From: a virus | Reading direction: 5' to 3' (one strand) | Virus record (IMG/VR): IMGVR_UViG_3300046170_000449 | Location: 14,034 to 78,033 of that record | DNA length: 64,000 nucleotides | Program-made: the position numbers and the translations under genes | The notes under the pieces: generated by a model | Seen by the model: the letters and a program-made list of their open reading frames with translations, nothing else | What the model was told of the DNA's origin: nothing | Database searches by the model: none | Shown here: positions 1 through 64,000 of the stretch, one piece after another | Layout: each line of letters starts with the position of its first letter | Position numbering within the stretch: the stretch's first letter is position 1

Positions 1-1
1 A

Positions 2-340
2 AGTTGGGATAAATGGGTAAACAATAACAAAGAACACTATCAAAAAGTTAAAAAACAAGGGCAAAATTTATTGCATCACAACCACAAAAAATACGAACGC
101 AGAGGGATAACAAAAGAGCAATATGACATTGTCTTTGAGGCCCAAAAAGGTTTATGTGCAATTTGCCAAAAGCCTCCCAAGGATAAACAATCTTTAGCCA
201 TGGACCATAATCATCAAACCAATGAGTTTAGAGGTCTATTGTGCAAAGAGTGTAATAGAGCGCTAGGTTTATTTGGTGGTAACATAGATGTATTGACAAA
301 CGCAGTTACTTATCTTAAAGAGCGAGGAAGTTATGGCTGA
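2..340 (+). CDS. Endonuclease VII-type (His-Me finger) free-standing endonuclease, 5'-truncated by the window edge
   Basis: GITKEQY..Q.GLCAIC...LAMDHNH.T.EFRGLLCKECNRALG endo VII motif; frame is open from position 2, so the true start lies upstream of the window. Confidence 0.85.
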   Translation, partial: SWDKWVNNNKEHYQKVKKQGQNLLHHNHKKYERRGITKEQYDIVFEAQKGLCAICQKPPKDKQSLAMDHNHQTNEFRGLLCKECNRALGLFGGNIDVLTNAVTYLKERGSYG

Positions 341-647
341 AGACAAAAGCAAGTACACGAAACCAGACCTGCGTGAGCGCATCAAAAACAAAGTTATGCG
401 TGAAGGCCGTGGGGGTAAACCGGGAGAATGGTCGTAGCCGTAAGGCTAACTAATTATTTCGGCGCGTAAAGCACAGCTCGTAGCTTCCGAGTATAAGAAA
501 GCTGGTGGCGGGTACAAAGGTGGAGAAGGAAAGAAACAAAAATCTTTAAAGAAATGGGCTAAAGAAGATTGGCAAACTAAAGATCAATATGAAAAAGGTA
601 AGAAAGCTGCTACTGCAGCCAAAAAAGCTAAGGAGAAAAAATCATGA
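333..647 (+). CDS. DUF5872-like basic protein (N-terminal half), interrupted by a 27-nt in-frame coding gap (435-461); probably decoded by ribosomal bypassing
   Basis: MAEDKSKYTKPDLRERIKNKVMREGRGGKPGEWS|ARKAQLVASEYKKAGGGYKG... reads as the conserved GGKPGxWSARKAQL motif once TAG CCG TAA GGC TAA CTA ATT ATT TCG is skipped; absent from the ORF track. Confidence 0.8.
432..461 (+). other. Putative translational bypass (ribosome hop) element
   Basis: Take-off TCG (432-434), stop TAG, hairpin TAGCC-GTAA-GGCTA (435-448), ATTATT, landing TCG (459-461). Confidence 0.75.
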
Positions 648-859
648 AAATAGCAGGTAGATATAATAATTACACACCTGAAATTTTTCCGAATCAAAAA
701 TTAATGCAATCTCTTGCACAACACACTAATAATGCAGAGCTTCAAAAAGCTTTATTAGATTTTCAATATCCTTTTACAGTAGCTGAATTAAAAAATAGCG
801 GCTATGCTCCTCAAGTTGTTAATGAGATTTTAAACATTACTAAAACTGTATCATCATGA
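644..859 (+). CDS. Hypothetical protein (begins MKIAGRY)
   Basis: ORF coupled by ATGA overlaps on both sides. Confidence 0.6.
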   Translation: MKIAGRYNNYTPEIFPNQKLMQSLAQHTNNAELQKALLDFQYPFTVAELKNSGYAPQVVNEILNITKTVSS

Positions 860-978
860 AACAAGCCAAAAAAGATTTACAGAAGATCTCTAAGCAATTG
901 AAAGGTAGTGCAAAGATGCATGCTAGCCAAGCCAAAAAGATTGACAAACTTGCCGGTAAGTATATGGAGAAAAAATAA
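856..978 (+). CDS. Small basic hypothetical protein (40 aa, ends ...KLAGKYMEKK)
   Basis: Read manually; ATGA and TAATG coupling to neighbours. Confidence 0.55.
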   Translation: MKQAKKDLQKISKQLKGSAKMHASQAKKIDKLAGKYMEKK

Positions 979-1667
979 TGGGCTTAGCAGAAAAGTTTCT
1001 ACCAGCATTTAAACGTGAAGGTACTGCCTTTGTGCCTACCGAAGAAATGAATAATGTAATAAATTTAATGCAAAGTAAAACAAATAATCCTATTAAGATT
1101 CAACCTGCACCATCTGTTTTAACTGGTATAGATGGAAGGGGAATGTGGGGATCAGGAGGAGGAGTAAATATTGGCGGTGTTGGAGGCACAACTTATGTTG
1201 ATCCTGTTGGTGGCGACGTAACAGTTGCTGCACATGAAGCAGCTCATCAAGCTTTTCCAAGTAGTTTAGCGACTAATCCATATGCTGATCAGAAACGTCT
1301 GGAATTATTTACAACCATGACTCCAGAAATGGTTGACTCTGGAGCAGCAATGCGAGCTGGCTATGAAAATTTAGGCAAACGTTCTCTTATAGAAGAAGCT
1401 AATGCACAAGGTGTTGCTTATGAAGCAATGACACAAGCTGGTTACGAACCTAATAAACTTGGGTGGGCAACCATGCTTAGTTACCCTGCAGAATATAGGT
1501 TTGGTGGGCGTTACGATAATGCTGCACCAGCTTACAAACAGGTATTTAATAAACCTGGCTTAGCTACTTTGATGCCAGGAGAAGCGCGGGAACTAGATCA
1601 AATGCTAGGTTCTTTTGGTCCAGCAATAGAAAGACAATTTGGCTATGGCCGGAGCATGCTTAGATAA
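978..1667 (+). CDS. Hypothetical virion-associated protein with HExxH (zincin-like) motif
   Basis: AAHEAAHQ plus downstream IEEANA. Confidence 0.55.
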   Translation: MGLAEKFLPAFKREGTAFVPTEEMNNVINLMQSKTNNPIKIQPAPSVLTGIDGRGMWGSGGGVNIGGVGGTTYVDPVGGDVTVAAHEAAHQAFPSSLATNPYADQKRLELFTTMTPEMVDSGAAMRAGYENLGKRSLIEEANAQGVAYEAMTQAGYEPNKLGWATMLSYPAEYRFGGRYDNAAPAYKQVFNKPGLATLMPGEARELDQMLGSFGPAIERQFGYGRSMLR

Positions 1668-1876
1668 TGGCAGACAAAGCAATCCAATCTGACGGTACGA
1701 CCAAACGTTACCTTCCTAAAAAAGCCTGGGCATCTCTTTCTAAAAAAGAAAGGGAAGATACTGATCGTAAAAAACGAGAAGGTTCCCGTAAAGGCAAACA
1801 ATTTGTCAAGAATACTGAGAAAGCAAAAAAGGCTGGTAAAGCTGCTAGAATGTATAAATCAAAATCTGGGAAATAA
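1667..1876 (+). CDS. DUF5872-like basic protein (C-terminal half)
   Basis: DGTTKRYLPKKAWASLS..ER..TDRKKREGSRKGKQFV.NT motif. Confidence 0.7.
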   Translation: MADKAIQSDGTTKRYLPKKAWASLSKKEREDTDRKKREGSRKGKQFVKNTEKAKKAGKAARMYKSKSGK

Positions 1877-4230
1877 TGTCTGAAGTAACTGGCCGTATTA
1901 AAGAGATTATTGACTCCTACATCGAGCGCGATGGTGGACAGTATGTAGATACGGGTATTGTTGCCAGTCATATTGCACAGATGAAACTCTTTGGTATTCG
2001 CCAAGGTGTTGAGTTTTTTCCTGCACAAGATAACTTCGGTAATCAACGAAAGGACTTTATTAGTAAAGTAGTTAAATACAATAAGTTAGATACAAGACTT
2101 GACTCGATCTGGGATTATTTTCTCTGCGATGGAAAAGGGATTTTCTACATTAGACCTACTCAAAATAATTATCGTCTCTATTATTTCCGTAGTCATGAGT
2201 ATCGTTCTTATTACAACGTAGACGGTGAGCTAGAAGAAGTCGTAATCATCTATAGCTATAAGGTTAAGACTGGTAAGGGCAACATGTACCAGGATATAGG
2301 TATTGGTGGTATGGATTCTTTACAGGGTGCTACCCCTGGAGATACCCCTGGACAGAAACGTTATATCCGTTTATCTATTAAAGCTAATACAATTGAAGAG
2401 ACTCATTCAGTAGGCGAGATGTCTTTTGATAATGTCAATGCAGTATTACCAGGAAAGACAAAAAAGTTTCCTAATCAATTACGCTTTATTCCCTGCGTTG
2501 AGATCTTCAACAATTCCAAGGGATTCACCATGGATGGCAGTGGTGAATTTGATCAGCTGGCAAATCATATTGTTGCTCATGATGATCTTGTACGCAACAT
2601 GAAAAAGAACTTACAGTTCTTTGGTAATCCTACGTTGCTGTCGTCTAGACCTAAGACAGATTTAATGGAGCCAGGAAATTCAGACTCTGGTCCACAGCGT
2701 CCTTCTATTGCAGCGAACTCTGGTTTTACCAGTATGGCACCGTTATCACGGTCCACATTTAAACAAGATCCAATCACACGGGGACTTGATGGTCAGATGC
2801 GTGTACCACGGGTCATTGCAAATCTTGAGCCTAATGATCGAGTTGGTTACATTGTTCCTGATGCAATCTCTGGTGATCAGAATGCTTTTGTACGTCAGTT
2901 TAGAGAAGAAATTCTAACTTCTTTAGGTGGTGTTGATGAGCTATCAATTTCTGCTGGTGTGACTGCAACTGAGTATAAATCACTATTCGGACGTGTTGCT
3001 GCAACAAGCAAGAAAAAAGCTAATTCTATTTACACGCATGGTATCTGTCGTTGTTTAGAACTAATTATTTATCAAGAAGAACAGCTATTTAAAGACACCT
3101 TAGCTGCAGCTGCAAAATTCGAGAAACCTGTAGCTCCTTCTGAGAATGCTGGACCAGAAGAACAGCAAGCTTATGACCAAGCAATGGTTCAATATGAGGC
3201 CATGCTTAAAAAGCTTTTAATGGCTTGCGTGGAAGCAAAGATGATTCCTCCTGGTGTTAAAGGTTTAATCCCAGACGGCGACATCACCATGCAATGGCGT
3301 TGGCTCGGACCTGTTTATGAAGAATCAACGCAAGATATTTTGAACAATTCAATTGTTGTACGTAACCTACAAGAGTTAGGTGTTGATAGCATTGAAGCAC
3401 TGAAATATCTTTTCCCATCAAAAACAGATGAGGAAAGAGCGGAAATGCTTTCGGGCTTCCCGTTCAGGATGGTAAACGAACTACAAGGAGCCTATTCAGC
3501 TTTTTCTCGTTTGGTAGGGGGCATGATGCAGACCCCTCACCCTCAGGCCCCAGATCTGCCCATGGCGGCAGACCCAAGGTTAGACCTAACACCTTATCTG
3601 TATCGAACCCTAGAAGCGTTACAAAAGGAGATGAGTTATGCAGGACGCTACCGTCCAATCGATCCCACAGACGAGCCCCCAGTCAGTGGCACCAAGCAAT
3701 TACGTGGCGGCAGCCCCGCAAGCTCCGGTGGCACCAGTGGCCCAAGCTCCAGTGGGGACGTACTTCCCCCAGGCGGTGCCCCAGGCGGCACCACAGGGAA
3801 CTACCAGTTACCAATCAAACCCGTCAGTATCCGTCCCCCAATCCCAGGACTCGACGGCACCCCAGGGGAATCCATGGGAATCGGCGTTCAACAAGGTGGT
3901 GAACCTGTTGGGCAGTCCGGCGCAATCCCCGTTCCAGGGAGCACCATCACAGGTCCAGGATCAGGCTCCGATTCAGTATACCCAGGCAAACTGGGGTACT
4001 CAGGCAGCTCCAGCCCAGGCTCCAACTTGGGGACAATCGGCTCCGCAGACCTCGCAAACAAGCCAGACCTCATACAACAACTCTTCCCCAACTTACTCAG
4101 TCAGCTCCTTAGCGGACGTGGCGGAAGTCCTGGACTGGAGTCCAGAGAGTCGGATGGTGGTGGAGAACTACGGGACCGAAGCACCAGCGATTCTAAACCA
4201 GTACGCTCTAAATCTCGAAAACGTCGTTGA
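1876..4230 (+). CDS. Portal protein with long Gly/Pro/Ser-rich C-terminal extension
   Basis: Size, position ahead of scaffold and capsid, FIPCVEIFN..G.GEF motif; tail overlaps the next gene. Confidence 0.7.
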   Translation: MSEVTGRIKEIIDSYIERDGGQYVDTGIVASHIAQMKLFGIRQGVEFFPAQDNFGNQRKDFISKVVKYNKLDTRLDSIWDYFLCDGKGIFYIRPTQNNYRLYYFRSHEYRSYYNVDGELEEVVIIYSYKVKTGKGNMYQDIGIGGMDSLQGATPGDTPGQKRYIRLSIKANTIEETHSVGEMSFDNVNAVLPGKTKKFPNQLRFIPCVEIFNNSKGFTMDGSGEFDQLANHIVAHDDLVRNMKKNLQFFGNPTLLSSRPKTDLMEPGNSDSGPQRPSIAANSGFTSMAPLSRSTFKQDPITRGLDGQMRVPRVIANLEPNDRVGYIVPDAISGDQNAFVRQFREEILTSLGGVDELSISAGVTATEYKSLFGRVAATSKKKANSIYTHGICRCLELIIYQEEQLFKDTLAAAAKFEKPVAPSENAGPEEQQAYDQAMVQYEAMLKKLLMACVEAKMIPPGVKGLIPDGDITMQWRWLGPVYEESTQDILNNSIVVRNLQELGVDSIEALKYLFPSKTDEERAEMLSGFPFRMVNELQGAYSAFSRLVGGMMQTPHPQAPDLPMAADPRLDLTPYLYRTLEALQKEMSYAGRYRPIDPTDEPPVSGTKQLRGGSPASSGGTSGPSSSGDVLPPGGAPGGTTGNYQLPIKPVSIRPPIPGLDGTPGESMGIGVQQGGEPVGQSGAIPVPGSTITGPGSGSDSVYPGKLGYSGSSSPGSNLGTIGSADLANKPDLIQQLFPNLLSQLLSGRGGSPGLESRESDGGGELRDRSTSDSKPVRSKSRKRR

Positions 4231-4633
4231 CGGCGCTCTTACGTGGGGCAATCAAGCTCAACATGCTATGGCACGTTCAGCCGAGTTCATGGTTAATGAG
4301 CACCAAGAGAATCTCGCTTATAACGAGATGCTTACTAATCCTGATATCTTGAGTGACTATACACTTAAGTTCTTTGGTCCTGAAGGTCCATACCCCGTGT
4401 ATGAATCTGAAGCTGAGTTGGCTACCCCTGGTTATCCAACTGCTGCTGTTCCTATGCAGCAAAATAATGTTGCTGGTCTACCTGCTCCCCCACAAGCAAG
4501 TGCGCCACAAGCTCCCCAAGATTTCTGGGGTTCTTTCAAGCAACAAATGGACCAAGATCCTAGCCAGGCCTGGCGTGTCATCAACCAAGCCTCTCCTCAA
4601 GCGATTGCAAATAAGCTTTTCGTAATGGAGTGA
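3638..4633 (+). CDS. Capsid scaffolding/assembly protein
   Basis: Gln/Pro/Ala-rich and acidic; AAAGGAG upstream of the ATG; lies between portal and capsid genes. Confidence 0.6.
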   Translation: MQDATVQSIPQTSPQSVAPSNYVAAAPQAPVAPVAQAPVGTYFPQAVPQAAPQGTTSYQSNPSVSVPQSQDSTAPQGNPWESAFNKVVNLLGSPAQSPFQGAPSQVQDQAPIQYTQANWGTQAAPAQAPTWGQSAPQTSQTSQTSYNNSSPTYSVSSLADVAEVLDWSPESRMVVENYGTEAPAILNQYALNLENVVDGALTWGNQAQHAMARSAEFMVNEHQENLAYNEMLTNPDILSDYTLKFFGPEGPYPVYESEAELATPGYPTAAVPMQQNNVAGLPAPPQASAPQAPQDFWGSFKQQMDQDPSQAWRVINQASPQAIANKLFVME

Positions 4634-4637
4634 TCTA

Positions 4638-5366
4638 ATGATTGCAGGTAAATATGCAAAACTAATGCAATCTCCTGCGACTGCTATGGCAATCGGCGGC
4701 CTTGGTGCTGCCGGTATTTCTTTAGCAAGCAATCAAGGAGAAGACAAAAGCTATGGTCGCCAGGCTTTAGAATCTCTTGGTGCTGGTGCTCTTGGTGCTG
4801 GTGTTGGCCATGTGTTACCTGCAGTTTATGCACGTTCTGCACAACGTGCCACAGCTGCAGGTCGTAACTTTACTGATGAGTTGCGAGGTATTCAGTCTCC
4901 TATGGGAGGACTTGAGCGTGAAATCGCAAAAGCCCGTGCAATGAGTGCACGAGGTATGATGGATGCAGGCGCATCACAAGAAACTACTGCTAAAGCAGCT
5001 GCCATGGGTATCCGTGGTGCCCAAGTTGCAACAAATGCCACAGCTGCTCTTGGTGGCTTAGGTCTTGCCACTGGCTTAGGTGGACAGATTGGTGGTGGTG
5101 TAGCCAACCTTGGAAACATGGCTGGTCTCGCTATTGATCCTGAATCACCTGGTTCAAGTAACACACAGGGTTCGCGTATGAGTATGCAACCTCAAATGAG
5201 TGATCCAGGGCAGACTGGAATGCAATCTGACATTCGTGCAATGCGTGAAAGACAAGAGCAAAGAGATCAGCGTGTGGAACTGGGCAACTTAGCTGGTATA
5301 GGCGCAATAGGTCTTGCTGCTTTAGGAACTGCTGGTCATGCAGCAGCTAAACGTGGTAAAAGGTGA
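4638..5366 (+). CDS. Gly/Ala-rich virion protein (begins MIAGKY)
   Basis: ORF and composition. Confidence 0.55.
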   Translation: MIAGKYAKLMQSPATAMAIGGLGAAGISLASNQGEDKSYGRQALESLGAGALGAGVGHVLPAVYARSAQRATAAGRNFTDELRGIQSPMGGLEREIAKARAMSARGMMDAGASQETTAKAAAMGIRGAQVATNATAALGGLGLATGLGGQIGGGVANLGNMAGLAIDPESPGSSNTQGSRMSMQPQMSDPGQTGMQSDIRAMRERQEQRDQRVELGNLAGIGAIGLAALGTAGHAAAKRGKR

Positions 5367-5512
5367 TGCGTATGTTTTAAACATGAGTATTCACTTCTAG
5401 TAGTTATTTATGTAATCAACATTACAGACTGCTAAAATTTAATGTAGATAGGACTTTTTGTCCGATCTTTCATCCGACAAAACTATTCCTGCGAACTGGA
5501 GGATAAAAGACT

Positions 5513-6676
5513 GTGTTCTTAGACAACGATTTTCCTAAGATTTTAGGTGCGGAACTATACCGCCCTCATCCCGCTTACATTTGCGAGATGGCCGTTGAGC
5601 CTGTAGTCGTACATGACTTTACCTCACAGCCTGGTCAAACTGTACAGCTGGATCGCTACAAGTTCTGGGGAACGCCCGGCACTAAAGATAGCCGTGAGCG
5701 TATCTCAGATCAGACTATTGGTACTGCTAATAGCCGCAACATCACTAAAGAAAAAGTGCTTGTTGTACTTAAAGAGTACACCGGCCCTGCGGATCCAAGT
5801 GATCCTACACAGCCTTCTACCTTTAAGATTGCTCGTGAAACTCTGATCACTGCTCAGCGTTTGCTGCTTGATACCGGCAACCTGAACATGTTCCACCAGT
5901 CCATCGGTAGCTTGACGCTGCTTGATGACTATCGTCGTTGGCGTGACCGCGTCTTCATTGACGAACTTGCCAAAGCAGAAGCACAAGGCCAATCATCTTC
6001 GACCCAAGGTGGTTACTACTTCGCTGGTGATAAGGCCAAAGATTCACAAGGCCGTGTTTCTTACACAGCTGCAGAATACACTGCACAAGTACAACAGTTT
6101 TCTGTTCGTACCGACCTTCTTGAAGTCGTAAAAGATCTTCGTAAGCGCAACGTACCTACCTTCGCTGATGGTCTGTATCGTTGTATTTGCGATCCCGTTT
6201 TCATGATGCATCTGCGCCGTGACGAGGACTTCCGTGAGATTGCTCGTTATGCAGGTAATCCTGGACAAGGCATGTACATGGCTAACCCCATGATGCCTAA
6301 TAACTCCAGTTTCTACATGGGACCACAAGCTGGCCAAGGTTATTTCCTTGCTGGTGAGCCCGTTATGCCTACTGGCGTTCAGTTCGAGGGTGTTAAGTTC
6401 TTCGAGTCAACCAACTTCCCTAACAAGAGTGTTAACGCATCATTCGATGCAGGTGCTAATTATGCTTCTGAAGAAGTTGCACAAGGTTACTTCTTTGGTC
6501 CTCAGGCAGTTGGTGTTGGTATCGGCGGTCCAAACGCACAAGTGCTCATCAACAACAACGATGACTTCAGTCGCTTCATCATCTTGATTTGGCAGCTTTA
6601 CGCAGGTTTCGAGGTTCTGAACAAGGACTTCATCACCAATGCATTCAGCTTCCTGTCTGACGATGGCGCGGTTTAA
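5513..6676 (+). CDS. Major capsid protein (N4-gp56-like family)
   Basis: 387 aa, highly biased codons, GQTVQLDRY...GVQFEGVKFFESTN...DDFSRFIILIW pattern; GGAGG SD and GTG start. Confidence 0.85.
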   Translation: MFLDNDFPKILGAELYRPHPAYICEMAVEPVVVHDFTSQPGQTVQLDRYKFWGTPGTKDSRERISDQTIGTANSRNITKEKVLVVLKEYTGPADPSDPTQPSTFKIARETLITAQRLLLDTGNLNMFHQSIGSLTLLDDYRRWRDRVFIDELAKAEAQGQSSSTQGGYYFAGDKAKDSQGRVSYTAAEYTAQVQQFSVRTDLLEVVKDLRKRNVPTFADGLYRCICDPVFMMHLRRDEDFREIARYAGNPGQGMYMANPMMPNNSSFYMGPQAGQGYFLAGEPVMPTGVQFEGVKFFESTNFPNKSVNASFDAGANYASEEVAQGYFFGPQAVGVGIGGPNAQVLINNNDDFSRFIILIWQLYAGFEVLNKDFITNAFSFLSDDGAV

Positions 6677-6708
6677 GTTAGAACTATAAACCTCTATTGA
6701 GAATGTAA

Positions 6709-7482
6709 ATGGCATACTTATCTGCTAAGAAAATTTATCCAGCCGACATGGCTGAGCCGCTTAACGGTTGGTATCAGAACATTGATACCAATGAAAGTGG
6801 AACTAATGATGGTTCCAAGGGTGGCCCTACTTCTGTACTGGCTAATCCCGGCTGGCGTTTCTTCCAGCTCCGTGGTTATGTTCCTGTAACCAATGCTTCT
6901 GGTGACGGTTATGTCACTACTGCCGAAGTCATCATCCCTTCTCCTTATAAGAATGATGATACTCGTGTAAACATCACTGGCATGGTTGTCGGCGCTACTG
7001 CTGACCGTCCTGCTTATGTTTATCGTTCTTCTGTTTCAGTCGCCAGTGGCTGGGGCGATGGACGTGTAGCTGTTGATGGCATCACCACCTCCGGTGCTAC
7101 TCAGGTAATCGGTTTCGGTCCTGGTACCGCTTCTGCCCCTACCACCTTCTCAGGTGTTGTACAAGGTGCTAACGTCACCGCTGTATCGAACAACATCCCA
7201 GCAGGAACAGGCGGCTTGGGTACTAACCCTTTCCAGACTGCAACAACCTTGACAGCTCCAATGCTCTATAAAGAGTACACAGCTGATCAAACGTTCCGCG
7301 TCTATTCAAAGGCAGCCACTAACTCCACCGCTACTAACGGTGGTTGGGCTATCTCTGATGCTGATAAAGCAGCTGGTCGCTACGGCTACATCCTGGTTGA
7401 AGTTTGCTTCGTCCAGCCTGATGTACCTGTTGATTACGATGATCTTGAACAGTATCTTCCTTACAAAATTGCTTCTAATTAA
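6709..7482 (+). CDS. Capsid-associated (decoration/minor capsid) protein
   Basis: Follows the capsid gene, same highly expressed codon bias, beta-rich T/G/A composition. Confidence 0.55.
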   Translation: MAYLSAKKIYPADMAEPLNGWYQNIDTNESGTNDGSKGGPTSVLANPGWRFFQLRGYVPVTNASGDGYVTTAEVIIPSPYKNDDTRVNITGMVVGATADRPAYVYRSSVSVASGWGDGRVAVDGITTSGATQVIGFGPGTASAPTTFSGVVQGANVTAVSNNIPAGTGGLGTNPFQTATTLTAPMLYKEYTADQTFRVYSKAATNSTATNGGWAISDADKAAGRYGYILVEVCFVQPDVPVDYDDLEQYLPYKIASN

Positions 7483-7540
7483 TTTTGTAAAAGTTTAATA
7501 AATAAAGCTAAGATAGGACCAGTAAATAAACACTGGTCCT

Positions 7541-7951
7541 ATGCTTTATAAACATAACAAAACAGGGGCACGACTTAAAGTTGTAACTGAATGGGACGAA
7601 GGAGATTGGTTCATGGTCGAAGATCAGGACGGTAAAGTTTTCACTGTATACAAAACAGAACTTGTCCCAGATGAGCAAGCGACCAAACAAGTCAAAACTC
7701 TTCAAGTTAAAGATGCAGCAAAAGGTGATGAACCACGTAAGTTCCCTACTGAAACTCGTTTAAACATTAATGGCGCAACTGCTCAAATGATCGCTGATCA
7801 TATTAAAGGAGTTGGTATAAAAACAGCCAGAGATATTAAAGATTTACAGTCTTCTTTGTCGGGTGAAAGGTTTAACAATCTTGAACAGTTGAGACAGATT
7901 TCACGAGTTGATTGGGATTCAGTGTTTGCTGCAGACCTTGTCCGTGTTTAA
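7541..7951 (+). CDS. Helix-hairpin-helix (ComEA-like) DNA-binding protein
   Basis: RLNINGATAQ...IKGVGIKTA..I......F..LEQL. Confidence 0.7.
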   Translation: MLYKHNKTGARLKVVTEWDEGDWFMVEDQDGKVFTVYKTELVPDEQATKQVKTLQVKDAAKGDEPRKFPTETRLNINGATAQMIADHIKGVGIKTARDIKDLQSSLSGERFNNLEQLRQISRVDWDSVFAADLVRV

Positions 7952-7953
7952 TC

Positions 7954-7974
7954 AAAGCCCTTCGGGGCTTTTTT
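7954..7974 (+). terminator. Rho-independent terminator
   Basis: AAAGCCC-TTCG-GGGCTTT followed by a T run. Confidence 0.85.
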
Positions 7975-7996
7975 AATTTATAATTAAAAGATACGG

Positions 7997-8488
7997 TTGT
8001 GGAAAGTGTCACAGTTATCCAATTTCAACAAAAGTCGTATTAGATACCATTTGGGTTACTACATTGTTAGTGTCCCAGCAGGCGACTATGCGCGTTTAGA
8101 AGAAGCAATGAATTCTGTACCAGATTCAGTGTTTGCAGATAAACTTGTTTATCAGATTGGACGTTGTGATGCAGCTGAACGCAAGACGCAATTAGCTTCT
8201 TACGAAACAGATTTCCAACCACCAAGCACAAGAGTTGAAGGCATTGTTGGAGACGTTGATCGTACGATCCGTTCTAGTAATGTCAAAGAAGCTTTAAAAG
8301 TATGGGACGAAGTATATCTGTATGAGACCAATCGTCTTGCACAGATTCTTTACGTACCTAACTATAAAGATCCTTTCCAGGCGCGTTATCGATATGAACG
8401 TTCTGGAGCAGAGTTCATCATGGCTCTACCAGGCCCAGCTGATACAGCAGTTGGTGCAAACTTATACCTCCACGTTAATTACAGATAG
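7997..8488 (+). CDS. Putative head-tail adaptor protein
   Basis: Size, position, N-terminal SRIRYHLGY. Confidence 0.5.
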   Translation: MWKVSQLSNFNKSRIRYHLGYYIVSVPAGDYARLEEAMNSVPDSVFADKLVYQIGRCDAAERKTQLASYETDFQPPSTRVEGIVGDVDRTIRSSNVKEALKVWDEVYLYETNRLAQILYVPNYKDPFQARYRYERSGAEFIMALPGPADTAVGANLYLHVNYR

Positions 8489-8490
8489 TC

Positions 8491-9684
8491 ATGGGAATAC
8501 TAGGAGCAGCTGGACAGCTTTTTAACACAGCAAGAAAAACACCTATTGCTGGTAAGTTTCTACAGAAGGTCTTCAAGGGTGGTGCATCAAAAGCAGATGA
8601 TGTATTACGGGGCACTCCCTTAGTCAATAACCCTGTTGTTAGGGTAGGCACACCCCCAGTCACTAGTCTTAGTCCTGTACGTTCTGCTGCTAGTAAAGGA
8701 AGAGTTCCTAAAGGCTTTACACAAGGAGCAACACCTGCACCAGCAGGAACAACTGTAGGACGTGCCGTTTATCCAGGACAGCCCAATCCGATTACTGGAG
8801 GAGCCCCAACGAGATTATCTGGTAAAGGAGGAGGATTCAATTCAGTAATGAACTTTGTTGCCCCAGGCCAAAATCTTGGGGGCCGTGCATTGGGATTAGG
8901 TGGAAGAGCACTTAACGCAGTTGGACTTTATGAAGGAGGGAAGCAACTTCTTCAAGGTGATGTTGGTGGTGCGGCTCAGGTCCTAGCGGGGAGTTTCCCT
9001 GGACGTACTTTAGGATTAGCATCAAAGGTGCTTGGGGGTACAGGTCTTGCCGGTATAGCGAAACCTTTAATTGGAGCAACTGCTTTACTAGCGTTAACTC
9101 CAGGTAGTGGAGGCAATTCAACAATGGATGATTACTATAAAACGCTTACACCAGAACAAAAAGAAAAGTTTCAGAATAATATTAGAAGTGAGCAAGAAAA
9201 TATGTCTGACGCACAGAAGCGAAAAATGGGCATTACTCCTGCTGATCCCTTAGTGACAAGGCTTCCTGATAGCTCTCCTTTCGTTCCTGCCCCTACTAAT
9301 TTACCGTCTTCCCCTGAAGCTGTAGTAGCTAATCCCTTGCAGCAAAAGATGGCTGAATACGAACAAGGCAGAGCTAAAGCAACGACGCAAGAAGAGATGG
9401 ATGCAGTAAGAGACCTGGGAATGTCAATACATCAAGCGGCTAATCCACAGATGTATGAGGAGTCGTATAACCCTCTGATGGCAGCCACCTTCCCTGAGCG
9501 TTATACCAAAACACCTGAAGATTTTATTCTTCAAGGAGGCATTCAAGCACCTAGAGGAATGAGTGATAAAGATGCCAGACAAGCAACGGCATTTGGCAAT
9601 AAGATACAAACTATGCAAAGTGCAGAAGTTGAGCCCACTAGATTACAAAAAGCTCTAGCTGCAGTTAAACGTTACAAGTCTTGA
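8491..9684 (+). CDS. Putative internal virion/ejection protein
   Basis: Gly/Ala-rich low-complexity protein in the structural module. Confidence 0.5.
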   Translation: MGILGAAGQLFNTARKTPIAGKFLQKVFKGGASKADDVLRGTPLVNNPVVRVGTPPVTSLSPVRSAASKGRVPKGFTQGATPAPAGTTVGRAVYPGQPNPITGGAPTRLSGKGGGFNSVMNFVAPGQNLGGRALGLGGRALNAVGLYEGGKQLLQGDVGGAAQVLAGSFPGRTLGLASKVLGGTGLAGIAKPLIGATALLALTPGSGGNSTMDDYYKTLTPEQKEKFQNNIRSEQENMSDAQKRKMGITPADPLVTRLPDSSPFVPAPTNLPSSPEAVVANPLQQKMAEYEQGRAKATTQEEMDAVRDLGMSIHQAANPQMYEESYNPLMAATFPERYTKTPEDFILQGGIQAPRGMSDKDARQATAFGNKIQTMQSAEVEPTRLQKALAAVKRYKS

Positions 9685-9732
9685 TTAGTTTTGAAATTAC
9701 TTTGTTTACTCCTTTCATTTCTCTCTTGTACC

Positions 9733-10500
9733 ATGCCCACTACTTCTCAGCTTTTTAACTTAACTCCACAAGAGAGAAACGCAGCAATTAATACTATTGC
9801 ACGAGAAGCTTATCAAGGTGGCGGCGGTAAGGATATTGCAGCTGTAACGGCTAACTTGCTATCACGCAGGCTAGCTAACTATGGAGGCAACACTAATCTT
9901 GTCGATATTGTTAAGCAGCCAGGGCAGTATGAAGCTAACTTTCATTTAAATCGTGATCAGATTACCAATCCAAAGTTACTCACTGAGGCTGATTACAAAC
10001 GAGTATCAGCTGTTTTCGATAATCCTGCCATGATTAGAGACGCTTACCAGAAGAGTGGTGGCGCTTTATCTTTCCGTGGCGTGTCTGCTTATGGTAATCG
10101 CAAGCAGGGCGACTATGTTCCTGTTGAAGGTAAGAGTAATTTTTACTTTGATCCATTAGATAAACAAACTTATCAAAAAGGTTTAGACGTATTTGCCAGC
10201 GTACCTGAAGATAGCAATAAGCCTATTATTAATGCCCAGCAATTCCTTGATGGTTACAAAGGTCAAACAACGCAACAAATCCCTAGTAACTATACCGGTG
10301 CTCTTACAATAAACAATTACTACACCGGAGACGGTACTGAAACACAGCAAAGTAAAACAAAAAGCATGACTCAAAATTTACTAAATTCTTTAGTTGACTC
10401 ACAAAGTAAAGGGCAAATGGCTGACCCACTTACATTAATGATGGAACAGGTAATAGAAGGAAAAGGAAAGATCAATCCTCTGATGTTGTATAGCATGTAA
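9733..10500 (+). CDS. Virion-associated cell wall hydrolase (SleB/Hydrolase_2-like)
   Basis: TIAREAY...AAVTANLLSRR...DIVKQPGQY; start reassigned to the ATG at 9733. Confidence 0.65.
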   Translation: MPTTSQLFNLTPQERNAAINTIAREAYQGGGGKDIAAVTANLLSRRLANYGGNTNLVDIVKQPGQYEANFHLNRDQITNPKLLTEADYKRVSAVFDNPAMIRDAYQKSGGALSFRGVSAYGNRKQGDYVPVEGKSNFYFDPLDKQTYQKGLDVFASVPEDSNKPIINAQQFLDGYKGQTTQQIPSNYTGALTINNYYTGDGTETQQSKTKSMTQNLLNSLVDSQSKGQMADPLTLMMEQVIEGKGKINPLMLYSM

Positions 10501-10509
10501 AATATATTT

Positions 10510-11235
10510 ATGACTTATTATCGTCCTGTACAAATTGGTGTGACTGGCCCTAAAGGGCGCATGGGAAGTGGTACTGGTTATCATATTGATAGTAAGTATT
10601 CAACATCCTTACCTTGGGAAGATATTGCCAAACGATTTGATTCCAAGGCAAATCTTTATGGCCAGGGAGGTCGCAATATAGTTTTCTCTAATCAAGGGAT
10701 GGACTATGCTGCATATAATCCTCAAGCAGAGATGGCTGCAAAGGTTGCACTACTACAAAAAGCAGCTGGAGCACACGAACAAAGAGAAGGGTTCCATTCA
10801 TTTGACTACTTTGCACCAAAGGGTAAAGATGTTTGGGACAAGAGTGCAGAAGGCGCACCTATTTATTTAGCAGTAGAAGAAGGGCGTACACCGCTTATTG
10901 GACAAGCTCAAGACTACGGTGTCTATGGGACAGTCACAGACTCTCAAGGAAACGTCCTAGGTAAGTCTGGTCACGGCGATACTAAGTATGCAGGTCAAAC
11001 GTATGACACAGAGATTCCAGAATTAGGAGATCCAACTAAAGCACCGATCACAATTAATAATTATTATGGAGCAGGCAAAAAAGAAGCGTCTAAAGAACCT
11101 TCTTTAACTCAAAGATTGCTTTCTAGTTTAGGTAGAAAGGCTAAACAAAAAGACCCGATTACTGCTATGATGGAAAGTATGATTGCATCCAGGTCAGGTA
11201 AGTTAGACCCTTCCGCTCTTTATAATTTCCTCTGA
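10510..11235 (+). CDS. Virion-associated M23-like peptidase (permuted motif order)
   Basis: IGVTG..G.GTGYHID, HSFDYFAPKG..APIY, YG.Y.....GHG. Confidence 0.5.
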   Translation: MTYYRPVQIGVTGPKGRMGSGTGYHIDSKYSTSLPWEDIAKRFDSKANLYGQGGRNIVFSNQGMDYAAYNPQAEMAAKVALLQKAAGAHEQREGFHSFDYFAPKGKDVWDKSAEGAPIYLAVEEGRTPLIGQAQDYGVYGTVTDSQGNVLGKSGHGDTKYAGQTYDTEIPELGDPTKAPITINNYYGAGKKEASKEPSLTQRLLSSLGRKAKQKDPITAMMESMIASRSGKLDPSALYNFL

Positions 11236-12029
11236 TGACCGCTACTAATACCAACAAGCAACCTGTATTTGTCGATCGTCCTTTAATTGCAAGGGCTAAG
11301 ATTACCAATCAAATCGTTGGTACTCCCAATGATTTAAACGTACAAGGTGGACAGAATCCAGCCTTAGTCGTTGATATGGATGCAACGCTTAGTTTAGATA
11401 ACAACAGCGGAGGTATTATTGATGCCATCCGTATTGTTCGTGATAATTACTCTAACGCTTCTCAGCAAGACTATGTAATTAATGCTACTACTTCAGGAAC
11501 AAATATCAGCCTGGTCAGTGGACAGGTTGTGTATGTAGAAGATGCAGCAGTTCTTACTAACCCAGCTGAAAGCGGTATTGGTTATTATACTTACACTGGC
11601 TCTGTTATTTACGAAGGACCAAATCAAGATATTACTTTTAGTGGTTTAGCTACTCCAACAACATCAGGTTTTAGTTATAACTCATTAGCCCAAACGACAC
11701 TTCCAATGGTGACTTTTGTTTGCTACCACACCCGTGGAACAACAGTACCGATTCCAGCTGATGGAGATTACACTGTACTCTTCAGTAAGACTGTGCCTTT
11801 AAATTCAGGTAGCGTTGATTGTAGTGATGTAATGCCTGAACTATTAGCTCCTATTCCAGCTGCTGGTAACACTGCCGGATTAGGTTCAGCAACACCACTT
11901 AAGGAGCGTGGAATTAATCTACAACGTGGTGATCGCCTTTACGTAGGTGTTCTCCAACAAGGCGTTTATAACAATACCTCTGGCTATATCCCAGGTGCTC
12001 ATGTGATTGCGCAAGGCGGTTACTATTGA
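11235..12029 (+). CDS. Tail/structural protein
   Basis: Beta-rich, ends INLQRGDRLYVG...AQGGYY. Confidence 0.5.
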   Translation: MTATNTNKQPVFVDRPLIARAKITNQIVGTPNDLNVQGGQNPALVVDMDATLSLDNNSGGIIDAIRIVRDNYSNASQQDYVINATTSGTNISLVSGQVVYVEDAAVLTNPAESGIGYYTYTGSVIYEGPNQDITFSGLATPTTSGFSYNSLAQTTLPMVTFVCYHTRGTTVPIPADGDYTVLFSKTVPLNSGSVDCSDVMPELLAPIPAAGNTAGLGSATPLKERGINLQRGDRLYVGVLQQGVYNNTSGYIPGAHVIAQGGYY

Positions 12030-12030
12030 G

Positions 12031-13722
12031 ATGACACGAAAAAGACCTGGAGGAAACTTTGGAAACTTTGGGTCTTCTTCGTTTAGTAAAAATGAAAATC
12101 CAAAGCTGAAGAAGTATAAAGTAAAACCTGTACAAGGAGCTTTTGGGGGCAGTGTACCAGACTCTCTTTATACAAGTAATAAAGAATCAGCCTGGGCACG
12201 ATGGAGAAGAGGATGGGAGTTAGCAACCGCTAATGGTGTTTTACGTCCTTTCTTTTATGACTTTAAGTATGAAATTCCTTTAGGTGGAATTACTGTTGTC
12301 GGTAATCGTGCACCGTTTGTTAGTGGTGCCCTTCAAGGTTTTCTTACTGAGAACAAAGAATATGGAATGCATTGGGCAGGAAGAATCAATTCAGGTAACT
12401 TACGGTTTGACAATTTAGAAGATCAGTATAATGTAAAACTAGCTGTCTCAGGTGAAATACCTTTTGACCAACTCTTTATGGCCAGTGGCCAAGACAATGA
12501 AAACTTTTGGTACATACAGCTGAGCGGTACGTTTGATACAGCTAATCCAGTTCCACCTCCTTTATTTACACGGTTGCCGTTTGGAACGTCAATCAAACCT
12601 ATTAATGGCGATATTTTAGAAGATACTATTGTTGAAGTATCAGGACAACCGATTGACTCTGAGACACGTGATCCTTTAACAGCTAAGCGTTATGGTTTTG
12701 TACAAGCAATCATGACGGATATTGATCAAGACACAGGAGTCATGAAGGTCAGAAAATTAGGCTCCACTCAATCAACAGAAGACGGTGTTCTTCAAACACC
12801 TTCACGCATCCCCTTTGAACCAGGGAGATTTTTACAAACTGGCACTCGTTATTGTTGTAGCTGCCAAGACTTTACTCGTCGTAATTACGCTTATCTTTCT
12901 TCTTTAGGTTTACGTACAGGAGCTAAGTTTCCAAAATCAAAAGTAGCAACAGTAAAACCAGGTCGTTATGAAGAGATGAAATATCGCGGCAACATTTTAA
13001 ATGCAGCGCAGGCTGAGATCATGAGTGGTGTTGTCCAGAATCGTTTAATGACGATTGTTTATCCTAGTGGTGAACTTTACTCTTATCCTGTACCAGGAGC
13101 TACATTACAAGCATCAGGTAAAGACATCAGGCAACCAGATAATTTATATAGAGATTTTCCTGCAGTATTTGAGGACTTTGGAAGTATTTATACGAGAGGC
13201 TTTGGAGATAAACCAAACCCTAGTGGTGTTGCAGAAGGCATGCCCAAGTATGGAGACTATAAACAAAGCGGGTTAGATATTACTGAGGTTTCTGACTACT
13301 GGACTTATACCTTAGATCAGTATCGTTACTGTAAACACATTTATGCGATGCGTTATGCAGACGGTGTATTTCCAAATGAGCCCTCTGACTTTCCAGTTAA
13401 GATAGGTTCAATGGCCGAATGGGAAAATAATTTAGTTGAAAAAACTAGGAACTCACAAACCAAAGCCTTTGAAAAGCTGGCTTACTATGGATTAGGTTAC
13501 ATGGATACACCGCCTTTTAATTTACAGGCGCCCATGATGAGTCCGATGCTTCAACGCATTCTGAATGTACCGTCTGAATTTATTGTTCTACAGAACTTTT
13601 TCATGGTAGATAAAGATGGTAACACTTACAACATGGCATCTGGCCAAAAGCCTGACAGTACAGGACAACCCAGTGGTTTCCAAATTAATAATTGGGATTT
13701 TCCTCTAGGTACTAATTACTAA
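12031..13722 (+). CDS. Large hypothetical protein with split SWIM-like Zn finger
   Basis: YCCSCQDF ... YCKHIYA; ATG at 12031. Confidence 0.55.
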   Translation: MTRKRPGGNFGNFGSSSFSKNENPKLKKYKVKPVQGAFGGSVPDSLYTSNKESAWARWRRGWELATANGVLRPFFYDFKYEIPLGGITVVGNRAPFVSGALQGFLTENKEYGMHWAGRINSGNLRFDNLEDQYNVKLAVSGEIPFDQLFMASGQDNENFWYIQLSGTFDTANPVPPPLFTRLPFGTSIKPINGDILEDTIVEVSGQPIDSETRDPLTAKRYGFVQAIMTDIDQDTGVMKVRKLGSTQSTEDGVLQTPSRIPFEPGRFLQTGTRYCCSCQDFTRRNYAYLSSLGLRTGAKFPKSKVATVKPGRYEEMKYRGNILNAAQAEIMSGVVQNRLMTIVYPSGELYSYPVPGATLQASGKDIRQPDNLYRDFPAVFEDFGSIYTRGFGDKPNPSGVAEGMPKYGDYKQSGLDITEVSDYWTYTLDQYRYCKHIYAMRYADGVFPNEPSDFPVKIGSMAEWENNLVEKTRNSQTKAFEKLAYYGLGYMDTPPFNLQAPMMSPMLQRILNVPSEFIVLQNFFMVDKDGNTYNMASGQKPDSTGQPSGFQINNWDFPLGTNY

Positions 13723-13778
13723 AGTTGACTTGACACCTCTGAATCATTTATAATATCTTTATTAACTATTAAGGATCC

Positions 13779-14195
13779 TTGATTCATCTTCATCTACCGT
13801 CGGATCAACACATTGTGGATGCTGTATTTTCTTTGGCTGCCCTTCCTAATTTAGAGAAAGCGTCTTGGTTACTTGCAATGATTGCAACGTTTGGTAAGAC
13901 ACCAAAGCAACTAAAAGGTTTCTCCTGGAACGAAGATAACACTATTAATATCCTTTCTAAAAAACGTTCTGTTAAACCTCTCCATCCCCAGTGGGTGTAT
14001 TTATTTCAACTCAAAGAAAAGCAGCCGTCTGATTTGGACAGCTGCTGGGAAAGTTTAATCGTAGATTTAAAAAGAATTACTGATGAAAAAGCAATCCTTT
14101 TAACTATTGAAAACCTTTTGCTTTCCTATAAAGTTAGGAAGATTTGCTACGTGCCTATTAAGCAACAGCTTCGGCATTTGACGACAGCTCACTGA
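13779..14195 (+). CDS. Degenerate tyrosine-integrase-like protein
   Basis: WLLAMIATFGKTPKQ...VKPLHPQWV resembles the cyanobacterial integrase W.YGM.ATYGLRPHE...PLHPEWV segment. Confidence 0.5.
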   Translation: MIHLHLPSDQHIVDAVFSLAALPNLEKASWLLAMIATFGKTPKQLKGFSWNEDNTINILSKKRSVKPLHPQWVYLFQLKEKQPSDLDSCWESLIVDLKRITDEKAILLTIENLLLSYKVRKICYVPIKQQLRHLTTAH

Positions 14196-14376
14196 GCATC
14201 GCTTTTACTGCAGGAATATTCCAGTAGTATGTATCACGTGACCGCGTCAAGGGACCAGAGGTATAGTGCTTACCCAGCTTGAAGGCTTTGTTATTACACA
14301 AACCATTTAGCTCATTTCGAGGCATGTCCAGGATTTTAGCTGCTTTGAAAGCTGGAGCCCAGTTGTTAATAGCCAT
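14158..14376 (-). CDS. Excisionase/MerR-like HTH protein
   Basis: KAAKILDM...FKLGKHY......R.TYYWN. Confidence 0.55.
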   Translation of the reverse strand: MAINNWAPAFKAAKILDMPRNELNGLCNNKAFKLGKHYTSGPLTRSRDTYYWNIPAVKAMLSELSSNAEAVA

Positions 14377-14506
14377 GTAGCGGAAGATGCGTACTATTTA
14401 AAAATACAGGTTTTTTGCGTAATGCCAAAATCTTTACATAATTTTTTTGTATTGTTGCTGTTCTTAAAGATAGGCGGTTTTAAACTGAGATAACGGCTAG
14501 ATTGCT

Positions 14507-14878
14507 ATGTTCAAAACGGAGAACGAACCCCTCGCACTCCTACTTGAACTACGCCCTAAACACGCAAAGAAACGCTTCCGAGACGAAATCTATAAAGCCT
14601 GGGACCATGACTGTGCGTATTGTGGTAAAGCTGCTACAAGTCTTGATCATATTGTGCCACGGTTTAAATCTGGCTCTAGTAACTGCTATAACTTAATTCC
14701 TGCTTGTCGCAGCTGTAATGCAAACAAAGCGTCAAGTCCTATGGAAGAATGGTATCGTAACCAGTCGTTTTTTGAAGAGCAACGATTAACGGCAATCAAA
14801 AACTGGATGGACGATAAAATTGTTTACGTTTTAGATAATGAATTAGAATCATTAGACATGATGTTTAAACCAGCGTAG
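14507..14878 (+). CDS. HNH endonuclease
   Basis: CAYCG...SLDHIVP...G.S..YNLIPACRSCNANK. Confidence 0.9.
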   Translation: MFKTENEPLALLLELRPKHAKKRFRDEIYKAWDHDCAYCGKAATSLDHIVPRFKSGSSNCYNLIPACRSCNANKASSPMEEWYRNQSFFEEQRLTAIKNWMDDKIVYVLDNELESLDMMFKPA

Positions 14879-14881
14879 ATA

Positions 14882-17800
14882 ATGCCTAGACCCGGAAGAG
14901 CCCCAGGCAAAAGCCTAGCATGGCATGCAGGAAATAATGGCGAGAATAAAAAGATGGGCCACCTGTCGTGGTCTTCTGCTTACAACGATGGCTACACCAA
15001 CAATGAGATAATTAACTGGATTAACGGTGATCCAGGTAATCGTAAAGCATTTAATTTATATAACCAAGCAATACAATTGCGTAATGTCTCTGAACAACTT
15101 AGTGGCACAGTTGATTTAATTTATCTACAACAACTTGGTAGAGAAGCAGACGATGGCGGTAGATTAAATAAGATGGAAAATTTTGAAAGGTACTTCATAG
15201 AACAAGGAAGAAATAACCCTAATTTAGGTACTGCTACTAAAAGAGATAGGGCCTACAATCGAATGCGTACAGGTATGGCGAACAGCGCCGAAGGGCAAAA
15301 CACACAACAAGTAGCTAAAAATGCTTATGAAACTTTCTTAGGTAGGCCATGGACACCAGCAGACGGCCAAGCTGCATTGAATCAATCAGCACTGGAAATC
15401 ATGAAAAGTGTTGAGGCGGGTCAATTCAGACAATCTTTGGAATCGTATGGAAAAAGTTATGGAGGAGGAGGAACTGTTAAGTATGACAGTAGTCAGGCAA
15501 AAGGTTATTACGGAAATGGTTATCAATTAGGTTTACTAACTAAGTGGAAACAAGTCGGTAGAAACAGTAATCAAATTATTCCTTCGCAGCAAATTTTACA
15601 GTACAACCCTAGTACAAAAAATTTAGAATATACCAAGGGAGCTAGTAAATTATTAGGCAATCAAGCTAGACAAAAATACAATAAAATCATTAACGATTTT
15701 AGGCGTAGTAAAGGTGGTAATTATAAACAAATAATGAGTACTTTTAAGGGCTTGGACTCAGTTGCTAAAGCGCATTTTAATAAAACTGATAGAAAAGCTA
15801 CTGAAGCGTACTACACACAGCAAAAAATTAGAAACCCTTGGACGTATAAAAAGAATGGAGTCAAACCGCCCACAGGGGGCTTTGATTTTAACTACTACAT
15901 GAAACAGGGGAATAACAATAAAACCCTTAATCGTCAATGGAATGCAGCCAAGAATAACAAGATTGGAGGTTATTCATTTGCTGACTTGGATATTACTGCA
16001 CGCTACGCAAATTTAACCACTTACGCTCAAGCAGACTACAGTCAAAGAGTAAAATCAGAACCTACATTAAGAGCAAATGCAGCAGCAGACATTGGCGAAT
16101 ACAGTGAAGCATACGATGATTTAACTGATGCTCAACAGCAGCTATATCGAGACGAGCTCCTAGGACTAACCAAAAAGGGAGCTAGTGGACAGTTATCGAT
16201 TGACTACACCGATGATCAAGCAGAGAATTCTAGATTTGAAAATCAAGTTTTAAGCAATCTATCGGGACAAGAACTGTTAGAGCAGGATAAGTTTGGAACA
16301 TTAACGCAAGACTCATTAAAATTTGCAGCAGACAAATTAAAAGAACAGCAGGAGAACGAGAGGACCCTGGATCTGTACAAAAACCTACCTGGGTTTAATG
16401 AAATTTATTCTGCTAATTCTTCGCTAGCTAATTCACTCCTAGGAGATAGCGGTATAGGTGGCTATCTTTCCATGCTAGGTAAAGACACAGAGGCAATCCA
16501 AGAAGACTTAGAGGAACAGTTTGCAGGTGTCACTGGTATACCTAGTAATAACAGCACCATTTTTAATTGGCAGAAATGGTTTGACGAAGAGATGGTCAAA
16601 CGATATGACGAGATGGAAACCATTACGGTTGAGTTTGATGATACTATTACCGATTTAGATTTAAATTCTGAGACAGGAAAAATACAATATGAAATTCAAC
16701 TCACTCGTATGGGGATTGATCCTTATGATGAAGACGGTAATTTAATTGATAAATCAGTTGCATTAGAAACACTAGAAGCTAATAACTTCCAACGTATCTA
16801 CGAAATCGATGAAAACTTTAAAACTAATTTTATTGAAAATTATTTAAAGCCACGCTTTGATCAATCTAAATCCATGGATGAGTTCATCTCTTATATGGAT
16901 GTAAAAGAAGATGAACAAAACATTTTCCAGACACAAAGTGCTCTTGATAGTCTAAAAACATTAGCTAGTAAACAATCACGGTTACTTCTGGAAAACATCC
17001 AAGATCTCCCTGGAGATTTCAATTATAAATTTTACTTTAATCCTGATGATGAGAACGAAGTAAAACAAAGCACATACAATATTCAGAAACGGCAAGTGAC
17101 ACGTGATTGGGAAAAGGCAAAGAAGAAAGGTAACAGCATTCCTCCAGGGCAAGTTGCTGATAAGAATGGTAATAATTATACCTGGAATCAGTGGGCATAT
17201 TTCTACGGTTTAAATATCAATAACAAGCAGGAGTTTGCACGCTTACATTACAAAGTGGTTGGCGCTGCAAAAGGTTTTGATCCTGCGGCTGATATTCTTA
17301 CCCAGGAAAAAGTCGATGATTACTTCGTTGATAATGTTGTACCTGCACTTAATGATGCTCGTTTAGATCTCGACAGCGCCACCTTCATGAACTTCGTGAC
17401 GCCAGAGCAGTTTGCTGATGAGGTTCTACGTGGCATTGATCCAGAGAAAGACGAGGAGGCTTGGAAAAAAGTCTTGGATATGTATGGCCTAGAAGGAACA
17501 GAAGCCATTGACGAGGTCCGTAATGTAATTATTGAAGCTGTACGAACAGGATCAGCCCAACGGATCCGAGAGTCAATTAAATTCTTAAATGAGAAAAAGA
17601 AAACACCTACGCAAAAAGAACTAGGCGTCAACTACATTGAGCGGGAATCAGATAAGAAATTTGTTGAAGATGAGAATGCCACAGAGTTGTACAAAGTATT
17701 TCAGAATGCAGGCTATTCAGGTACTGAAGACGAGTTCTTTGATACGTTTATGCCAGACGCAGACAGGGCCGATCTCGATTTTATACAACGAGGTTTAAGT

Positions 17801-18034
17801 GGCGATTTTGAACTTAAAGATATTAACACTGAGGATCCGTTTGAAGCATTAGCCAGTGTTGGAAGCTTTCTTGGCGACGGTGGAAATATTTTTGGCACAG
17901 ATTCTGATAATGAAAATCAAGATAAAAACGACACAGAAGATAGTTACTTTAATTTTTTTGATGATGAGGATGATGATTATGCCTCAGATACTGGACGATC
18001 TATAATTAATGGGTATACAGATTTTTTTAAATAA
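14882..18034 (+). CDS. Large virion (internal/ejection) protein with DUF4214-like helical segments
   Basis: 1050 aa; IYLQQLGREADDGG and AYETFLGR; basic N-terminal half, acidic C-terminal half. Confidence 0.55.
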   Translation: MPRPGRAPGKSLAWHAGNNGENKKMGHLSWSSAYNDGYTNNEIINWINGDPGNRKAFNLYNQAIQLRNVSEQLSGTVDLIYLQQLGREADDGGRLNKMENFERYFIEQGRNNPNLGTATKRDRAYNRMRTGMANSAEGQNTQQVAKNAYETFLGRPWTPADGQAALNQSALEIMKSVEAGQFRQSLESYGKSYGGGGTVKYDSSQAKGYYGNGYQLGLLTKWKQVGRNSNQIIPSQQILQYNPSTKNLEYTKGASKLLGNQARQKYNKIINDFRRSKGGNYKQIMSTFKGLDSVAKAHFNKTDRKATEAYYTQQKIRNPWTYKKNGVKPPTGGFDFNYYMKQGNNNKTLNRQWNAAKNNKIGGYSFADLDITARYANLTTYAQADYSQRVKSEPTLRANAAADIGEYSEAYDDLTDAQQQLYRDELLGLTKKGASGQLSIDYTDDQAENSRFENQVLSNLSGQELLEQDKFGTLTQDSLKFAADKLKEQQENERTLDLYKNLPGFNEIYSANSSLANSLLGDSGIGGYLSMLGKDTEAIQEDLEEQFAGVTGIPSNNSTIFNWQKWFDEEMVKRYDEMETITVEFDDTITDLDLNSETGKIQYEIQLTRMGIDPYDEDGNLIDKSVALETLEANNFQRIYEIDENFKTNFIENYLKPRFDQSKSMDEFISYMDVKEDEQNIFQTQSALDSLKTLASKQSRLLLENIQDLPGDFNYKFYFNPDDENEVKQSTYNIQKRQVTRDWEKAKKKGNSIPPGQVADKNGNNYTWNQWAYFYGLNINNKQEFARLHYKVVGAAKGFDPAADILTQEKVDDYFVDNVVPALNDARLDLDSATFMNFVTPEQFADEVLRGIDPEKDEEAWKKVLDMYGLEGTEAIDEVRNVIIEAVRTGSAQRIRESIKFLNEKKKTPTQKELGVNYIERESDKKFVEDENATELYKVFQNAGYSGTEDEFFDTFMPDADRADLDFIQRGLSGDFELKDINTEDPFEALASVGSFLGDGGNIFGTDSDNENQDKNDTEDSYFNFFDDEDDDYASDTGRSIINGYTDFFK

Positions 18035-18039
18035 TATAA

Positions 18040-18336
18040 ATGTCTAAAGCAAAGAAAGCTGCTAGTGCAGCCAAGCTGCATAAAGATAAAATGGCATGTA
18101 ATAAACCAAAGAAAACACCTGGTCATAAAACTAAATCGCATGTCGTAAAAGCATGTGAAGATGGTAAAGAAAAGATTATTCGTTTCGGCCAGCAAGGAGT
18201 TAAAGGAGCAGGAAAGAATCCAAAGACAGCCAAAGACAAAGCACGTAAAAAATCATATTATGCACGGCATAACGCACAAGATAGTAAACCAAGTAAAATG
18301 AGTGCTAGGTACTGGTCACACAAGGTAAAATGGTAA
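18040..18336 (+). CDS. Small basic phage protein
   Basis: KIIRFGQQG...ARKKSYYARH...SARYWSHKVKW conserved phage motif. Confidence 0.7.
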   Translation: MSKAKKAASAAKLHKDKMACNKPKKTPGHKTKSHVVKACEDGKEKIIRFGQQGVKGAGKNPKTAKDKARKKSYYARHNAQDSKPSKMSARYWSHKVKW

Positions 18337-18521
18337 TGAATTTAGCAGGAAAATATCAATAACAAATGCCTACCCTTCAAGAAGGTTTAAATCATTTAAA
18401 AGGTAAATTAAGAAATCTTGCACCAGGTAGTTTAGAGTATCAACATATATTAAATATGATTGGAGAGTTTGAAAAGGATATGGCTATGGTTGCTAAAGAT
18501 ACTCAACAGTACATAAGGTAA
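18336..18521 (+). pseudogene. Small inserted ORF (MNLAGKYQ*QMPT...) with one in-frame stop
   Basis: CAA TAA CAA at 18357-18365; frame continues to TAA at 18519-18521. Confidence 0.45.
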
Positions 18522-18550
18522 AGTGGTGATAAAATTTACTTTTTAAACCC

Positions 18551-18664
18551 ATGAAAAAAGGTGGCGGCTACATTGTTGGCACTCCCAAAAAAACAAAGCA
18601 AGGACAAGGAAAGCATTCCAGGCCAAATCACGGACGTAAAAAACTCCGTGGACAAGGAAAATGA
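18551..18664 (+). CDS. Small basic protein
   Basis: MKKGGGYIVGTPKKTKQGQGKHSRPNHGRKKLRGQGK. Confidence 0.55.
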   Translation: MKKGGGYIVGTPKKTKQGQGKHSRPNHGRKKLRGQGK

Positions 18665-18693
18665 GTTATTATTAAATTGATTTAAATAAAACA

Positions 18694-19353
18694 ATGCCCT
18701 CATTAAAGGAAGCCCTTAGGCTAATTAAAACTTTTGAGGGCTTTAATGAAAAGGCTTTCTCTGATCCTACAACGGGTGAGGAAGAGTACATCATTGGCTA
18801 CGGCACTACCTACTACCCAGATGGCACGCAGGTGCGTCAGGGGCACCTATGCACAGAGCACAAGGCTGAAGAGTATTTAAAAAACGAAACAGATCTTATC
18901 GCAAGTGAAATTCTTAAGCTGAATCTTGGTTTAGATGCTTGCATGCTTAATGCCCTCGTATCGTTTGTGCATTCAGTAGGCTGGGAACCTTTTCTATATA
19001 GCAGTATTATCGATTGTTGCGAGCAAGAGAATTATGTAGATGCTGGTAGGGAAATTACAAAGTGGGTTTATGGTAACGATCATAAAATAATTGGTACTCT
19101 CGTTGATCGTCGGAGACATGAAGTAGACCTTTTCATGTCAGAGTACAATTCAAATGCCTGGACCTCAAACGATATTTTGCTAAAAGCTTTTCGTAACTAT
19201 ACAGCAGCCCCTTGCCAAGTTCGTGCCATCAGAAAACTACAAGAAAGGGTAGATCCGTATACACTGTCAGAGTTTGCGAATGATTTTGATGTCCACAATA
19301 ATCCTTATATGGATTTTTCATCAGATGAGTTTGACTCTATTTTCACGTTTTAG
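18694..19353 (+). CDS. Lysozyme (GH24)
   Basis: LIKTFEG...IIGYGTT...NALVSF.....KWVY.....L..RRRHE. Confidence 0.85.
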   Translation: MPSLKEALRLIKTFEGFNEKAFSDPTTGEEEYIIGYGTTYYPDGTQVRQGHLCTEHKAEEYLKNETDLIASEILKLNLGLDACMLNALVSFVHSVGWEPFLYSSIIDCCEQENYVDAGREITKWVYGNDHKIIGTLVDRRRHEVDLFMSEYNSNAWTSNDILLKAFRNYTAAPCQVRAIRKLQERVDPYTLSEFANDFDVHNNPYMDFSSDEFDSIFTF

Positions 19354-19385
19354 GCTTAAAATATAAAGACAACGAAGACTAACAA

Positions 19386-19679
19386 ATGGACGAGACAAAT
19401 ACTGATACGCAAAAATTTGATATGCCTTTACATTTAGAGCTTGCAATGCGCAAGGCTGAGTTAGATTCTATGGAAATGACATGGGATCAACTACAGCTTG
19501 CTTTGTTAAACTTGTTTCATAAACGCTTGATCGAAACACAAGCAATCAAAGACATGTTGTTAGCAGAAAATATTGAATTAGAATTTGACGTGCCAACGCA
19601 TATTGAATTAACGCAATTGGCACTGACGACGATGCAAGACGATGAAGATGAAGAAGACTTTCAACCCTTCTTTGGTTGA
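19386..19679 (+). CDS. NblA-like protein (tentative)
   Basis: MPLHLELAMRKAELDSMEMTWDQLQLALLNLFHKRL two-helix NblA-like pattern with acidic tail. Confidence 0.4.
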   Translation: MDETNTDTQKFDMPLHLELAMRKAELDSMEMTWDQLQLALLNLFHKRLIETQAIKDMLLAENIELEFDVPTHIELTQLALTTMQDDEDEEDFQPFFG

Positions 19680-19955
19680 TCAGCTCTTTTTCTTTTTACC
19701 ACGCATACTACGCAGGTGCTCCATTCTTTCCTTCATGGATTGTTTTGGACCACCTTCTTTTTTACCTACTTCTGCACGATCTCCGCGACCCTCTTTCTTT
19801 AAGCCACGTACTTCTGCACGAAGCCTCTTGTTTTCTTCTCGTAATTTAGAGTCACCTGTTTTACTTGCAGGTCTAGCTGCAGGACGAGCCGGACGCTTAC
19901 TTCCACCAGCTGCAGGACGAGCTGGACGCTTAGAAATTGGTGCCATTGTAGTCAC
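19680..19955 (-). CDS. Small basic protein with KRPARPAA repeats
   Basis: ORF and composition. Confidence 0.55.
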   Translation of the reverse strand: MTTMAPISKRPARPAAGGSKRPARPAARPASKTGDSKLREENKRLRAEVRGLKKEGRGDRAEVGKKEGGPKQSMKERMEHLRSMRGKKKKS

Positions 19956-20166
19956 TCAAGTACCTTCCTAGTTTAGAAGTACTACTGCTAATACCAACCA
20001 GGAGGAGGAAGAACATCTGGAGGAATAAGATTTTTCCCGCATCTACGACTGAGATTATGCAGCACTTTTGTTTTATGTTCTCTACTAAGAACAGGTGTAT
20101 GGATGATTTCCCAGGCGACCTCCGCACAAAGCTTTACGGGCAATGGCGGAGGATTGTATTGAAGAC

Positions 20167-20358
20167 TCACCACACGCCAGGAATCAATTGGCCTGTGGAG
20201 GCGTAGGCACCAATAGCAGCCATCACACCTAACATCGCAAACCGCCCGTTAAGGCGCTCTGCTAAAACACTATGCTCTTCAAGTGTTTCCATGACCTTCA
20301 TCTCAGGCTCTTTAGCAAACACGTTGTGTTGTCCGTGTTCGTTCTTGGTTACTGTCAT
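20167..20358 (-). CDS. hli: High-light-inducible protein
   Basis: AERLNGRFAMLG...TGQLIPG chlorophyll-binding motif. Confidence 0.95.
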   Translation of the reverse strand: MTVTKNEHGQHNVFAKEPEMKVMETLEEHSVLAERLNGRFAMLGVMAAIGAYASTGQLIPGVW

Positions 20359-20377
20359 AACACTTAAAAATGTGTTC

Positions 20378-20836
20378 TCAGTCTAAATCAAGAAGCCTGT
20401 TGAGGTACCATTGACATTTCTGAACTGACTGGCGACCACCTTTATATTTTTCTCTCCACAAATATTTAACGCAGTTCCCCTTTAAATAACCTTTATATTC
20501 TTCTGGTGTTAGTTGGGCCTCAATTGCTTCAATGCATTCAATGCCACCATTAGTTGTGTAATGTACTGGATGATTCACATCATCTTTCGTTGCCCAAGGC
20601 ACAGGACAAATACCCCCTGGGCAATCTGAAATATCTTCTTGATTTAAATCGCCAGATTCTGAAGGACTGATCCCGACCGGTTTAAACCAGCCTTCAGCTT
20701 CCTTTGGTTGGTCGTTGCCACTGCTTGCTCTTCGGGGGAGAGCTGCCCCATGTCCACCAAGAGCTGTCGTGGTTGTGGTGTCGCTCCCTGCATTATTCCC
20801 TCTTCCGCCGATGGAATCGCTCCTGTTACTCCGCAT
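20378..20836 (-). CDS. DUF3310 (SaV-like) protein
   Basis: DVNHPVHYT..GIECIEAI...GYLKGNCVKYLWR..KGG. Confidence 0.8.
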   Translation of the reverse strand: MRSNRSDSIGGRGNNAGSDTTTTTALGGHGAALPRRASSGNDQPKEAEGWFKPVGISPSESGDLNQEDISDCPGGICPVPWATKDDVNHPVHYTTNGGIECIEAIEAQLTPEEYKGYLKGNCVKYLWREKYKGGRQSVQKCQWYLNRLLDLD

Positions 20837-21039
20837 CTTGGTTGTGCTCTAGGATCAATAGCTAAATTAGCACGATCCGACATATCTTGCTGAGTTACAG
20901 CTAAACCAGTGTTGTACTGGTCGTACATAGGAACATCATTTGCTTCATTATCTAATGGCTGACCAATATCATTCATATCAACCATGCGTTGACGAAGAGT
21001 ATCGTTCTCTTCCATAAAGGCACTAAGAAAGCCGTCCAT
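20644..21039 (-). CDS. Hypothetical protein (overlaps the DUF3310 ORF 5' part)
   Basis: ORF with a plausible start. Confidence 0.5.
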   Translation of the reverse strand: MDGFLSAFMEENDTLRQRMVDMNDIGQPLDNEANDVPMYDQYNTGLAVTQQDMSDRANLAIDPRAQPRCGVTGAIPSAEEGIMQGATPQPRQLLVDMGQLSPEEQAVATTNQRKLKAGLNRSGSVLQNLAI

Positions 21040-21085
21040 TGTTATATTGTCCTGGGTTAAACTTAATTATAAGTTATAGAATCTG

Positions 21086-21415
21086 ATGGTAGCAGGCACT
21101 TCTGGCGGAGGCGTTAGCGATTTAAATCCTGAAAGAGCTTACGACGTTGACGCTCGTCGCCTAGATGAAACTGAGAGGAGAATTGATCGTGCTGCGGACA
21201 CAAGCAACGATCGCAAGCAAGATCGTGTTGGTAAGTTTCTGAGATCAGCACGTTCAGCTGGAAAGTTTCAACAGAAGCGTCAGATTGATGCACCATGGAT
21301 GAATCGTGAGGGACAAGTCCCTGCGTTCACTGAAGGAGATCAGTTTGGCAGGGCCGGCTCAACGAACTATGCAGATAAACCGCAACCGTCAACCAGTAGG
21401 CTCTATAACAATTGA
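21086..21415 (+). CDS. Hypothetical protein
   Basis: ORF with TAGAAT -10 upstream. Confidence 0.55.
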   Translation: MVAGTSGGGVSDLNPERAYDVDARRLDETERRIDRAADTSNDRKQDRVGKFLRSARSAGKFQQKRQIDAPWMNREGQVPAFTEGDQFGRAGSTNYADKPQPSTSRLYNN

Positions 21416-21432
21416 GCCTTTAACTAGTCTAC

Positions 21433-22017
21433 TTAAACTTTAGATAAAACAACTTTGTAAGGTTGCTTGTTATACTTTCCTTTTCTTTCTAAGTAAGACA
21501 CTTCACAAGGATCACCTTCATAGAACAAGAGCTGACAGATGCCCTCATTAGCATAAATTTTATTAAACAAGCTAGTACAATTACTAATCTCTAACGTTAA
21601 ATGACCCTCCCAGCCTGCCTCCGCTGGTGTAATGTTGACGAGGATACCTGAACGCGCATACGTCGATTTGCCAACTGCAACAACTGTGACGTTCCTGGGA
21701 AGACAAAGATGCTCCATAGCAACGCCAAGGCAATAACCATATGGCGGGATAATGAAGTATTTTCCTTTCTCATCTTCGTGTAGTTCAGTCTCTTTTAAGA
21801 TTTCAGGATCAAAGTTTTTAGCATCGCATACACCGTGTTGGACACCACCAAAAAGAAGGCACTGACTAGGCGACAACCGAATATCGTACCCATAACTCGA
21901 TAAACCATAGCTTAGAATCGGCGTATTGTTTTCTGTGCTTATCAGTTTACCTTGGAAGGGTTCAATCATACCTTCTTCTGCAAATCTTTTGATCTGCTTA
22001 TCGCTTAGAACTGACAT
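21433..22017 (-). CDS. dcd: dCTP deaminase
   Basis: SYGLSSYGYDIRL, GKSTYARSG, TPAEAGWEGHLTLE, YANEGICQ. Confidence 0.95.
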   Translation of the reverse strand: MSVLSDKQIKRFAEEGMIEPFQGKLISTENNTPILSYGLSSYGYDIRLSPSQCLLFGGVQHGVCDAKNFDPEILKETELHEDEKGKYFIIPPYGYCLGVAMEHLCLPRNVTVVAVGKSTYARSGILVNITPAEAGWEGHLTLEISNCTSLFNKIYANEGICQLLFYEGDPCEVSYLERKGKYNKQPYKVVLSKV

Positions 22018-22041
22018 GCTTGCCGCTTGAGTGATCCAACT

Positions 22042-22638
22042 CTACAGCAAAATCCTACCTTTTTCACCGTAGATATCACAAAAATCTTCAGTCGCTTTCT
22101 CAATATTGTCTTTAGGTTGTAAATAAATAATTGCACTAGCGCCTGTAGTGCGAGAGTCTGTCGTGTCATCACCAAAGTAATGGCGTAACAATTTCGGACG
22201 GGACTTTAAAATACACACAGGGTGATCAAAGATATCCTGAGAGTAAATCACAAGATCGATATAGTTAGTAAAAAAGATTGCTTGTTCAACATTCCCGATC
22301 AGCCATTGGTGCTTTAAAGTTTTCCACCAGATAGCAGAGCCTGAAGTCAATGTAGGGGACAGACCCCTGGTTGGAATCCACCGTGCTTCATATTTGTTGT
22401 AGTACAAACAAGCAGGTGGATGGAAACAATAAACCTTTCCAAACCAGCGGGCTTCATTGATTGGATCGTCTTTAGCCGTAAAGAACTTATCAGCTCCTAC
22501 GTAAGTGTTAGCAAACTCTGAGCTAGCAGGATCCAAATCGATGTTACCCATAAGCATATGAGCGCTGTCAATAAGGTCTCGGTTACTGATCCACTCATAG
22601 CCTTCGACTCGGATGTTGTTAGCTCTTCGAACCGTCAT
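22042..22638 (-). CDS. Phage DNA N6-adenine methyltransferase-like protein
   Basis: IDLDPASS..AN..V.A..FFT; W.GKVY.FHPP where NPPY is expected. Confidence 0.65.
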   Translation of the reverse strand: MTVRRANNIRVEGYEWISNRDLIDSAHMLMGNIDLDPASSEFANTYVGADKFFTAKDDPINEARWFGKVYCFHPPACLYYNKYEARWIPTRGLSPTLTSGSAIWWKTLKHQWLIGNVEQAIFFTNYIDLVIYSQDIFDHPVCILKSRPKLLRHYFGDDTTDSRTTGASAIIYLQPKDNIEKATEDFCDIYGEKGRILL

Positions 22639-23006
22639 TCTGAAGCCTGGTTATAGTCGATGTTAAAGTATCGCAGCCCTTGGTGATCGTTGATAATGTA
22701 ACCAGCGCCAGCTGCAGGGTCGATTTTTTGAGCTGCTTCAAGGATCCTTTTAAACGTTTCTTTGAGTTCACCATCAGAGGTCTCTTCAGCAGAGTGTAAC
22801 TCTTTCAATGTTAACCAAAACATAGATCTTTCGCTACTAGTTGGCTGAAAGCACATAACCCCTGGGCCTTCTGTCTCCCAGAATTTAATGCTCTGCTCCC
22901 CCATATCACCTAACAAAAGCTTAATAGTGGCATCAGCATACTTAGCACTGGCAGGATCCATGTCCTTACCAATGACTGAGGCTAACAAGTCTTCGCGTCT
23001 ACTCAT
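22635..23006 (-). CDS. Hypothetical protein
   Basis: Coupled ORF. Confidence 0.55.
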   Translation of the reverse strand: MSRREDLLASVIGKDMDPASAKYADATIKLLLGDMGEQSIKFWETEGPGVMCFQPTSSERSMFWLTLKELHSAEETSDGELKETFKRILEAAQKIDPAAGAGYIINDHQGLRYFNIDYNQASE

Positions 23007-23460
23007 GGCTCAATAGTTTTTGACGGTTTAATACCGTGAGCATCTTTGGTAATGGTTCATAGATAACAACCATCTTTCCTAGGACACCACGTTTTTTTAT
23101 TAGCTTACCATTGTCATCGCGCATTTTGGAAAGTTCGCCTGCCCGTATAAGATACTCGGCAACACAACGCAATCTACGCTTCAAGGGCAGGTCAGCATTA
23201 GGAAAACGACTACAGATTGTCTCTGGAATCATATCAGAAAAGGCCAGTCGTAATCGATTGGCTAATGTCATATTGCTATTTGGATCTTCGATTTCAAAAT
23301 CTCGGATCATTCTGATGTAACGCTGTAGAGTTGCGTCATCAAAAGAACCAGTGGGAGGGAGAAAGGGTGCGACCTGTTGCGCCAAACTTTCTGGTAGATA
23401 CGACTCGTAATTTTTTAATGTTAAAACATCAATCAGGATAGAGTCAAAGCGATGTTTCAT
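22999..23460 (-). CDS. Hypothetical protein
   Basis: Coupled ORF. Confidence 0.55.
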   Translation of the reverse strand: MKHRFDSILIDVLTLKNYESYLPESLAQQVAPFLPPTGSFDDATLQRYIRMIRDFEIEDPNSNMTLANRLRLAFSDMIPETICSRFPNADLPLKRRLRCVAEYLIRAGELSKMRDDNGKLIKKRGVLGKMVVIYEPLPKMLTVLNRQKLLSHE

Positions 23461-23909
23461 TTATTTTGCCCCTCATTTTCTTTTAATGTTTCAAAGAAAT
23501 CTCTATTGTTTTCGTATAGGTTAGGTCCATCAGGGTTATCAAAAGTACGCAGGCTAGCTTCTGGTCCTTTCGAGTATGTCAAAATCAATTGATTCCAAGG
23601 AATCCTGACCATTTCTTTTTTTGTTCCTACAGGGATAACGATGTAATGGATACCTTGAGTCCAACCTTTAAACCTTTGACCAGGTTGTTTTTTCTTACCT
23701 TGTAAGATCCAATTGCGAATCGTCTGATCAGTTACACCTAAACGCTTTGCACACTCTTCTGTAGAGACATATTCATCTGCATAGATTTCAGGACTGACTT
23801 GATCTGTTTCTTTATTTGAATATCGCGAATGCCACATAGAAGCAAGGATATTTCTAATACCTTTAAGTTCTGCGGCTATTGCTTGCAGGTCTTTATTTGT
23901 TTCAGCCAT
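23457..23909 (-). CDS. HTH (excisionase-like) DNA-binding protein
   Basis: YVSTEECAKRLGVTDQTIRNWI. Confidence 0.75.
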   Translation of the reverse strand: MAETNKDLQAIAAELKGIRNILASMWHSRYSNKETDQVSPEIYADEYVSTEECAKRLGVTDQTIRNWILQGKKKQPGQRFKGWTQGIHYIVIPVGTKKEMVRIPWNQLILTYSKGPEASLRTFDNPDGPNLYENNRDFFETLKENEGQNK

Positions 23910-23918
23910 ATCAAATAA

Positions 23919-24392
23919 GTGTTACACTTTTACAAAGATACAACTTTATCCGTGGAAGAGCAAGTACCGGCCAGTCAACCACCTGGTAATTACTACGAAA
24001 ATCCAGAAGGTCCAAGATATCAAAATCCTGCTGAATACGATCAAGCAGCTCAACAACCACCACAACAACCAGGGGTGGTTTATAACCGACCAGATTTCAA
24101 GGCAATGCGAGAACAGGCATTGCAAGATGCCATTGCACAGGTAACTGAAAGGCAAGCTACAGGTCAAGTACCCCAGCAGTTCGTGCAAGTACCAGCTCCT
24201 ATCCCTGCTCCTGTCCCACAGGTTTTACAACCTCCAGCTGCAAAACCTCAAGTTATTTATGTAAGACGCAACTTAACTTGGGCAGAGCTTATTCTTATTT
24301 TTGCTATTTCAACAGGTTGTGTTCTAGGCATCCAAGGCATCTGGACCCTGGCAACAGACATTTTACCAAGGATTGAAATTAAAGATAAATAA
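23919..24392 (+). CDS. Gln/Pro-rich membrane protein
   Basis: C-terminal hydrophobic helix. Confidence 0.55.
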   Translation: MLHFYKDTTLSVEEQVPASQPPGNYYENPEGPRYQNPAEYDQAAQQPPQQPGVVYNRPDFKAMREQALQDAIAQVTERQATGQVPQQFVQVPAPIPAPVPQVLQPPAAKPQVIYVRRNLTWAELILIFAISTGCVLGIQGIWTLATDILPRIEIKDK

Positions 24393-24432
24393 GCCAGCTT
24401 ATAATTAAGTATAAGACTTGGCTTAAAGTAGG

Positions 24433-26652
24433 GTGGCAAATAGAAAAATTACGCAATTTCCAGCGATCAGTCCCATCGACATAGTCGATGATGATTTGGT
24501 AACTCTGGTCTCAGTATTTGAGATTGATCCTGCATTACGTAATAAGAAATTAAATTTTAGTGGTCTTCGTGTTTACCTAGACCAGTATTATATCAACCAA
24601 GGTGAGACGGATCCGTTCACTGTTGGCAACGTATTGGTTACTGGACACGCCTCTATTTATGGGGATCAAAATCTCCGTGGAAATTTAACAGCATCAGGTA
24701 CTAGTTTATTTGAATCAGAAGTAGCAATAAATTCAAATTTAATTGTCGGTAATAATGTTTCAGTAACGGGTAATATCACAGCCAACCAAGTCGATGCTCA
24801 GAATTTACTTGGTGATTATCTTGAAGTAGTCTCAGGTAACTTTACTATTGCTACTGGTACAGTAAGCGATTTTACGAGTGGGTATTTTGATTATGCTTCT
24901 GGTACCACAATCACTGGTGATAATGTCGGCATTGAAAGCGGTACGGTCGTTGACTTAACCGTTATTCGTGGTATTGATGCTGTCAGTGGTTATTTTGATT
25001 ATCTGATCGTTGATGAATTTGTTGTCTCTGGTGTCACTACTACTGGGGATATTAATGCTAACAATATTAATTCAATAGGAACGATTTCAGGAGCCATCAT
25101 TACTGGTGACAGCGGTCAGTTTACTAATATAACTGGAATCCTTGGTGTATTTGATACAGTTTCAGGTGCCACTATTACTGGTAACACGGTTTTATTTACA
25201 GAAGCAACAGGTACTAATTTACGTGTAACCTCGGGTGACTTTAACCAGCTAGTAGCTAGCGGTTTTTATGGGGAGACTGTTACAGGCATTGTAGCAACTT
25301 TTACTGACGCATTTATACAGAATAATTTAACAATCACGGGTAATTTAAATATCACAGGTGACTTAATTGTTGATGAACTTACAGCGATCAGTGGTGATTT
25401 TTCTTACATATCTGGGACCACGATCACGGGAGATACTATTAATGCTGATTTAATTAACGTAGATATATTAAATGCGGCTAACTTAAGTTTCTCCGGGGAC
25501 CAAACGGTTAGTGGTAGTTTTACCATTGTTGAAAATTTATTCCTTAACGGATCAGGTTTTATTGGTGGTGATTTATCTATCACTGGATTGGTTTCTGGTA
25601 CAACTATCACAGGCACCAGTGGTACATTTAACACAATTGTCTCTGCACCTATCATTAGTGGTACAGATGGTTTCTTTGATGTCTTAGTAGTCTCTCAAAC
25701 TGCTACAATCACGGGTGACCTACAAGCACACGACATCACAGCAACTGGAAACCTTGATGTTACTAGTGGTTTGGTTGTTAATGGAACAACAGAACTAAGT
25801 GGAGACCTAAACCTGAGCGGTGATTTCTCTATCGTCAGTGGCAATATTACAGGCGATGGTAACACTACTATTAGTGGTATTGAATATATCCATGCGGCTA
25901 GTGGTTTATTTACTAACGATCTAGATGTTGATGGCAACGTAATTATTTCAGGAAACCTGGACGTAAGCGGTACAACAACTTTTGATGAATTAAATATTTT
26001 AAGTGGATTAGTTGTAAGTGGTGACCTATTCGTTTCTGGTCAAGTCATTGTTGATGACAATGTTATCGTCAGTGAAAATATTACTGCTATTACTGGTATC
26101 TTTACAACAATTACAGGTAATGCTGCAAACTTTACTTCAGGCAGCTTTGTTGATTTAAAAGCTATTACGGTTAGTGGTACAAATTTAAATTATACAAATG
26201 TCACGGGGATCACTATTACTGGTGAAAACCTCTTAGGCACTAACGGTACATTTACTCAGTTAACCGGTGTAACAATTACTGGTTCAAGTATTTCAACAAC
26301 TACTGGACATTTTGATAATTTATTAGTTGGTAATGAAATTATTATTGACGCAGATTTAAGCATCAGTGGAAATGCTTTTGTTACAAGTGGTGTAAATGTC
26401 GGAGGTGATGTCACTGTTAGCGGAACAGTTACTTCGCACTCTGATTTTATAGTACTCTCAGGCCAAGCTGAATTCCCATGGGGTACTCAAACTGCACCAG
26501 GTATTACATTCACAGGTGATTTAAATACAGGTTTCCATAACCCATCCGGTGAAATGATTGATGCAACAGTCAATGGTAAGCGAGGATGGACAATTGAATC
26601 TGGAACAGGAAACAGTGAAGGACGACATGTCTTAACGATTTGGAATATTTAA
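24433..26652 (+). CDS. Tail fibre/spike with repeated SG.TITG beta motifs
   Basis: MANRKITQF N-terminus, many (V/I)SG and TITG repeats, GTQTAPGITF.GD..TG. Confidence 0.75.
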   Translation: MANRKITQFPAISPIDIVDDDLVTLVSVFEIDPALRNKKLNFSGLRVYLDQYYINQGETDPFTVGNVLVTGHASIYGDQNLRGNLTASGTSLFESEVAINSNLIVGNNVSVTGNITANQVDAQNLLGDYLEVVSGNFTIATGTVSDFTSGYFDYASGTTITGDNVGIESGTVVDLTVIRGIDAVSGYFDYLIVDEFVVSGVTTTGDINANNINSIGTISGAIITGDSGQFTNITGILGVFDTVSGATITGNTVLFTEATGTNLRVTSGDFNQLVASGFYGETVTGIVATFTDAFIQNNLTITGNLNITGDLIVDELTAISGDFSYISGTTITGDTINADLINVDILNAANLSFSGDQTVSGSFTIVENLFLNGSGFIGGDLSITGLVSGTTITGTSGTFNTIVSAPIISGTDGFFDVLVVSQTATITGDLQAHDITATGNLDVTSGLVVNGTTELSGDLNLSGDFSIVSGNITGDGNTTISGIEYIHAASGLFTNDLDVDGNVIISGNLDVSGTTTFDELNILSGLVVSGDLFVSGQVIVDDNVIVSENITAITGIFTTITGNAANFTSGSFVDLKAITVSGTNLNYTNVTGITITGENLLGTNGTFTQLTGVTITGSSISTTTGHFDNLLVGNEIIIDADLSISGNAFVTSGVNVGGDVTVSGTVTSHSDFIVLSGQAEFPWGTQTAPGITFTGDLNTGFHNPSGEMIDATVNGKRGWTIESGTGNSEGRHVLTIWNI

Positions 26653-26692
26653 AGTAGAATACATTTATATGTGTTAAGCACAAGGTAAAAAA

Positions 26693-29209
26693 ATGGCTCC
26701 TCAGTACGGCGAAGTTCGCGTTGATTATATTACATATACTACGGGTGTTTCTCCAAACGAAGGAAACGCTACCCTTTATGTTTCTGGTTTAGTAAATAAG
26801 CCAACTTTTAGTGGCGATGTTGTAATAAAAGGAGACCTTACTGTTGAAGGTGATATTGTTGCCTCTGGTGATGTCACTTTTGATCAAGGCTTAACTGTCA
26901 GTGGGAATACAAATTTAAATGTTCTAACGGTAACTGGTAATTCTCAACTTGATGATCTGTTTGTTGGTAATGATGCTACTGTCACAGGCAATACAAACCT
27001 TAAAGGTAATTTAGTTGTAGGTGGTACCACAACAGTCACTGGTATCAGTACTTTTATAGCCGATGGTTATTTCAGTAGTAGCCTTTATGTTAGTAATAAC
27101 GCAACAGTAACAGGAAGCTTATCCGTAGAAAAAATAAGTGTTAGTTCTGGTACTGCTGCAGCACCTACTTATACGTTTAGTGGTGATACAGATAACGGTT
27201 TATATTATGCAGGAACTAACAGTATTGGTCTAGCCACTAATGGCACCAATGCAATATTAATCGACAGCGCGGGCAACGTCGGCATCGGCAGTTCATCGCC
27301 AATTAAACCATTAGATATTCAAGGTCCGCCTGCCGAACTTAGGCTTAACTCTACTTCGAATGCTTATGCTCGTTTTACTCATGCTCATAGCGGCGCATCA
27401 CTATGGACTGTAGGCACTAGAACAGACGAAGATTATTATATTTGGAGAGAAAGTGCTGCTACAACTGCAGATGCCAATGTTCTAATTCCTAGCGGCAACG
27501 TCGGCATCGGAACTAGCTTGCCCAGCGAAAAACTTAGTGTAAGCGGAAATGGTGCTTTTACTGGCAATGCAAGTGCTGCAAGTTTTATTCCCACTGGCAG
27601 CACAACACCTACAAATGGTGTTTATTTACCTGCGGCGAATCAGCTAGCTATCAGCACTAATGGTGTTGAGCGCGTTGAGTTTGGCACCAGCGAAGTGGTG
27701 TTCAATGATGGCGGTGCTGATGTTGACTTCAGGGTTGAAGGCGACACTAAATCTAGTTTGTTCTTGATTGACGCAGGAAATAATAGCATTCAGACCGATG
27801 GCCCTATTGGCGTAGGCGGTGCTAACTATGGAACAGCAGGTCAAGTACTTGTCTCTAATGGATCCAGTGCAGCCCCAACCTGGGAGCAAATTACTCCATC
27901 CGCAGTCTTTGGCTGGGACCACGACGATGATACTTATGGGCTTTATCTGCCAGGTACCAGCATCAAAGTCAGCGACCTTACGGGCGCGGTAGACATTGAC
28001 GTTCAATCGCGAATGCGTCGTTGTGTCATTAACGATGCTGGGGTTGTTCAGTATTACCTAGACGCTGATGACAGCGACATGAAAGCAGGCGATTGGCTTC
28101 GCATTATAGAAACTGAAGCACTTGACACTGCTTATACTGGCACAATTAGTGAAAGCACAAATAGTTCACTTCGTGTCGGTGTACCGGCATGGGCTGCTGG
28201 TACGTTCACCGTGGGGCAGCGTGTTACGAATGGCGGGTACTTGTGGGAATGCCTTGCAGCCACTTCAACGGCTACACCTGCCGCTGGCGCAGTAGCAAGT
28301 GACCTTACAGGTACTGATGGTCAAGTGGTTGTTGAGGTGCCTGCATTCAGCGTACGTTACGGCTTCTTAAATGGTGTTCACACCCGTGAAGTCAAATTGG
28401 GTTGTAACGATGTTCTTATTGCCCAAGGTTTCCGACCACATCCTGCATTTATCAAGACAGACGGTACTTACAAAAGTGCGTTTTATTTTGGGGCTTATCA
28501 CACCTATGCCGATGCTGGCACTGGATCTAGCGTAAGCGGTCAAATAAATACCCGCAACCAAGACCGCAACACCTTCCGCACCGAAGCCGCAGCACGTGGC
28601 ACTGGATGGCATGTATTGTCTTACTTAGAGCTGGCTGCTATTCAAACACTGCTTGTTTGCGAGTTTCAGGATTACAACTCACAAAAAGTGATTGGTAATG
28701 GCTCTGATACTGGCACAACTTATGGAGTGACAACAGGTCAAAGTGATGGTGATGGTAATCACAGCGTCAACAGCACTGATAACGTTTCCAAGAGTGATAA
28801 TTACATGTCATATCGCGGCATTGAAAATCTTTATGGTCGCGCGTGGCAAGTAGTTGACGGCATAAACGCTTATGAGCGAGTGGTCTATTTGACGAATGAT
28901 CAAACAGCTTTTGCAGACGACACTGCTGATGGTTATGACTTTTACGCTCAGGTTCCAATTGGATCATCGTCATACCAGAAAGAGCTACATCCGTTAGCAG
29001 ATGTATTTTTACCGTCTGTTGTGACGGGAGCAAGCAACACGACGTACCTGGGAGATGCTTTCTGGAGCTCTACCGGGTGGCGTATAACCATTGTGGGGGG
29101 CCGTTCCGCCATTGCCTTTGCCGGTGGGGCCTTCTGCTTGGATCTGGAACGTAATTCGGACATTGCGCGCGCGAGCATTGGGTCTCGCCTGGCGTATGCT
29201 GAAAATTAA
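26693..29209 (+). CDS. Tail fibre with C-type-lectin-like receptor-binding tip
   Basis: GNVGIGT repeats, GTAAAP, YRGIENLYG..WQ.VDG, VGG...GAF.L.......IGSRL. Confidence 0.85.
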   Translation: MAPQYGEVRVDYITYTTGVSPNEGNATLYVSGLVNKPTFSGDVVIKGDLTVEGDIVASGDVTFDQGLTVSGNTNLNVLTVTGNSQLDDLFVGNDATVTGNTNLKGNLVVGGTTTVTGISTFIADGYFSSSLYVSNNATVTGSLSVEKISVSSGTAAAPTYTFSGDTDNGLYYAGTNSIGLATNGTNAILIDSAGNVGIGSSSPIKPLDIQGPPAELRLNSTSNAYARFTHAHSGASLWTVGTRTDEDYYIWRESAATTADANVLIPSGNVGIGTSLPSEKLSVSGNGAFTGNASAASFIPTGSTTPTNGVYLPAANQLAISTNGVERVEFGTSEVVFNDGGADVDFRVEGDTKSSLFLIDAGNNSIQTDGPIGVGGANYGTAGQVLVSNGSSAAPTWEQITPSAVFGWDHDDDTYGLYLPGTSIKVSDLTGAVDIDVQSRMRRCVINDAGVVQYYLDADDSDMKAGDWLRIIETEALDTAYTGTISESTNSSLRVGVPAWAAGTFTVGQRVTNGGYLWECLAATSTATPAAGAVASDLTGTDGQVVVEVPAFSVRYGFLNGVHTREVKLGCNDVLIAQGFRPHPAFIKTDGTYKSAFYFGAYHTYADAGTGSSVSGQINTRNQDRNTFRTEAAARGTGWHVLSYLELAAIQTLLVCEFQDYNSQKVIGNGSDTGTTYGVTTGQSDGDGNHSVNSTDNVSKSDNYMSYRGIENLYGRAWQVVDGINAYERVVYLTNDQTAFADDTADGYDFYAQVPIGSSSYQKELHPLADVFLPSVVTGASNTTYLGDAFWSSTGWRITIVGGRSAIAFAGGAFCLDLERNSDIARASIGSRLAYAEN

Positions 29210-29314
29210 GAAAAGCTATACTTATACGGTGATGCCAAGGATCTTTTTGCGGTTGGCTTCGGTAAGCTGATACTGCTAAACTAATAAACGAAAGCGTATT
29301 GCCAGCCAAATCCC

Positions 29315-29683
29315 GTGTCAAAGCCTAACTTCGTAAATTACGGCAGCGATTATCCCAGACCTCGCTTCGTCAAGAATGAGTGGCTTGTTCCGTATGCCGT
29401 TACCCCAAGCACTGATGAGGATGGCGTAATTAGCTACGAAGCAAGCGAAGTTGCAAGCAAGACGCTATTTGCACACGATCTTAATGCCGTGGTTCCAGCA
29501 GGTAATGATGCTGACGTGATTGAAGCCGTTAAATACGGGATCAGATTGCAACGAGCAGCGAAATACCCACCGATTCAAGATTTTTTAGACGGGACCGCCA
29601 AAGGCGATCAAGACCAAATCGATAAATACAAGGCTGCCTGTCTTGCAGTGAAGGCAAAGTACCCGTTCCCCGAGGAGCAGTAG
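29315..29683 (+). CDS. Tail fibre assembly chaperone-like protein
   Basis: RAAKYPPIQDFLD......YKAACLAVKAKYP. Confidence 0.7.
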   Translation: MSKPNFVNYGSDYPRPRFVKNEWLVPYAVTPSTDEDGVISYEASEVASKTLFAHDLNAVVPAGNDADVIEAVKYGIRLQRAAKYPPIQDFLDGTAKGDQDQIDKYKAACLAVKAKYPFPEEQ

Positions 29684-29717
29684 TATCAAAAGCGCACACC
29701 AACCGAAGAGACAACTG

Positions 29718-30401
29718 ATGTCAATCAATCTGAACAAGGCAGCTAAATACTATAAAGAAGAGCCCCATCAACTAGCTGCCTGGAACTGGTTAGAAAGCCA
29801 GTTATCCGAAGCTACGCTTGATCAGTTTGCTGAGATGTACCGCGCTGGTCCAGTAAATCCCAGCACTAACATCATTACACCACAGATCTGTCAACAATTA
29901 ACTGGTTATTCAGCCAGTGCTTTTGACGATACCTTCTGTGGTGACTTTAATAAGTTGTTATCTATGACTGGCTTTGACCAACATAGAGAAGCAATGTGCA
30001 TGTTGATTGCGAATCTTATGCATGAAACTGGTAATTTCAAGTGGATGTCTGAGATTGCGGACGGCTCAGCCTATGAGGGCCGTACTGATCTTGGAAACAC
30101 GCACCCAGGTGATGGGAAAAAGTACAAAGGAGCTGGAGTTTTAATGCTGACAGGCAGGTATAACTACTCACGTGCAGCAGAAAAACTACAGGATCCGCTT
30201 ATCTTGGAACGCGGATGGAAATATGTAACAGATCATTATCCGTTTAGGTCTGCCTTAGGCTGGATTGAAGATAATAATCTGTTAAATGTCTGTCTCACAA
30301 AAGGATTCGACGACTGTTGTTACCGAATCAACGGAGGTTGGAACGGATATCAGGACCGAGCAGACAAGTATGCCATCGCTAAAAAGGTCTTCGGGGTTTA
30401 G
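29718..30401 (+). CDS. GH19 (chitinase-like) endolysin
   Basis: HETG.F...E...G.AYEGR.DLGN...GDG.KYKG.G..MLTGRYNY...INGG.NG..DR. Confidence 0.9.
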   Translation: MSINLNKAAKYYKEEPHQLAAWNWLESQLSEATLDQFAEMYRAGPVNPSTNIITPQICQQLTGYSASAFDDTFCGDFNKLLSMTGFDQHREAMCMLIANLMHETGNFKWMSEIADGSAYEGRTDLGNTHPGDGKKYKGAGVLMLTGRYNYSRAAEKLQDPLILERGWKYVTDHYPFRSALGWIEDNNLLNVCLTKGFDDCCYRINGGWNGYQDRADKYAIAKKVFGV

Positions 30402-30847
30402 TTCTACCATTATTCTTTTTCTTGGGTTATGGGCTCTTACGTCCATAACTGTTTTACTTCGGGCGATGTACAATGTCTAAAGATAAAGACATCAAAGTAA
30501 ACCTTTGCTACGAGCTTAATAAAGAACGTAAGTGTCAAACTCTTTCCAAAGAAGATGCTTACACTACTCGTAAGTGGGTTGAAGGAGAAGGCGGTTTTGT
30601 TTGGTGGTTCAATCCTCTTTGATCCATGGAGCTTTTGCACGTAGCTTCCATCCATCAATACTAATCTCTGGCTCCTTCACTTCAGTAGGTTTCCAGTTAG
30701 ATTCTTTTTTATATTGCTCAACCGCAACATCTAAACGATGATGAGTTAATGCAAGGTTTTTTCGCCGTTGAATTTCTTCTTCGATATCTCTGCTACCAGC
30801 AGAATTCCACTCCCATAGGGAAAGAGAATCCATGGGAGTGAGTCCTT

Positions 30848-30997
30848 TCACTTTTTTAGCGTCTTGGGCTTTAAGTTTAACAAAGCACGAAGAATAAGTT
30901 CGACGACACTATTGTCTTTATACTTACTCATGCCAATAATTTCACTGGCAGCAGCAATAATGATCCAGGTAATTGGACTAGAAAGTACGTCTTGCAT
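30848..30997 (-). CDS. Small membrane protein (holin-like)
   Basis: MQDVLSSPITWIIIAAASEIIGMSKYKDNSVVELIL..., near the endolysin. Confidence 0.45.
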   Translation of the reverse strand: MQDVLSSPITWIIIAAASEIIGMSKYKDNSVVELILRALLNLKPKTLKK

Positions 30998-31021
30998 TTT
31001 TAAAGTGCGGCTATAACTATT

Positions 31022-31762
31022 CTACCGGTCAAATTCCTGGTGAATACAATCTAGATCTAAGTGTTTAAAAACATGCTTATTGATTTTTTTCTTTTCTGTT
31101 TTTGTTTCCCAAAAGTATTCTTCACTTTCACCTAGTCTTCCCCATTTAGCAGAAGGGGTTTCTACATTAAAATAGCGCGATGAGACGAGGAAGTCGGGGG
31201 TTTCAAGTCCTTCAGGGGACAACGATATGTCAATAACACAACACCTGTTATTAGGGTAGGCCGCCAACTGACCAGTAGACAGTTCGATGATGTTGAAAGA
31301 CTTGTGTTCTTCTGGCGTTTCGGAGAAAGATAAATCAGCCCTATCGCGGTCCCCATGAAAAGAGTCGATAGTAAACAAATAACTACCGGAGATTGAGCCT
31401 TGAGTCTTTGTCCTGACTTCCCAGCCCATTGAATAGGGAAGATTTTTTTCGATACAGGTGATGTCATGACTAAAGCAATTCCAGAATTGTAGTTCTTCTA
31501 AAGGCAAGTCTGGCACAGGCTTTTGAGGTTTATCAGGTGAGTCAGAGTCCCAACTTAAAAAGGCCGAGATCGGGAGCTTGTCGTAAAGCGCACCATAAGA
31601 CGGGATATAAGTTTCAAAATAAAACGCCCTCCCAGGTAAAGACTTAACAGAAACCCAATAACCAATAACATATTCACCATGGGAATGACGACAATCATAG
31701 AGGTATTCTTTTCTAATCCAAACCTTCACAGGTGGGACGTTGGCTATTAAGGTCGCCATCAA
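31022..31762 (-). CDS. Conserved marine-phage hypothetical protein
   Basis: LIANVPP..VWIRKEYLYD...GALYDKLPISAF...EHKSFN...GQLAAYPNNR. Confidence 0.7.
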   Translation of the reverse strand: MMATLIANVPPVKVWIRKEYLYDCRHSHGEYVIGYWVSVKSLPGRAFYFETYIPSYGALYDKLPISAFLSWDSDSPDKPQKPVPDLPLEELQFWNCFSHDITCIEKNLPYSMGWEVRTKTQGSISGSYLFTIDSFHGDRDRADLSFSETPEEHKSFNIIELSTGQLAAYPNNRCCVIDISLSPEGLETPDFLVSSRYFNVETPSAKWGRLGESEEYFWETKTEKKKINKHVFKHLDLDCIHQEFDR

Positions 31763-31909
31763 TTAAAGGTCGAATATCTTGCACTCTAATGCCCAAGGCT
31801 CTTCTTTGCAGTACACTTTGAAGAAATCTTTAGGTTTTGTTTTAGGTTGTTTGTTGTTCCAGTACTTTTTAATTAACTCAGTCCGTTCAGCTACGACAGG
31901 AAAAGCCAT
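31763..31909 (-). CDS. CP12-like small protein (C-terminal Cys pair only)
   Basis: 48 aa ending FFKVYCKEEPWALECKIFDL (cf. CP12 YC.ENP.A.ECR.YD); not in the ORF track. Confidence 0.6.
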   Translation of the reverse strand: MAFPVVAERTELIKKYWNNKQPKTKPKDFFKVYCKEEPWALECKIFDL

Positions 31910-31935
31910 GTGTTTATTGTTTTTTATATTATAAA

Positions 31936-32868
31936 TTATTGTGTGTTTGCGTAAGGCGTAAAGATTCCAGATGGAAACTTTTCATCCATACCATGGTCTC
32001 GTGCCCAAGCTTCTTTCCATTCTGTTAACGAGAGTTCGTGAAGAGTATCTGTCCAGTTTTCTGTTGCGTCCAAAATAATTTTCCCTGTATCTTGACCTAA
32101 ATCAGGACCGATGACCCAGGTGATTACACCGCTAGTGGTTGGGTTATTATCATTTACTTGTACAAAAACACCACTTGCTATATCTGCATAGGTGACTGAG
32201 TAAGCTGAATTTACAGCAAGAGTAATGTCAGTAATAATGTCAGAAGAAATACTAATAAATGGTTCAAAGCCAAAGACATTTACTCCACTTTCTTGTAATA
32301 CATAAGAAAGGATTGTGTCTTCCGTTAAAATATATTGTTCACGATCGTCATTGATATCGATAACTAAACCAACGCCGTAATTAAACTCCTCATTCCTGGT
32401 GGCCGAGACACAGATTAAATAGTTACCTGGCTCCAGCTCGTAGAACATTTCATCGCCTTTATCAAAGCGTTTAGTATTAAAAGTATTATATAAATCCGAC
32501 TGTGCGCCAGCCACATTTCCACGGTAAGCTTCAGGCTCTTGTTGGATGATCATACCTTCAATCGGGTTACGATTTTGGTCATAAACAGCTAGCATTAACC
32601 TGCTGTTTACATCTTGATATAAATTCTGTCGTGATGTATTAGTAGTTGAAAGAACAGTGCCTCCCTTAATTAAAATAATCCAGCCTGCTTTTTCAAGCGT
32701 GACTTGAAACCAGTTGTTATATGTATTATTTCCTATACCACCTTCAATAATTTGGGAACGCATACCCAAAGTACTAGTCAAAAACCTAAGGGAGGTGCGA
32801 TCAAACTTCCCTAGGTTTAAAGGATTAAATTGCGACCGCTCCCGCTGACTTAAATTTGAATTGGCCAT
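31936..32868 (-). CDS. Hypothetical (likely structural, beta-sandwich) protein
   Basis: YELEPGNYLICVS. Confidence 0.55.
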   Translation of the reverse strand: MANSNLSQRERSQFNPLNLGKFDRTSLRFLTSTLGMRSQIIEGGIGNNTYNNWFQVTLEKAGWIILIKGGTVLSTTNTSRQNLYQDVNSRLMLAVYDQNRNPIEGMIIQQEPEAYRGNVAGAQSDLYNTFNTKRFDKGDEMFYELEPGNYLICVSATRNEEFNYGVGLVIDINDDREQYILTEDTILSYVLQESGVNVFGFEPFISISSDIITDITLAVNSAYSVTYADIASGVFVQVNDNNPTTSGVITWVIGPDLGQDTGKIILDATENWTDTLHELSLTEWKEAWARDHGMDEKFPSGIFTPYANTQ

Positions 32869-32894
32869 TCGAGAACTACTGCTATCACACTATT

Positions 32895-33647
32895 CTAAGA
32901 TTGATTATTTTTTAACGTATTCCAATCAATAATTTTAGTTAAAGGATCTGTTGCCTCCTCAATTTGCTGCACAACTTCATCGCCTGCTTTAATTTTTACA
33001 CGATGAGATTCAATTAACAATCTGTTGACTCCGATTCCTAAAGCATTACGTGCATCAAAGGTTGCCATCTTATCCTTTTCTAACTCCAAATGTAAGTAAT
33101 CAAACTTAGTAGGAGGGTGTAGAAAGTTCCATGAAGAAGTCAGGTGCAGAGGATTTAAACACTGCTTGTTACCACAGGACCTGGTGACGCTCATCTTTCC
33201 GATGTCACCATGGAACAGTGTGTACATAACCTTGGGCAGATTTTCGCGGTAGTCACGACCCTTTGAATGAAAGTGCGTCTTCCAAGAGTCGTAAGTCAAC
33301 GTCTTTTTTGACCAGCCTGATTCAGCTTTTGGCGTCCAGCACTTACCTGTATCAGTTATGGACACATCAGCTTCTTCTAAGACCTCATTAAAAAAGTGGT
33401 AGAACTTCGTTCGATATTGATACTCCATGTAATTAAAGTCAACGCCGCAGAGACCGCTTTGGATCATCTTGACGCAGTGGTAGCACCAATGCTTCTCCTT
33501 ATCCCTAATGGTGTGTCCGCGATGGCATGGTGTGCCCTCATAGAAGCCTTGTTCATCAAGAGATTTATAAGGAGAAATGACTCGGAAGCCCAGGCTTTCA
33601 ATTGCAGCACGTCTACGGAAGGGTCTTTTATGCCTTGGATTAGCCAT
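32895..33647 (-). CDS. HNH/His-Cys-like nuclease domain protein
   Basis: CHRGH..CYHC; CW...; VTRSCGNKQCLNPLHL. Confidence 0.6.
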   Translation of the reverse strand: MANPRHKRPFRRRAAIESLGFRVISPYKSLDEQGFYEGTPCHRGHTIRDKEKHWCYHCVKMIQSGLCGVDFNYMEYQYRTKFYHFFNEVLEEADVSITDTGKCWTPKAESGWSKKTLTYDSWKTHFHSKGRDYRENLPKVMYTLFHGDIGKMSVTRSCGNKQCLNPLHLTSSWNFLHPPTKFDYLHLELEKDKMATFDARNALGIGVNRLLIESHRVKIKAGDEVVQQIEEATDPLTKIIDWNTLKNNQS

Positions 33648-33704
33648 TTAAAGTCATGTCTTTTAAAAATTCTAGGGGTTTTTGGGGCGATAAACCTTCT
33701 GTTT

Positions 33705-34192
33705 GTATCAAGGTGATACCAAAATAACTGAACTTTTAAAAGTTGGGCCTGAACTTTTTGAACTAAGAAGCCAATGGTAGCAAGGAGTCTCAGGGATTTC
33801 AGAAAAGTTGGGGCAGTTTCGGGCCTTATTTCATACCTTTTACTAGAGGATTTGGGGTTTTTGGTGCATGTGGCTTTTGTTAGAAAGCTTTACATTTGTT
33901 TTTTTTAATTGGTCTCCTTCAAACCCCCCGCTCCCCCCGAGCGCCACCACCACAGCCTTAGATATGAAGGCAGCCAGGGCCCCTGGTCATTCAAAAAATA
34001 AACGTAACGAAATACAACAAAATCCACGCGCCCCAAAAACTACAAATCCCTTAGAGAAGGAGTTAAATAGGGGTCTAAACCCCCTGAACTTTTTCTCAAT
34101 AAGGTGAGAATGACTGGTATGACTGGTGTTTGGGGCACAAAAAGTTCGCAAAAGTTCAGCCGAACTTTTAGAGCTTTGTATCACCTTGATAC
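33705..34192. other. Candidate replication origin with terminal inverted repeats and iteron-like GAACTTTT boxes
   Basis: GTATCAAGGTGATAC (33705-33719) and its reverse complement (34178-34192); about 8 GAACTTTT/AAAAGTT copies; non-coding; about 1.8 kb from the primase-helicase gene. Confidence 0.55.
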
Positions 34193-34209
34193 GTAGAATC
34201 TAAAGGAAT

Positions 34210-34233
34210 AAAAAAGAGGCCCTTTCGAGCCTC
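34210..34233 (-). terminator. Rho-independent terminator
   Basis: - strand GAGGC-TCGAAAGG-GCCTC followed by TTTTTT. Confidence 0.7.
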
Positions 34234-34258
34234 CTCTGTCTTTATATTTCCTAAATCA

Positions 34259-35515
34259 TTAGGCCATACCTACTGCTGCCTTCTTGCGTTTCTTTGGCCT
34301 CTTGATTACCGGAGCTTCCTTCTCGATGGCAGGCTTCAGCGCCTCCAGGAACTCCTCCTTGACTTGTGTAGCAACTGTGTCCCATTGATACTTAGGATCC
34401 GTTGCACGCTCGTAGCAGGCTTCTCCGACGGCCTTGAGCTTGTTTCGGTCGTTATACAGCTCAGTCATCAGCTCAGCTAGGTGCTCAGCTGATGGGACGT
34501 ACATGTCGCGGTTATAATTCGTGTCAACGTCACAGAAACACGAATCAATCAGTGGTGCTGCACCATCAAAGATTTCTTTACAGCTCGTGTGAGCAGGCAC
34601 AATCTGAGCGATACCACAGGCTGCACTCTCATGATTGACTAAGCCGTGACCCTCACCTTTGCAGGTGTTGACTGAGATGTCAGCGGAGTTATAGATGCAA
34701 TTCAACATATCAACTGGTACTGATGGCGGCTGCGGCGACTCGGTCGTTCGGATAATGCGGCCATTCGGATCAAGACCTTGTTTACGCATCTCACGTCCAA
34801 ATAAAGACATGATGTCCCAGCCTTGATCTTTTCCGCCCATGTGAAGGTAAAGCATGGCGTCAGGCTTACCTACTGCAAATTGGGCGAAGGCATCAATTGT
34901 GATATCGATACGTTTACGTTGCTGATTCCTATTGCCATTAAAAATAATAAATTTGTCTTCTGGAATGTTTAGCTTTTTACGCGCTTCAACCTTGTCCATC
35001 GGAAAGAATTGGCCGTCCGTAATGCCGTGTGGAATCACAGCAACAGGTTTTGATACGCCACCTGCATGTAGTTCACGTACACCAAATTCCGTGTAACAGA
35101 TCAAACCATCCCACAGATTGGAATGATCAGCAATAGCTCCAGTCCAGCCATACGAATCCATGGGTACATAGGCCAGGAACCGGAACCTGCCCTCACCATG
35201 GAAGTCTTTGATTTGACTGTAGAGTTGATTTACTATCCACAGGTCGTTGTTGACAAAGATTAGATCTGGCTTCTCTCGCTCAGTAACTTCTCTGATACGT
35301 TGCACACCAAAGGGTTCCTGCTGGAAGCGATTCGACGAAGGATAGACTTTAAAATCTCTATCGAATTCACATGGATCTCCCCAGTGATTGTTCGCTAGTA
35401 CAACAATTTCAAAGTCATCTTTGAGTCGAACAATCAAGTTTTCTGTGACACGAGCGAATCCAGTCTTTGCTACTAAATCACCCGAGTACAAGATTTTTGG
35501 CTTTTTGATTTTCAT
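34259..35515 (-). CDS. Glycosyltransferase family 4
   Basis: TGFARV, VIPHG, GNRNQQRKRID, YNSAD.....GEGHGL...ESAACG. Confidence 0.9.
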   Translation of the reverse strand: MKIKKPKILYSGDLVAKTGFARVTENLIVRLKDDFEIVVLANNHWGDPCEFDRDFKVYPSSNRFQQEPFGVQRIREVTEREKPDLIFVNNDLWIVNQLYSQIKDFHGEGRFRFLAYVPMDSYGWTGAIADHSNLWDGLICYTEFGVRELHAGGVSKPVAVIPHGITDGQFFPMDKVEARKKLNIPEDKFIIFNGNRNQQRKRIDITIDAFAQFAVGKPDAMLYLHMGGKDQGWDIMSLFGREMRKQGLDPNGRIIRTTESPQPPSVPVDMLNCIYNSADISVNTCKGEGHGLVNHESAACGIAQIVPAHTSCKEIFDGAAPLIDSCFCDVDTNYNRDMYVPSAEHLAELMTELYNDRNKLKAVGEACYERATDPKYQWDTVATQVKEEFLEALKPAIEKEAPVIKRPKKRKKAAVGMA

Positions 35516-35952
35516 TAACCGTTTAATTGCTGTTGTAATGTTACACGATTTCCCTTGCTAAAGTTCTCTTTAGCTGGCAAATAACGCAGATTACTTTCTA
35601 CATGCAAGCCGCACATGATGGGTGAGATAAGAGGGAAATAGTGATCCACATGATGACCAGGTGGGCAGTTGAGATAAATCTCTTCAATTTTTTTTAGGTC
35701 AGCCCACGCCGGGGTTGCTTGTAGCTTTGCTGCTCTACGCTTGGCAGTTTGTGCGCGACTTTTTTCGCGGTTGGCTTTGTAATAAGCTTGGATTTTTTCA
35801 CGGTTAGCTTTGTGATAAGCTAAGCCTCGTTTTTTCTGACAAGTTTTGCAGTCTCTACGATAAATGTTTTGGTCTTTCCTAAAATTATAGCCTGACAGGG
35901 GCTTTTCAAGTCCGCATTTAGTGCAGACTTGAGTCTCAATTGTTGCCTTCAT
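35515..35952 (-). CDS. HNH homing endonuclease
   Basis: CTKC...CKTC; RRAAKLQATPAWAD; HHVDH..PL....CGLHVESNL. Confidence 0.85.
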   Translation of the reverse strand: MKATIETQVCTKCGLEKPLSGYNFRKDQNIYRRDCKTCQKKRGLAYHKANREKIQAYYKANREKSRAQTAKRRAAKLQATPAWADLKKIEEIYLNCPPGHHVDHYFPLISPIMCGLHVESNLRYLPAKENFSKGNRVTLQQQLNG

Positions 35953-35958
35953 CCATAC

Positions 35959-38529
35959 TTAGTGATGCTTAACTTGAATCTTACCGTATATTTCGACATA
36001 TGAGTCAGGGTTAAGGGACAATTCAACGATTGAAGGATAATAATTATCAACGTCAAATTGTCTGATTTTGACATTAAACAAAGAGACAGTCCTGTTATTG
36101 GTCTTTGAAACATTCACGTTGAGCTGGTTCTGCAGGATGTCAATTAAGTTGGCCTCAAAACGTGAGCGAGACTGGGCACCTACGTTGTTATTCCTAGAGA
36201 ATTCACAGTAGTTTGCGTACAGTTTGCGATCAGCGTTTGCGTAGAACGTAAGCGAGTCTTTCCCTGCTGGTTTCGCGTCACCGATCATGACTTTGTTTTG
36301 CGGCACGAAAATAATATTTTGGTTTAACCAGTCGATGATGGGGTTAGCTCGTGTGAGTTGCTTAACAGAATGTTCTTTGAAGTATTTGACTCGCTCGTTA
36401 GTCTCTAAGAGGTAGGACTCCATCTCTTCTGTGCTCATCTCAAGCAGCCAGTTGACCAAACCGGGAAGCTCTTTTGCAAATTTACCTACGATGTGACCAT
36501 TCTGTAGGACTTCGACTAATGTAGTTTGCTCCTTAGCGGAGCCACGGAAGACACGATCGAAAGGAACTGTTAAGCGACGACGAGCCAGACCAGATGTTGC
36601 ATCTGTTGTAGCAATCTGCTCGTTGGCAGAGATCATGCATAAACCTTTGAAGATAAAGTTTTCACTACCGCCGAACTTGTGTTCGGCTAGGACTTCATCA
36701 CCACCAGTAATAGCTTTTAGTTGGGTTACATTACCTGCATACCGCTCGACATCATTGAAGAGCAGTAGTTTTTTACCAGCAATACCTGATAGCCCAAACC
36801 GATTCTTTTCTAAACGTTCGAGGTTAGATACTGCAGCACTCTCCCGGCCAACCAATGCAGTGCATAGTTTCATGAAGGAAGACTTACCTGACTTACCTGG
36901 GCCAACTACCTCCATAAATTTTTGGATGTGACCAGAGCAGGTGAGGACTGCACGCATCCAGGCACGTAGTAATTGAACTCGATCTTCATCACCGAACTGT
37001 GTAAAACTTAACCAGTTCTTAATTTGATCGCAAGTATTTGATGGATCGTATTGGAAACTCAAAGCGTGCGTAATTTTCTGTTCCCTTTTTGGCTCGGAAA
37101 GTTCGCGGGTTGTCAGATCAAAGACCCCATTTTGAAATAGGATTTGGTTTACGTCCTGCTCCCAGTCATTATCTTCCAGAAGGAATGAGAGGTTCTCATA
37201 CATCTGCTTAACAAAGGCATTATCGAAACCGTTGGGCAGGCAGGAGCTTTTCAGCTCAACACATTTGCTCCAGATTTCGCTCATCATCTTGCTTTTATCT
37301 AGGCTCACCCATAGTCCTGGAGTAGATCTGTCATGGTCGTACTTAAGGAAGGAGTTACTGGCGGGATCAAACAGCAAGTTACCTTCATACATTCTTAACA
37401 ATGAATGTGCCACATGATCACTGGACATGTTCTTGGTGCTTTTCTTCTCCTTACCTGGTGGCTCAATACGCTCAACACGTGTTTGCCTAGGTGTTTCAGT
37501 AGGGTTGAAGAGTAGATTGCCCATGTTTTCGATTAGATTTTCCAAGTCTTTTTCAGCCATTTCTAGCTGTTCATCACCGACGTTATTAACCAAGTACTCT
37601 TGATTAGGAGACCAACCGGCTTCTTTAGCGTGATGAAAGAGAGTACCAGGTCCAATGCCACCATTTCTATTGAATGATTTCCAGCGTCGTTGGCACTCGC
37701 CTTCCTTATACTTGTCCGATTGTTTGGACCACTCGTCCCATTGGTCTAAAAGTGAGTCATCAACTGAATGAAGTGATTGTCCAATTGCTATCCAGACGTC
37801 GTAGTCATCTGTAGCTTCTGAAGGCAAAGCCCACATTGCTTCAGTCGCTTCCTGGATGGTGCGCTCTAGTCCAATGTTTGCAGTGAAAGCAAAGTTCCCA
37901 CCAAAGGTGCGGATGTTTTCTTCATTAGGTGCACCCTGTTTAATATTCTTTAATTTAATTTTACGAAGAACCCACTGTGGCAACTCAGGTAAGCAATCGA
38001 TGCGTTCAAAACCTTCACCTGTTTTTGTGTGGTAGCCATCAGTCTTTGGATGCACCCCCATCAAAACTCCTTGGTGTCGCTTCCAAAGAATCTCTAACTT
38101 CTCACCGGCACCATCGGCGTGCCATGCATACTTATTTCGTAGGAAGTATTTCCAATTTTCTTTTGACAGTTTATAAAGTTTTCTTTCACGGCCTTCACGA
38201 CCTGAAAGGATAGTCAATGTTTTTGGTAAAGCTTCTTCAACTGTTAATTCCGACTCTTCCTCAATGGTTTTATAAACGGTTGGGCCATCGACATCAACCC
38301 AAACAAAGCCATAGGGTTGGTTGTAACAAGGCCCAGAGATCAGACCGATTGCTTTACAGTCGCCCTTTTCTATTTCAAGTTGTATCTCTTCTTTTGTTTG
38401 TGGCTTGTTTTGCCACCCAGTCAGATATGGATTTTTGTTACTGCCGACCGGTGTCAAGGGCCAGTCAACAGGGATTAAATCAAGATTTATTTCACCGGGT
38501 TGTACTGTTTTTTCCGTCATGTTGCTCAT
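35959..38529 (-). CDS. Primase-polymerase / PriCT-2 / D5-type SF3 helicase
   Basis: WVDVDG prim-pol, DYDVWIAIGQSLH...WDEWSKQSDKY, GPGKSGKS Walker A, LKAITGGD. Confidence 0.92.
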   Translation of the reverse strand: MSNMTEKTVQPGEINLDLIPVDWPLTPVGSNKNPYLTGWQNKPQTKEEIQLEIEKGDCKAIGLISGPCYNQPYGFVWVDVDGPTVYKTIEEESELTVEEALPKTLTILSGREGRERKLYKLSKENWKYFLRNKYAWHADGAGEKLEILWKRHQGVLMGVHPKTDGYHTKTGEGFERIDCLPELPQWVLRKIKLKNIKQGAPNEENIRTFGGNFAFTANIGLERTIQEATEAMWALPSEATDDYDVWIAIGQSLHSVDDSLLDQWDEWSKQSDKYKEGECQRRWKSFNRNGGIGPGTLFHHAKEAGWSPNQEYLVNNVGDEQLEMAEKDLENLIENMGNLLFNPTETPRQTRVERIEPPGKEKKSTKNMSSDHVAHSLLRMYEGNLLFDPASNSFLKYDHDRSTPGLWVSLDKSKMMSEIWSKCVELKSSCLPNGFDNAFVKQMYENLSFLLEDNDWEQDVNQILFQNGVFDLTTRELSEPKREQKITHALSFQYDPSNTCDQIKNWLSFTQFGDEDRVQLLRAWMRAVLTCSGHIQKFMEVVGPGKSGKSSFMKLCTALVGRESAAVSNLERLEKNRFGLSGIAGKKLLLFNDVERYAGNVTQLKAITGGDEVLAEHKFGGSENFIFKGLCMISANEQIATTDATSGLARRRLTVPFDRVFRGSAKEQTTLVEVLQNGHIVGKFAKELPGLVNWLLEMSTEEMESYLLETNERVKYFKEHSVKQLTRANPIIDWLNQNIIFVPQNKVMIGDAKPAGKDSLTFYANADRKLYANYCEFSRNNNVGAQSRSRFEANLIDILQNQLNVNVSKTNNRTVSLFNVKIRQFDVDNYYPSIVELSLNPDSYVEIYGKIQVKHH

Positions 38530-38821
38530 AAGTCGATCCTTACTTTAAACCTTTTTTGAGTTGCATCTTGTTTTTTTGCAATTTCATAAGCATGTAAATG
38601 AGCACAGGAAGGTAGTACAAAGCAATCACCATCCATGCCATTGGCCATGGCATGCGAGATAGCTGCTACCCACTGCCCCGAACAAATGTGAATGTCCACG
38701 GGGTCCTTTGGTTTGTTTGTTTACTTATCCTATAGGAAGTTCATCAAACCTAATTCATCCTAATTTGGAAAAAATTAGGAGTTTATTTGGAATAGAATGA
38801 AAAGACCAGACGGTATAGAGA

Positions 38822-39424
38822 ATGGTAGTAGGACAGGCAACACCAGGAGCAGGAATGGTAGGAGCAACTTCCACTTCCCCTGGAAGAGAGTACGGAATTA
38901 AAGGTTCTTTTGACAAGGATTATATCAATGAGATCCTTGCAGGCTCAAGAAGTCGAGTCGATGATATTTTAAATCAATCCAACAATGAGTCCAGAAGAGA
39001 TGCGATTATTAGAAAAAACCAAGAAAGGATTAGAAGTGATCTTGAATATTTGAATGAAACCATTGGTGACCCAATTGATCGTGAAGCTGAAAGAGATAGA
39101 GCAAATCCTCGTTTTGATCCATACGATGCCGAGCGTAGGCAACGTTTGCTCAATGACTACAAGCAGATGAACGGAAAACAAAGCCTTGCAGAATTAGCTG
39201 GCAGGTATGGCGCTGATTTTAAATTTGGACACAAGCCCTATCAACAAGCAAAGGAACTAGGTTATTTAGATTCTGAAATTCTAAGTTTCTTAGATGAAAA
39301 TTCTGGATATCGATCTTCCAATCTCTACAATGAATTGAAATCAGGAAACGTTGACATGAATAATATTGCAAGTAATGAAGACCGTGGCATGTATGGCTTC
39401 AGAAACATTATTGACATGATGTGA
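38822..39424 (+). CDS. Hypothetical protein (isolated + strand gene, virion-like motifs)
   Basis: LAGRYG..FGHKPYQQAKELGYLDSEI. Confidence 0.55.
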   Translation: MVVGQATPGAGMVGATSTSPGREYGIKGSFDKDYINEILAGSRSRVDDILNQSNNESRRDAIIRKNQERIRSDLEYLNETIGDPIDREAERDRANPRFDPYDAERRQRLLNDYKQMNGKQSLAELAGRYGADFKFGHKPYQQAKELGYLDSEILSFLDENSGYRSSNLYNELKSGNVDMNNIASNEDRGMYGFRNIIDMM

Positions 39425-39425
39425 T

Positions 39426-40277
39426 TTAAATTAAACTAGGGTCGTACATTTCCTCACGAGCAGGATTAGAGTAGTATTCATTTACTACTTTAAGCCACTT
39501 GTCTTGTGCAGAGTTCAGGTGGTTGCGTGTAATTTTAAATAACTGTGTACCTTCTGGTGTAGAGACAAGGATTGCTGCTTGTTGAACTTTCATGTTTAGT
39601 GTTTGCTCAATTCCCAAAGCGTAAGCACCAAGCTGGAGGCAACATTTATTAAATTTCATGTAGCCACCTAGACGGTTACGCCATTCAATCGAACCTTTTT
39701 CTAAATCTTTAGGCCACCATCGACAATAAGGCTTGGCACTAGTCTTCAAGTCTGCTAGGGTTAGTTTCCCATTGGCAACGCCAATGATATCAGGCGATCC
39801 CACCCATGAATGTCCAAGTTCATTCCTGCCCCAAACACGTCCCACTTCATCTGAAGATAAACAATACTGGTGATGGTCGTACAAAGGTGTTTCGGCCCAG
39901 ATCACTTCCTCGAACTGGTCGAGCATTGGCTCCATACCTGTCCAAAAATCTGAATACTCAGGCGGAACATTCACTTCTTCTTTCTTCAGGTACATCTCCA
40001 TACAGCTATGTATCGCAGTACCACGTTCTGCTGCAGCTTCTTTGACACCAGGATTATTCTTAGACCACATCTCCAATTTTTTCTTATTGGCTTCGGATGC
40101 GGTCTCTGAAATAATGGTGGTTACTGATGGAGTTGGCTTTGTACCAAAGGGATTATGGTAGTGACGCTTGCCATTTAAAACAATCCTTGCGTCCTTGTCG
40201 TTTATTTGGTCGTAGACCTCAGGGCTAGATTGATAAATTTCGTAAGGACTTGGTAAAGGAGTATTGATTTCCATCAA
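39426..40277 (-). CDS. PD-(D/E)XK exonuclease
   Basis: PSVTTII, RGTAIH, GSPD, LADLKTS, QLGAYA. Confidence 0.85.
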   Translation of the reverse strand: MMEINTPLPSPYEIYQSSPEVYDQINDKDARIVLNGKRHYHNPFGTKPTPSVTTIISETASEANKKKLEMWSKNNPGVKEAAAERGTAIHSCMEMYLKKEEVNVPPEYSDFWTGMEPMLDQFEEVIWAETPLYDHHQYCLSSDEVGRVWGRNELGHSWVGSPDIIGVANGKLTLADLKTSAKPYCRWWPKDLEKGSIEWRNRLGGYMKFNKCCLQLGAYALGIEQTLNMKVQQAAILVSTPEGTQLFKITRNHLNSAQDKWLKVVNEYYSNPAREEMYDPSLI

Positions 40278-40282
40278 TAGAT

Positions 40283-41044
40283 GTGTATATTGATTTAAGT
40301 ATACACAAAAAAATGAAAAAAATAGAACTAATTGCAGTCCCCGTTATGGTTCAAGGCGAGAAGTTGCTGCGCCATATCAAAACAATTGACGTTCCGTTGA
40401 AGCGTTACTACATCCTGGACAATTCAGAAGGTAAAGATCCTAGTGTTGACGAGGCTATTGATGAGATCTGCAATAACCATCCAGAGAATATCGATGAGAT
40501 TGTAATCGTTTCCAACAACCAGAACTCTGGTTACCCCGGCGCAGTAAATCAAATCATACGTGACAATACTGATTGTGCACACTGGTTAGTAAGTGGGTTC
40601 GACTGGTGGGCAGCCCCAGGGCAGTATAAGAAAGTATTAGAAAAATTACCATCATTACAGAATGGTGCGTTCCTTGGCACAGGTGATGACTCAATGTGTG
40701 GCTTTCTCTTCACTAAAAAATTAATCAGAACAGTGGGATACCTAGACGAAAACTTTTTCCCTGGTTATTTTGAGGACAATGACTACAAACGACGCATTCA
40801 AGTAGCCAATATCCAAGTACCAACCGTTCAGCTTGACGCTGAACATGAGCGATCAAGTACATTAAATAGCTCAGAACAATTTAAGAAACGAAATCAATTT
40901 ACTTTTCAACAGAATTTCAGCTACTATGTGAATAAATGGGGTGGTAAACCCAATGAAGAAATCTATGTCAGACCTTTCAATCAACCCGTTGGACTTGACT
41001 ACTGGAAGTTTGACCCAGAGCGAAGAGAAAAAAGCCGTTGGTGA
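40283..41044 (+). CDS. Glycosyltransferase family 2
   Basis: ILDN, N.GYPGAVN, VGYLDENFFPGYFEDNDY. Confidence 0.85.
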   Translation: MYIDLSIHKKMKKIELIAVPVMVQGEKLLRHIKTIDVPLKRYYILDNSEGKDPSVDEAIDEICNNHPENIDEIVIVSNNQNSGYPGAVNQIIRDNTDCAHWLVSGFDWWAAPGQYKKVLEKLPSLQNGAFLGTGDDSMCGFLFTKKLIRTVGYLDENFFPGYFEDNDYKRRIQVANIQVPTVQLDAEHERSSTLNSSEQFKKRNQFTFQQNFSYYVNKWGGKPNEEIYVRPFNQPVGLDYWKFDPERREKSRW

Positions 41045-42194
41045 AAAGATCTTATTGAATTTAGGGCTGCAACCCTTGGTAAATAACCTTTGCCTTGGGT
41101 CTGCTGCTGCTATTGCTGCTAAAAAGTATCCTCTTTGCGCAACAATTACTGATGATTTAGAAATCAAATTGAATCATGAGGTACCTAGCGATGAGCTATA
41201 TGGTAACTACCTTTACTTCAGCGGCATTAGTTCACCCTACATAAATCATTGTCGTCTTCTATGGCATAAAGTAAAACATCTAAAGCATGACACAATCTTA
41301 GACATTGGCGGTAACGATGGTACTTTGCTTCGTGCATTGCAATCACAATCGGATGACAAGTTAAATCTATATAACGTAGATGCTTGCAAGACTTTCCGTC
41401 CAATGAATGAAAGCAGTGGGATTAATTTTGTTAATGATTACTTCAGCAAAGATACAGAGGTGCCAAAAGCAAATCTAATCTTCACTACAAATGCTTTCCA
41501 GCACACACCTGATGCAGAAAAATTTGTGGAGGGCATTGCCGAAAAGCTAGATGGCACCTGGATTCTTGAGTTTCCTTACACCTTACGTACTATTCAGACT
41601 CTACAGTTTGATCAGTTCTACCACGAGCATTATTACTACTGGCTAGTAAAACCCTTAAAAAAATTATTCTCCCAATATGGGTTAAATATCTATCACGCTG
41701 AAGAAGTAGATATCCATGGTGGATCAATGCGTCTTTGGGTAACCAATAAAGATATCTATGGCAATACAGAAGCTACTGAAAAGTTTATCAAAGAAGAAGA
41801 AGCATTTAATTACAAAGATTTCTACGGGCTCTGTATCCAAAAGATGATGGAGGACTACCTCTTCCTAACTAAATTAGAAGGTAAGACTGTTTTCTTTGGT
41901 GCAGCTGCTAAGGGTTGTGTCTATCTAAATGCTTTGAAAACATATGGTTTGTTGCGTGAAAATTCGTATGTAGTTGACGATACGTTTGCTAAGCAAGGTA
42001 AGTTTATTCCAGGAACCGGAATGAAAGTACAGCCACGAGAATTTTTCTTAGCTGATGAGCCAGAGAATATTGTCATCCTTGCCCATAACTTTGCTGGTTA
42101 TATCACTCAATCATTACGGAGTGACGGTTACAAAGGTCGCATCATTGTGATGCTCCCTTCTATTTACATTGATCAACTTGATGATCACCAATGA
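40941..42194 (+). CDS. NDP-sugar C-methyltransferase-like protein
   Basis: LGLQPLVN, LDIGGNDGTLL, FDQFYHEH, IHGGSMR, FGAAAKG, KQGKFIPGT; exact start uncertain. Confidence 0.85.
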   Translation: MVNPMKKSMSDLSINPLDLTTGSLTQSEEKKAVGEKILLNLGLQPLVNNLCLGSAAAIAAKKYPLCATITDDLEIKLNHEVPSDELYGNYLYFSGISSPYINHCRLLWHKVKHLKHDTILDIGGNDGTLLRALQSQSDDKLNLYNVDACKTFRPMNESSGINFVNDYFSKDTEVPKANLIFTTNAFQHTPDAEKFVEGIAEKLDGTWILEFPYTLRTIQTLQFDQFYHEHYYYWLVKPLKKLFSQYGLNIYHAEEVDIHGGSMRLWVTNKDIYGNTEATEKFIKEEEAFNYKDFYGLCIQKMMEDYLFLTKLEGKTVFFGAAAKGCVYLNALKTYGLLRENSYVVDDTFAKQGKFIPGTGMKVQPREFFLADEPENIVILAHNFAGYITQSLRSDGYKGRIIVMLPSIYIDQLDDHQ

Positions 42195-43480
42195 AAAAGC
42201 TAGCTATTTTTTATCATGTATACCCTGGAACAAACTGGGAAGAAATATTCCAATCCCAGATTGGTGCTCTATTGGTCTCAGGTTTATTTCATGCAGCTAC
42301 TCATATCCATCTTGGTATTAATGGTGATAGCGATATTATTCCTAGCTTCTTTGCCGGAAAATATCCTCAGATTGTTGTCAAAGAAAACGATAACAAGTTT
42401 GAAGAGACTGATACCTTAAAGGCTTTGTATGAGTACAGCAAAGAAAACTCTGGTCACTACGTCTTATACATGCATACTAAAGGAGCTTCAAGACAAACCA
42501 GATATACAGAAGACTGGCGTCTTTTAATGGAGTACTTTTGTATTCATCAATGGCGACAAGCTACTAAAGCTTTATCCGAGGGCTACGAAACAGCTGGTGT
42601 TAATTGGCAGGAAGATACAAGCATGGGATATCACCCACATTATTCTGGCGGCTTTTGGTGGGCAAAGTGTTCTTACATTGCAGCGTGTGCTGATGTGAAA
42701 TATTTACAGCATCCCCTCCGTTTTATGCGAGAGTTTTTTGTTGGTAGTGGAAAGCCTAAAGCTAAAAATCTTTGGGAGTCTAATCTAAATAAAAAAGATA
42801 TTGCCATGCATTATGTCCAACCTTACTCAAAAAAGATATATAGTAGAAACTATCTAAATGATCAACAACTAATGAGTGCACCAGCCTGGGAAACCCCGAG
42901 TGAAACTATCGTTAAAATCTTAAAAGATTGTGATGTACATGGATTTGAAAGTGAAGGAGGCACTGACAAAAATACATTACACAATTTCACGGGCATTTAC
43001 CATTACCTTCTAGATCAGTATCGCGACAGCAAAGGACGTTTACTTGAGATCGGTGTTCAGCATGGGGGATCTTCGCTTTGTTGGCATGAGTATTTAAAGG
43101 AATTTCATCTTGATCTTGTTGACATTCAAGACATTGTGCCAGATAAAATTTGGCATAACATGGATCCAGAACGCTATGAATTCTATCTAGCTGATGCCTA
43201 TACCAAGTCAGCTATCGAAGTGTTCAGTGAATTTAAATACGATGTCATCATTGATGATGGTCCGCATTCATTACATACCCAGCAATTCACAGTTGCAAAT
43301 TACTTCAATCTTCTGAGGCCAGGTGGAGTGTTAATCATTGAAGATATTCAAAACGTTCACCACTTAACATTGCTTACCGAAACCTTGGAAGAAAAAGACA
43401 GAAAAGGTGTACGAATCTTTGATGTACGTGAAACTAAAGGTAGGTATGATGACTTAATTTGGGCTGTGGTTAAAGAATAA
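42191..43480 (+). CDS. Glycosyltransferase-like domain fused to class I SAM methyltransferase
   Basis: VLYMHTKG, HYSGGFWWAK; GTDK, LLEIGV..GGS, DVIIDDGPH, PGGVLIIED. Confidence 0.8.
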   Translation: MKKLAIFYHVYPGTNWEEIFQSQIGALLVSGLFHAATHIHLGINGDSDIIPSFFAGKYPQIVVKENDNKFEETDTLKALYEYSKENSGHYVLYMHTKGASRQTRYTEDWRLLMEYFCIHQWRQATKALSEGYETAGVNWQEDTSMGYHPHYSGGFWWAKCSYIAACADVKYLQHPLRFMREFFVGSGKPKAKNLWESNLNKKDIAMHYVQPYSKKIYSRNYLNDQQLMSAPAWETPSETIVKILKDCDVHGFESEGGTDKNTLHNFTGIYHYLLDQYRDSKGRLLEIGVQHGGSSLCWHEYLKEFHLDLVDIQDIVPDKIWHNMDPERYEFYLADAYTKSAIEVFSEFKYDVIIDDGPHSLHTQQFTVANYFNLLRPGGVLIIEDIQNVHHLTLLTETLEEKDRKGVRIFDVRETKGRYDDLIWAVVKE

Positions 43481-43585
43481 TCTTTGCTAACTAGTTAAAC
43501 TATTGGTAGCCCCAACGTCGACGGGGTTTTCCATCCTAGTTACAGACACGTCTCGCAAGTTAAACGGTTACACGGAAGTATCAAG

Positions 43586-43609
43586 GAGCCTTAGTCGGCT
43601 CTTTTTTTT
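43586..43609 (+). terminator. Rho-independent terminator
   Basis: GAGCC-TTAGTC-GGCTC followed by T8. Confidence 0.8.
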
Positions 43610-43610
43610 G

Positions 43611-44153
43611 TTAGTTACATCTTAGGCAGGCTTTAATTTGCCAAGCTGCAGTGAAACAATCTTCAATAATTTCACCACAGTAATTTTCAATATCAAAAGC
43701 ATCCATCTTAGACGCTAGTTTAGCTACGTCTTTCGCACACATACCAAAAGCTTCTAAGTTTTCGTAGTAAGTTATAAGCATGGCAGTACCTTCATATGCT
43801 TTAATATGTTGAAACTTTTTACAAGAACCAAGCAAACCTTTACCACACATCGGCATAAGAAAATCAAGAGACCGTGTAAGTTCCCCGAGTCTGTCAAGTT
43901 GTTTCTGGTGTTTTTTATATTGTTCCTTGGTAAATTGGTGAACGCCAAAGAAGTTACCACCTTCAAAATTCAAATGTACGAGGTGAGATTGCAAAATCAA
44001 CTGAGCAGCAAAGCCAGACAACTGGATGAGTTCATTAGCCAGTCTGCTTACGGGTTCCTTTTTACTTTGGGGTTGTGGTTGATAGGATACTTTTTCTGGC
44101 TGCCTTTCAGGAGCGGATTGCGTTGGTTCAACAGGAGCAGCAGTAAAGACCAT
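43611..44153 (-). CDS. Dps/ferritin-like protein
   Basis: SHLVHLNFEGGNFFGVHQFTKEQY.....QLDRLGE..R; AWQI at the C-terminus. Confidence 0.7.
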   Translation of the reverse strand: MVFTAAPVEPTQSAPERQPEKVSYQPQPQSKKEPVSRLANELIQLSGFAAQLILQSHLVHLNFEGGNFFGVHQFTKEQYKKHQKQLDRLGELTRSLDFLMPMCGKGLLGSCKKFQHIKAYEGTAMLITYYENLEAFGMCAKDVAKLASKMDAFDIENYCGEIIEDCFTAAWQIKACLRCN

Positions 44154-44318
44154 TTTCTTATTTATTTGTTATTCTTTATTCTAAACTAGAATTATATCTG
44201 ATAAAAAACAATGTCACATGTGTGGTACGGCAATACGATTATTCCTTTTCGTTATATTGTTAATCCAATTAATGCAAACATCGAACCATCAGCTGATTGG
44301 GAAGAAGTTACAAGATAA

Positions 44319-44543
44319 ATGCATCTATCACAGAAAGAAAAAGTGTTAATTAGCTTTCTGGGTATTATTTTTTCAGCCCAGATCATTCTCTACGGGATTG
44401 GTCTGGCTTATTGCATGCGTACTGGTGGATTAAATGCATGTCCTGATATCGGAAAAAGAGGAGAGATAATGTTTGCAGGAATGACCGCTACAGTATTAGC
44501 ATTAATAACAAACATTGGCACTGGTGGACAAACACCAAAGTAA
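44319..44543 (+). CDS. Small membrane protein
   Basis: Two hydrophobic helices. Confidence 0.5.
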   Translation: MHLSQKEKVLISFLGIIFSAQIILYGIGLAYCMRTGGLNACPDIGKRGEIMFAGMTATVLALITNIGTGGQTPK

Positions 44544-45992
44544 ACTAATGGACAAACATACAAAAGAAAATTGGGCAAAAGTAAAGGCGGCCTTGAAGAC
44601 CGCCAATAAAACAGACACTTACTTTTATAAACGTGCTGTAGTTATTTGTGAAGGAGGATTAGATCCTTTAGAAAAAAGAACTAAGATCATTTAAGATTTG
44701 TTGTTCACTAGCGTGCCAGTCTTGTTGATTCTTAATGGCTTGTTTAAACGCCTGGTAAATTTCTCCACCAGTCAAACCTTCTTTGTTCTTTGAACGTTCA
44801 ACAAACGTACAAATAGTATCTTCAAAACATTCAATACAACTTTTGTATTGGTGTTCGAAGTTATTGGAGGTTGTAGTCATCAGTCGTGGAGATTAGGTAC
44901 GAAGGGTTGAGTGCAGGTTTCATCTTTGCAAGGTTCTTCTGGCAAAGGTAATGTTTCTAGCTGGCGCAGATCAGTCTGTTCAATAAATTTTTTGATGGCT
45001 TGCTGCTGCTCAAACCACATGGCCTTGCAGTAAGGGCCAGCTTCTTCCATACAAAACTCTTGCCAAAGACCTGTATACAAACCATTGGTACGACCTGAGT
45101 AGTCATACATGTGATCCATAAAGACAGTTCGTTGGTTTTGTTCATGGATGTTCCAAGTAGCCAGGTATTTTTCTTCAGACATTTGAATCAGATAGAGTAA
45201 CGTTTTCTATTGTAGAGAAGATGCCTTCGATTTCATCCTCTCGAAACTCTTTTAAGATTTCATGCAGATCCGTTTGAAGTAAGTCTGCATACTCTTCTGG
45301 TGTACGACCTTTGAAAGGGTTGTACTTACACTCGAAGTCTAAAGAAAATCGAACGTTAACAATGGGGTTGGTCACAGGTAGTTAAAAAGACTTTTAGATT
45401 ATAGGCTTAATCAATCAAACGTTCAAGCGAATGGATCTTTGCATTTTGATATTCGCCTAACTTAGCTTGAATGATGTTGGCATAGTTAATAGCAGCTTCT
45501 ACAATTTCCTCAGCATCTAATGAAGCTGAGATATTTGCATTAGCTAGCAAGCCAGCAACTAACGTTGTGACTTGCCACTCTTGTTTGGAACCGACTAAAG
45601 CAGGAAGAGGAGTACCACCTTGGGTTAGATTATCGAGAATGTAATAGATGTGTTGTTCGTAATCTTTGGACGTCATGATGATACCCTTTTCTTTACTTTA
45701 TCATCCTTCGACAAAGAACCAGTATGCACGAGATGCATTCTTGTGATAACGTTTCGCATTAATTAATTTAATACGACGCTCTTGCAAGTGTTGGATTTTG
45801 TTTTGATTGTAAGGTACCTCTTGATCTTCTTCAAGAGTTAACTCAGCATTCAATACATCCATCTGTAGTTCGATATCTTCTACTGCATGTTCATGACACT
45901 GTTGTTTAATTTCAGCATCTTCTTTGCTAGTAGGAATTTCTAATGTTGCATAAAAGTTTTTCTGTAAAGAAGGATGGAACTTATTCCAAGAA

Positions 45993-46640
45993 TTAGTCTT
46001 TGTCATTAAGGATTCTTTTGGTTCTGATTTGATAGTTTTGTTTGACTGAGACCCCAGGGGGTAATTGTTTCCCATGGGTGTGACTTTCAAGGATGGACTC
46101 GACATTCGGTATACATCGATATTTGGTTTTTTCATCTTTCCGTAAGATTGTACTGCCATCAGATGATCTACAAATAGTAGTGGTTGTGATCTCTTCTACG
46201 ATACTGTATTCAGATTGTTCTTGTGCAGACCAATCTTCAATAGAAGAACTTACTTTAACAGTAGGTTGCGCATTGGGAATCACATGGTAGACGTATTTGT
46301 TACCAGTGAGTTTGTTTCCATCAGCGAAACCTCTTCGTCTAACTTCTGACAAAATAGATTTGAGTGCTGCAATCTCTGCTTTGTGGTGTTTCAAAGCAGC
46401 ATCAAGAAGTTTCTTTTCTTCTTGTCCTACCTCAATTAGTTTTTCATGCTTAGTAATGTGGTAGTGAATCCCATCTAATTTAGTAGAACGTAGATGAGCA
46501 CACGCTTCAAGCTCGGCTAGGGCTAGCTCTTGCGACTCTTGTGTTAGTAGTGAAAGACTACTAGTAAGAGCTGAGTAATGCTTGTATAGCTCAAAGGTGT
46601 TGAGCTTATCAAGTTTGGTGTGAGTGATTTGAGTCATCAA
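45993..46640 (-). CDS. Siphovirus Gp157-like protein
   Basis: KLDGIHY coiled coil; C-terminal GKQLPPGV. Confidence 0.55.
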   Translation of the reverse strand: MMTQITHTKLDKLNTFELYKHYSALTSSLSLLTQESQELALAELEACAHLRSTKLDGIHYHITKHEKLIEVGQEEKKLLDAALKHHKAEIAALKSILSEVRRRGFADGNKLTGNKYVYHVIPNAQPTVKVSSSIEDWSAQEQSEYSIVEEITTTTICRSSDGSTILRKDEKTKYRCIPNVESILESHTHGKQLPPGVSVKQNYQIRTKRILNDKD

Positions 46641-46754
46641 AATAAAGAGGTAACGTAGTTCATAGCCATAGCAACACCAAAGGCTACTAGACCAGAGACA
46701 ACTTCAGCTACAAAGTTGCCAGTAATAGATGCAAAGAAAGAGAACATGAGTTAG

Positions 46755-47693
46755 TTACTTGGTTTTGAATGCGTGTGAGATGTGGCCGAGAGCTGTAAGA
46801 GGGAATGGAACAAAGCTATTACCCAGCATGTTGTCCAACAGATTCCATGCATCTTGTTGGGTATAGGTGGTGTCCTTGTTATAGAGACGCCACTTATCTA
46901 GTGTAGCCATTTGACCAGCTCTTGTGTAGATCACTTGGAAATGACCGTACTGTTCGTTGGCACCAGGTGGTGTGTAGTGCCAAGCCGTTGTGTTAGATGC
47001 AACGTTACCTCTGGACGCTTCGATCAATTCACTGCGCTTCACACAGTATTCACGAAACTTTCTGTGATAAGCAATGTGCTTACAGATGGGCTGGTACCCT
47101 GGGATCTCTTTTCTAATCTCAGCTAGATGCTGTGACTGTTGTTGGAATGAACCACAGTTGCAATAAGGAAGAGTCTTTTCAGCTACATCTTCTTCTGCTG
47201 GTAGCTCTTCTTCAGTACCAATTGTAACCTCCTTCTGGCCTTTGACTCGGCCATCAGGAGAAACTATGTAGCCTAAGTTGTATTCGTTTAATACATTTGT
47301 AATCTTTTCTTCGGAATCTAACAAGGAAAACTTGTCAGCCCATCGGTACTGTGCTTGAGTTTGAAACAAACGTTCCGCTCCCTTTTGGGAATACAACCAA
47401 CCTTTGAACAGAATATAGCAATTGTTTCTCCAGATGCTAGGCCCACGATAGTTAGGACCAAGGTAAGAGAAAAAGTCTGGAACACGAGACGTAAACTCTT
47501 GGAAGGCATTACGAATCAAAGCAGCATTGTACTTTTGACTTGACCCATCATGTCGCACGACAAGAATGTTATCGTGTTGTTTGTGGATGCTTGCGATTTC
47601 AGTGTCATCAAACTCAGGAAAAGCACGCCTTATGTTTGATACAGAATAGATTAGTGCTTGTGCACTGTTCTTTTCAAGTAGTTGATTAGTCAT
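46755..47693 (-). CDS. SWIM Zn-finger protein
   Basis: YCNCGSF...ICKHI. Confidence 0.65.
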   Translation of the reverse strand: MTNQLLEKNSAQALIYSVSNIRRAFPEFDDTEIASIHKQHDNILVVRHDGSSQKYNAALIRNAFQEFTSRVPDFFSYLGPNYRGPSIWRNNCYILFKGWLYSQKGAERLFQTQAQYRWADKFSLLDSEEKITNVLNEYNLGYIVSPDGRVKGQKEVTIGTEEELPAEEDVAEKTLPYCNCGSFQQQSQHLAEIRKEIPGYQPICKHIAYHRKFREYCVKRSELIEASRGNVASNTTAWHYTPPGANEQYGHFQVIYTRAGQMATLDKWRLYNKDTTYTQQDAWNLLDNMLGNSFVPFPLTALGHISHAFKTK

Positions 47694-47719
47694 GTAGAAT
47701 AAAATTAAAATTTGAACAA

Positions 47720-47935
47720 ATGCTCAACTTCAAAGAATCACCCGAAGAAGAGTTTTGGAAAATAAAGATGAAGCGTTACATTGATGAATGCCATTCAAAG
47801 AGTGAGTTGAAACAAATAGCAGCAATGCTTGTGGACATTGCTGCTACAAGACAGTGTGTTATCAAAGGCCTAGTTAAAGATACCCTTGATAACATGCACT
47901 CGCATTTAAATTACAGACGTGAGTCTGCACCATAG
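47720..47935 (+). CDS. NblA-like protein (tentative)
   Basis: SPEEEFWKIKMKRYI......ELKQIA..L......RQ.VIKGL. Confidence 0.45.
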   Translation: MLNFKESPEEEFWKIKMKRYIDECHSKSELKQIAAMLVDIAATRQCVIKGLVKDTLDNMHSHLNYRRESAP

Positions 47936-48906
47936 CTGTCTTTGCTTGCGGCTGGTAGTGCAGTGACTACTTCCGCTTCAATTGTACGGGACTGAGGAAG
48001 GATTAAAACTCCTTCTTGGATTCCGTACGAACCACCAAGGCGACTAGCATCCTGCCTGGAATGCTGGTTGATGTAATCGCTGTACATCTCTTGGTATTTC
48101 CAGGTTGATTCACGATCTTCATCGGGGATTGAAAGATTACCAAGTGAGGTGAGTGCTGAGTCATTGTCTGAGTAATCAGGAATGTCAAAGGACTCAACAG
48201 CGCAGATCTCTACGTTGTTACTGCCTCTCATGTCACTAGTTAACGTAGGACAAAAGATTGTAGTAGCAAAGAACTGTTCGTTGTACTGCATAGGCACTTC
48301 AGTATCAAGTGCTTTAGATAAACACTTAGACATTTCTTTTTCAAAGAGGCGAATCTTCTCTGAAATATCAGTGCCATTTAATCCTTTCAAGGTAAGAACA
48401 ATAGGAATCTTGTGAGCCCTTTTGTTTTCCTTTGTCAGGATATAAATGAGGTACTTAGTACGTACACTGTACTTACGTTTGTACATCTCATTCTTGCTAG
48501 CTGCAAGATCAGCAGCTGCTTTGTCTGCTTCAAACAGTTCTTTAACTGAATCGTTTTCAAAGGTACCGATGATTTGACGCATACCAAATTGCTGTTCAAC
48601 CATAAGAGGTGAACGCAATAAGACTTGAACACGTGGAGTTTGGAAGTTTAAACCAAGTTCTTTTGATGTGTTCGGTGGCATTCCAAAGGTTTGTTCGTAG
48701 TCAAAGATGACTGAACCCTTATCAAAATCAGATTCAAATGCAGTCCAGCCACAGTTCTCTAACTCTGATTTACGAATAAACCAACCACGTTTCTTTGATT
48801 TGTTTAGGGGTTGGATCGTAACGAGTGGTTGATAGCCACTAACAAATCGTTTGTCATTGAATAGAGCAAAGCTATCCAACGAACGTTTAGCAAGAGCTGT
48901 TGACAT
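47911..48906 (-). CDS. DUF5895-like protein (replication/recombination module)
   Basis: PRVQVLLRSPL, TKYLIYILTKENK..H.IP..LTLKG..G; start reassigned to 48906 (MSTAL). Confidence 0.55.
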   Translation of the reverse strand: MSTALAKRSLDSFALFNDKRFVSGYQPLVTIQPLNKSKKRGWFIRKSELENCGWTAFESDFDKGSVIFDYEQTFGMPPNTSKELGLNFQTPRVQVLLRSPLMVEQQFGMRQIIGTFENDSVKELFEADKAAADLAASKNEMYKRKYSVRTKYLIYILTKENKRAHKIPIVLTLKGLNGTDISEKIRLFEKEMSKCLSKALDTEVPMQYNEQFFATTIFCPTLTSDMRGSNNVEICAVESFDIPDYSDNDSALTSLGNLSIPDEDRESTWKYQEMYSDYINQHSRQDASRLGGSYGIQEGVLILPQSRTIEAEVVTALPAASKDSYGADSRL

Positions 48907-48931
48907 AGTAAAGGGGTGAGAAAGTAAACAA

Positions 48932-48963
48932 GCAAGGGACTTACACCGAATGGATGCCCTTGC
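48932..48963 (-). ncRNA. Motif A copy 1
   Basis: GCAAGG-GCATCCATTCGGTGTAAGTC-CCTTGC, 1 nt after the polA stop. Confidence 0.75.
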
Positions 48964-48964
48964 C

Positions 48965-50833
48965 TTAGTGCGTATCATACCAGCTGTGGCCTGTCTTTAC
49001 GTCGCCTTCGATCTTACATAAGAAGTCAAAACCTTCTCCGGCCATTACGTAAGAATTTAATATGTATGGAATTAAGTCTTGCTCTATCCCTGGGCGACAA
49101 GACATTTGAATTTCATCATGGATAAAAGCATGCTGTACCCAATCCTTATCATAAACATAGCCCGCATCATTTAATTCTTCATGGATATTAATAACTACTT
49201 GTTTCATTATTACTGCACCTGCAGCTTGTAACAAAACATTTAATGCTTTAAATTCAGAACGGCAATAAAGCGGTCTCTTATCAAGGCCAATGAGAAAACC
49301 TCGTGAGCCAAGAGTCGCTGCAAGTTGGCGTTTAAGTTCTTGTAATGCTGGTATTCCTTCAAGGAATGAATTGATTGCTGTTCTTCCAAAACTTCTAAGT
49401 TTGTCTGGATCTTTTTCATTTGGATTAACAATGCCACCCGCTTTAAGAAAGCCAGCACCATAAAGAACAGCATAAAGAAGACGCTTACTGATGTCTCTTG
49501 TACCCACTCCAAACATCTTTTGGTTATAGGTATGGATGTCTTGCGTGTCATCGATAACAACATTTCCATACTCACCATCATCCCATAAAGCTAAATAACC
49601 TGCCAAACACCTTAACTCCAATGCTTTTGCATCCGAACCAATTAAGATCCAATCATTGGGAGCATGAAATAATTCTCTACATTCTTTACCATAAGGTGAA
49701 TAAACAGCAGGTACTTGAGCCATGTTGGGATTACGATGACTAGCTCTGCCTGTGATACAACCATTAGTAATTAAATCTCCATGCATAACACTGTCTTCGT
49801 CTACTAGTTTCAACCAAGCATTGTTACCTTCTTTCATTTGGCCCAGGCGTTTCTTTAACAACATGTACCTGGACAAAGGCTTAGCTTCAGGGTATGAAAG
49901 TTGAGCAAGGACTTCATCATTCAAGATTGCATTACCTTTATCTGTTACGTCTTTAGGTATCCATTTATACTTACTTCTTAAACGATCAGTAATCTGTTGC
50001 CTTGACCCTGGATTAAATTCTTCACTATGTACCTTACGGAAAGGTACACCTTTTACATAACCACGTTTGGTATTGTTTACCTTGGGAGTAAACCAAGTTT
50101 CTGTTTCAATGGGTGGGAATAATGTCTTTAGTTTTTCTTCGAGTTTTGCTTTCTCAGACTCAAGGTCATCCACAACAGCAAGACATTTATCAATATCAAA
50201 AGGAAAGCCTGTTCTAATTTGTCTTTGAATGCAATGAGCAAGCGAGTGCTCCAGCTGGTAAGCCCCGTGGTCAATGTTCTGCATTTGAATGTGATTAAAT
50301 AACTTGGTTGTGACTGAAACATCTTGCTTGCAGTAGTCAAGCATTTCTTGTGAGTAAGTAGAAAACTCTTTGAAATTGATCTTCTTGTCACTGAGACGGT
50401 AGCCCCAGGCTTTAAGACCAGCTGATCCTCTGAGATTCGGCGGCACCGAACTGTACTGCTCCGTATCAAGATCGTACAGTTTTTCCTTGGGCCAGATGAG
50501 CCGGGTGCAAAGTAACGTGTCAATGATTTGAGGGAAAGGTTTCTTGGTAAAAGTTTCCGGCCATAGTTTTTCTATGACCGGAATGTCGTAGTTGATAATA
50601 TTGTGGCCGATTAAAAGATCAGCTTCAGCCAAACAATGCAAAGCAGCATCAATAACACGAGGCCCAAACTCATAAGTGCGGTTTCCGATGAGATCGTAAA
50701 AGACAATGCAGTGTATTTTAGTAGCTTCGTCATACAGGCCATCAGTTTCAATATCAAATACGTAGGCTTTTTTAATGGAGGAATTTAGCTTCGGGCTGAA
50801 CTTCAAGATGTTTGGCGGCAAGCTTTCTATCAT
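48965..50833 (-). CDS. polA: DNA polymerase family A (T7-like) with 3'-5' exonuclease
   Basis: FDIETDG, GHNIINYD, TGRASHRNPNMAQVP, DAKALELR, KRLLYAVLYGAG, FIHDEIQ. Confidence 0.95.
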   Translation of the reverse strand: MIESLPPNILKFSPKLNSSIKKAYVFDIETDGLYDEATKIHCIVFYDLIGNRTYEFGPRVIDAALHCLAEADLLIGHNIINYDIPVIEKLWPETFTKKPFPQIIDTLLCTRLIWPKEKLYDLDTEQYSSVPPNLRGSAGLKAWGYRLSDKKINFKEFSTYSQEMLDYCKQDVSVTTKLFNHIQMQNIDHGAYQLEHSLAHCIQRQIRTGFPFDIDKCLAVVDDLESEKAKLEEKLKTLFPPIETETWFTPKVNNTKRGYVKGVPFRKVHSEEFNPGSRQQITDRLRSKYKWIPKDVTDKGNAILNDEVLAQLSYPEAKPLSRYMLLKKRLGQMKEGNNAWLKLVDEDSVMHGDLITNGCITGRASHRNPNMAQVPAVYSPYGKECRELFHAPNDWILIGSDAKALELRCLAGYLALWDDGEYGNVVIDDTQDIHTYNQKMFGVGTRDISKRLLYAVLYGAGFLKAGGIVNPNEKDPDKLRSFGRTAINSFLEGIPALQELKRQLAATLGSRGFLIGLDKRPLYCRSEFKALNVLLQAAGAVIMKQVVINIHEELNDAGYVYDKDWVQHAFIHDEIQMSCRPGIEQDLIPYILNSYVMAGEGFDFLCKIEGDVKTGHSWYDTH

Positions 50834-51187
50834 TCTTATTAATCCAATTCAATATATTGTAAGCGCCTGTTTGATGTGGTGCACAAAAAGCTTTAGCGAT
50901 TTGTGAATCAGTTTTGATTGGAATCAATTCAAACTTCTTTTTTTCTAGGTTAGTAGAAATGGCATGAGGCACGCCTTTAATTTCAGTGGTGATTAAGTAA
51001 GACATCGAAGCTGTAGTAGTCATTGAATAGTAGCAAAGGGGTTGTTGATTTTCAGTTAGTATTTTGTTTGACTAACTTCTGTTTGTAGTAAAGGTTTGCT
51101 TGTCGCCTGGCGCAACGTTTGCAGTTGCCCAGGCTGTTGTTACTACGGGGAGCGTAGCGATCCGTGCTCCCACATTTGTTACAAGGC

Positions 51188-51970
51188 TTAACCTTTTTTG
51201 CTGGAGTTGTATCCAACAAAGCCTCCTTCTTTCTTACGTTGCTGGATAGCTTTACCAGCATCAGATCCTTTTGGTTGTATGCCATGAACTAAAAGTGCAA
51301 ATGGTTTATCACCAAAACAATGGCTATCGTCATGGTCCACTGATAGACCCAGACTGCTAGCTTCCATCTCTGAGTAGACGACATAAGAGATGCGCTTGAA
51401 CTGATGTGCATGCGACTTAAGCATAGGGTCTAAGTTGCCACCCATCGATGCTGTGAGATAAAAGTTTTCTGGAATCTTATCGATGCTATTAAGCCACAGT
51501 TGTAACTGTTTTGTGTATCCATAGTATTTACGTGTTGGATCCATACGAGCAACACGTAGCCATGCAAGGAAGTAAAGCTCTGACCAGTAGTCACCTGACT
51601 CATGGATGCGAACCAAATCGATCTTGTGTTTGGGATCCTTTGCATTGATTGATGCAGTGATCAGCTTCTGTACAGCAGCGATCTTATGGATAGGATCTTC
51701 AACAGGGATCATGGTTTCTTTTAGTAAGTCCCAGTTGTACCAACGTGCTGCACGACAGTCAGGACTCCGTGCTTCACTGCTAGCTGCAAAGCAACGGTAT
51801 GCTGCAGCGTCAGTGTTGTTGGTCTGTGGTAAGTCTTGGATCTTACCTGTGACTCGATCTGAGAATGTCTTACATACACCAGCATTAGGGCAGGTATACC
51901 CAGCTGGTAGTGAAAAGATGAGTCGCTTGCCTAACTTGGCATTGCCGGTTGAAAACTTAAGTAGTGCCAT
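51188..51970 (-). CDS. GP88-family phage protein
   Basis: GNAKL...FSLPAGYTCP.A..C; VRIHESGDY; YGYTK; N..LTAS.G. Confidence 0.75.
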   Translation of the reverse strand: MALLKFSTGNAKLGKRLIFSLPAGYTCPNAGVCKTFSDRVTGKIQDLPQTNNTDAAAYRCFAASSEARSPDCRAARWYNWDLLKETMIPVEDPIHKIAAVQKLITASINAKDPKHKIDLVRIHESGDYWSELYFLAWLRVARMDPTRKYYGYTKQLQLWLNSIDKIPENFYLTASMGGNLDPMLKSHAHQFKRISYVVYSEMEASSLGLSVDHDDSHCFGDKPFALLVHGIQPKGSDAGKAIQQRKKEGGFVGYNSSKKG

Positions 51971-51992
51971 GATGTGTGGTGTGATGTGATTG

Positions 51993-52030
51993 ACCAGGAC
52001 TTACACAACACGTTAGTGTTAATGCCTGGT
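51993..52030 (-). ncRNA. Motif A copy 2
   Basis: ACCAGGCATTAACACTAACGTGTTGTGTAAGTCCTGGT. Confidence 0.75.
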
Positions 52031-52031
52031 A

Positions 52032-52037
52032 TATAAT
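52032..52037 (+). promoter_or_regulatory. -10 box (TATAAT) for the riboswitch/DUF4278 transcript
   Basis: Perfect TATAAT 7 nt upstream of the riboswitch 5' end. Confidence 0.6.
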
Positions 52038-52044
52038 GGTAGAA

Positions 52045-52095
52045 CGTTCACCAGCTTTTGGCTGGCGCATAACAACAGGCTTGGAACGGGGCTTG
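52045..52095 (+). ncRNA. Glutamine-II (Downstream-peptide) riboswitch
   Basis: CGTTCA-CCAGC.TTTG.GCTGG-CGCA...GGAACGGG with CGTTC/GAACG pairing, upstream of a DUF4278 gene. Confidence 0.8.
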
Positions 52096-52113
52096 TTTTA
52101 TCGGAGAACTCCA

Positions 52114-52260
52114 ATGACCCTTACTTATCGTGGTGTAGCTTACGACTCCCAGTCTGCTTTGCTTACTCATTTGTTAGACAAGTTTAAGAAAGAACAACGT
52201 CTTGAGAAAGAGCTTAAGAAAGACAGAGAAAGGATCGCCGCTAGCTCATCAGTCGAATAA
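52114..52260 (+). CDS. DUF4278 small protein
   Basis: MTLTYRGVAY signature; GGAG SD. Confidence 0.85.
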   Translation: MTLTYRGVAYDSQSALLTHLLDKFKKEQRLEKELKKDRERIAASSSVE

Positions 52261-52482
52261 GATAAGCAAGTACTTTATTCTCTCTTGTCCTCCCAGATCT
52301 AGTAGCTGGGTTATCAACTATTGCAGGCGCGAGAGCCGAATAGATTACTACTAACAATGAAGCCAGGTGTGAGAGCCTGGTTTTTTAATGTTATGTTTTA
52401 GTAGTAGACCAATCGTCTACGTTTCATGTAATTTTATACATGAAACTTTACTCGTTAGTGGAAGATAGCTAGATCAGGTAGG

Positions 52483-52624
52483 CGCGAGAGCCACTGAATT
52501 TTCCATTAAACCCAAGGCTATGGCTTACGCGAATTCTCGATAAACGCATGTTATCAGGATTCTCGATGATTGACTTTTATCGGAAATCCGCGAAAGCCAC
52601 TGAATTTTCCATTAAACCCAAGGC
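52483..52624. repeat. 36-bp direct repeat pair (52483-52518 and 52589-52624, one mismatch)
   Basis: CGCGA(G/A)AGCCACTGAATTTTCCATTAAACCCAAGGC. Confidence 0.9.
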
Positions 52625-52771
52625 CAACTCAATTCAATATCGTTTTCCCAATCACTCGAACAGATTGGGTGATTCAATACGTATTGATTGAAGAGTTCTT
52701 TTAGCTCAGTTAAGGAGAGGTCAACCTCCTTAGCTTTGACTGCGACATTAGTTTGTCCGCGATAGATTTCA

Positions 52772-53278
52772 TCAAGCGCACTTTGAATACAGGTTGCAGT
52801 CGTGGGATTCATTAGTCATGTACTCAGGGATAAAGAAGCCACAAGCTTCATTTTCATTATGTTCGCATGATGTGCATGCGTTGCTGCTAATTGTTTCTTT
52901 TATTCCTGTATCAACTTTATTCTTTACATCTTCAATAGGCATTTCAATTGTTGTCATGCGATAGCCGCACTCTAAACAACTCTTTCTACGTCTTCTATAT
53001 CCTTTGGCTGTAATTTTAGTTTCGATAACAGCTAAAGATCTTTCTTTACATTTAGGACAAGCTTCTCTGAAACTTTCACGAGCAGCTTTAATCCTACTAG
53101 GTTCAGTCTTTACTTTGAATGGTTTCCTATGTTCTCTACCTGCACACTTGGTAGAGCAAAATGTTTTAGTACGACCGCGCTTTAGGTTGGCGCGGTGTTG
53201 ACAAGCTTGACGATTAAATTCTTTTCCGCATTTAGTACAAGAAAGAATGATTGTGCCACGTGATTGCTTTAGCTCCAT
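52772..53278 (-). CDS. Zn-ribbon protein (NrdR N-terminal-like)
   Basis: CPKC....VIETK.....RRRRKSCLECGYRMTTIE. Confidence 0.7.
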   Translation of the reverse strand: MELKQSRGTIILSCTKCGKEFNRQACQHRANLKRGRTKTFCSTKCAGREHRKPFKVKTEPSRIKAARESFREACPKCKERSLAVIETKITAKGYRRRRKSCLECGYRMTTIEMPIEDVKNKVDTGIKETISSNACTSCEHNENEACGFFIPEYMTNESHDCNLYSKCA

Positions 53279-53916
53279 AGTGCAGATGAGATGATTGGGA
53301 ATTGTTCAGTAAAGATTTGCTTGCAGTGTTCTGCAATTTCTTTGTGTTCTTGTTGCGTACCATTGGCACTACGCAGATCTATGTAATGTGCCCATGATCT
53401 GAGTGTACCGTTCATATACAAACGAGTTGGTACAGCGGAAGGTAATAAAAAACGAGCTGATTCTTTTGCCACACCTTTGCTAATCAACTCTTGATAGAGG
53501 TGTTCAGCTTCTTCAAAGTGAATAGCAATGCGATGCTTGATGTCAGCTACCTGATTCTTGCCTAACTTAGAATCAAGATCATCAACAGAGTTCTGTCTGT
53601 TCTTTATGTCTTGAGAACGTAGTTGAGGACAGTGGATGCGACCAATTGAATTTGTATTTGCATAGCGTTGTGAGAATTCTTGAAAGGTAAATGACCGATG
53701 CCGTAAGATCTGGGGACTAATCCCACGTGTTGTATTGATTTCAACACAAAGGTTAGCCATTTCAAAAATACTCCAGTGCTTGTGCTTGATGCAGTATTTA
53801 AGTAGCCCAGTTACATCGGGGTTGTTTTGGTTGTCAGGGTTAGAGACACGAGCCATCATGCCTATCATTTGTTCTGCATTTGGTGTAGCCCAAATTAGTT
53901 TGACTTGATCTGTCAT
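53269..53916 (-). CDS. thyX: FAD-dependent thymidylate synthase
   Basis: HWSIFE, QILRHRSFTFQEFSQRY, KESARFLLP, RSWAHYIDLR. Confidence 0.97.
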   Translation of the reverse strand: MTDQVKLIWATPNAEQMIGMMARVSNPDNQNNPDVTGLLKYCIKHKHWSIFEMANLCVEINTTRGISPQILRHRSFTFQEFSQRYANTNSIGRIHCPQLRSQDIKNRQNSVDDLDSKLGKNQVADIKHRIAIHFEEAEHLYQELISKGVAKESARFLLPSAVPTRLYMNGTLRSWAHYIDLRSANGTQQEHKEIAEHCKQIFTEQFPIISSALWS

Positions 53917-53937
53917 TAGTTAAGAATAAATTAAAAT

Positions 53938-54014
53938 TGGTAGGAATGGTGGGACTCGAACCCACACTGTAGCGATTTTAAATCGCTTGCCTCTGCCAAT
54001 TGGGCTACACTCCT
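53938..54014 (-). tRNA. tRNA-Leu(UAA) with encoded CCA and short variable loop
   Basis: AGGAGTG acceptor, AGCGA-TTTAAAA-TCGCT anticodon arm, GTGGG-TTCGAGT-CCCAC T arm. Confidence 0.9.
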
Positions 54015-54016
54015 AT

Positions 54017-54074
54017 GCTAGGGCTTACACTTTCGGTGTCTCCTGGAGGCGGCGTTACCTACCGGATGCCTAGC
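54017..54074 (-). ncRNA. Motif A copy 3 (ends 2 nt before the tRNA 5' end)
   Basis: GCTAGGCATCC...GTGTAAGCCCTAGC. Confidence 0.75.
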
Positions 54075-54079
54075 TGTTA

Positions 54080-55852
54080 TCAAGATTGTAACTGAACTTC
54101 GCGGATATACAATGCTTTTTTAAGCTGATGTTCAACAATGGCACGATCAATGTCGTTGAGTCTGGCATTGCCAACGTCTGCTATCTGAGAGACGTGCATT
54201 ACACCGTTCTCAACTATTAGTTGTACAGTGTAACGAGGCTTGTTATCAATCATGACCAGTACAATCATGTGTCTGTACTTCTTAATACCGTCTGCATAGC
54301 TATGGGAGCCGACGCAGTTACGTACTGCGCGGCCCCAATGAGCGAGCATGTGTGTATCAAGTGGTTGCAAGAACGTATAGGTATTAACTACCTCAGGTTC
54401 TGCCAGTGTGATGTCACCTTTGAGTGGTACTTTGATTGGTTCAGGGAATAGTTTCTGGGGTAATGAAGTCAATGGATTGTCTAGCTTCCATGTCTCTGCC
54501 ATGAGGTGATCATGCCATTCAGTCATGCGCCAACGTCTTGGCTTAAGCTTAGCTGGATCTGTACCAGCTGCAATACATTGGGTAAGCATGGCGTATGTAT
54601 CGCTCCATTCGTACGTATTCATGTGTACGTTACCTGTTATGTTGTTAATTCTTTGACGTGACTTACATTCTTTAGATGCTTCTATTACTTTGTCATATTG
54701 TTTTCTTAACATATTCAAGAAAGATTCAACAGGTAAGTTGGCACGTAACCATTCGTATCCTGTCTCAGAATGATACCCATGCATCTCGATACGAGATAGG
54801 TAATCATATCTTGAACGTAAGTAGTTGATATCCATGTCACGCCATATGCACTTAATGTGGCATACAGACTCAATGAATATCTGTAGTTCGCTATAAGGTT
54901 GTATCAATAGGTCTAAGTTAAATTCTTGCTTAGCATTCTCTGTGTCATATATAGTTTGTAGCTTATCCATTGCAGTGACTACCATGCGACGGAACCATTT
55001 AGATTCCCATACGTCTGTTAGCCATGGGTTCTTATAGTGATTAGAGATCTTTTGCAATACATCATTGATGTCATGTACGTAAGAACTCTTTATAATGTTT
55101 AACCATTTAGGACGTGTGTGACTATGTGTTAAGAGCTTAGATAAGCCTGTGTCTTTATTAGCTACGCGTTCAAATACATTACGTGAGAAGCCACCTTTGT
55201 AAGTAGGTATCTTGCTTAGTAAGCATGCTTCCCATTTAGTAACAGCTTCCCATATAAAGATTCCATTACCCCGTGATGAAATGTGATGAGTATTGCGATC
55301 AATGCCTTTCCAGTAACTAGATGTATAACCATCTTGGATTGCTACATCGTTAACTAATAATGTATCTCTATACCAATATGACTTACCATCTTTAACGTGT
55401 TGCATTTCTCTTTGTTTGTATTGGTCATCATCTGCCTTAGATGATTGAAGCATGTTGGTGTAACATGCCTTACGTCCTGCTGCTGTGTCCTTATAGGTAT
55501 AGCTCAGTCCGTAGTAATAAGTATCTTCTTCTTTCTGTGGTAACCATGCGGCTACCCATAGTTGTTTGTAGTAGTAGATAACTGCTACTGGCTGAGGATC
55601 TTCACCGAACACTGGTCGTGTGATAAGGCGTACCTTACCTTCGCATGCTTTCGTATTGTTGATGTGTTCAACAGCTTCTTCCCATGTTCTATCGTTAACA
55701 ATGTGAGTTGGTATGAGGTTAGATGGTCTGCCATTGTACAACCAAGCACTTCTTGAGGAGCTGCGTCTGGGATTGGCTTTCTTAGCTTTTTTAAGGGTCT
55801 TGTCATAGGACAGGACTTGCTTTTGGAGTTGGGATGGCAAGTTAAAGTACAT
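54080..55852 (-). CDS. PcfJ-domain protein
   Basis: C-terminal EWHDHL ... LAHWGRAVRNCVGS..Y...Q.....N. Confidence 0.75.
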   Translation of the reverse strand: MYFNLPSQLQKQVLSYDKTLKKAKKANPRRSSSRSAWLYNGRPSNLIPTHIVNDRTWEEAVEHINNTKACEGKVRLITRPVFGEDPQPVAVIYYYKQLWVAAWLPQKEEDTYYYGLSYTYKDTAAGRKACYTNMLQSSKADDDQYKQREMQHVKDGKSYWYRDTLLVNDVAIQDGYTSSYWKGIDRNTHHISSRGNGIFIWEAVTKWEACLLSKIPTYKGGFSRNVFERVANKDTGLSKLLTHSHTRPKWLNIIKSSYVHDINDVLQKISNHYKNPWLTDVWESKWFRRMVVTAMDKLQTIYDTENAKQEFNLDLLIQPYSELQIFIESVCHIKCIWRDMDINYLRSRYDYLSRIEMHGYHSETGYEWLRANLPVESFLNMLRKQYDKVIEASKECKSRQRINNITGNVHMNTYEWSDTYAMLTQCIAAGTDPAKLKPRRWRMTEWHDHLMAETWKLDNPLTSLPQKLFPEPIKVPLKGDITLAEPEVVNTYTFLQPLDTHMLAHWGRAVRNCVGSHSYADGIKKYRHMIVLVMIDNKPRYTVQLIVENGVMHVSQIADVGNARLNDIDRAIVEHQLKKALYIREVQLQS

Positions 55853-55880
55853 GTGATTAGATGTGATGGAATGAAAAGAT

Positions 55881-55907
55881 CTGGGACTTACGCATAGTAC
55901 TGCCCAG
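55881..55907 (-). ncRNA. Motif A copy 4
   Basis: CTGGGCAGTACTATGCGTAAGTCCCAG. Confidence 0.75.
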
Positions 55908-55950
55908 GCTGGGATTTATTCGCATAACTAACGAAACCCAGGTGCTTATT

Positions 55951-56736
55951 CTAAAAGGGAATGTTATCTGTTGCAGGAAGATCAGGTAAACCTTCAGTAT
56001 TACTACCCCATGGTTCAGCAACTTGTGATTCTGTGTTAGAACCCCAAAGAGATTTAGGTGCTGACTCAGATGAGACAGTAACTTGAGGTTGGATCTCAGT
56101 TGTTTTTGGCTTAGGTGCCAAAGTCATTTGATTGATTTGAATCTCAGTATTAGATTTAAGTTCACCTGTGTTCTGGTCTTTCCATGCACTGGTAAAGATA
56201 CGGCCAGCAACAGTTAGTCCTGTTCCTTTCCGTGTCATGTTAGCTAGCCATTCTGCATAGCGTACCTTGGCATCTGCTTTAGTAATTGCTTTAAGGTTAA
56301 AAAGATCAGTTTCTTGTTTACCTCGGTTAACACTAAGTGATTGAGATGAGATGATGTAACCACTATCAGTTGTCTTGAACTGACGGGAATCACTCAGGTC
56401 TACATCTTTAATACAACGTCCACTAAGAATAATTTCATTTAGCAGGGGGAATTGTCCGGTAGCAACAATAACCCAGTTGCCATCATGAAGAGTATAGGAT
56501 CGTTCTTTAAGGTCATGTCGCAGCTGTGCTCCTGAGATGTAAAGCTGCATACCATTTTGTATAGCAGAAAGAAACTTGTCTTGGTTAGCCCAGACTTGAT
56601 AAGTAAGTTTCGTTGGTACATTACGTGTGTTTGCAGTTGGTATCTCAACATTGCATGTAACAATCGTGCGTGATTCACTGATGTAAATCTGCTGTGGATC
56701 TGCTGTCACGTTGACAGTCAAGTAAGCTTTGTTCAT
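55951..56736 (-). CDS. Single-stranded DNA-binding protein (tandem OB-fold-like)
   Basis: RKGTGLTVAGRI....WKDQNTGE; acidic tail ending DNIPF. Confidence 0.75.
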   Translation of the reverse strand: MNKAYLTVNVTADPQQIYISESRTIVTCNVEIPTANTRNVPTKLTYQVWANQDKFLSAIQNGMQLYISGAQLRHDLKERSYTLHDGNWVIVATGQFPLLNEIILSGRCIKDVDLSDSRQFKTTDSGYIISSQSLSVNRGKQETDLFNLKAITKADAKVRYAEWLANMTRKGTGLTVAGRIFTSAWKDQNTGELKSNTEIQINQMTLAPKPKTTEIQPQVTVSSESAPKSLWGSNTESQVAEPWGSNTEGLPDLPATDNIPF

Positions 56737-56763
56737 CGAAAAAGTAATTAATTAGTAGCTTGT

Positions 56764-56797
56764 ATAGGTCTTACACATCTGGCGGGATGATGCCTAT
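56764..56797 (-). ncRNA. Motif A copy 5
   Basis: ATAGGCATCATCCCGCCAGATGTGTAAGACCTAT. Confidence 0.75.
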
Positions 56798-57428
56798 TGA
56801 ATTGTTGTTTGTCGAGAGCATCAACTTAACAAGTGCTTGATGCTTGTCATGCCTCGGCTTTTCCTAGCTGCAGACTAGGTATTGTATGGCCTATCACTAG
56901 GTGCACCTAATGATGTAGGACTCTCGACAGTGTGGCTAGTCTTCGATCAGCTGCCAATCTAGATCTAAAGGTGTGAGAAAGTCAATCTGATCTTGCTCAG
57001 TACCTAAGACCGGAGGAGGCAGTTCACCATCTTCTAGCTGAAACATTGCCTCACAAATGCCCGGCCCATACTCAGCAGGGTATGCATCGCCTGGTGGATC
57101 GTGTTTCGCAGATAGTTCAACCCGTGCATCAGTAATGGTTGCAACAACGAGCCAAGTAGAAATCCCATGTTCATCAACAAAGTCAAGAGTGATTGATTCG
57201 ACAGTAAGCAGTTCATTTTGCATTGCAATTTACTTCTAAGATATGGATCGCTGCATCACGCAAGGCAAATGCTTTTGAATAAGCATTTTCCCACTCAGGG
57301 CTACAAGGCTTGAGTGAAGCTGCGTAGTCAGATGCTTCATCAGCCATACTACTAACTGTTAGGTAGGCTTCGTAGGCAGAACGTTGGAAAGAAGATGTGG
57401 TCATAGATGGAATGAGTTGGTGTAAATG

Positions 57429-57456
57429 TAGATAGTTTAGAGACTTGTCTAGGTCT
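57429..57456 (-). ncRNA. Motif B (H-type pseudoknot) copy 1
   Basis: AGAC-CTAGACAA-GTCT-CTAAACT-ATCTA. Confidence 0.6.
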
Positions 57457-57710
57457 ATGTAAGTATAGTTATATATTTATATAAGTGTGGTAGCGGCTGT
57501 CCCCTCGGGGGGTTCGGGGGGGTTAAGTCTAAGGTTATTTAATATTGTCTTAATGATTAGGTAGTCTATTTCACCTTGGGCCAGCTTAAATATCGCCTGG
57601 CTCTTTCGATTGTATTCCGTGAGACATTGTATTCATATGCAATGTGCTGCACATGGATGTGGTTTAAACTCCTCAATATTACAACTTGATCTTTAGTCAG
57701 CTTTGTATTC

Positions 57711-57986
57711 TTACTTGTCATCGGTCCACTCGTCTTGTTTGTACTCAGGTAAGTCAGGTGTTTTGAAATCATCTAACGATGGTATCTCAGTGTGTAGTAA
57801 GTTGCGAAATGATATACCAGTACCAGGAATTGCTAAGGATCCACGGGCGTTCTTACTATTTACATTCGCAGTAAAGGACAGTGGTCCTAACTTGAATGTT
57901 TTACTGTAGCTCTTGAGACCATGTTCGGAGATATTAAATCCGGCAATGGTGCGGTCGAAATTGATATGAGACTTCTTGTTAGTCAT
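57711..57986 (-). CDS. DUF4236-like protein
   Basis: KLGPLSFTAN....GSLAIPGTGISF. Confidence 0.6.
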   Translation of the reverse strand: MTNKKSHINFDRTIAGFNISEHGLKSYSKTFKLGPLSFTANVNSKNARGSLAIPGTGISFRNLLHTEIPSLDDFKTPDLPEYKQDEWTDDK

Positions 57987-59171
57987 TAGCCTGCGTCTCC
58001 AGTGATAAAACAAAGGTGTTCATAGATTGAATAATCAAGATTATCGAATACCCAAGAAAGGATTGCTTCTTTCTCAGGTGTTGTGACGAGATGTTCTAGC
58101 TCTTCAATTTTCCAGTCATCATTTAAACAAGGTTTAGTCATTAGATTCTCTTAATGATTGAGGGGTTAAAGAATTGGTGTCCTCTTCGTTCATGTTAGTC
58201 ATGACGAATTTAGTTCCATCGGGTGCCGTAAAGCCACCGACGAACCCTGCTCCGATACGATCAGCGGACTCCTTCATCTTTGCGACGAACGCCATAGCTT
58301 CTAGCATGTCGTTGTCTGGAAGATTGTCTGGGATACCTGGGTGCATGTCTGGTAATTGTCTGGGTTGTCTGGATGAAGCGATTAGATAGTCATAAACGCT
58401 TCATTGGTTTTCATATTCAATAGCAGTGACTGTGCCACCACCTTTTTTGATAGCAGCAAGTACTTCCTCTTTCATATGTTCAGACCAAACAATGTGTACT
58501 CTTTTGAAGTTTAGGAAACTGCAGTCGTAATAGATAGTGATCATTTACTGGTAGCAATTTTGGTAGCGAGTTGATCGATAGGACCGTTCCAAGCACGGCC
58601 ACTGTTGTCTTCCCTGAAAGACATCAGCCACTGCTCTTTAGATTCGGTGTCATTAGGTAAATCGGTTGCGTGCCAGTCGTTGTAAAAAGCCAAGGCGTTG
58701 ACGATGGCCTGTTGCTCGGCCTCGGTGACGATGAGATGGATGCTCATTAGTTATTCAGGAGTTCAGGATAAATTTCTTTGACAGTTTCAATAAGCTCATC
58801 ATTTGATTCTTTATCTAAATAATGATGCAGGGAATCAGCAGCATATTGGATAAGAGAATTCATATCCATGTCATTAATTACTGAATGGACATAGGAATCT
58901 TGAAGCTTGTCACGTTGGTCAGGTGTCATTGATCTTTAGTACGTTTGTAGTTGATTGTGTGAGTGAAGGGGCTGAGCTTTAACTTATTGAAGACATAGGT
59001 TAAGTGATGGAAGTAATCACGATCCTTACGTTCTCTTTTTGGCTTATGAATGATCCAATAGTCGATAGCATCTTGGATAAATTCAATGTGTTCATCGGTG
59101 AGAATGTGATCATCAGCCCTGGTTGTGTTCATGGTAGTTAGTGTTACTGACTGATAAGGTTTACTAATGTA

Positions 59172-59207
59172 TCCAGGACTTACCTCACATCTCAGTGAGT
59201 GCCTGGA
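59172..59207 (-). ncRNA. Motif A copy 6
   Basis: TCCAGGCACTCACTGAGATGTGAGGTAAGTCCTGGA. Confidence 0.75.
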
Positions 59208-59875
59208 GATTAAGCATGTTAGATCAAGCCGAGTAGCCGTGGCCAGGCATCTGGATGATCAGGTTCTAGCTCATTCTCTCCTACTGGATCGAGAGCGACT
59301 TCACCTAAGCATTCTTCTTCTACTTGTCCATTGGTTGGTACAGGATACCAGCCTTCGACTAAGTAGCTGTAAGACATTCCATTTTCATCTGGGCCATAGT
59401 TGGGATGCTCTTCACTAGGCTCCCAATAGATCATAAGTTCTCCTCGTTTGGTGCGATAAGTGCTACCACTTTTGGGGAGCTTGTCTTTCGTTGGGTCGTA
59501 GTTGACTTCCGCTTGGAATTGGTTGTCCCTCTCTTCTTCTGGGAAGGGGGTATAACCAAAGGCAACTGCGATGATTTCTGATGCTCTATCGAATGTGGAG
59601 TTAGGCATGATCCTATTTCAGTGATGATGATGGTGATGAGAGCAAGGACCACATCAATAATGTGATCCTCGTGTTGAGAGCCAGTAGTCATGCTGTTGGT
59701 GGTGGTGATGCAACAAAGCTATCACCTTCCTCCATGAGTTCTTGCATTACTTTCTCCTGCTCATCTGCAATATCATTGAGCATGAAGAAGTAATCTTGAC
59801 GCAGCTCCTCAAGAAGTGCTTGGTTGTACAGGTGTTGTTTGATTAAAGACATGATGTGATTTGGTTGAGTGTACA

Positions 59876-59903
59876 TGAGCAGTTTAACGTCATGCTCAGG
59901 ACG
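59876..59903 (-). ncRNA. Motif B copy 2
   Basis: CGTC-CTGAGCAT-GACG-TTAAAC-TGCTCA. Confidence 0.7.
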
Positions 59904-59911
59904 GTCAAGGG

Positions 59912-60364
59912 CTAGCTATGAATATGTTTCCATATCTTCTTATGTTTAATTAATGAAATATTTGATGTACAAATGTTATAAAGTTTAGCTAATTTATGTT
60001 GTGACAACGGTGAATTGTATATTTCCATGGCTTGTTTGTCTGTAAGTTTTGAATTGCCATTGTATTGCCCTTTAGCTTGACGCTTACGTTCTTGTCTATC
60101 TTTCATGTTATTTGCATGTGTACCCAAGATTAAATGACTTGGATTAGAGCAAAGCCTATTGTCACAAGTATGTCTTACCATAAGACCGTCAGGAATTTCA
60201 CCTTTGGTTAATGTATAAGCAACACGATGTGCCGGGGACAATTGATTGTTTAATCTAAATTGACCATAACCATCTAAATAAGTACAAGCAGTCCACTCCC
60301 AGCAGCATTCGCTGGGAGCTGGATTTACTTTAGACCAGAATCTGTGTGCAAATGTCATGGTCAC
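59912..60364 (-). CDS. HNH homing endonuclease
   Basis: RFWSKV, CWEWT, GYG, AHRVAY, VRHTCDNRLCSNPSHL..GT...NMKD. Confidence 0.92.
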   Translation of the reverse strand: MTMTFAHRFWSKVNPAPSECCWEWTACTYLDGYGQFRLNNQLSPAHRVAYTLTKGEIPDGLMVRHTCDNRLCSNPSHLILGTHANNMKDRQERKRQAKGQYNGNSKLTDKQAMEIYNSPLSQHKLAKLYNICTSNISLIKHKKIWKHIHS

Positions 60365-61153
60365 AATGAGTTCAAGTAGTCATCGTAACGGAGTGCACCG
60401 ATGCTCAGTGCATCTTTACACTCATCTTCAAATTCTTTCATATCTGTTGGGAGTGCATCCATATAACTAATGACATCCTGCTCTCTCCACTCGCCACCTT
60501 CATAGGTTTGATAGTGGAGTTGCTGGGATTCGCCACCGTAATAAACGATGCGCTCTTTGCGTCCAAGCTGAGTTGGACCATAGGTTTGATAGATAAACAT
60601 GAGTTGATTAATAGATGAGTTAGTTGATGGTTATTCAGCAGCCTGGCCCATAATAGGCCGAGGCTGATGTTGAACATACGTTAGTATCTTCTTGAGAATA
60701 CTTCTCAATACTATAGATACCTGCTGTTACCAGCATAATTACAGTGCAAATACTCATACCCCAATAGATAATTGGATGTACTTCAGGTGCCCTTCTGTAA
60801 CTATCTAGTTGGATGTAGTGTCTAGGCTTGGTGCGGAGTGTTTGCTTCATGAGTCTGATTCAGATTCTGTGTTTTTGAGTGTACGTAGGTACTTGATGAT
60901 ACCTTCGATTTCAGGCAATGTTAAATGATTGATAGGTTCAAGTGTGTCCGGGAACCATGCTTCGTAGGTTACCTCTTCACCTGGAAGAAGCCATCCATGA
61001 ATACCTAGATTTGGCGGTGCAGTAATGATGGTTACCTCACCGATCAAATCATCTTGGTACTTAGAGATGTACGCTTCTTTAATAGCGGGATGTTGTTCAA
61101 AATAGAACTTGTACTTTAGTTTCCAAGGCATAAGTATGTGAATAAGATTGACG

Positions 61154-61180
61154 CTAGGGCTTACACCAAAGGATGCCTAG
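61154..61180 (-). ncRNA. Motif A copy 7
   Basis: CTAGGCATCCTTTGGTGTAAGCCCTAG. Confidence 0.75.
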
Positions 61181-61575
61181 TGATGGTTCATACTAAAGTC
61201 GGGGATTCATAGATGAAACCTTTCTCGAATAGCTTCCATGCTTTATAGATAGCAGCACGGATCTCTTCTCGGTTGTTATAGATCACCACTACTCCTTCCC
61301 ATGCAAGCTGGGTGAGTAGGATGATGAGTGCAATTGTATGTACGACCAGCCATTTAAGTGGTCGATGTAGATGTTGTCGATAGAACTTACCGAAAGCATA
61401 GCCTGCTTTGTAGGTGTTCCTGATGCAGTTGCTAAGGAAGTTAATACATAGCAAGATGGCTGTGATGCTGAAGAGTTCACTGCCTAATGCATAGATACGC
61501 AATGCAGCAGTGATGAAGCTGTCAAGGTGTGACAGGATGTGAAAAGTAGTCATTGGTTTGATGTGTAATGTTTAG

Positions 61576-63459
61576 TGCCCCCTCGTGTAAAGAATGAGGA
61601 GGCGATACCTAGCCAAGGCATTGAACCCTGGCAGTCAGCCTGTACTGATTAGGTGTTAACGCCGTGCTCTATCGAGTGCCCAAAGGCAACAACCAAGAGC
61701 AAGCATTGTTGGTCCAGCGACAGCAGTGCCAACTCCCATGATTCCAAGTGTTGCGGCATTAGCAATTAATTGCTTGTCATCTTCTGTCAGTCCAGAAAAT
61801 GGACCGTTAATCTCAGGTTCAGAGATTACGTTACCTTTGTTGTCGAATTGATGAGTCATGCTGTTATGTAATAGATGCCACCGAAATGTGGCAATACCTG
61901 ACCGGGGCCTCGAAGGCCCCAGTTCAAGTTTAGTGATCAGTTAGCTGTGCAGTCAACAGTTGGTCCGTTACCACCCATGGTTTGCCTTCCATGCTTTGTA
62001 TCGCTGCTGTTGCTCAGCTTGGCTCTTATCATAGATAGAAGCTTTCTCTGCAGGACATGTGTGGACACGTCCTTTGGGTGAGACGTAGACATAGCTGCCG
62101 TCTTCTTGACGCTCGCCGCGATGAATCGCAAGCTCCTCGTCGTTGTATTCGTAACCGACCTTGACTCTGTGAGTTTTAGCAAGGCCGTCTTCGTTGGTCC
62201 ACTCTGCTGCTAATTGATACAAGCCATTGGATAAAACAACAGCTTGGACAACGGGCATGAGTGTACGGAGTGTTTGCAACATGATGTTGTGTGATTGATG
62301 CCACGGGATTGTGGCAATAACTGGACCAGGGTTTGCACCTGGTCACCCGCGTTGACGGATCAGTTGGTTGGATAACCGTAGCTCTGGCAGAACTCCATGT
62401 GTACAGCATAAGACTCAACAGGCCAGTCATTGTTAAGACACTGCTTACGTGTTGCACCTTCTAATACTTTAGGTAGTACAACCGCAGTACTAATCGTACC
62501 GAGGGCTAGTACAAGTGTACCGATAAACATGATAGGTGCAGAAGCAAATGCTTTTGAGATAAACATGATGTGATGTAATAGATGCCACGGGATTGTGGCA
62601 ATAGTTGGACCGGGGCTTGCACTCGGCCTCCCGCTTTGACGGATCAACTCCTAACCAATTCTTCACGAATGAAGTACTGATCACCTGCTAACAGATATGG
62701 TTTGTGGTAGTCAATGAACTCATTAGCCGCATTACGGCTCATGAAAACACCACTAACCACGAAGTTCTGCCAAGTTTCACGGCTTTCTAAAAAATAAACT
62801 TCAGAAAGCATGACGAGGTAGACCTTGATTTCTGATGCTCTATCGGCCACAGAAATCTCCTGTTGTGCGGTACCCATCTCCGCTGTGGGTAATAGTTGAG
62901 TGGGAGATTCGATCTCCCAGCATCACACCTGGTCAGATGACCATCTCAACTGGAGACTCCATCATTTCCGTAAAAGAAAAGACAGATATCTCTGCGAGCT
63001 CCTCTACAGGATTACCGAAGTTGTAATTGTGCTCGACCGAAAGATCGAACGCAACTGAGTCGGCCTCCTCTTTGCAGAAGTGTGCGCTGTGTTGTTGACC
63101 GTTGAGGATGACGAAGAACACGTCAGTCGCTCCGAGTGTGCGGTACCCATCTCCGCTGTGGGTAATGCCTGGGAGGGGAATCGAACCCCTCCTACACCAT
63201 CAGGCGAGTTCTTCACGACAGCGTTGATCAGCTGTGCGCTCTTGTAATTGAGCAACAGCAATAACCAAAGCTTTGTCAAGAGTAACAGGATGTCCTGCAT
63301 CTTTAGCAACTTCTTTAAAGCTGGCTGCAGTCTCAACAATGTACTTGAGACATTCTTCGAGGTTGTCAGGATACATGATGTGATGTAATAGATGCCACGG
63401 GATTGTGGCAATAGTTGGACCGGGGGTTGCACCCGGCCTCCCGCTTTGACGGATCAACT
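61576..63459 (-). repeat. Motif C: seven tRNA-T-arm-like intergenic repeats (61576-61654, 61857-61925, 62280-62365, 62564-62649, 62871-62920, 63144-63205, 63374-63459)
   Basis: 62564-62649 and 63374-63459 differ at 2 positions; 62864-62893 equals 63137-63166; the others share the fold with compensatory changes. Confidence 0.85.
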
Positions 63460-63672
63460 TACGAACTCAGCTGTTACCTTTGCGTAATAGTCACGAGCCT
63501 GTTGGACTGTAACCTTTGTGCTTTGGTCATTGAACTTAGTTCCTTTGAATGCTCTCTTAGTTATGTAAGCAACATCTAAGTCACTTACGATTTGAAACTC
63601 GAAGTAAAACTTCTCAGTTACGAAAGCAATTGTTTGAGTTTGCATTGGAATTAATGCTGTGGTTTGCATTGA

Positions 63673-63699
63673 AAGCTACGTTTAACGTCCAGCTTGACG
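63673..63699 (-). ncRNA. Motif B copy 3
   Basis: CGTC-AAGCTG-GACG-TTAAACGT-AGCTT. Confidence 0.7.
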
Positions 63700-63720
63700 A
63701 TCAACTTACTTGCTTCAAAT

Positions 63721-63739
63721 GAGAATGATTATCATTCCA
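63721..63739. promoter_or_regulatory. Fur-box-like palindrome upstream of the early gene array
   Basis: GAATGAT-T-ATCATTC perfect 7-1-7 palindrome; 15/19 match to GATAATGATAATCATTATC on the - strand. Confidence 0.45.
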
Positions 63740-64000
63740 CTTAAACTTAAATACTTTCTAAACAAAACCGCGCTGGGTTTCTCTCCCAAAATGCGCGGGA
63801 AGTCGAGGTTAATGGCCTAAGTTTAGACACAATTAGTAACATATTCAGTTATTTCTAACTTTCACGTTACTTTCACGTTAAACTAAACTTAATTCCAACC
63901 TTACTTCCCTATACTTTCTATACTCTCATCTCTTTCCCACCCTATACAATCCCGCCCTTTCTTTTTTTTCTACCCAGGTTCCCAGTCGGAGACACTGTGT

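Follow-up and report, generated by a model that had tools for sequence, protein, structure and literature searches.

A stop-containing gap in a DUF5872-like phage gene points to programmed ribosomal bypassing at the end of an intron-less homing cassette

Introduction

How can a phage gene be expressed when three in-frame stop codons and a hairpin interrupt its most conserved motif? The question is raised by a small gene at positions 333–647 of the window, by which we mean the whole 64,000-nt stretch of DNA analysed here. It covers positions 14034–78033 of a complete 78,033-bp genome record with terminal repeats. The host phage is an uncultured, Synechococcus-phage-like virus. The original prediction held that ribosomes hop over 27 nt of this gene and that the gap belongs to the same class as that of phage T4 gene 60.

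To our knowledge, long-range translational bypassing was for decades known from a single gene, T4 gene 60. The gene 39/mobA/gene 60 element of phage T4, with its 50-nt translational bypass, was reportedly described by Huang in 1988 and Bonocora in 2011. The sole published extension is confined to the same topoisomerase gene and mobile element (10.1101/2022.08.31.505936). Here we analysed the interrupted gene, its relatives and the cassette that surrounds the gap.

Results

The interrupted gene in the window

Read in the window frame from the ATG at 333, the gene runs for 34 codons to TCG 432–434. Around the interruption it reads GAA TGG TCG / TAG CCG TAA GGC TAA CTA ATT ATT TCG / GCG CGT. Three in-frame stops follow the putative take-off codon (TAG 435–437, TAA 441–443 and TAA 447–449). 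They are followed by ATTATT (453–458), TCG (459–461) and GCG (462), and the gene's own stop is TGA 645–647. When 435–461 are skipped, 34 + 61 codons give a 95-residue protein. The gene sequence, gap, hairpin and stops had been described earlier, and the letters agreed with that description at all coordinates. ATG, GTG and TTG were absent in frame across the 62 codons 3' of the gap, so the downstream 61 codons (462–647) can be expressed only if they are joined to the upstream part. The features are as follows.

1..340, + strand: 3' part of a nuclease gene, 113 codons (PF02945 and PHROG endonuclease VII families)
333..434, + strand: replacement start of the target gene (codons 1–34, MAEDKSKYTK...GGKPGEWS), the predicted nascent peptide at take-off (phrog_17747 positions 16–44)
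432..434, + strand: putative take-off codon UCG (Ser34; TCG in 98/98 gapped loci among the matches listed)
435..448, + strand: UAG within the take-off hairpin UAGCC-GUAA-GGCUA, with a GNRA tetraloop (fold energy, stem conservation)
449..458, + strand: spacer, AU-rich (no TC dinucleotide in the gap forms)
459..461, + strand: putative landing codon UCG, aligned to the Ser codon that uninterrupted alleles have here (junctions mapped with near-identical uninterrupted loci)
462..647, + strand: downstream 61 codons, ARKAQLVASEYKK..., and TGA (phrog_17747 positions 45–63, DUF5872)

The hairpin, in which TAGCC (435–439) pairs with GGCTA (444–448) around GTAA, had a fold energy of -7.1 kcal/mol (z -3.66 vs shuffles). 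The pattern TAGCC-N4-GGCTA-N(3-30)-ATTATT matched once in the window, whereas shuffles gave an expectation of 0.01.

The gene family and its uninterrupted alleles

The two halves of the gene matched contiguous parts of the phrog_17747 profile without a gap, the first half at positions 16–44 and the second at 45–63. A search of ~5.8 billion proteins returned 491 relatives of the 95-aa protein, many of which carried DUF5872; those listed were 87–99 aa long, mostly 94–97. In an alignment with 13 uninterrupted homologues, the window showed a clean 9-codon insertion at W-S/ARKAQ, the most conserved block. A skip of 27 nt had been proposed to restore the family motif in a 95-aa product, and this product did align with uninterrupted homologues exactly at W-S/A-R-K. 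The uninterrupted TGG TCN GCN alleles expected in relatives were found both in the homologue alignments and in the allele tables.

The Ser codon at the gap site varied among 72 uninterrupted alleles (TCT 37, TCA 11, AGT 8, TCG 8, TCC 6 and AGC 2). This phage uses TCG least of all Ser codons (6%). The only cultured relative was Synechococcus phage S-EIVl, which has a 784-aa homologue with 70% identity to the window's protein. The DUF5872-like gene of S-EIVl is uninterrupted, and the gapped allele was present in none of the cultured phages examined.

At position -2 to the take-off codon, all gapped loci had Glu, whereas 62/72 uninterrupted alleles had Gln. For this conserved Glu and for the 34-codon start, common descent is as good an account as a role of the nascent peptide in promoting take-off.

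A mobile cassette with a nuclease gene

The nuclease gene ends inside the interrupted gene: its TGA stop (338–340) overlaps the start at ATG 333 (ATGGCTGA). The full ORF encodes 202 aa (13765–14373 of the genome record) and starts 268 nt upstream of the window. An Endonuclease_7 (His-Me/HNH) domain occupies residues 122–196 of the 202-aa protein. PF02945 was matched with E 3e-22 on the window part and E 1.7e-21 on the full ORF, and PHROG endonuclease VII families matched as well.

A nuclease homologue was found beside 0/78 uninterrupted loci (flanks of up to 3 kb) vs 43/47 gapped entries. Pairs of gapped and uninterrupted loci gave an insert of ~763 nt between the resident TGG and TCN, once in a 98% pair (L131/L023) and once in a 90–94% pair (L097/L037). 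In both pairs the original gene start was retained upstream of the nuclease. Within the motif that is most conserved in the gene, the insertion point falls between the TGG and TCN codons (Trp-Ser). The cassette is ~763–764 nt long and contains, in this order, the nuclease gene, the replacement first 34 codons, the UAG in a 5-bp hairpin and the AU-rich spacer; the coding gap is its 3' end.

The genome of the window has the same layout. Its resident start is kept just outside the window, upstream of the nuclease, as a 34-codon ORF (MTQDSDSSKYTK...GGKAGQ). This ORF is closed by a TGA created at the junction (CAG TG/A), after which come the nuclease gene and then the replacement start. An ending '...GGKxGQ-stop' 639 nt 5' of the ATG was seen in at least 13 further contigs, and a strict pattern picked it up in 25/77 loci.

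The cassette of this genome was 86–91% identical over all 764 nt to more than 20 loci, and the flanks aligned over 0–25% only. In many loci the cassette-borne 34 codons encoded a 100% identical protein, with downstream halves that were 75–84% identical. As the identity of the start exceeds that of the downstream half, the replacement start and the gap travel with the nuclease. Full-length nucleases were present in 56–60/77 loci. In ~15 loci the nuclease was gone or reduced to a 3' remnant of 20–91 codons, and the gap and an intact gene were kept. Nuclease lineages with 52–57% identity retained the same architecture. The traits of a homing cassette observed here were presence or absence at one site, an element identity higher than that of the flanks, and nuclease decay. 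Homing endonucleases usually pass through such a cycle, in which they invade, decay and are lost.

Gap forms across loci

Gapped loci were collected with three pattern scans, two of viral contigs and one of metagenome contigs, and the window was added. The gapped gene was found in at least 98 viral or metagenomic loci, in at least 78 distinct sequence contexts and with at least 33 gap forms. Among the matches listed, the gap was 23 nt long in 2 loci, 24 nt in 26, 25 nt in 1, 26 nt in 1, 27 nt in 42, 28 nt in 10, 29 nt in 12, 32 nt in 3 and 33 nt in 1. Its length was not a multiple of three in 29 loci and 16 forms among the matches listed, and all three phases occurred. The downstream frame, encoding SARKAQ..., was open for 48–63 codons in every listed gapped locus that reached the frame end. 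Gaps in all three phases with open downstream frames cannot be explained by stop readthrough, but they can be explained by a hop or another precise skipping. Readthrough had been judged implausible from the window, and gap lengths of all three phases now contradict it.

The codons at the two ends of the gap were matched. The take-off codon was UCG in 98/98 loci listed, vs TCG in 8/72 uninterrupted alleles at this site, and the landing codon in the 98 loci listed was UCG in 92, UCU in 4 and UCA in 2. UAG directly followed the take-off codon in all 33 gap forms listed, from scans that admitted TAG alone in two cases and either TAA or TAG in the other, so that further stop codons could not turn up. 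The stem UAGCC/GGCUA was unchanged in 32/33 gap forms listed, the exception (L134/L249) having no GC hairpin; because the stem is invariant, it offers no covariation to test. Loops in the 33 forms listed were GUAA, GUGA, GGGA, GCAA, GAAA and GAGA, which are all GNRA, and UUAG. The spacers were 6–16 nt long and varied freely in sequence, with 73–100% A+T in the viral-contig forms. The TC dinucleotide was absent from all 33 gap forms listed, so no rival UCN codon stands in any frame ahead of the landing site. The ATTATT before the landing codon, which had been likened to that of T4 gene 60, is present in the window, but across the family it is one of many spacer endings and AU-richness alone is kept. 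One gapped locus (L145) had a decayed appearance, as a single case.

Search for auxiliary signals

SD-like triplets (GAG/GGA/AGG type) were absent 5–7 nt 5' of the landing codon in the listed gap forms. Most spacers had no G, and the sole purine-rich stretch was RAGG in the 3' half of the hairpin, 9–19 nt from the landing codon. A 5' stem-loop was sought by folding 380–434, which folded no better than shuffles (z +0.49). The same was true of a downstream barrier against forward slippage, sought by folding 459–520 (z +0.81). A 4-bp pairing in the fold, GUCG 431–434 with CGGC 460–463, was rejected as a signal; the coding sequence itself produces it, and UCU or UCA as the landing codon breaks it. 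With no mini-SD and no auxiliary stem-loops, the mechanism of T4 cannot simply be transferred to the DUF5872-like cassette.

Search for other host genes

Viral contigs were also scanned for TAGCCGNRAGGCTA followed by TAA, irrespective of the gene. At least 98 matches lay outside the DUF5872-like gene, with matched codons at the chance rate. Four candidates with long downstream frames (L229, L236, L222 and L166) were rejected, their upstream coding part being implausible. No second host gene for the bypass module was found among the matches listed.

Selection and RNA

The downstream half of gapped alleles had a pN/pS of 0.22, with synonymous sites near saturation, and a median dN/dS of 0.08 in unsaturated pairs. 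The corresponding values for the downstream half of uninterrupted alleles were 0.145 and 0.07. The pN/pS of the cassette-borne start was 0.26. Seven independent pairs, each sharing a gap form, had 105 synonymous vs 29 nonsynonymous differences, a ratio of 0.066, though their flanks differ and part of this divergence may be older than the invasion. As the cassette moves between backbones, part of the downstream-half divergence predates invasion and is not cleanly separable. The original prediction had named relaxed selection on the downstream half as the outcome that would count against it. The pN/pS of 0.22 is below 1, but it includes divergence from before invasion. Stronger arguments than dN/dS are the intact frames despite decayed nucleases, the conserved start-bearing copy and the constraints on the gap.

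One metatranscriptome contig (X2; 696 nt, random-primed) covered window positions 1–478 with 42 substitutions and no indel, and DNA carry-over is possible for it. All 27 nt of the gap were present, and beyond 478 the contig ran into a diverged downstream half. Three other RNA-library matches (X1, X3 and X5) missed the gap, leaving X2 as the sole bridge, and the shares in the RNA libraries were small throughout.

Alternative explanations

The cassette might have inactivated the gene, its downstream half being an untranslated remnant that looks conserved as a result of many recent invasions of intact genes. The mobility of the cassette fits this, as do the decayed locus L145 and the C-half divergence, much of which is possibly pre-invasion. 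Yet all listed downstream frames that reach the end are open, including those of ~15 loci with a decayed or lost nuclease, and the architecture is unchanged although the nuclease lineages are only 52–57% identical. Neutral decay would leave the hairpin, the UAG, the matched rare Ser codons and the UC-free spacers unexplained, and inactivation gives no reason for a start-bearing 34-codon copy in the cassette that is under purifying selection. We consider inactivation very unlikely. The matched take-off and landing codons and the UC-free gaps are equally left unexplained if two polypeptides are made, with a stop at the UAG, re-initiation at a near-cognate codon of the spacer (e.g. AUU in 453–458, with UAAGG as SD) and association of the fragments. 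T4-type cassettes do split proteins into cooperating fragments (10.1101/2022.08.31.505936), and the 27-nt forms hold two in-frame AUU codons 7–10 nt after AAGG. The downstream part, however, has no ATG, GTG or TTG, the in-frame spacer codons vary between forms without a shared start, and the 28-nt forms have an in-frame TGA right before the landing codon. The break would also fall midway in the family's most conserved motif, and production of two fragments is in our judgement highly improbable.

Removal of the gap from the RNA, by a micro-intron or by a nuclease and ligase acting at the hairpin, or its skipping by RNA polymerase, would also be compatible with intact frames in three phases. The direct repeat UCG...UCG around the gap could, together with the hairpin, guide excision in principle. 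We know of no micro-intron or excision machinery of such a kind in phages or cyanobacteria, and 23–33 nt is far below the established size of self-splicing introns. The 696-nt metatranscriptome contig retained all 27 nt, a weak point given the possible DNA carry-over. Such removal or skipping seems extremely unlikely. A hop of the ribosome, by comparison, is the only simple reading of 33 gap forms in three phases with intact frames, matched Ser codons, a UAG and a conserved hairpin.

Discussion

The cassette, as far as its sequence tells, is real and widespread, and its host gene is predicted to be expressible only through a skip of 23–33 nt. In all likelihood, an intron-less homing cassette invaded a small DUF5872-like phage gene, and positions 333–647 are the repaired copy of that gene. 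Programmed ribosomal bypass is very probably how the gapped gene is read, and by far the simplest reading of it.

We propose the following mechanism for the bypass. The ribosome would translate the replacement start, which is translationally coupled to the nuclease gene. It would stall with peptidyl-tRNA-Ser on UCG 432–434 and with the UAG and hairpin in the A site. Sequestration of the UAG by the hairpin would disfavour termination, and the anticodon would unpair. The ribosome would then slide over 435–458 (24 nt), and the tRNA would re-pair with the first cognate codon, UCG 459–461. Decoding would restart at GCG 462, and the product of the hop would be the normal 95-aa protein. A possible rationale for the gap comes by analogy with T4 MobA, where the untranslated insert prevents the nuclease from recognising the joint (10.1101/2022.08.31.505936). 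A seamless joint would recreate the nuclease target here, and an untranslated insert would break the DNA site and leave the protein unchanged.

It is conceivable, though less likely than not, that a 14-nt module, UAG-CC-tetraloop-GG-CUA, forms together with an AU-rich tail a portable 'translational intron', which homing nucleases of unrelated kinds, MobA in T4-like myoviruses and the Endonuclease-VII enzyme here, acquired or exchanged, and that it is sufficient for efficient 23–33-nt hops without a mini-SD or auxiliary stem-loops. If it is true, the cassette would be a minimal natural bypass signal and nuclease-linked bypassing a general phage strategy.

Full-text literature searches found no paper on the cassette or on bypassing in the DUF5872-like family. 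An independent family of this kind would bring in a different nuclease, gene and phage group as well as at least 33 natural sequence variants. The gap forms amount to a natural mutagenesis series on what a ribosome needs for hopping. The stop within a hairpin, the matched codons and the AU-rich tail without cognate codons are conserved; a long stem, a mini-SD and auxiliary stem-loops are apparently dispensable. The family also suggests that intron-less homing nucleases can use an untranslated spacer to shield the site at which they are inserted. Since gene callers split or truncate gapped genes, similar cases are probably under-reported.

Comparison with known bypass systems

The T4 gene 60 gap (AF158101) reads GGA/TAGCC-TTCG-GGCTA...ATTATT/GGA, in agreement with the sequence on which the original prediction relied. 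The gene 39/mobA/gene 60 element resembles the DUF5872-like cassette in having a free-standing nuclease of the HNH superfamily placed, with neither intron nor intein, within a conserved stretch of coding sequence. In both, the element brings along a copy that replaces the displaced coding sequence, with the bypass at the element's 3' end, although the components are not homologous. Both have a UAG right after take-off, within a UAGCC/GGCUA hairpin with a stable tetraloop, and the loops of the T4 family also include GNRA and UUAG (10.1101/2022.08.31.505936). Matched take-off and landing codons with wobble variants are likewise shared; the wobble pairs of the T4 family (10.1101/2022.08.31.505936) are paralleled here by UCG with occasional UCU or UCA.

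The differences are as clear. The T4 element lies in the Topo2L gene of T4-like myoviruses, whereas here S-EIVl-like phages have a 95-aa DUF5872-like gene as the target. All known homologues of the T4 element are in Topo2L genes of Myoviridae, and the T4 cassette has been called 'unique' (10.1101/2022.08.31.505936, Manning & Atkins). The nuclease of T4 is MobA, and here it is an unrelated 202-aa Endonuclease_7 protein. A BLASTP comparison of this nuclease with MobA of phage HY01 gave E 9, that is, no similarity, and the two differ in Pfam family and in where the domains lie. The T4 gap is ~50 nt long with a 10-bp stem, compared with 23–33 nt and 5 bp here. T4 uses a mini-SD, a 5' stem-loop and a forward barrier, none of which is predicted here, although the 5' stem-loop and downstream barrier are poorly conserved in the T4 family too (10.1101/2022.08.31.505936). 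In T4 two cooperating fragments are made, whereas here a whole N-terminal copy with its own ATG leads to a predicted full-length protein. Also unlike T4, the resident start remains as a redundant 34-codon ORF with a stop made by the junction.

Membership in the MobA family is ruled out by the dissimilarity of the nuclease and by the target, a DUF5872-like/phrog_17747 gene and not the Topo2L Toprim region. The assignment to the class of T4 gene 60 thus holds for mechanism only and finds no support in homology, the nuclease being unlike MobA and the host gene a different one. On sequence grounds, the DUF5872-like cassette is an analogue of the T4 MobA element and not a member of its family. The identity of its stem with that of T4 can be explained by function, since UAG needs CUA and CC/GG closes the tetraloop; a shared origin of the two stems is possible.

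Other bypass-like inserts are known outside phage T4. The 'byps' of Magnusiomyces capitatus mitochondria, reportedly described by Lang et al. in 2014, are said to be untranslated inserts of 27–55 nt that have a hairpin and matched codons and are mobile and numerous. Like our gaps, they are short, lie untranslated within coding regions, and combine a hairpin with matching codons for take-off and landing. They differ in being eukaryotic mitochondrial elements with many sites per genome and no link to a nuclease, whereas a homing cassette at one site is involved here. In Streptomyces phage genes, short inserts led by UUA have been proposed as bypass sites (PMC10732093). These are also candidates for programmed bypassing outside the T4 group, but with a rare sense codon as the trigger and in another host group, where our gaps have a UAG in a hairpin (PMC10732093). 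The gapped DUF5872-like gene would give the T4 gene 60 bypass a second, independent counterpart in nature.

Sequence elements around the gap

The MFE fold paired GUCG at the take-off codon (window 431–434) with CGGC at the landing codon (460–463). This pairing would close the gap into a stem-loop junction. It is explained by the coding sequence, and it is lost where the landing codon is UCU or UCA.

The window was searched for tRNA genes, and a single one was found:

53938–54014, minus strand: tRNA-Leu(UAA)

No phage-borne tRNA-Ser able to serve UCG, the rare codon used at both take-off and landing, was present in the 64,000-nt window.

Variant and decayed alleles

At the contig locus L134 (4477–4530), the gap was 24 nt long (TAGCT-ATAA-TATTA-AATAATT) and had no GC hairpin, and L249 carried the same gap form. 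Both loci retained UCG...UCG, the nuclease and an open downstream frame despite the absent hairpin. Two explanations are possible: the hairpin is not required, or the allele became defective only recently.

Among the matches listed, L145 was the only copy of decayed appearance, with three lesions:

L145:1016–1090, lesion 1: stem mismatch, GGCCA
L145:1016–1090, lesion 2: landing TCG replaced by GCG
L145:1016–1090, lesion 3: indel within the ARKAQ codons

Three other contigs, L095, L102 and L129, shared the 17-mer TCGTAGCCGTAAGGCTA, with the hairpin at about 4546, 1290 and 7988, respectively. There it was located outside the DUF5872-like gene, in a conserved, unrelated context (...AATTACACC-hairpin-AGGGGAGACGG...).

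Cassette boundaries

The left end of the nuclease-carrying cassette was located a short distance upstream of the window:

L133:1489–1628 (= G000:C1:13625–13764): displaced original gene start and cassette left end

The displaced start persists as a 34-codon ORF, and its TGA stop was created at the junction. Between this ORF and the nuclease ATG, the cassette left end contains a small inverted repeat, GTGCT...AGCAC. The repeat was conserved across loci and could serve the nuclease gene as a regulatory hairpin or as a terminator.

The gapped locus L131 was compared with the uninterrupted locus L023. Their flanks were 98–99% identical overall, and eight differences were observed within the first 30 nt 3' of the landing codon. 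These eight differences resemble a tract co-converted from the donor, an expected outcome of homing.

Follow-up and report, generated by a model that had tools for sequence, protein, structure and literature searches.

To our knowledge, gene 60 of phage T4 is essentially the only natural paradigm, bacterial or phage, of efficient programmed bypassing of a coding gap. In the bioRxiv preprint by Manning & Atkins (10.1101/2022.08.31.505936), through which Bonocora et al. 2011 is cited, the T4 element is described as an HNH homing nuclease, MobA, combined with a 50-nt bypass in the gene of the topoisomerase II large subunit; according to this survey, the widest one consulted, the cassette "remains unique" and is exclusive to the topoisomerase genes of Myoviridae. 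The T4 sequence used for comparison is record NC_000866. The same preprint describes how insertions of the MobE type divide the nrdA gene of phage Aeh1 and its relatives (10.1101/2022.08.31.505936). As presented there, these resemble the locus reported here in that a free-standing homing nuclease lies within a conserved gene and terminal extensions encoded by the insert rescue its function; they differ in that bypass is absent and two separate polypeptides assemble. Similarly, in the "fractured genes" of environmental and cyanophage-related metagenomes, a gene carrying split inteins is divided in two and a free-standing homing nuclease lies between the parts (Dassa et al. 2009, PMC2677866). 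In both cases a gene of aquatic microbes or phages that is essential or conserved houses the homing nuclease and its product is preserved; however, fractured genes depend on protein trans-splicing, whereas the present locus contains no intein motifs and only a 23-33-nt interruption. In Magnusiomyces mitochondria, Lang et al. are said to have described in 2014 the so-called byps, which are bypassed inserts of 27-55 nt with matched codons that are mobile within genomes; they reportedly number dozens per genome, carry no nuclease gene and are read by mitochondrial translation. The gap described below is similar to byps in its length and matched codons, but the cassette differs by its nuclease gene. 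Finally, T4 endonuclease VII (gp49), the namesake of PF02945, shares its catalytic domain family with the cassette nuclease; unlike gp49, the latter has an extra Cys-rich N-terminal region, is sporadic and cassette-borne, and shows homing-like behaviour.

The locus lies at the beginning of a 64,000-nt stretch of DNA (the window; positions 14,034 to 78,033 of IMG/VR record IMGVR_UViG_3300046170_000449) from an uncultured aquatic phage, one of those relatives of Synechococcus phage S-EIVl that only metagenomes have revealed. We consider it probable that a 763-bp mobile cassette with a bypassed, immunity-giving gap has entered the locus between the Trp and the Ser codon of the conserved motif GQWSARKAQ in a small DUF5872-like phage gene. 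It would be the second kind of nuclease-plus-bypass element, the first being the one in the topoisomerase gene of T4 and related phages. A literature search on bypassing together with phage, cyanophage or DUF5872, carried out mostly outside subscription journals, returned no description of such an element.

Organization of the interrupted gene and its gap

The cassette consists, in order, of a leader hairpin, the nuclease gene, a replacement for the first 34 codons of the host gene (N_B) and a non-coding gap of 23-33 nt; it is preceded by the remnant of the original N-terminal part (N_A) and followed by the host-derived C-terminal part (CT) (Table 1).

Table 1. Features of the cassette and of the gene that it interrupts. 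Coordinates are window positions, except those prefixed L001, which follow the numbering of this genome's locus, reaching upstream beyond the window start.
Feature	Coordinates	Strand	Basis or remark
N_A, host N-terminal remnant	L001:1092-1196 (outside window)		Upstream of the nuclease
Leader hairpin	L001:1198-1205 pairing with 1217-1224 (outside window)		Between N_A and the nuclease
Nuclease, last 112 codons and stop	2..340	+	PF02945 and PHROG matches
N_B, replacement first 34 codons of the DUF5872-like gene	333..434	+	N-part homology
Purine-rich Shine-Dalgarno-like tract GGGAGAA	422..428	+	Ends 3 nt 5' of the take-off codon
Proposed take-off codon UCG (Ser)	432..434	+	Invariant; UAG always next
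27-nt coding gap (UAG stop, hairpin, A/U-rich spacer, landing codon)	435..461	+	Absent from all uninterrupted homologues
Proposed take-off hairpin UAGCC-GUAA-GGCUA (5-bp stem opening with the stop, GNRA tetraloop)	435..448	+	Conservation
A/U-rich spacer with AUUAUU end	449..458	+	Length varies by cassette lineage and accounts for the gap lengths
Proposed landing codon UCG (Ser)	459..461	+	Directly 5' of an in-frame Ala codon in every locus
CT, host-derived 61 C-terminal codons and stop (ARKAQL...)	462..647	+	95-96% DNA identity to the best uninterrupted relatives

The initial annotation had recognized an endonuclease VII-type nuclease in the frame that is open from the window start to a TGA at 338-340, and the profile searches bear this out. 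The match to PF02945 (Endonuclease_7) has an E value of 3e-22 with the part of the ORF in the window and of 1.7e-21 with the complete ORF; it scores 76.4 bits against a gathering cut-off of 23.6 and spans positions 6-81 of the 82 in the profile. Matches to several PHROG families named "endonuclease VII" were also obtained. The full ORF (L001:1232-1840) starts 268 nt before the window and encodes 202 aa, with a Cys-rich N-terminal region of four CxxC pairs and the endonuclease VII domain at the C-terminus. It contains the pattern CxxC ... DHxH ... CxxC-N, whose residues we take, by T4 endonuclease VII, to serve zinc binding and catalysis. Among the copies, the nuclease dN/dS is 0.065-0.10, and no other endonuclease VII-like gene lies in the window.

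The nuclease stop and the ATG of N_B at 333 share 8 nt (ATGGCTGA), out of frame. This overlap had been noticed in the initial annotation and stands, except that the ATG, which was taken for the start of the interrupted gene, belongs to a cassette-borne duplicate: the original start lies upstream in N_A, which comprises that start and the first 34 codons, is located 741 nt upstream of N_B and has diverged from it. The duplicated N-terminal segment, which the first reading had missed, is what makes the logic of the cassette work. The DUF5872-like gene extends from 333 to 647, reading ...GGKPGEWS up to the TCG at 432-434, then the gap, and then ARKAQL... to the TGA at 645-647. The gap begins 95 nt after the nuclease stop and splits the most conserved motif (WS/ARK), both as originally described: compared to 17 uninterrupted homologues of 94-97 aa and to phrog_17747, there are exactly nine extra codons within the nearly invariant GQW-SARKAQ. 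The phrog_17747 match spans the gap (E 5.5e-14). The read-through translation scores 19.1 bits against PF19197 (DUF5872), for which the cut-off is 27.5, and the uninterrupted homologues that are 70-77% identical to it carry PF19197. No intact paralogue of the gene was found in the genome.

The insertion boundaries are sharp. In 15 relatives with empty sites, obtained by an IMG/VR pattern scan and with flanks 81-96% identical, the end of N_A (L001:1195) and the landing codon plus CT (L001:1959) lie one base apart and the rest of the cassette is absent, so that the 763-bp insertion between the Trp and Ser codons is clean. The identity of CT to uninterrupted relatives begins at the first base after the landing codon. 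At the DNA level, N_B is only 63-66% identical to the closest uninterrupted N-terminal parts, compared with 79-82% for N_A; in the uninterrupted relative L125, the values are 79% for N_A, 66% for N_B and 96% for CT. The N_B protein is identical across many loci with differing flanks.

The gap itself is 23, 24, 27, 28, 29 or 33 nt long, depending on the locus. All gap alleles begin UCG-UAG, and nearly all have the UAGCC-GNRA-GGCUA hairpin and a UCG landing codon. The same stem recurs in 36 of 37 non-redundant loci, with GUAA (23), GUGA (10), GGGA (2) or GCAA (1) as the loop; the hairpin is absent in L022, yet all genes there are intact. The 27-nt gap contains TAG, TAA and TAA in frame and one TAA in the +1 frame. 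The pairwise difference in the gap is 0.022, compared with 0.260 at the four-fold degenerate positions of the cassette genes next to it, that is, it changes 12 times more slowly. Since the take-off codon is always UCG, take-off and landing codons never co-vary, and codon matching can be judged only by contrast with host codon usage: TCG is the landing codon in 37 of 39 gap sequences (TCT in L031 and L039) and encodes this Ser in only 2 of 73 uninterrupted alleles (Fisher p 9e-25, with non-independent lineages). A matched Ser codon is in part expected anyway, the gene having been duplicated through that codon. Shortly before the take-off codon, all 37 gap alleles have GGR GAR (Gly-Glu), whereas 72 of 73 uninterrupted alleles have GGN CAR (Gly-Gln) and use all four Gly codons; the GGRGAR tract perhaps aids take-off. 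Within the 27-nt gap no Shine-Dalgarno-like triplet lies 5-7 nt before the landing codon, the spacer being A/U/C-rich, and the nearest RAGG is formed by the hairpin loop and 3' arm, 9-19 nt 5' of that codon. The folding energy of the gap region is no better than that of shuffled sequences (z -0.69 and -1.06) and was left out as evidence. The window contains no tRNA-Ser, its sole tRNA being tRNA-Leu(UAA). As a terminator the gap hairpin was rejected, one such signal having been found against 1.3 expected by chance and the T-rich tail being absent from the 24- and 28-nt variants.

Distribution and divergence of the cassette

About 40 IMG/VR contigs carry the cassette, and the searches yielded 45 loci related by their nuclease and 22 with the exact gap. 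The co-occurrence of nuclease and gap, which the initial annotation had named as a check of its homing cassette, was borne out: a gap is present in each of the 33 loci that have the nuclease and extend into the downstream region, and none of the 74 uninterrupted loci has the nuclease. The Fisher p value of 2.5e-7, for a sample drawn by the DUF5872 protein alone, overstates the evidence, as do such values in general here, because the loci are metagenomic contigs that are phylogenetically non-independent. In seven loci (L038, L039, L045, L056, L070, L052 and L062), the gap is kept and the nuclease is decayed or absent.

Within the 27-nt group, the mean pairwise identity is 94% for the leader, 88.5% for the nuclease, 93% for N_B and 98% for the gap, and it falls to 71% in N_A and 75% in CT. 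Across 3.7 kb, little can be aligned besides the cassette, the adjoining gene pieces and one short conserved downstream stretch. CT dS is saturated in 36 of 45 pairs, compared with a dS of 0.46-0.68 in the cassette. That nuclease and gap travel as a mobile unit, as had been suggested, is supported by the clean boundaries seen against empty-site relatives and, in the 27-nt group, by a cassette more alike than its flanks; in the 28-nt group, cassette and flank have diverged together. Where the cassette arrived recently, much of the conservation of CT could predate the insertion. Among 50,697 GenBank phage records, the cassette was not found and the best nuclease match was below 42% identity; the only GenBank phage matches to DUF5872 were S-EIVl, in which the gene is uninterrupted, and one pelagiphage.

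Proposed translation across the gap, homing and immunity

Judging from the arrangement of the gap, ribosomes most likely hop over it. Peptidyl-tRNA(Ser) would leave UCG while UAG occupies the A site, with the UAGCC-GNRA-GGCUA hairpin, and perhaps the GGRGAR tract, as an aid; the ribosome would then slide across the A/U-rich spacer and re-pair at the next UCG, and by this bypass a full-length protein would still result, consisting of N_B and the host C-terminal part. Gaps of 23, 28 and 29 nt shift the frame of CT, and at every gap length the landing Ser is in frame with CT. Strong purifying selection acts on the two coding halves: N_B has a dN/dS of 0.013-0.045 at a dS of 0.46-1.0, and CT is intact (47-62 aa) in every gap locus checked, with a dN/dS of 0.06-0.10, the 28-nt group included. 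These values bear on the alternative that a mobile cassette has broken a dispensable gene without any bypass, leaving a 34-aa N_B peptide and an untranslated CT that is intact by recency. Such a situation would agree with the zero-frame stops, of which there are at least two in every gap variant checked (with a +1 frame stop in most), with a cassette younger than its flanks in the 27-nt group, which leaves little time for CT to decay, and with the slow decay implied by lesions in only 3 of about 24 upstream remnants. We nevertheless regard it as quite improbable. N_B is constrained as above though the stranded upstream copy encodes nearly the same peptide, and CT is also intact in the 24- and 28-nt groups, in which cassette and flanks have diverged to the same extent (dS >1) and the CT dN/dS is 0.08-0.10; moreover, the nucleotides of the gap are under strong constraint, the landing UCG is contrary to host usage, and the genome has no spare intact copy of the gene. 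It is very improbable that ribosomes stop at UAG and re-initiate downstream, so that two polypeptides cooperate as a split protein. An in-frame AUG five codons past the landing site (ARKAQM...) could provide the start in the 28-, 29- and 33-nt lineages, and genes split by homing nucleases are known, such as nrdA with MobE; however, the 27-, 24- and 23-nt lineages have Leu at this position and, from the last stop to ARK, lack any ATG, GTG or TTG in frame. Re-initiation would also lose SARKAQ, the most conserved block of the family, whose codons are conserved with synonymous variation in the gap alleles, and would leave the matched UCG codons and the conserved hairpin unexplained.

For a cassette whose gap is bypassed, homing may proceed as follows. 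During mixed infection, the nuclease would cut uninterrupted alleles at or near the DNA encoding the motif, and repair from the cassette-bearing genome would copy the cassette in, stranding the N-terminal segment of the recipient upstream as the 34-codon remnant. In the DNA, the gap would part the two halves of the presumed nuclease target, and the invaded genome would not be recut. Protection by the gap is suggested by the coincidence of both cassette boundaries with the gap position. That the cassette is mobile and the gap bypassed, but that the gap is a junction leftover or an expression throttle and self-protection comes from, for example, the Gln-to-Glu codon change, seems unlikely. The GGR GAR change does lie beside the presumed target in every gap allele and could itself alter recognition; on the other hand, the gap is located exactly where the joining of N_B to CT would recreate the uninterrupted sequence. 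With regard to T4, the preprint contains both doubt that immunity is the only function, together with a bypass efficiency of ~50% (Manning & Atkins, 10.1101/2022.08.31.505936), and the finding that polymorphisms left nicking unblocked whereas the bypass insert blocked it (Bonocora et al. 2011). Similarly, the fact that the gap outlasts the loss of the nuclease in seven loci would fit a role other than immunity, but such persistence is expected because precise deletion of the gap is rare. A further alternative, which we find hardly credible, is that the nuclease is an ordinary Holliday-junction resolvase placed here by synteny, and that the gap is either unrelated, as a terminator or RNA-stability hairpin, or removed from the RNA. 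The Pfam family is named after a resolvase, a possibility that the initial annotation had itself kept in mind, and a consensus scan flags the gap hairpin with its T-rich tail as terminator-like. A core resolvase would, however, occupy a fixed locus in all relatives; the present nuclease occurs in none of the 74 uninterrupted relatives, seven gap loci have it truncated or have lost it, and being sporadic and decaying, it does not behave as a core resolvase. In addition, it is flanked by a duplicated gene segment and clean insertion boundaries. With respect to removal from the RNA, L001 has no Rfam match up to E 1 on either strand, introns included, and no joined form was seen: the sole spanning RNA-library contig, which covers window positions 1-478, retains the gap without an indel, a weak indication because DNA carry-over is possible.

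Relation to the T4 element and implications

The arrangement proposed above, a mobile cassette with a bypassed and protective gap, has much in common with the MobA element. In both, a free-standing nuclease lies within a conserved motif of the host gene, and its ORF runs, in a different frame, into an N-terminal segment that the insert encodes and that is homologous to the sequence it replaces; the bypass gap comes next, and the landing codon marks the end of the insert. Both show clean breaks against empty sites, and in both the nuclease is often decayed or lost and the gap remains. With T4 gene 60 in particular, the present gap shares matched take-off and landing codons (except in L031 and L039), UAG after the take-off codon, the UAGCC/GGCUA stem (except in L022) closed by a stable tetraloop, and a 3' part that is rich in A and U and ends in AUUAUU. 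A search of the window and the fetched loci found no further UAGCC-N4-GGCUA hairpin, and the only others are those of gene 60 in T4 and HY01.

The differences are equally clear. The target here is a 95-aa DUF5872-like protein, compared with Topo2L for MobA, and the carriers are relatives of S-EIVl rather than Myoviridae of gamma-proteobacteria. The nuclease belongs to another family than MobA, as the initial annotation had asserted: it has a C-terminal PF02945 domain whereas MobA has an N-terminal PF01844 domain, so that the domain order is reversed, and BLASTP of the HY01 MobA against it gave an E value of 9.2, that is, no similarity. Both nucleases fall within the wider His-Me finger superfamily. 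The gap is 23-33 nt long here and mostly 50 nt in the MobA type; the codon pair is Ser UCG rather than Gly or Asp; the loop is of GNRA type here and in most MobA-type gaps UUCG, which is also the loop of T4 gene 60. Nearly all MobA-type gaps have a mini-Shine-Dalgarno sequence 5-7 nt before the landing codon, whereas here a purine tract precedes the take-off codon instead. Moreover, the host gene is not split into two working subunits; the insert supplies a complete new N-terminus, and the former one persists as a remnant instead of being deleted. By nuclease homology and by target gene and phage group, the cassette is not a member of the MobA family proper. We lean against, but regard as possible, the idea that the bypass gap is a portable RNA module that was repeatedly acquired by, or predates, unrelated nucleases, with the take-off units here and in T4 being homologous and not convergent. 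If the module is homologous, many more nuclease-linked bypass sites may go unnoticed in phage metagenomes among what look like split genes or pseudogenes.

Four things would set a second system apart from the first, namely, its nuclease family, its target gene, its peptidyl-tRNA (Ser) and a gap of about half the length. The set of about 40 natural variants with six gap lengths would help to separate the general needs of bypassing from the particulars of T4. For annotation, such a system would supply a signature by which apparently broken genes beside homing nucleases can be rescued: the gene start is duplicated, and a stop, a hairpin with a GNRA or UUCG loop and a matched codon are present. 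If the proposed reading is true, the gap as a translationally silent immunity insert would turn from a single case into a recurring strategy.

Structure and insertion site of the interrupted DUF5872-like gene

The DUF5872-like gene begins with a 34-codon ORF (N_B, the cassette-borne copy of its N-terminus), whose ATG at 333 opens a frame ending ...GGKPGEWS, with TAG directly after the serine codon. Three in-frame stops lie within the 27 bases of the gap, after which the same frame resumes as ARKAQL... for 61 codons, to position 647 (CT, the C-terminal part). In an alignment with 17 uninterrupted homologues (94-97 aa, matching on both sides), these are exactly nine extra codons within the nearly invariant GQW-SARKAQ block, and the PHROG profile alignment spans them, which bears out the initial annotation's view that the gap splits a conserved motif. 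The endonuclease VII-type gene that it had placed over the start of the interrupted gene was also confirmed by the domain match and by a stop codon overlapping the ATG at 333 (ATGGCTGA). No other copy of the DUF5872-like gene was found in the genome.

Upstream of the nuclease in L001, the fetched locus that extends the window upstream, the gene's first 34 codons occur a second time (N_A); this copy ends ...GGKAGQ, with a stop exactly where the motif's Trp codon is expected. N_A and N_B share only ~65% DNA identity, which rules out a recent tandem duplication as the origin of the two copies. A search of IMG/VR for the uninterrupted site, written as a degenerate pattern, gave 15 relatives with the same backbone; in 15/15, the alignment of L001 breaks at base 1195 and resumes at 1959, points that lie one base apart in the relatives, and 763 bp are therefore inserted between the TGG and TCN codons. 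Identity to the closest uninterrupted relative is 79% for N_A, 66% for N_B and 96% for CT, the last match beginning directly after the proposed landing codon. This implies that N_A and CT are host sequence and that N_B is foreign. The left end of the cassette is a leader hairpin, through which nuclease translation or transcription may be controlled; the divergent cassettes of loci L033, L035 and L051 carry other sequences at this position, likewise hairpin-forming.

In the nuclease, a Cys-rich region at the N-terminus precedes an Endonuclease_7 domain at the C-terminus, and its dN/dS of 0.065-0.10 indicates a gene maintained in active form. Cultured phages carry relatives of <42% identity, which are 'endonuclease VII / HNH' genes of the typical sporadic kind. 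Several related contigs have additional endonuclease VII-like genes within 1-3 kb of the cassette (34-39% identity to its nuclease), and free-standing nucleases seem abundant in this phage group; the surroundings of these genes were scanned for the exact hairpin motif only.

The window (bases 14034-78033) was taken from a virus record in IMG/VR that is 78,033 bp long and bears direct terminal repeats. Among cultured phages, only Synechococcus phage S-EIVl is recognisably related to it, sharing 74% identity across part of the portal region. Three ORFs of 71, 40 and 229 aa, without Pfam or PHROG match, separate the DUF5872-like gene from the phrog_14910 gene. These two genes directly adjoin in carriers of the L003 type, so this block varies between backbones. 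The tail of the portal-like ORF overlaps the next ORF (331 aa) by 593 nt in another frame. A single tRNA gene, for Leu, is present in the window, and no phage-encoded tRNA-Ser gene was found there.

Coordinates of features (plain numbers, window positions; identity, mean pairwise within the 27-nt gap lineage)
Feature	Position	Strand	Identity	Remarks
N_A (host flank)	L001:1092-1196		71%	short ORF
Insertion, 763 bp	L001:1196-1958			36-nt leader with hairpin, nuclease gene, N_B, gap
Leader			94%
Leader hairpin	L001:1198-1224			upstream of window; TTTGTGCT / AGCACAAA, 11-nt loop, conserved; ends 8 nt 5' of nuclease ATG
Nuclease, full ORF	L001:1232-1840		88.5%	202 aa; start upstream of window
Nuclease, window part	first bases to TGA 338-340			Pfam Endonuclease_7, E 3e-22; several PHROG 'endonuclease VII' families
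N_B	333-434		93%
Proposed take-off codon	432-434			TCG
Gap	435-461		98%
Proposed landing codon	459-461			TCG
CT (host flank)	462-647		75%
Three ORFs	644-1667			71, 40, 229 aa
Portal-like ORF	1876-4230			784 aa; phrog_20475; long Gly/Ser/Pro-rich tail
Next ORF	3638-4633			331 aa
tRNA-Leu(UAA)	53938-54014	minus
Region compared with T4 gene 60	333-400
T4 gene 60 counterpart	L150:2990-2853	minus
Stemless 24-nt gap	L022:3704-3727			IMGVR_UViG_3300011114_000999
Additional endonuclease VII-like genes	L003:4904-5353; L007:5368-5760; L036:5065-5499; L064:6369-6785
Additional endonuclease VII-like gene	L007:386-9	minus

Conserved elements of the gap

The gap occurs in six lengths (23, 24, 27, 28, 29 and 33 nt), three of which are not multiples of three and therefore place CT out of the frame of N_B. 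Whatever the length, a Ser codon stands in register directly before the Ala of ARKAQ. Every gap opens with UAG after UCG; the stem UAGCC/GGCUA is present in 36/37 sequences, its loops (GUAA, GUGA, GGGA or GCAA) are all GNRA, and the length differences arise in an A/U-rich spacer. The proposed landing codon is UCG in 37/39 gap sequences and UCU in 2; among uninterrupted alleles, TCG encodes the corresponding Ser in only 2/73. Gaps of the 27-nt lineage differ from one another at 2.2% of positions, compared with 26% for four-fold degenerate sites in the neighbouring cassette genes; the gap is therefore a constrained element rather than junk. Directly before Trp, all gap alleles carry Gly-Glu as GGR GAR, and uninterrupted alleles carry Gly-Gln with any Gly codon. 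The GGR GAR codons yield a Shine-Dalgarno-like purine tract a few bases 5' of the take-off codon, and we infer that this tract has a role in take-off.

Three departures from these patterns were observed. Alone among 73 uninterrupted alleles, that of L092 has Gly-Glu codons (GGG GAA) ahead of Trp, ~60 nt 5' of the ARK codons; precise loss of a gap may have left this footprint, or it may be natural variation. The gap of L022 lacks the stem and reads TAGCTATAATATTA, with nuclease, N_B and CT all intact; possible readings are a variant without hairpin, incipient decay or a mistake in assembly. L031 and L039 combine a TCG take-off codon with TCT at the landing site, the commonest Ser codon of hosts there. 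In these two the Ser codon may come after the cassette boundary, and a tRNA reading both TCG and TCT would be required for re-pairing.

Distribution and mobility of the cassette

IMG/VR searches returned 45 loci with the nuclease as query and 22 with the exact take-off sequence, and 37 distinct sequences were studied in detail after removal of duplicates; in total, the gap is present on ~40 contigs. Co-occurrence of nuclease and gap, as the initial annotation had proposed, held across related genomes: the gap was found in 33/33 loci in which a nuclease copy adjoins the DUF5872-like gene and the downstream region is included. Among the best 80 loci retrieved by the DUF5872 protein alone, 6 have the gap (nuclease full in 4, cut by the contig end in 1, a 19-codon remnant in 1), and the cassette nuclease lies upstream of 0/74 uninterrupted ones (Fisher p 2.5e-7 in this sample of phylogenetically non-independent loci). 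Only the last 92, 42, 35, 21 or 19 codons of the nuclease survive in L038, L039, L045, L056 and L070, and L052 and L062 lack it; all seven retain N_B and the gap. Invasion, fixation and decay is the pattern of homing nuclease genes, and this distribution follows it; the same pattern is described for elements of MobA, the nuclease linked to the T4-type gene 60 bypass, in which the nuclease is often lost and the bypass kept (Manning & Atkins, bioRxiv 10.1101/2022.08.31.505936).

Cassette parts are more alike within the 27-nt lineage than the host flanks (see the table), and dS is 0.46-0.68 in the cassette versus saturation in CT for 36/45 pairs. When L001 was compared with most carriers over 3.7 kb by blastn, little aligned beyond the cassette and pieces of the adjoining gene, except for a single short stretch conserved downstream. 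Divergence of the cassette is about equal to that of the flanks in the 24- and 28-nt lineages, which fits older insertions later inherited vertically. A mobile cassette is well supported and, in our judgment, highly probable.

Probable bypass, possible immunity role and comparison with T4 gene 60

Every gap locus checked has an intact CT of 47-62 aa, and 3 of ~24 N_A remnants have already lost their start or acquired stops or frameshifts. Purifying values of dN/dS were obtained for N_B (0.013-0.045, with substantial dS) and for CT (0.06-0.10, including lineages in which CT co-diverged with the cassette). No in-frame start codon lies close to the landing site in the 27-, 24- and 23-nt types, L001 has no Rfam match on either strand at E up to 1, and one contig from an RNA library spans the site with the gap retained, although this is weak, as DNA carry-over is possible. 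The intact CT, the selection on N_B and CT, the single gene copy, the missing start codon and Rfam match and the RNA contig together make UCG-to-UCG ribosomal bypass the simplest route to the conserved 95-aa product, and such bypass is likely. A role of the gap as an immunity device against the nuclease is plausible and, on balance, slightly favored, since both cassette boundaries map to the very position where the gap would prevent N_B plus CT from restoring the uninterrupted form, and T4 offers a precedent.

T4 gene 60 reads GGA-UAGCC-UUCG-GGCUA ... AUUAUU-GGA and thus has the identical five-base-pair stem and the identical six bases before landing (AUUAUU), but differs in its UUCG loop, longer gap and Gly codon pair. 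The common stem may reflect shared origin or convergence; function dictates UAG, and either kind of tetraloop is best closed by C-G pairs. On visual inspection, the DUF5872 family's N-terminus (SKYTKP.LRERIK) also resembles the nascent-peptide region of T4 gp60 (KKYKLQNNVRRSIK), both having a Tyr 26-30 residues before take-off and then an R.R.IK-like stretch. This motif is present in uninterrupted alleles too and so is not bypass-specific; it may have made the gene a suitable host for the gap, or the resemblance may be due to chance.

The initial annotation was right to place the nuclease in another family than MobA, as the intact MobA of phage HY01 matches HNH weakly at its N-terminus and shows no similarity to the cassette nuclease by BLASTP (E 9.2); both belong to the wider His-Me finger superfamily. 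The architecture is the same as that of MobA elements, where the insert itself encodes an N-terminal segment, homologous to the target region of the host, that the nuclease ORF overlaps (Manning & Atkins, bioRxiv 10.1101/2022.08.31.505936). On the other hand, target gene, phage lineage, nuclease family, codon pair and gap length all differ; the present cassette lacks the mini-SD found before landing in nearly all MobA-type gaps, and the original N-terminus of the host gene stays behind as a remnant, whereas the MobA type splits the protein into two subunits. MobA elements are reported as exclusive to Topo2L of Myoviridae, and their bypass cassette "remains unique" (Manning & Atkins, bioRxiv 10.1101/2022.08.31.505936). 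No description of a nuclease and bypass element in a DUF5872-like gene was found in the searchable literature, and such a cassette should be of high interest for research on recoding and on mobile elements.

Follow-up and report, generated by a model that had tools for sequence, protein, structure and literature searches.

The window analysed is a stretch of 64,000 nt from the 78-kb genome of an S-EIV1-like cyanophage. It carries a long block of same-strand genes that includes those for DNA polymerase A, DUF5895, GP88-family and PcfJ-like proteins, ThyX and SSB, together with a tRNA-Leu. A preliminary description of the sequence had placed seven hairpins between these genes, and exactly seven copies of the element, here called motif A, are present at those places, all on the minus (mRNA) strand and at gene boundaries. 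The features are as follows.

48932..48963, minus strand: copy 1, outer stem GCAAGGG/CCCUUGC, 41.6 bits, MFE -11.5 kcal/mol; the DNA polymerase A gene stops 1 nt upstream, and the DUF5895 ATG is about 25 nt downstream.
51993..52030, minus strand: copy 2, outer stem ACCAGG/CCUGGU, 25.8 bits; 22 nt upstream of the GP88-family gene ATG (51970), with no minus-strand ORF of at least 60 aa ending within ~580 nt upstream.
53938..54014, minus strand: tRNA-Leu (anticodon UAA), RF00005, 59.3 bits; directly 3' of copy 3, with the thyX ATG 21 nt downstream.
54017..54074, minus strand: copy 3, outer stem GCUAGG/CCUAGC, branched 42-nt apical insert, 24.7 bits; lies between a PcfJ-like gene, whose stop is 5 nt upstream, and the tRNA-Leu, 2 nt downstream.
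55881..55907, minus strand: copy 4, outer stem CUGGG/CCCAG, 32.2 bits; a PcfJ-like gene ATG (55852) lies 28 nt downstream.
55909..55941, minus strand: degenerate tandem look-alike adjoining copy 4 upstream, read from the sequence, without a model score.
56764..56797, minus strand: copy 5, outer stem AUAGG/CCUAU, 25.5 bits; the SSB gene ATG (56736) lies 27 nt downstream.
59172..59207, minus strand: copy 6, outer stem UCCAGG/CCUGGA, 24.2 bits; ORF 59219-59608 stops 11 nt upstream, and ORF 58926-59132 has its ATG 39 nt downstream.
61154..61180, minus strand: copy 7, outer stem CUAGG/CCUAG, 41.3 bits, MFE -5.0; ORF 61188-61553 stops 7 nt upstream, and ORF 60847-61131 has its ATG 22 nt downstream.

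Five of the seven copies start 1-11 nt past a stop codon, and, apart from copy 3 with its tRNA, every copy precedes a gene whose ATG lies 22-39 nt past the end of the hairpin. The positions first described, often just after a stop, some 20-40 nt before the next start and in one case 2 nt before the 5' end of a tRNA, were thus borne out.

Each copy is composed of an outer stem, an asymmetric internal loop and an apical hairpin. The outer stem varies in sequence, keeps its pairing in every copy and ends in GG/CC; the seven stems listed initially were all correct. The internal loop, originally given as GGCA / GUAAG, is invariant as stated, with CA on the 5' side and GUAAGN on the 3' side. Since the inner helix begins right after CA and stops right before GUAAG, the loop is refined to 2 x 6 nt, CA / GUAAGN. 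The closing position of the inner helix is mostly U.U, G-C or C-G, and the apical hairpin is unconstrained. The outer stem spans 5-9 bp and the inner one 3-9 bp, the spacing from GGCA to GUAAG ranges from 10 to 42 nt, and the shortest copies measure 27 nt. The pattern GGCA..GTAAGNCC matched 6 times in the window against 0.52 expected, a count reached in 0 of 100 shuffles, and the copy outside this count is the one that carries the 42-nt apical insert. A covariance model trained on 49 copies recovered the same seven (24.2-41.6 bits, E 1.6e-9 to 1.6e-4), the best non-motif match in the window scoring 10.1 bits (E = 2). No stemmed copies were found in the remaining 14 kb of the genome. Predicted folding of the copies is weak, with energies of -5 to -18 kcal/mol and z of -0.1 to -3; for copy 5 the MFE structure (-5.5 kcal/mol) is another fold and the centroid (-3.7) is the motif fold.

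In keeping with the initial failure to assign the element to a named family, Rfam 15 gave no match to motif A at E up to 10 in the window and five other carrier loci, and literature searches yielded no description of it. The Rfam search near motif A loci returned only tRNA and a glutamine-II riboswitch. Several known classes were compared with the copies. The CA / GUAAGN strands offer no GA on both strands in the register that a kink-turn needs for the tandem sheared G.A / A.G pairs next to its 3-nt bulge. An intrinsic terminator would be a GC-rich hairpin with a U tract right behind it; the terminator scan called no motif copy, and U-rich tails follow copies 1 and 4 only. The variable GGCA-GUAAG spacing is at odds with the 16-18 bp between the -35 and -10 hexamers of a sigma-70-type promoter; the promoter scan gave 24 promoter-like sites, fewer than the 39 in shuffles, and of the motif copies only copy 5 is overlapped by one, a weak 9-of-12 match at 56815-56787. 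The identity of the stop codon varies (TAA here, TGA in GC-rich phages), which makes a recoding signal unlikely. The S8 site of 16S helix 21, the 23S H71 loop, the tetraloop receptor, the UAA/GAN motif, the C-loop, the sarcin-ricin motif, SECIS, CRISPR-repeat decoys and N4-type hairpin promoters were also considered and not adopted, some of them for a misfit of strand register or of a defining feature.

Motif A is widespread and phage-specific. The survey yielded 242 distinct copies in 151 viral contigs, with 5-9 copies per genome. Matches in prokaryote genomes (596 Gb) occurred at chance level and without stems, and none was found in 7 plus 151 sampled cyanobacterial genomes searched with speed filters on. 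Cyanophage lineages unrelated to that of the window also use motif A, including before late genes, as in S-CBWM1-like phages where it precedes the major capsid gene. Among cultured phages, B23 and S-CBWM1 have no copy and S-EIVl has two variant copies only; S-CBWM1-like contigs carry motif A at sites where S-CBWM1 has none, and a megablast of the motif region against cultured phages gave no match. The primase/helicase of one carrier contig, L145, is closest to pelagiphage and roseophage proteins, and the hosts of carriers may therefore not all be cyanobacteria. Relatives at 88-99% identity were present in two marine metatranscriptome runs as contigs, a form that preserves neither the ends of the RNA nor its strand or level. 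Contigs there span copies 1 and 5, which speaks neither for nor against processing, and the small share of words matched in a run says nothing about habitat.

The results support motif A as a selected, strand-specific structure at the RNA level. Among sequences gathered with a pattern that left out the outer stem, at least 3 of 5 flanking pairs were Watson-Crick in 84 of 99 unique viral matches, compared with 14 of 107 matches from prokaryote genomes. Similarly, in 90 segments gathered with a pattern that left out the inner segment, at least 2 abutting pairs were found in 82, versus ~22 when shuffled. Both stems covary, with a covariation score of 0.40 versus 0.12 for shuffled alignments (equalled in 0 of 500 shuffles). 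Those interior pairs that are not Watson-Crick comprise five G.U and two U.U, with no A.C among them. The long ORFs flanking motif A are on the same strand in 172 cases and on the opposite strand in 16. That part of the preliminary interpretation which placed an RNA element at gene boundaries of a long same-strand block is thus upheld by covariation, by G.U pairs in the absence of A.C and by strand.

Motif A is also anchored to the downstream gene or tRNA. In S-EIV1-like phages the start codon of the next gene, which has no Shine-Dalgarno sequence, follows 22-33 nt downstream, or a tRNA follows after 1-8 nt. At least 10 copies have a tRNA gene at this short distance. Among GP88 orthologues the distance from motif to ATG is steady at 22-30 nt over upstream gaps of 3 to 581 nt. 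An ATG occurs 20-34 nt downstream in 74 of 146 copies, and 108 of the 146 start 0-14 nt after a stop codon, notably in GC-rich phages. The downstream leaders are unstructured and contain only 10-17% G; U makes up 41-51% of positions +2 to +4 after the hairpin and then returns to background (259 copies). Motif A also stands before long non-coding arrays, and among the families next to tRNAs there is one where a small ORF seems to end within the hairpin.

A second element, a coremin-like pseudoknot, occupies the same distance before four orthologous genes in related phages. Upstream of the SSB, GP88, PcfJ-like and DUF5895 orthologues, motif A was found in 24 cases, the pseudoknot in 38 and neither in 10, and whole intergenic modules are swapped among the relatives. 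That either element can precede the same four genes points to a module which sits at a gene's 5' boundary whatever the gene; judged from this comparison, exchangeability shows an apparent shared role and not which role that is. Their commonest forms share CUGGGCAU and UAA..CCCAG, as read from the sequence. In plant viruses, coremin consists of two tiny hairpins with a conserved A-rich spacer and blocks the 5'-3' exonuclease Xrn1; its criteria are a 5' hairpin of ~3 bp, a YGAD or YGNNAD loop, a 10-nt spacer with essential adenosines and a second hairpin (PMC6546385, PMC10520033). Motif A resembles this element (coremin/xrRNA-C, known from beny-, cucumo- and other RNA viruses) in being a tiny, thermodynamically weak structure with an essential A-rich single strand, and differs in being a single composite, unknotted hairpin with a 2 x 6 loop and a free apical loop; it has neither the two hairpins with a 10-nt spacer nor the H-type pseudoknot, and neither the YGAD loop nor the UUAAAC spacer. 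A neighbouring motif with ..GACGUUAAAC.. fits the coremin criteria better than motif A.

The expression of phage operons depends on the post-transcriptional fate of the RNA, of which, to our knowledge, almost nothing is known outside T7 and T4. Motif A is very small, very conserved and very common, with hundreds of aquatic phage contigs carrying it, occurs in several unrelated cyanophage lineages, is uncatalogued and precedes replication genes, capsid genes and tRNAs. The explanation preferred here, with somewhat less than even confidence, is that it serves as a putative shield against 5'-end-dependent decay. Within long polycistronic phage transcripts, motif A would act in cis as an RNA module that marks the 5' edge of the next unit, be it a pre-tRNA or a message lacking a Shine-Dalgarno sequence. 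The invariant loop could give the small hairpin a compact tertiary fold or hold a tightly bound partner, and this fold or partner would halt decay that arrives from upstream, whether it proceeds 5'-to-3' or depends on the 5' end (RNase J, 5'-sensing RNase E). The downstream cistron or tRNA precursor would thereby be stabilised and insulated, and the leader freed from pairing with upstream RNA. Since the secondary structure is weak, the function would have to be carried by the invariant loop, as in coremin. RNase J is a plausible enzyme for this reading; all 3 cyanobacterial genomes tested encode it, as does the Synechococcus elongatus control, and the E. coli control does not. The occurrence in unrelated lineages and before late genes fits a general RNA-stability device. 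The tie to the downstream gene or tRNA, combined with the exchange with the pseudoknot, favours a shield or insulator at the 5' boundary over the mere divider of a transcript proposed in the preliminary description. Counting against a shield is the near-invariance of GG-CA / GUAAG-N-CC, since a sequence-specific protein site would look alike. We know of no 27-nt hairpin that has been shown to stop a bacterial exonuclease.

It is possible, if doubtful, that motif A represents a new, minimal (~27 nt) exoribonuclease-resistant or decay-blocking RNA class in phages of RNase J hosts. With the same reserve, it may do in bacterial viruses what the xrRNAs do in RNA viruses of eukaryotes, and may relate to the coremin-like pseudoknot as an unknotted structural isomer. 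If motif A blocks decay or insulates, it would explain how cyanophage messages survive in hosts that have RNase J as well as RNase E, carry the xrRNA concept over to bacterial viruses and supply a 27-nt insulator or stabiliser part for cyanobacterial synthetic biology. Given the many stop-adjacent copies, motif A could conceivably also serve the 3' end of the upstream message. REP elements and other 3' stabiliser hairpins are likewise imperfect palindromes right after stops inside operons, but REPs are chromosomal in enterobacteria, near-identical and RAYT-mobilised, whereas motif A copies differ and covary, are confined to phages and are placed relative to the downstream gene.

Somewhat unlikely, but the strongest of the rivals, is a site whose sequence is recognised by a host or phage factor acting in trans, either an RNA-binding protein or an endoribonuclease, and hence a candidate cut site dividing the polycistronic transcript. 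Cleavage by RNase III at the T7 early sites and by cyanobacterial RNase E beside short hairpins provides the models. The T7 signals (R0.3, R0.5, R1, R1.1, R1.3) are repeated intercistronic hairpins in stop-to-start gaps of one long phage transcript and have a conserved core; they too have an asymmetric internal loop with the longer strand 3', as seen when R0.3, R0.5, R1.1 and R1.3 were folded. However, such sites are defined by about two helical turns of duplex, in upper and lower stems of ~10 bp around an internal loop cut by RNase III in its 3' strand; the T7 sites have a conserved ..AAGG..CCUU-UAUGAU.. and were clearly longer when folded. Motif A is as short as 27 nt, has inner stems of down to 3 bp and was found mainly in cyanophage-type contigs, and its helices, even added together (5-9 bp plus 3-9 bp), make a short substrate for RNase III. 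Invariant loop residues and GG/CC pairs with a free apical part are typical of protein sites, and adjacency to tRNAs suits processing. The RNase E of cyanobacteria reportedly binds a short hairpin and cuts in the AU-rich stretch just 3' of it (PMC10989929), behaviour that suits this reading, as does the U enrichment past the hairpin. Against it, no RNA-binding protein or nuclease was found among the flanking genes and small early ORFs with Pfam and PHROGs, nor a phage ribosomal protein S21, no window ORF or other phage protein is common to the unrelated carrier lineages, and the searched host genomes hold no copies and thus no known host substrate to mimic. Moreover, a single sequence-specific enzyme would have to accept a pseudoknot of very different fold, unless it reads the shared CUGGGCAU / UAA / CCCAG. 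Were a host factor to bind instead, motif A would point to a new host-phage interface.

It is improbable that motif A is a translation element, namely a platform at -22 to -33 for standby or loading of 30S/S1, or a structural insulator there. The fixed distance to the ATG and the G-poor, pyrimidine-rich leaders without a Shine-Dalgarno sequence are as such an element would have them, but motif A also stands 1-8 nt before tRNA genes and before untranslated non-coding arrays, and the downstream capsid gene of S-CBWM1-like phages has its own GGAG.

Still less probable is a signal in nascent RNA for transcription, whether a pause, an attenuator or terminator, or a nut- or put-like antitermination site. 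Lambda and P22 nut boxB and HK022 put are small phage hairpins in the nascent transcript, the GUAA segment could be GNRA-like as in boxB, several sites lie along one long operon, and the tails of copies 1 and 4 and the weak U enrichment past the stem add to the resemblance. Yet boxB is read through its apical loop and occurs ~2 times per genome with boxA, whereas motif A has a free apical loop, an internal conserved part, 5-9 copies per genome and no conserved boxA-like partner; seven sites in 12 kb are unlike nut or put, a U tract is missing in most copies, and across phages the motif precedes early, middle and late genes.

The least probable reading is a DNA-level element, such as a PeSL-like joint for cassette recombination, a miniature mobile palindrome or a signal for ssDNA replication: the consensus CUGGGCAUCC..GGUGUAAGUCCCAG is almost identical across unrelated phages, intergenic modules are swapped whole, and S-CBWM1-like contigs have motif A where S-CBWM1 is without it, but pairing is strand-specific with G.U present and A.C absent, orientation follows the flanking genes, no transposase or RAYT-like partner was found, and copies within a genome have differing, compensated stems and are thus not recent copies. 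The PeSLs of T4-type phages are likewise repeated stem-loops at joints between small early genes where the gene content of relatives differs, but these are terminator-like hairpins paired with a sigma-70 early promoter, whereas promoter-like hexamers are missing from motif A, which can lie 1-8 nt from the tRNA behind it.

The look-alike that adjoins copy 4 has the same stem, CUGGG/CCCAG, and an inner hairpin, with loop strands UU / AUAAAU in place of the CA / GUAAGU of copy 4.

The copies of motif A share a layout of outer stem, GG, CA, inner hairpin, GUAAG, one variable nucleotide, CC and outer stem, and lie in the 78,033-bp IMG/VR phage genome (terminal repeats of 241 bp) of which the window represents bases 14034-78033. 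The pattern GGCA(N4-34)GTAAGNCC was matched six times in the window, always on the minus strand, versus 0.52 matches expected; six matches were reached in 0 of 100 shuffles. The copy that brings the count to seven has a 42-nt apical insert and falls outside the pattern. A covariance model (R1) built from 49 copies of motif A found exactly the seven copies claimed in the preliminary description, with scores of 24-42 bits versus 10 bits for the best non-motif match in the window, and the outer stems listed there proved exact when the copies were read with their flanks. No further stemmed copy was found in the remainder of the genome. The location of these and neighbouring features is as follows.

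~64 kb down to 47 kb, minus strand: gene block starting with small early ORFs, followed in order by HNH endonuclease, SSB, PcfJ-like protein, tRNA-Leu(UAA), ThyX, NrdR-like zinc ribbon protein, GP88-family protein, DNA polymerase A and DUF5895 protein
48932-48963, minus strand: motif A, copy 1
51993-52030, minus strand: motif A, copy 2, ahead of the GP88-family gene
61154-61180, minus strand: motif A, copy 7
59877-59911, minus strand: coremin-like module, ahead of another early gene
57405-57565 and 61554-61655, minus strand: gaps with coremin-like modules, also ahead of early genes
52042-52097, plus strand: glutamine-II riboswitch aptamer (RF01704, 41.3 bits versus a gathering score of 33)

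The RF01704 aptamer directly adjoins copy 2 inside a gap of ~640 nt without a minus-strand ORF, on the strand opposite to the neighbouring genes, and the region resembles the small cassettes that are usual in cyanobacteria and cyanophages, here placed on the plus strand.

Two structure tests were designed against circularity, the scan pattern omitting the stem being tested. The outer stem was tested with the core and commonest inner stem only, GGCATCC N3-6 GGTGTAAGNCC, a pattern present at no fewer than 119 loci in viral contigs and at 111 loci, approximately the chance level, in 596 Gb of prokaryote genomes. At least three of five Watson-Crick pairs flanked GG/CC in 84 of the 99 unique viral matches listed versus 14 of 107 genome matches, and a companion count of flanking pairing gave 91/129 among the viral matches listed versus 5/111 in genomes. 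The inner stem was tested with the scan anchored on one outer stem only (CTGGGCA N8-38 GTAAGTCCCAG), which yielded 90 distinct inner segments; two or more pairs abutted CA and GUAAG in 82 of them versus ~22 after shuffling, and three or more in 53 versus ~7. The covariation score over 119 distinct model matches was 0.40 versus 0.12 for shuffled data, with none of 500 shuffles as high, and collapsed once pairing partners were slid. The closing position of the inner helix was U.U in 48 of the 90 copies and G-C, C-G, A-U, U-A or G.U in the rest. The core is nearly constant: 3 of 119 copies have G or C instead of the final A of GGCA, and one copy, from Synechococcus phage S-EIVl, has A instead of the first G of GUAAG. 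Since the non-Watson-Crick pairs inside the stems include G.U and U.U but no A.C, and since long flanking ORFs share the orientation of motif A (172 on the same strand, 16 on the opposite strand), motif A is an RNA-level structure on the sense strand. Folding predicts modest stabilities, from -5 to -18 kcal/mol with z between -0.1 and -3, so function must be carried by the invariant loop rather than by helix strength.

The position of motif A relative to genes was counted over 146 copies. The hairpin starts within 14 nt after a same-strand stop codon, or overlaps it by up to 5 nt, in 108 of them, and 74 have an ATG opening an ORF at 20-34 nt downstream. The leaders that follow contain 10-17% G and no Shine-Dalgarno sequence, and are slightly enriched in U at positions +2 to +4. 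In at least ten copies, covering three different tRNA contexts, 1-8 nt separate the end of the hairpin from a tRNA gene. Copies preceding GP88 orthologues are a steady 22-30 nt from the ATG, with anything from 3 to 581 nt between them and the preceding ORF; in the S-EIV1-like group motif A is anchored to the downstream unit. At one viral locus (L097, 7790-8037) and in homologous tRNA-adjacent copies, a small ORF of ~54 aa or more appears to run into motif A, with an apparent stop at a UGA in the apical loop directly ahead of the tRNA.

Upstream regions of four orthologous genes (SSB, GP88, PcfJ-like and DUF5895) were compared in all fetched relatives. The junctions contained motif A in 24 cases, a compact coremin-like element in 38 and neither in 10. 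The compact element is composed of stem, loop, stem, UUAAAC and a tail pairing to the loop; the modules in the window read ..GUCC..GAC GUUAAAC U.. or ..CUAAAC.. and correspond to Motif B of the preliminary description. Both elements are equally far from the ATG (for motif A, 22-33 nt measured at the helix end), and the same gene has motif A in one phage and the compact element in a relative, which makes gene-specific regulation by motif A unlikely. The two are best seen as alternative, exchangeable ways of meeting a single generic need where a cistron begins, at its 5' edge. The compact element resembles the coremin of plant RNA viruses, in which two tiny hairpins and a conserved A-rich spacer halt both scanning ribosomes and Xrn1, a 5'-3' exonuclease (PMC6546385, PMC10520033). 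Since the commonest forms of both phage elements contain CUGGGCAU and UAA..CCCAG, as read from the sequences, motif A may represent an unknotted isomer of this pseudoknotted element.

The best reading, adopted tentatively, is that motif A serves as a shield or insulator at a 5' boundary. A small fold locked by its own loop or by a bound factor would stop decay entering from upstream, by the exonuclease RNase J or by 5'-sensing RNase E, and would keep the leader, devoid of a Shine-Dalgarno sequence, unpaired; in tRNA-adjacent copies motif A would later be removed by RNase P. All three cyanobacterial genomes tested encode RNase J, as does the S. elongatus control, and the E. coli control does not. 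The analysis shows how motif A folds, where and in which orientation it lies, that it is exchangeable and that it is specific to phages; its tertiary structure, the enzyme that it would block and its influence on stability are inferred. The main rival, a specific nuclease or protein site, is less likely; such a site would resemble the T7 RNase III sites folded for comparison and to the hairpin-guided RNase E cleavage reported in cyanobacteria (PMC10989929). A lesser possibility is a translation standby element, which is contradicted by the presence of motif A in tRNA and non-coding contexts, and another is a transcription signal, against which stands the lack of U tracts. Lastly, a DNA-level joint is inconsistent with the covariation, with the G.U pairs and with an orientation that follows the genes.

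Motif A is real and common, is under strong constraint, and has no description in Rfam or the literature searched: the Rfam search bore out the earlier failure to match a family, and no description was found in the literature. Repeated intercistronic RNA structures of phage operons are already known as a kind of element; the form of motif A and its alternation with the coremin-like knot are new. It is specific to phages, with zero copies in 151 sampled cyanobacterial genomes versus 242 distinct copies in total, carried by 151 of the 203 viral loci fetched. The PcfJ-like protein shares 32% identity with its counterpart in S-EIVl, a polar freshwater cyanophage whose small early genes have two variant copies between them (KJ410740, 40727-40786 and 41437-41477). 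Close and distant relatives (loci L008-L011, contigs G002 and G003) carry 4-7 copies each, the six of G003 spanning 11 kb on one strand. Lineages unrelated to S-EIVl-type phages also carry motif A, including a 245-kb contig with two copies and a locus (L145) whose T7-type primase/helicase is closest to pelagiphage and roseophage proteins. Relatives of the region are present in two marine metatranscriptome runs, in which some contigs bridge copies 1 and 5, these being assembled contigs that do not show RNA ends.

Other structured elements were observed in the spacers. The earliest (61554-63003, minus strand) contain T-arm-like hairpins, e.g. GGGAGAUCGAAUCUCCC, within a covarying outer stem, after which come another hairpin, UUGCCAC..GUGGCA, and a leader poor in G; thus, nearly every early-arm gap holds some structured module and then a leader without a Shine-Dalgarno sequence. 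The HNH endonuclease gene (within 59912-60364, minus strand) appears to be a mobile insertion, since a relative in a metatranscriptome contig skips 59908-60482, with 124 other letters in place.

In at least 17 loci whose major capsid protein shares 64% identity with the one from Synechococcus myovirus S-CBWM1, the capsid gene is preceded by one copy of motif A at a distance of 45-50 nt. In these loci (L092, L114, L124, L138, L162 and ~12 more) the region between a small structural gene and the capsid gene contains in series motif A, a second mini-hairpin that also covaries, a UUUGAAGAC box that is conserved, and a GGAG..CUCC pairing by which the ribosome binding site of the capsid gene could be masked. 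Motif A was not found in S-CBWM1 itself, in which the second mini-hairpin and UUUGAAGAC box are present. In GC-rich contigs one copy follows a phrog_4652 gene or other small genes and precedes long arrays of non-coding repeats. Downstream of the single copy in four of them (L099, L131, L139, L200), more than 400 nt of non-coding sequence alternates G-rich GGCNNGG-type repeats with a conserved strong hairpin, ..GCAGCACGGAGG..CCUCCCUGCUGC.., and sister groups (L102, L109, L160) contain C-rich equivalents of these arrays.

Follow-up and report, generated by a model that had tools for sequence, protein, structure and literature searches.

The locus described here raises the question of what a folded repeat is for when it recurs in every spacer of an array of small phage genes, and whether such repeats allow the genes between them to be exchanged. 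The array lies in a 64,000-nt stretch of DNA (the window), which corresponds to bases 14034-78033 of a 78,033-bp IMG/VR virus record. The first-pass annotation of this stretch, made from its letters alone, had noticed tRNA-like repeats in every spacer of the array. It proposed that they act as tRNA-mimic punctuation or as decoys for anticodon nucleases, and that they support an integron-like shuffling of repeat-plus-ORF cassettes.

Genes for a primase-helicase and a family A DNA polymerase are present in the record, along with a glutamine-II riboswitch and a tRNA-Leu (53938-54014, identified with ARAGORN). A scan of the large ORFs recognised no RNA polymerase. The ends of the record carry a 241-bp terminal repeat, which was considered as the physical end of the genome; this is uncertain, as the array lies 21 kb from the end in another record classed alike. 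Synechococcus phage S-EIVl is the only isolate with nucleotide similarity to the record, and its gene layout around the array is the same.

Array genes g1-g8 (63669-61188, minus strand) open a leftward gene block at its promoter-proximal end and adjoin the region where large plus-strand genes diverge. We take the array to be early from this position alone. Inspection by eye revealed no convincing promoter in the divergent region upstream of g1. None of the seven ORFs that precede a spacer, g1-g7, has a PHROG match. Differences in the array ORFs between relatives are biased to the third codon position, and by this substitution pattern the ORFs evolve as coding sequence.

Plan of the composite element

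The eight ORFs are separated by seven spacers, each with one copy of a composite element, and the elements together span 61554-63459 on the minus strand (Table 1). In every copy a junction, which we call J, is followed by a 3-nt linker (AUU or AUC), a hairpin called H, a C/A-rich leader and the start codon of the next gene. The upstream ORF's last codon and UGA stop mark the beginning of J, a three- or four-way junction. This stop codon lies within the outer stem of 5-7 bp, which encloses one or two small hairpins together with a GC-rich hairpin whose 7-nt loop is T-loop-like. The position of the stop codon within the outer stem is fixed, at a distance of 43-45 nt in most copies.

The GC hairpin loops in the seven spacers, in order, are UGCAACC, UUCGAUU, AUCGAAU, UGCAAGC, UGCAAAC, UUCG and UUCAAUG. 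The hairpin is thus T-arm-like in six of the seven window copies, and the remaining copy has a UUCG tetraloop. Two forms of J were distinguished, with the T-like loop U-(G/U)-C-A-A-N-N in form I and (A/U)-U-C-R-A-N-N in form II. RNAalifold recovered only the inner hairpins of the form-II copies, whose outer stems were misaligned, and form II was judged from single folds.

These observations bear out the structural description in the first-pass annotation. A GC stem with its loop is present in all seven spacers, as are the AUU or AUC trinucleotide, the second hairpin and the leader. The five outer stems that it named (AGUUG/CAACU twice, AACUG/CAGUU, GCCUG/CAGGC and ACCUA/UAGGU) were all found and overlap a stop codon. 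The two spacers that it had left open also close, spacer 3 through AGUUGAG/CUCAACU reaching into the coding region and spacer 6 around an ancestral UGA. This UGA, at 61937-61939 within J6, is the ancestral stop of g6, and spacer 6 is long only because g6 has a 1-nt insertion when compared with two relatives.

The H hairpin begins with UUGCC or UUACC. Three types occur in the window: GCCAC-N6-GUGGC (four copies), ACCCA..UGGGU (two copies) and GCCUCCUC..GAGGGGGC (one copy). The H pattern gave four matches in the window, versus 0.15 expected by chance. The leaders that follow are left unpaired in the folds. Fold z-scores ranged from -2.4 to -4.1 in five of the seven spacers, while spacers 2 and 4, taken alone, were near background (-1.2 and -0.5). 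An 87-nt repeat family comprises four copies, and the two that are near-identical, as the first-pass annotation had also pointed out, are J1+H1 and J4+H4, whose flanking genes are unrelated. J2 is a weak match to the covariance model R1 (24.6 bits, see below), and 17 nt of it match the T-arm of cyano_tmRNA at 13 bits. The homologue of J3 in the related locus L012 folds as a four-way junction. The AUG located in hairpins of the ACCCA type might have been a conserved start or part of a leader peptide, but both ideas were rejected: sister variants have AUA, and frames beginning MGTA are often just 8-19 codons long.

Table 1. Features of the array in 5' to 3' order along the minus strand, in window coordinates. 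z, fold z-score; bits, score with covariance model R1.
Feature	Position	Strand	Description
g1	63454..63669	-	First array ORF; 71 aa, ORFan; differences from relatives L023 and L040 biased to third codon positions
J1	63413..63459	-	Form I; outer stem AGUUG/CAACU, includes UGA of g1; hairpins CCGU-CAAA-GCGG and GGCCGGG-UGCAACC-CCCGGUC; z -2.6; 95 bits
Linker, H1, leader	63377..63412	-	AUU; (U)GCCAC-AAUCCC-GUGGC(A); 16-nt C/A-rich leader to AUG of g2
g2	63200..63376	-	58 aa
J2	63167..63205	-	Outer stem GCCUG/CAGGC, includes UGA of g2; T-arm-like hairpin GGAGGGG-UUCGAUU-CCCCUCC
Linker, H2, leader	63122..63166	-	AUU; (U)ACCCA-CAGCGGAGA-UGGGU(A); GGAG-bearing leader to GUG of g3
g3	62933..63121	-	62 aa, GUG start; absent at this position from the two closest relatives
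J3	62894..62951	-	Form II; 7-bp outer stem AGUUGAG/CUCAACU; arm UGGUC-AUCU-GACCA includes UGA of g3; T-arm-like hairpin with loop AUCGAAU; z -2.4
Linker, H3	62872..62893	-	AUU; ACCCA/UGGGU type; GGAG in loop, AUG of g4 in 3' arm
g4	62644..62877	-	77 aa; absent at this position from the two closest relatives
J4	62603..62649	-	Form I; with H4, 98% identical to J1+H1 over 87 nt; one pair of the T-like stem weakened
Linker, H4, leader	62567..62602	-	AUU; GCCAC/GUGGC type
g5	62360..62566	-	68 aa; small hydrophobic protein, paralogous family
J5	62319..62365	-	Form I; stem AACUG/CAGUU; loop UGCAAAC; z -3.6; 93 bits
Linker, H5, leader	62283..62318	-	AUU; GCCAC/GUGGC type
g6	61968..62282	-	104 aa; shortened by 1-nt insertion relative to two relatives
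J6	61896..61942	-	Variant; hairpin GGGGCC-UUCG-GGCCCC replaces T-like loop; z -4.0; 41.7 bits
Linker, H6, leader	61860..61895	-	AUU; GCCAC-AUUUCG-GUGGC
g7	61656..61859	-	67 aa
J7	61607..61654	-	Three-way junction; outer stem ACCUA/UAGGU; hairpins UCAGU-ACAG-GCUGA and, T-like, GCCAGGG-UUCAAUG-CCUUGGC; z -4.1; 43.7 bits
Linker, H7, leader	61554..61606	-	AUC; GCCUCCUC..GAGGGGGC; leader before g8
g8	61188..61553	-	121 aa; last gene with an element ahead of it

Covariation and distribution of the family

Exact-pattern scans of IMG/VR found two of the H types in 45 and 15 loci, respectively. For form I, 32 distinct copies were picked by hand and aligned under a hand-drawn structure, and this alignment was the basis of covariance model R1. 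In it, 97% of the cells at paired positions are paired and compensatory changes occur at 11 of the 22 pairs. The covariation score was 0.428, versus 0.131 for shuffled alignments (none of 500 scored as high) and at most 0.11 when pairing partners were slid. With 123 distinct copies aligned by the model, compensatory changes were seen at 19 of the 22 pairs, including four of the six in H, although these copies were fitted by the model and the count leans towards it. The J-H fold is maintained by compensatory changes. G.U pairs are also present, one of them an invariant U.G, which places the fold on the sense strand and therefore points to RNA.

The stem of H exists in several versions related by paired substitutions: GCCAC/GUGGC, ACCC/GGGU, GCCC/GGGC, GCCU/AGGC, GCCACCC/GGGUGGC, GCCACUC/GAGUGGC and GCCUCCUC/GAGGGGGC. 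Form-I J was found combined with four H types.

The covariance search, a check that the first-pass annotation had suggested, gave 162 R1 matches in 608 kb of related IMG/VR loci. In the 78-kb genome the model found five clear matches and one weak one, all within one 2-kb array. Each of five near-complete relatives has one cluster of two to five matches, and cultured S-EIVl carries two copies of the element. Beyond S-EIVl, no matching record was found among 50,697 phage records. A cellular source was also considered and set aside, since 75 single matches to the H pattern in bacterial and archaeal genomes were spread over unrelated taxa, compared with approximately 69 estimated by chance, and offered no lead to a host. 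In Rfam the element matched no family; a permissive threshold gave matches at chance level and a 17-nt match to the tmRNA T-arm.

The element is real and conserved: a structured RNA, not catalogued before, that is specific to S-EIV1-like cyanophages, a lineage that is widespread but little studied. It adds to the known structured RNAs a family that is absent from Rfam, with a T-loop-like module fused to stop codons.

Reassortment of cassettes among relatives

Gene order was compared between the window and its relatives. With the genes numbered 1-2-3-4-5-6-7-8-9 as in the window, the order is 1-2-5-6-X-Y-7-9-8 in L040 and L026 together and 1-2-5'-7-6-8-9 in L023. Segments shared among the close relatives have 75-96% nucleotide identity. 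As the first-pass annotation had anticipated, the gene order between repeats is not fixed across relatives. A 557-nt segment unique to the window begins exactly with H2 and ends exactly with J4, its edges lying at 63161/63160 and 62604/62603. The indel edges that could be resolved among relatives fall between J and H.

The two modules are linked to different genes. J7 follows the g7 homologue in L023 as well, and H7 precedes the g8 homologue in L023 and L026 as well. Over the full set of loci, at least two downstream partners were found for 10 of 33 upstream gene clusters, and at least two upstream partners for 12 of 25 downstream gene clusters. Where only the upstream gene was shared, J identity was 0.85 versus a background of 0.67, while H remained at its background of 0.73, in pairs that are not independent. 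Where only the downstream gene was shared, the median H identity was 0.83 versus 0.67 and J was at background, again in non-independent pairs. J thus tracks the upstream ORF and H the downstream ORF, so that the shuffled unit is H-leader-ORF-J, with exchange taking place in the linker. One spacer of L023 has neither J nor H, which indicates that the element is not indispensable for every gene.

By comparison of these sequences, cassettes bounded by the element have clearly been shuffled among relatives; at base resolution, each accessory gene is shuffled as a unit delimited by its own 5' and 3' RNA modules. Of the integron-like proposal, the reshuffling of repeat-plus-ORF cassettes stands, given the differing orders and the linkage of J and H, and the integron mechanism does not, as there is neither a tyrosine recombinase nor an attC core (see below). 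The cassette idea is supported in a sense closer to the promoter-early stem-loops (PeSLs) of T4-like phages than to integrons.

PeSLs combine a sigma-70 consensus promoter, with -35 and -10 boxes and an AT-rich upstream region, with a simple terminator hairpin, and mini-circles arise from exchange between nearby motifs (Arbiol et al. 2010, PMC2839356; Comeau et al. 2014, PMC4122927). Like the element described here, they are repeated composite motifs that fill the space between two ORFans from stop codon to start codon and cluster in a hyperplastic region. Both include a stable stem-loop, and both mark the edges of the insertions, deletions and replacements of small genes by which related phages differ. 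In contrast, no sigma-70 promoter or U-tract was found in our element, which instead has a covarying multi-helix junction, a T-loop-like hairpin, an overlap with the stop codon and a second hairpin. The S-EIV1-like cyanophage lineage is also unrelated to T4-like phages. The shuffling described here extends the PeSL idea past T4-like phages and past motifs based on promoters.

Proposed processing of the array RNA and competing explanations

Our preferred reading, which we hold with moderate confidence, is that the elements punctuate the mRNA of a polycistronic early transcript, the linker being cut by host RNase E or RNase Z and the modules doubling as homology for recombination. The array would be transcribed as one early polycistronic RNA, which a host endonuclease would cut in the linker. 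One candidate, RNase E, would read the linker contexts AACU↓AUU and CAGUU↓AUU (arrow, proposed cut), and these fit the signature of the cyanobacterial enzyme, with A at -4/-3 and U at +2 (PMC8682795). The single-stranded linker of 3-4 nt is, however, tight for RNase E. The other candidate, RNase Z, would read J as an acceptor/T-arm minihelix and cut one base past the outer stem, almost at the bond proposed for RNase E.

Under this punctuation model each mRNA would end in a protective J and start with a protective H after two or three free bases. In E. coli, a 5' hairpin placed after a few free bases protects against decay that depends on the 5' end. The modules would insulate each cistron and, as in PeSLs, supply homology for the exchange of cassettes. 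Processed spacers have precedents. The early genes of T7 are separated by RNase III sites, bulged hairpins of approximately 20 bp whose cleavage leaves a 3' hairpin on the upstream mRNA. Both systems place structured RNA between the genes of a polycistronic transcript, which is early in T7 and presumed early here. In the element, however, the helices in the junction are 4-9 bp, too short for RNase III, with the longest single helix at 7-9 bp, and the cleavage is putative.

The main competing explanation, a strict tRNA mimicry, holds that J is cut by RNase Z, and perhaps at its 5' side by RNase P, with the 3' end possibly passed to tRNA enzymes such as the CCA-adding enzyme. Signals of the tRNA type process coding units elsewhere, as in mitochondrial tRNA punctuation, plant mitochondrial t-elements and mascRNA, and our array resembles them in that coding units end in an acceptor-like stem stacked on a T-arm-like hairpin, with a tRNA on the same strand. 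The likeness extends to detail. The G-C closing pair and the loop bases U, C, A and A are invariant in the 32 copies, in a pattern that corresponds to G53, U54, C56, A58 and C61 of the tRNA T-arm. The outer and T-like stems stack coaxially over 5+7 = 12 bp in form I and 6+5 = 11 bp in form II, and the 3' strand passes from one stem into the other without an unpaired base. Form II has the canonical 5-bp stem with a 7-nt loop, and one of its subtypes is a small four-way junction. The tRNA-Leu lies on the element strand, further along the leftward block, so any transcript containing it would be a target of the host's tRNA-processing enzymes. The known substrates of RNase P extend beyond tRNA to phage RNAs and operon mRNAs (PMC11143913).

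Other properties of J speak against strict mimicry. The anticodon arm is absent, the remaining arms having 3-5 bp stems and 4-5 nt loops. The Rfam tRNA model (RF00005) has no match within 61400-64000 even at E<=10. With default settings ARAGORN reported only the tRNA-Leu, and at 80% of its threshold it found nothing on the element strand; calls at looser settings were scattered over both strands and were not used. The base equivalent to position 55 is mostly G, and one window copy has the UUCG tetraloop. The 5' strand of the outer stem includes the stop codon, which makes an RNase P cut 5' of J unlikely, as it would take off the stop codon of the upstream gene. In the absence of an anticodon arm and of any match to a tRNA detector, J resembles the elbow of a tRNA and is not a tRNA. 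We consider strict mimicry unlikely though not negligible, while the broader suggestion of the first-pass annotation, tRNA-mimic punctuation with putative processing by RNase P/Z, is plausible.

The array RNA might also not be cut at all. J and H would then be self-folding insulators, which keep each leader open regardless of the cassette next to it and block 3' exonucleases or ribosome run-on, and would serve mainly as portable homology for recombination. This accords with the independent assortment of J and H (four H types accompany form-I J), the unpaired C/A-rich leaders, and the linkage of J to the upstream and H to the downstream gene. The two 98%-identical copies between unrelated genes are as expected from gene conversion or recent exchange. 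Three features are left unexplained, namely the invariant loop sequences, the fixed position of the stop codon in the outer stem and the strictly conserved linker, and we judge an explanation without cleavage to be rather improbable. If the modules do free each cistron from its neighbours, they may provide insulator parts for the design of cyanobacterial operons.

A bolder combination is that H-ORF-J units are true mobile cassettes moved at the (U)AUUGCC linker, for instance as excised circles formed without an integrase, and that J, in addition, mimics a tRNA elbow, with RNase Z generating its 3' end and tRNA enzymes then acting on it. We assign this a low probability. Were linker-directed cassettes and RNase Z-made J ends both real, the array would amount to a 'phage integron' that is defined by RNA and lacks promoters, with genes exchanged and mRNA processed in the same units.

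A function of PeSL type, with promoter plus terminator, is very improbable. The architecture of stop codon, structure and start codon is the same, and H opens with UUGCCA, which is similar to a -35 box. Yet no TANNNT -10 box lies 16-18 bp from UUGCCA in any H type, its position is not conserved, and J has no U-tract. A sigma-70 promoter scan found none in the elements, and a terminator scan of the array minus strand found no site with a GC hairpin and a U-run. The compensatory substitutions in the stems of H also indicate a hairpin and not a fixed sequence bound by protein, which argues against such a promoter.

We give very little weight to an integron-like site-specific system, in which the folded repeats would be recombinase sites and the cassettes would occur as excised circles. 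Integrons do share with the array a run of small ORFs in the same orientation, each followed by a folded, imperfect repeat, with variable cassette order, and the permuted order here is accompanied by exchange in a short conserved linker. Integron attC sites have the core sequences RYYYAAC ... GTTRRRY and are acted on by an IntI-type tyrosine recombinase. In contrast, no tyrosine recombinase (PF00589) was detected in the complete genome, whereas 14 of 14 control genomes gave a match. Core sites of attC do not occur in the right order: some elements have GUUG.../...CAAC, which is the opposite order, and most have CUGA.../...CAG. The G.U pairs, together with the constant association with stop and start codons, indicate RNA folded on the mRNA strand, and exchange falls between two structured modules that differ from each other. 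The DNA contigs, though weak evidence, showed no joints.

The decoy function for anticodon nucleases or other tRNA-targeting defences, which the first-pass annotation had raised, has nothing in its favour beyond the T-arm likeness and merits almost no credence, as there is no anticodon stem-loop and the loop of the small hairpin has 4 nt.

In the Logan assemblies, the stretch occurs in two DNA runs as contigs broken at the repeats, and one metatranscriptome contains pieces of its relatives; these contigs showed neither joints nor usable ends. The two copies in cultured S-EIVl, a phage of Synechococcus sp. PCCC-A2c, lie near 43.43-43.50 kb and 43.72-43.80 kb of KJ410740 and make the processing and cassette-exchange models directly testable.

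Variation and loss at cassette boundaries

The second hairpin of each boundary (H), which precedes the leader of the next small gene, occurs in several types. In the ACCCA type, found twice in the window and also in the related loci L006, L017 and L058-L061, the loop contains GGAG and the 3' arm contains AUG. This AUG is the gene start (MGTA...) in some cassettes (H-leader-ORF-J units), in others it begins merely a frame of 8-19 codons, and sister variants carry AUA in its place. An additional type in the close relative L026, UUGCCU-N11-AGGCA, has the loop ..GCAGAGAU...

One boundary is missing altogether. Between a g5-like gene and g7 in L023, another close relative, the spacer has shrunk to 28 nt and lacks both H and the multi-helix junction (J); the residue, which reads like ...CAACUAUU fused to the leader, looks as if the loss had occurred between short CUAUU repeats flanking H. 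Upstream of g1, the stretch GUAAGUUGAUC-GUCAA-GCUGGA is similar to the 5' half of form-I junctions and may be a remnant of one more cassette boundary.

Features in the window and in related loci (strand in brackets)
Feature	Location	Remark
ACCCA-type H	63145-63163, 62872-62890 (-)	
UUGCCU-N11-AGGCA H	L026 838-870 and 1748-1775	upstream of two other cassettes
Collapsed spacer	L023 7180-7205	
J-like stretch	63686-63709 (-)	
Insertion in g6	61968-62010 (-)	1 nt
Ancestral g6 stop	61937-61939 (-)	UGA, within J6
Sigma-70-like site	61927-61956 (-)	long spacer 6, upstream of J6
HNH gene	59912-60364 (-)	among small genes
Inverted repeat	55735-55767, 59798-59830	perfect, 33 nt
Direct repeat	59572-59591, 62826-62845	exact, 20 nt
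Glutamine-II riboswitch aptamer	52042-52097 (+)	

The end of g6 and spacer 6

Compared with L026 and L023, g6 has been shortened by about 10 codons through a single-nucleotide insertion (AAGGCAAACC vs AAGCAAACC). The sole sigma-70-like site near the array (TTGACT-18 nt-TAAACT) lies in the spacer that follows g6 and is only partly kept in the closest relative.

Other elements and host

The gene for an HNH endonuclease of the homing type (PHROG match, E 2.5e-32) is flanked by segments whose homologs adjoin directly in L026, the closest relative, and it therefore looks like a recent insertion. Each arm of the inverted repeat, 4 kb apart, lies within minus-strand ORFs, and the arms could pair if carried on one transcript. 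The direct repeat is located in two different small ORFs, both copies coding for ...DRASEI.... The glutamine-II riboswitch aptamer scored 41 bits, above the gathering score, and its presence supports a marine or freshwater picocyanobacterium as the phage host.
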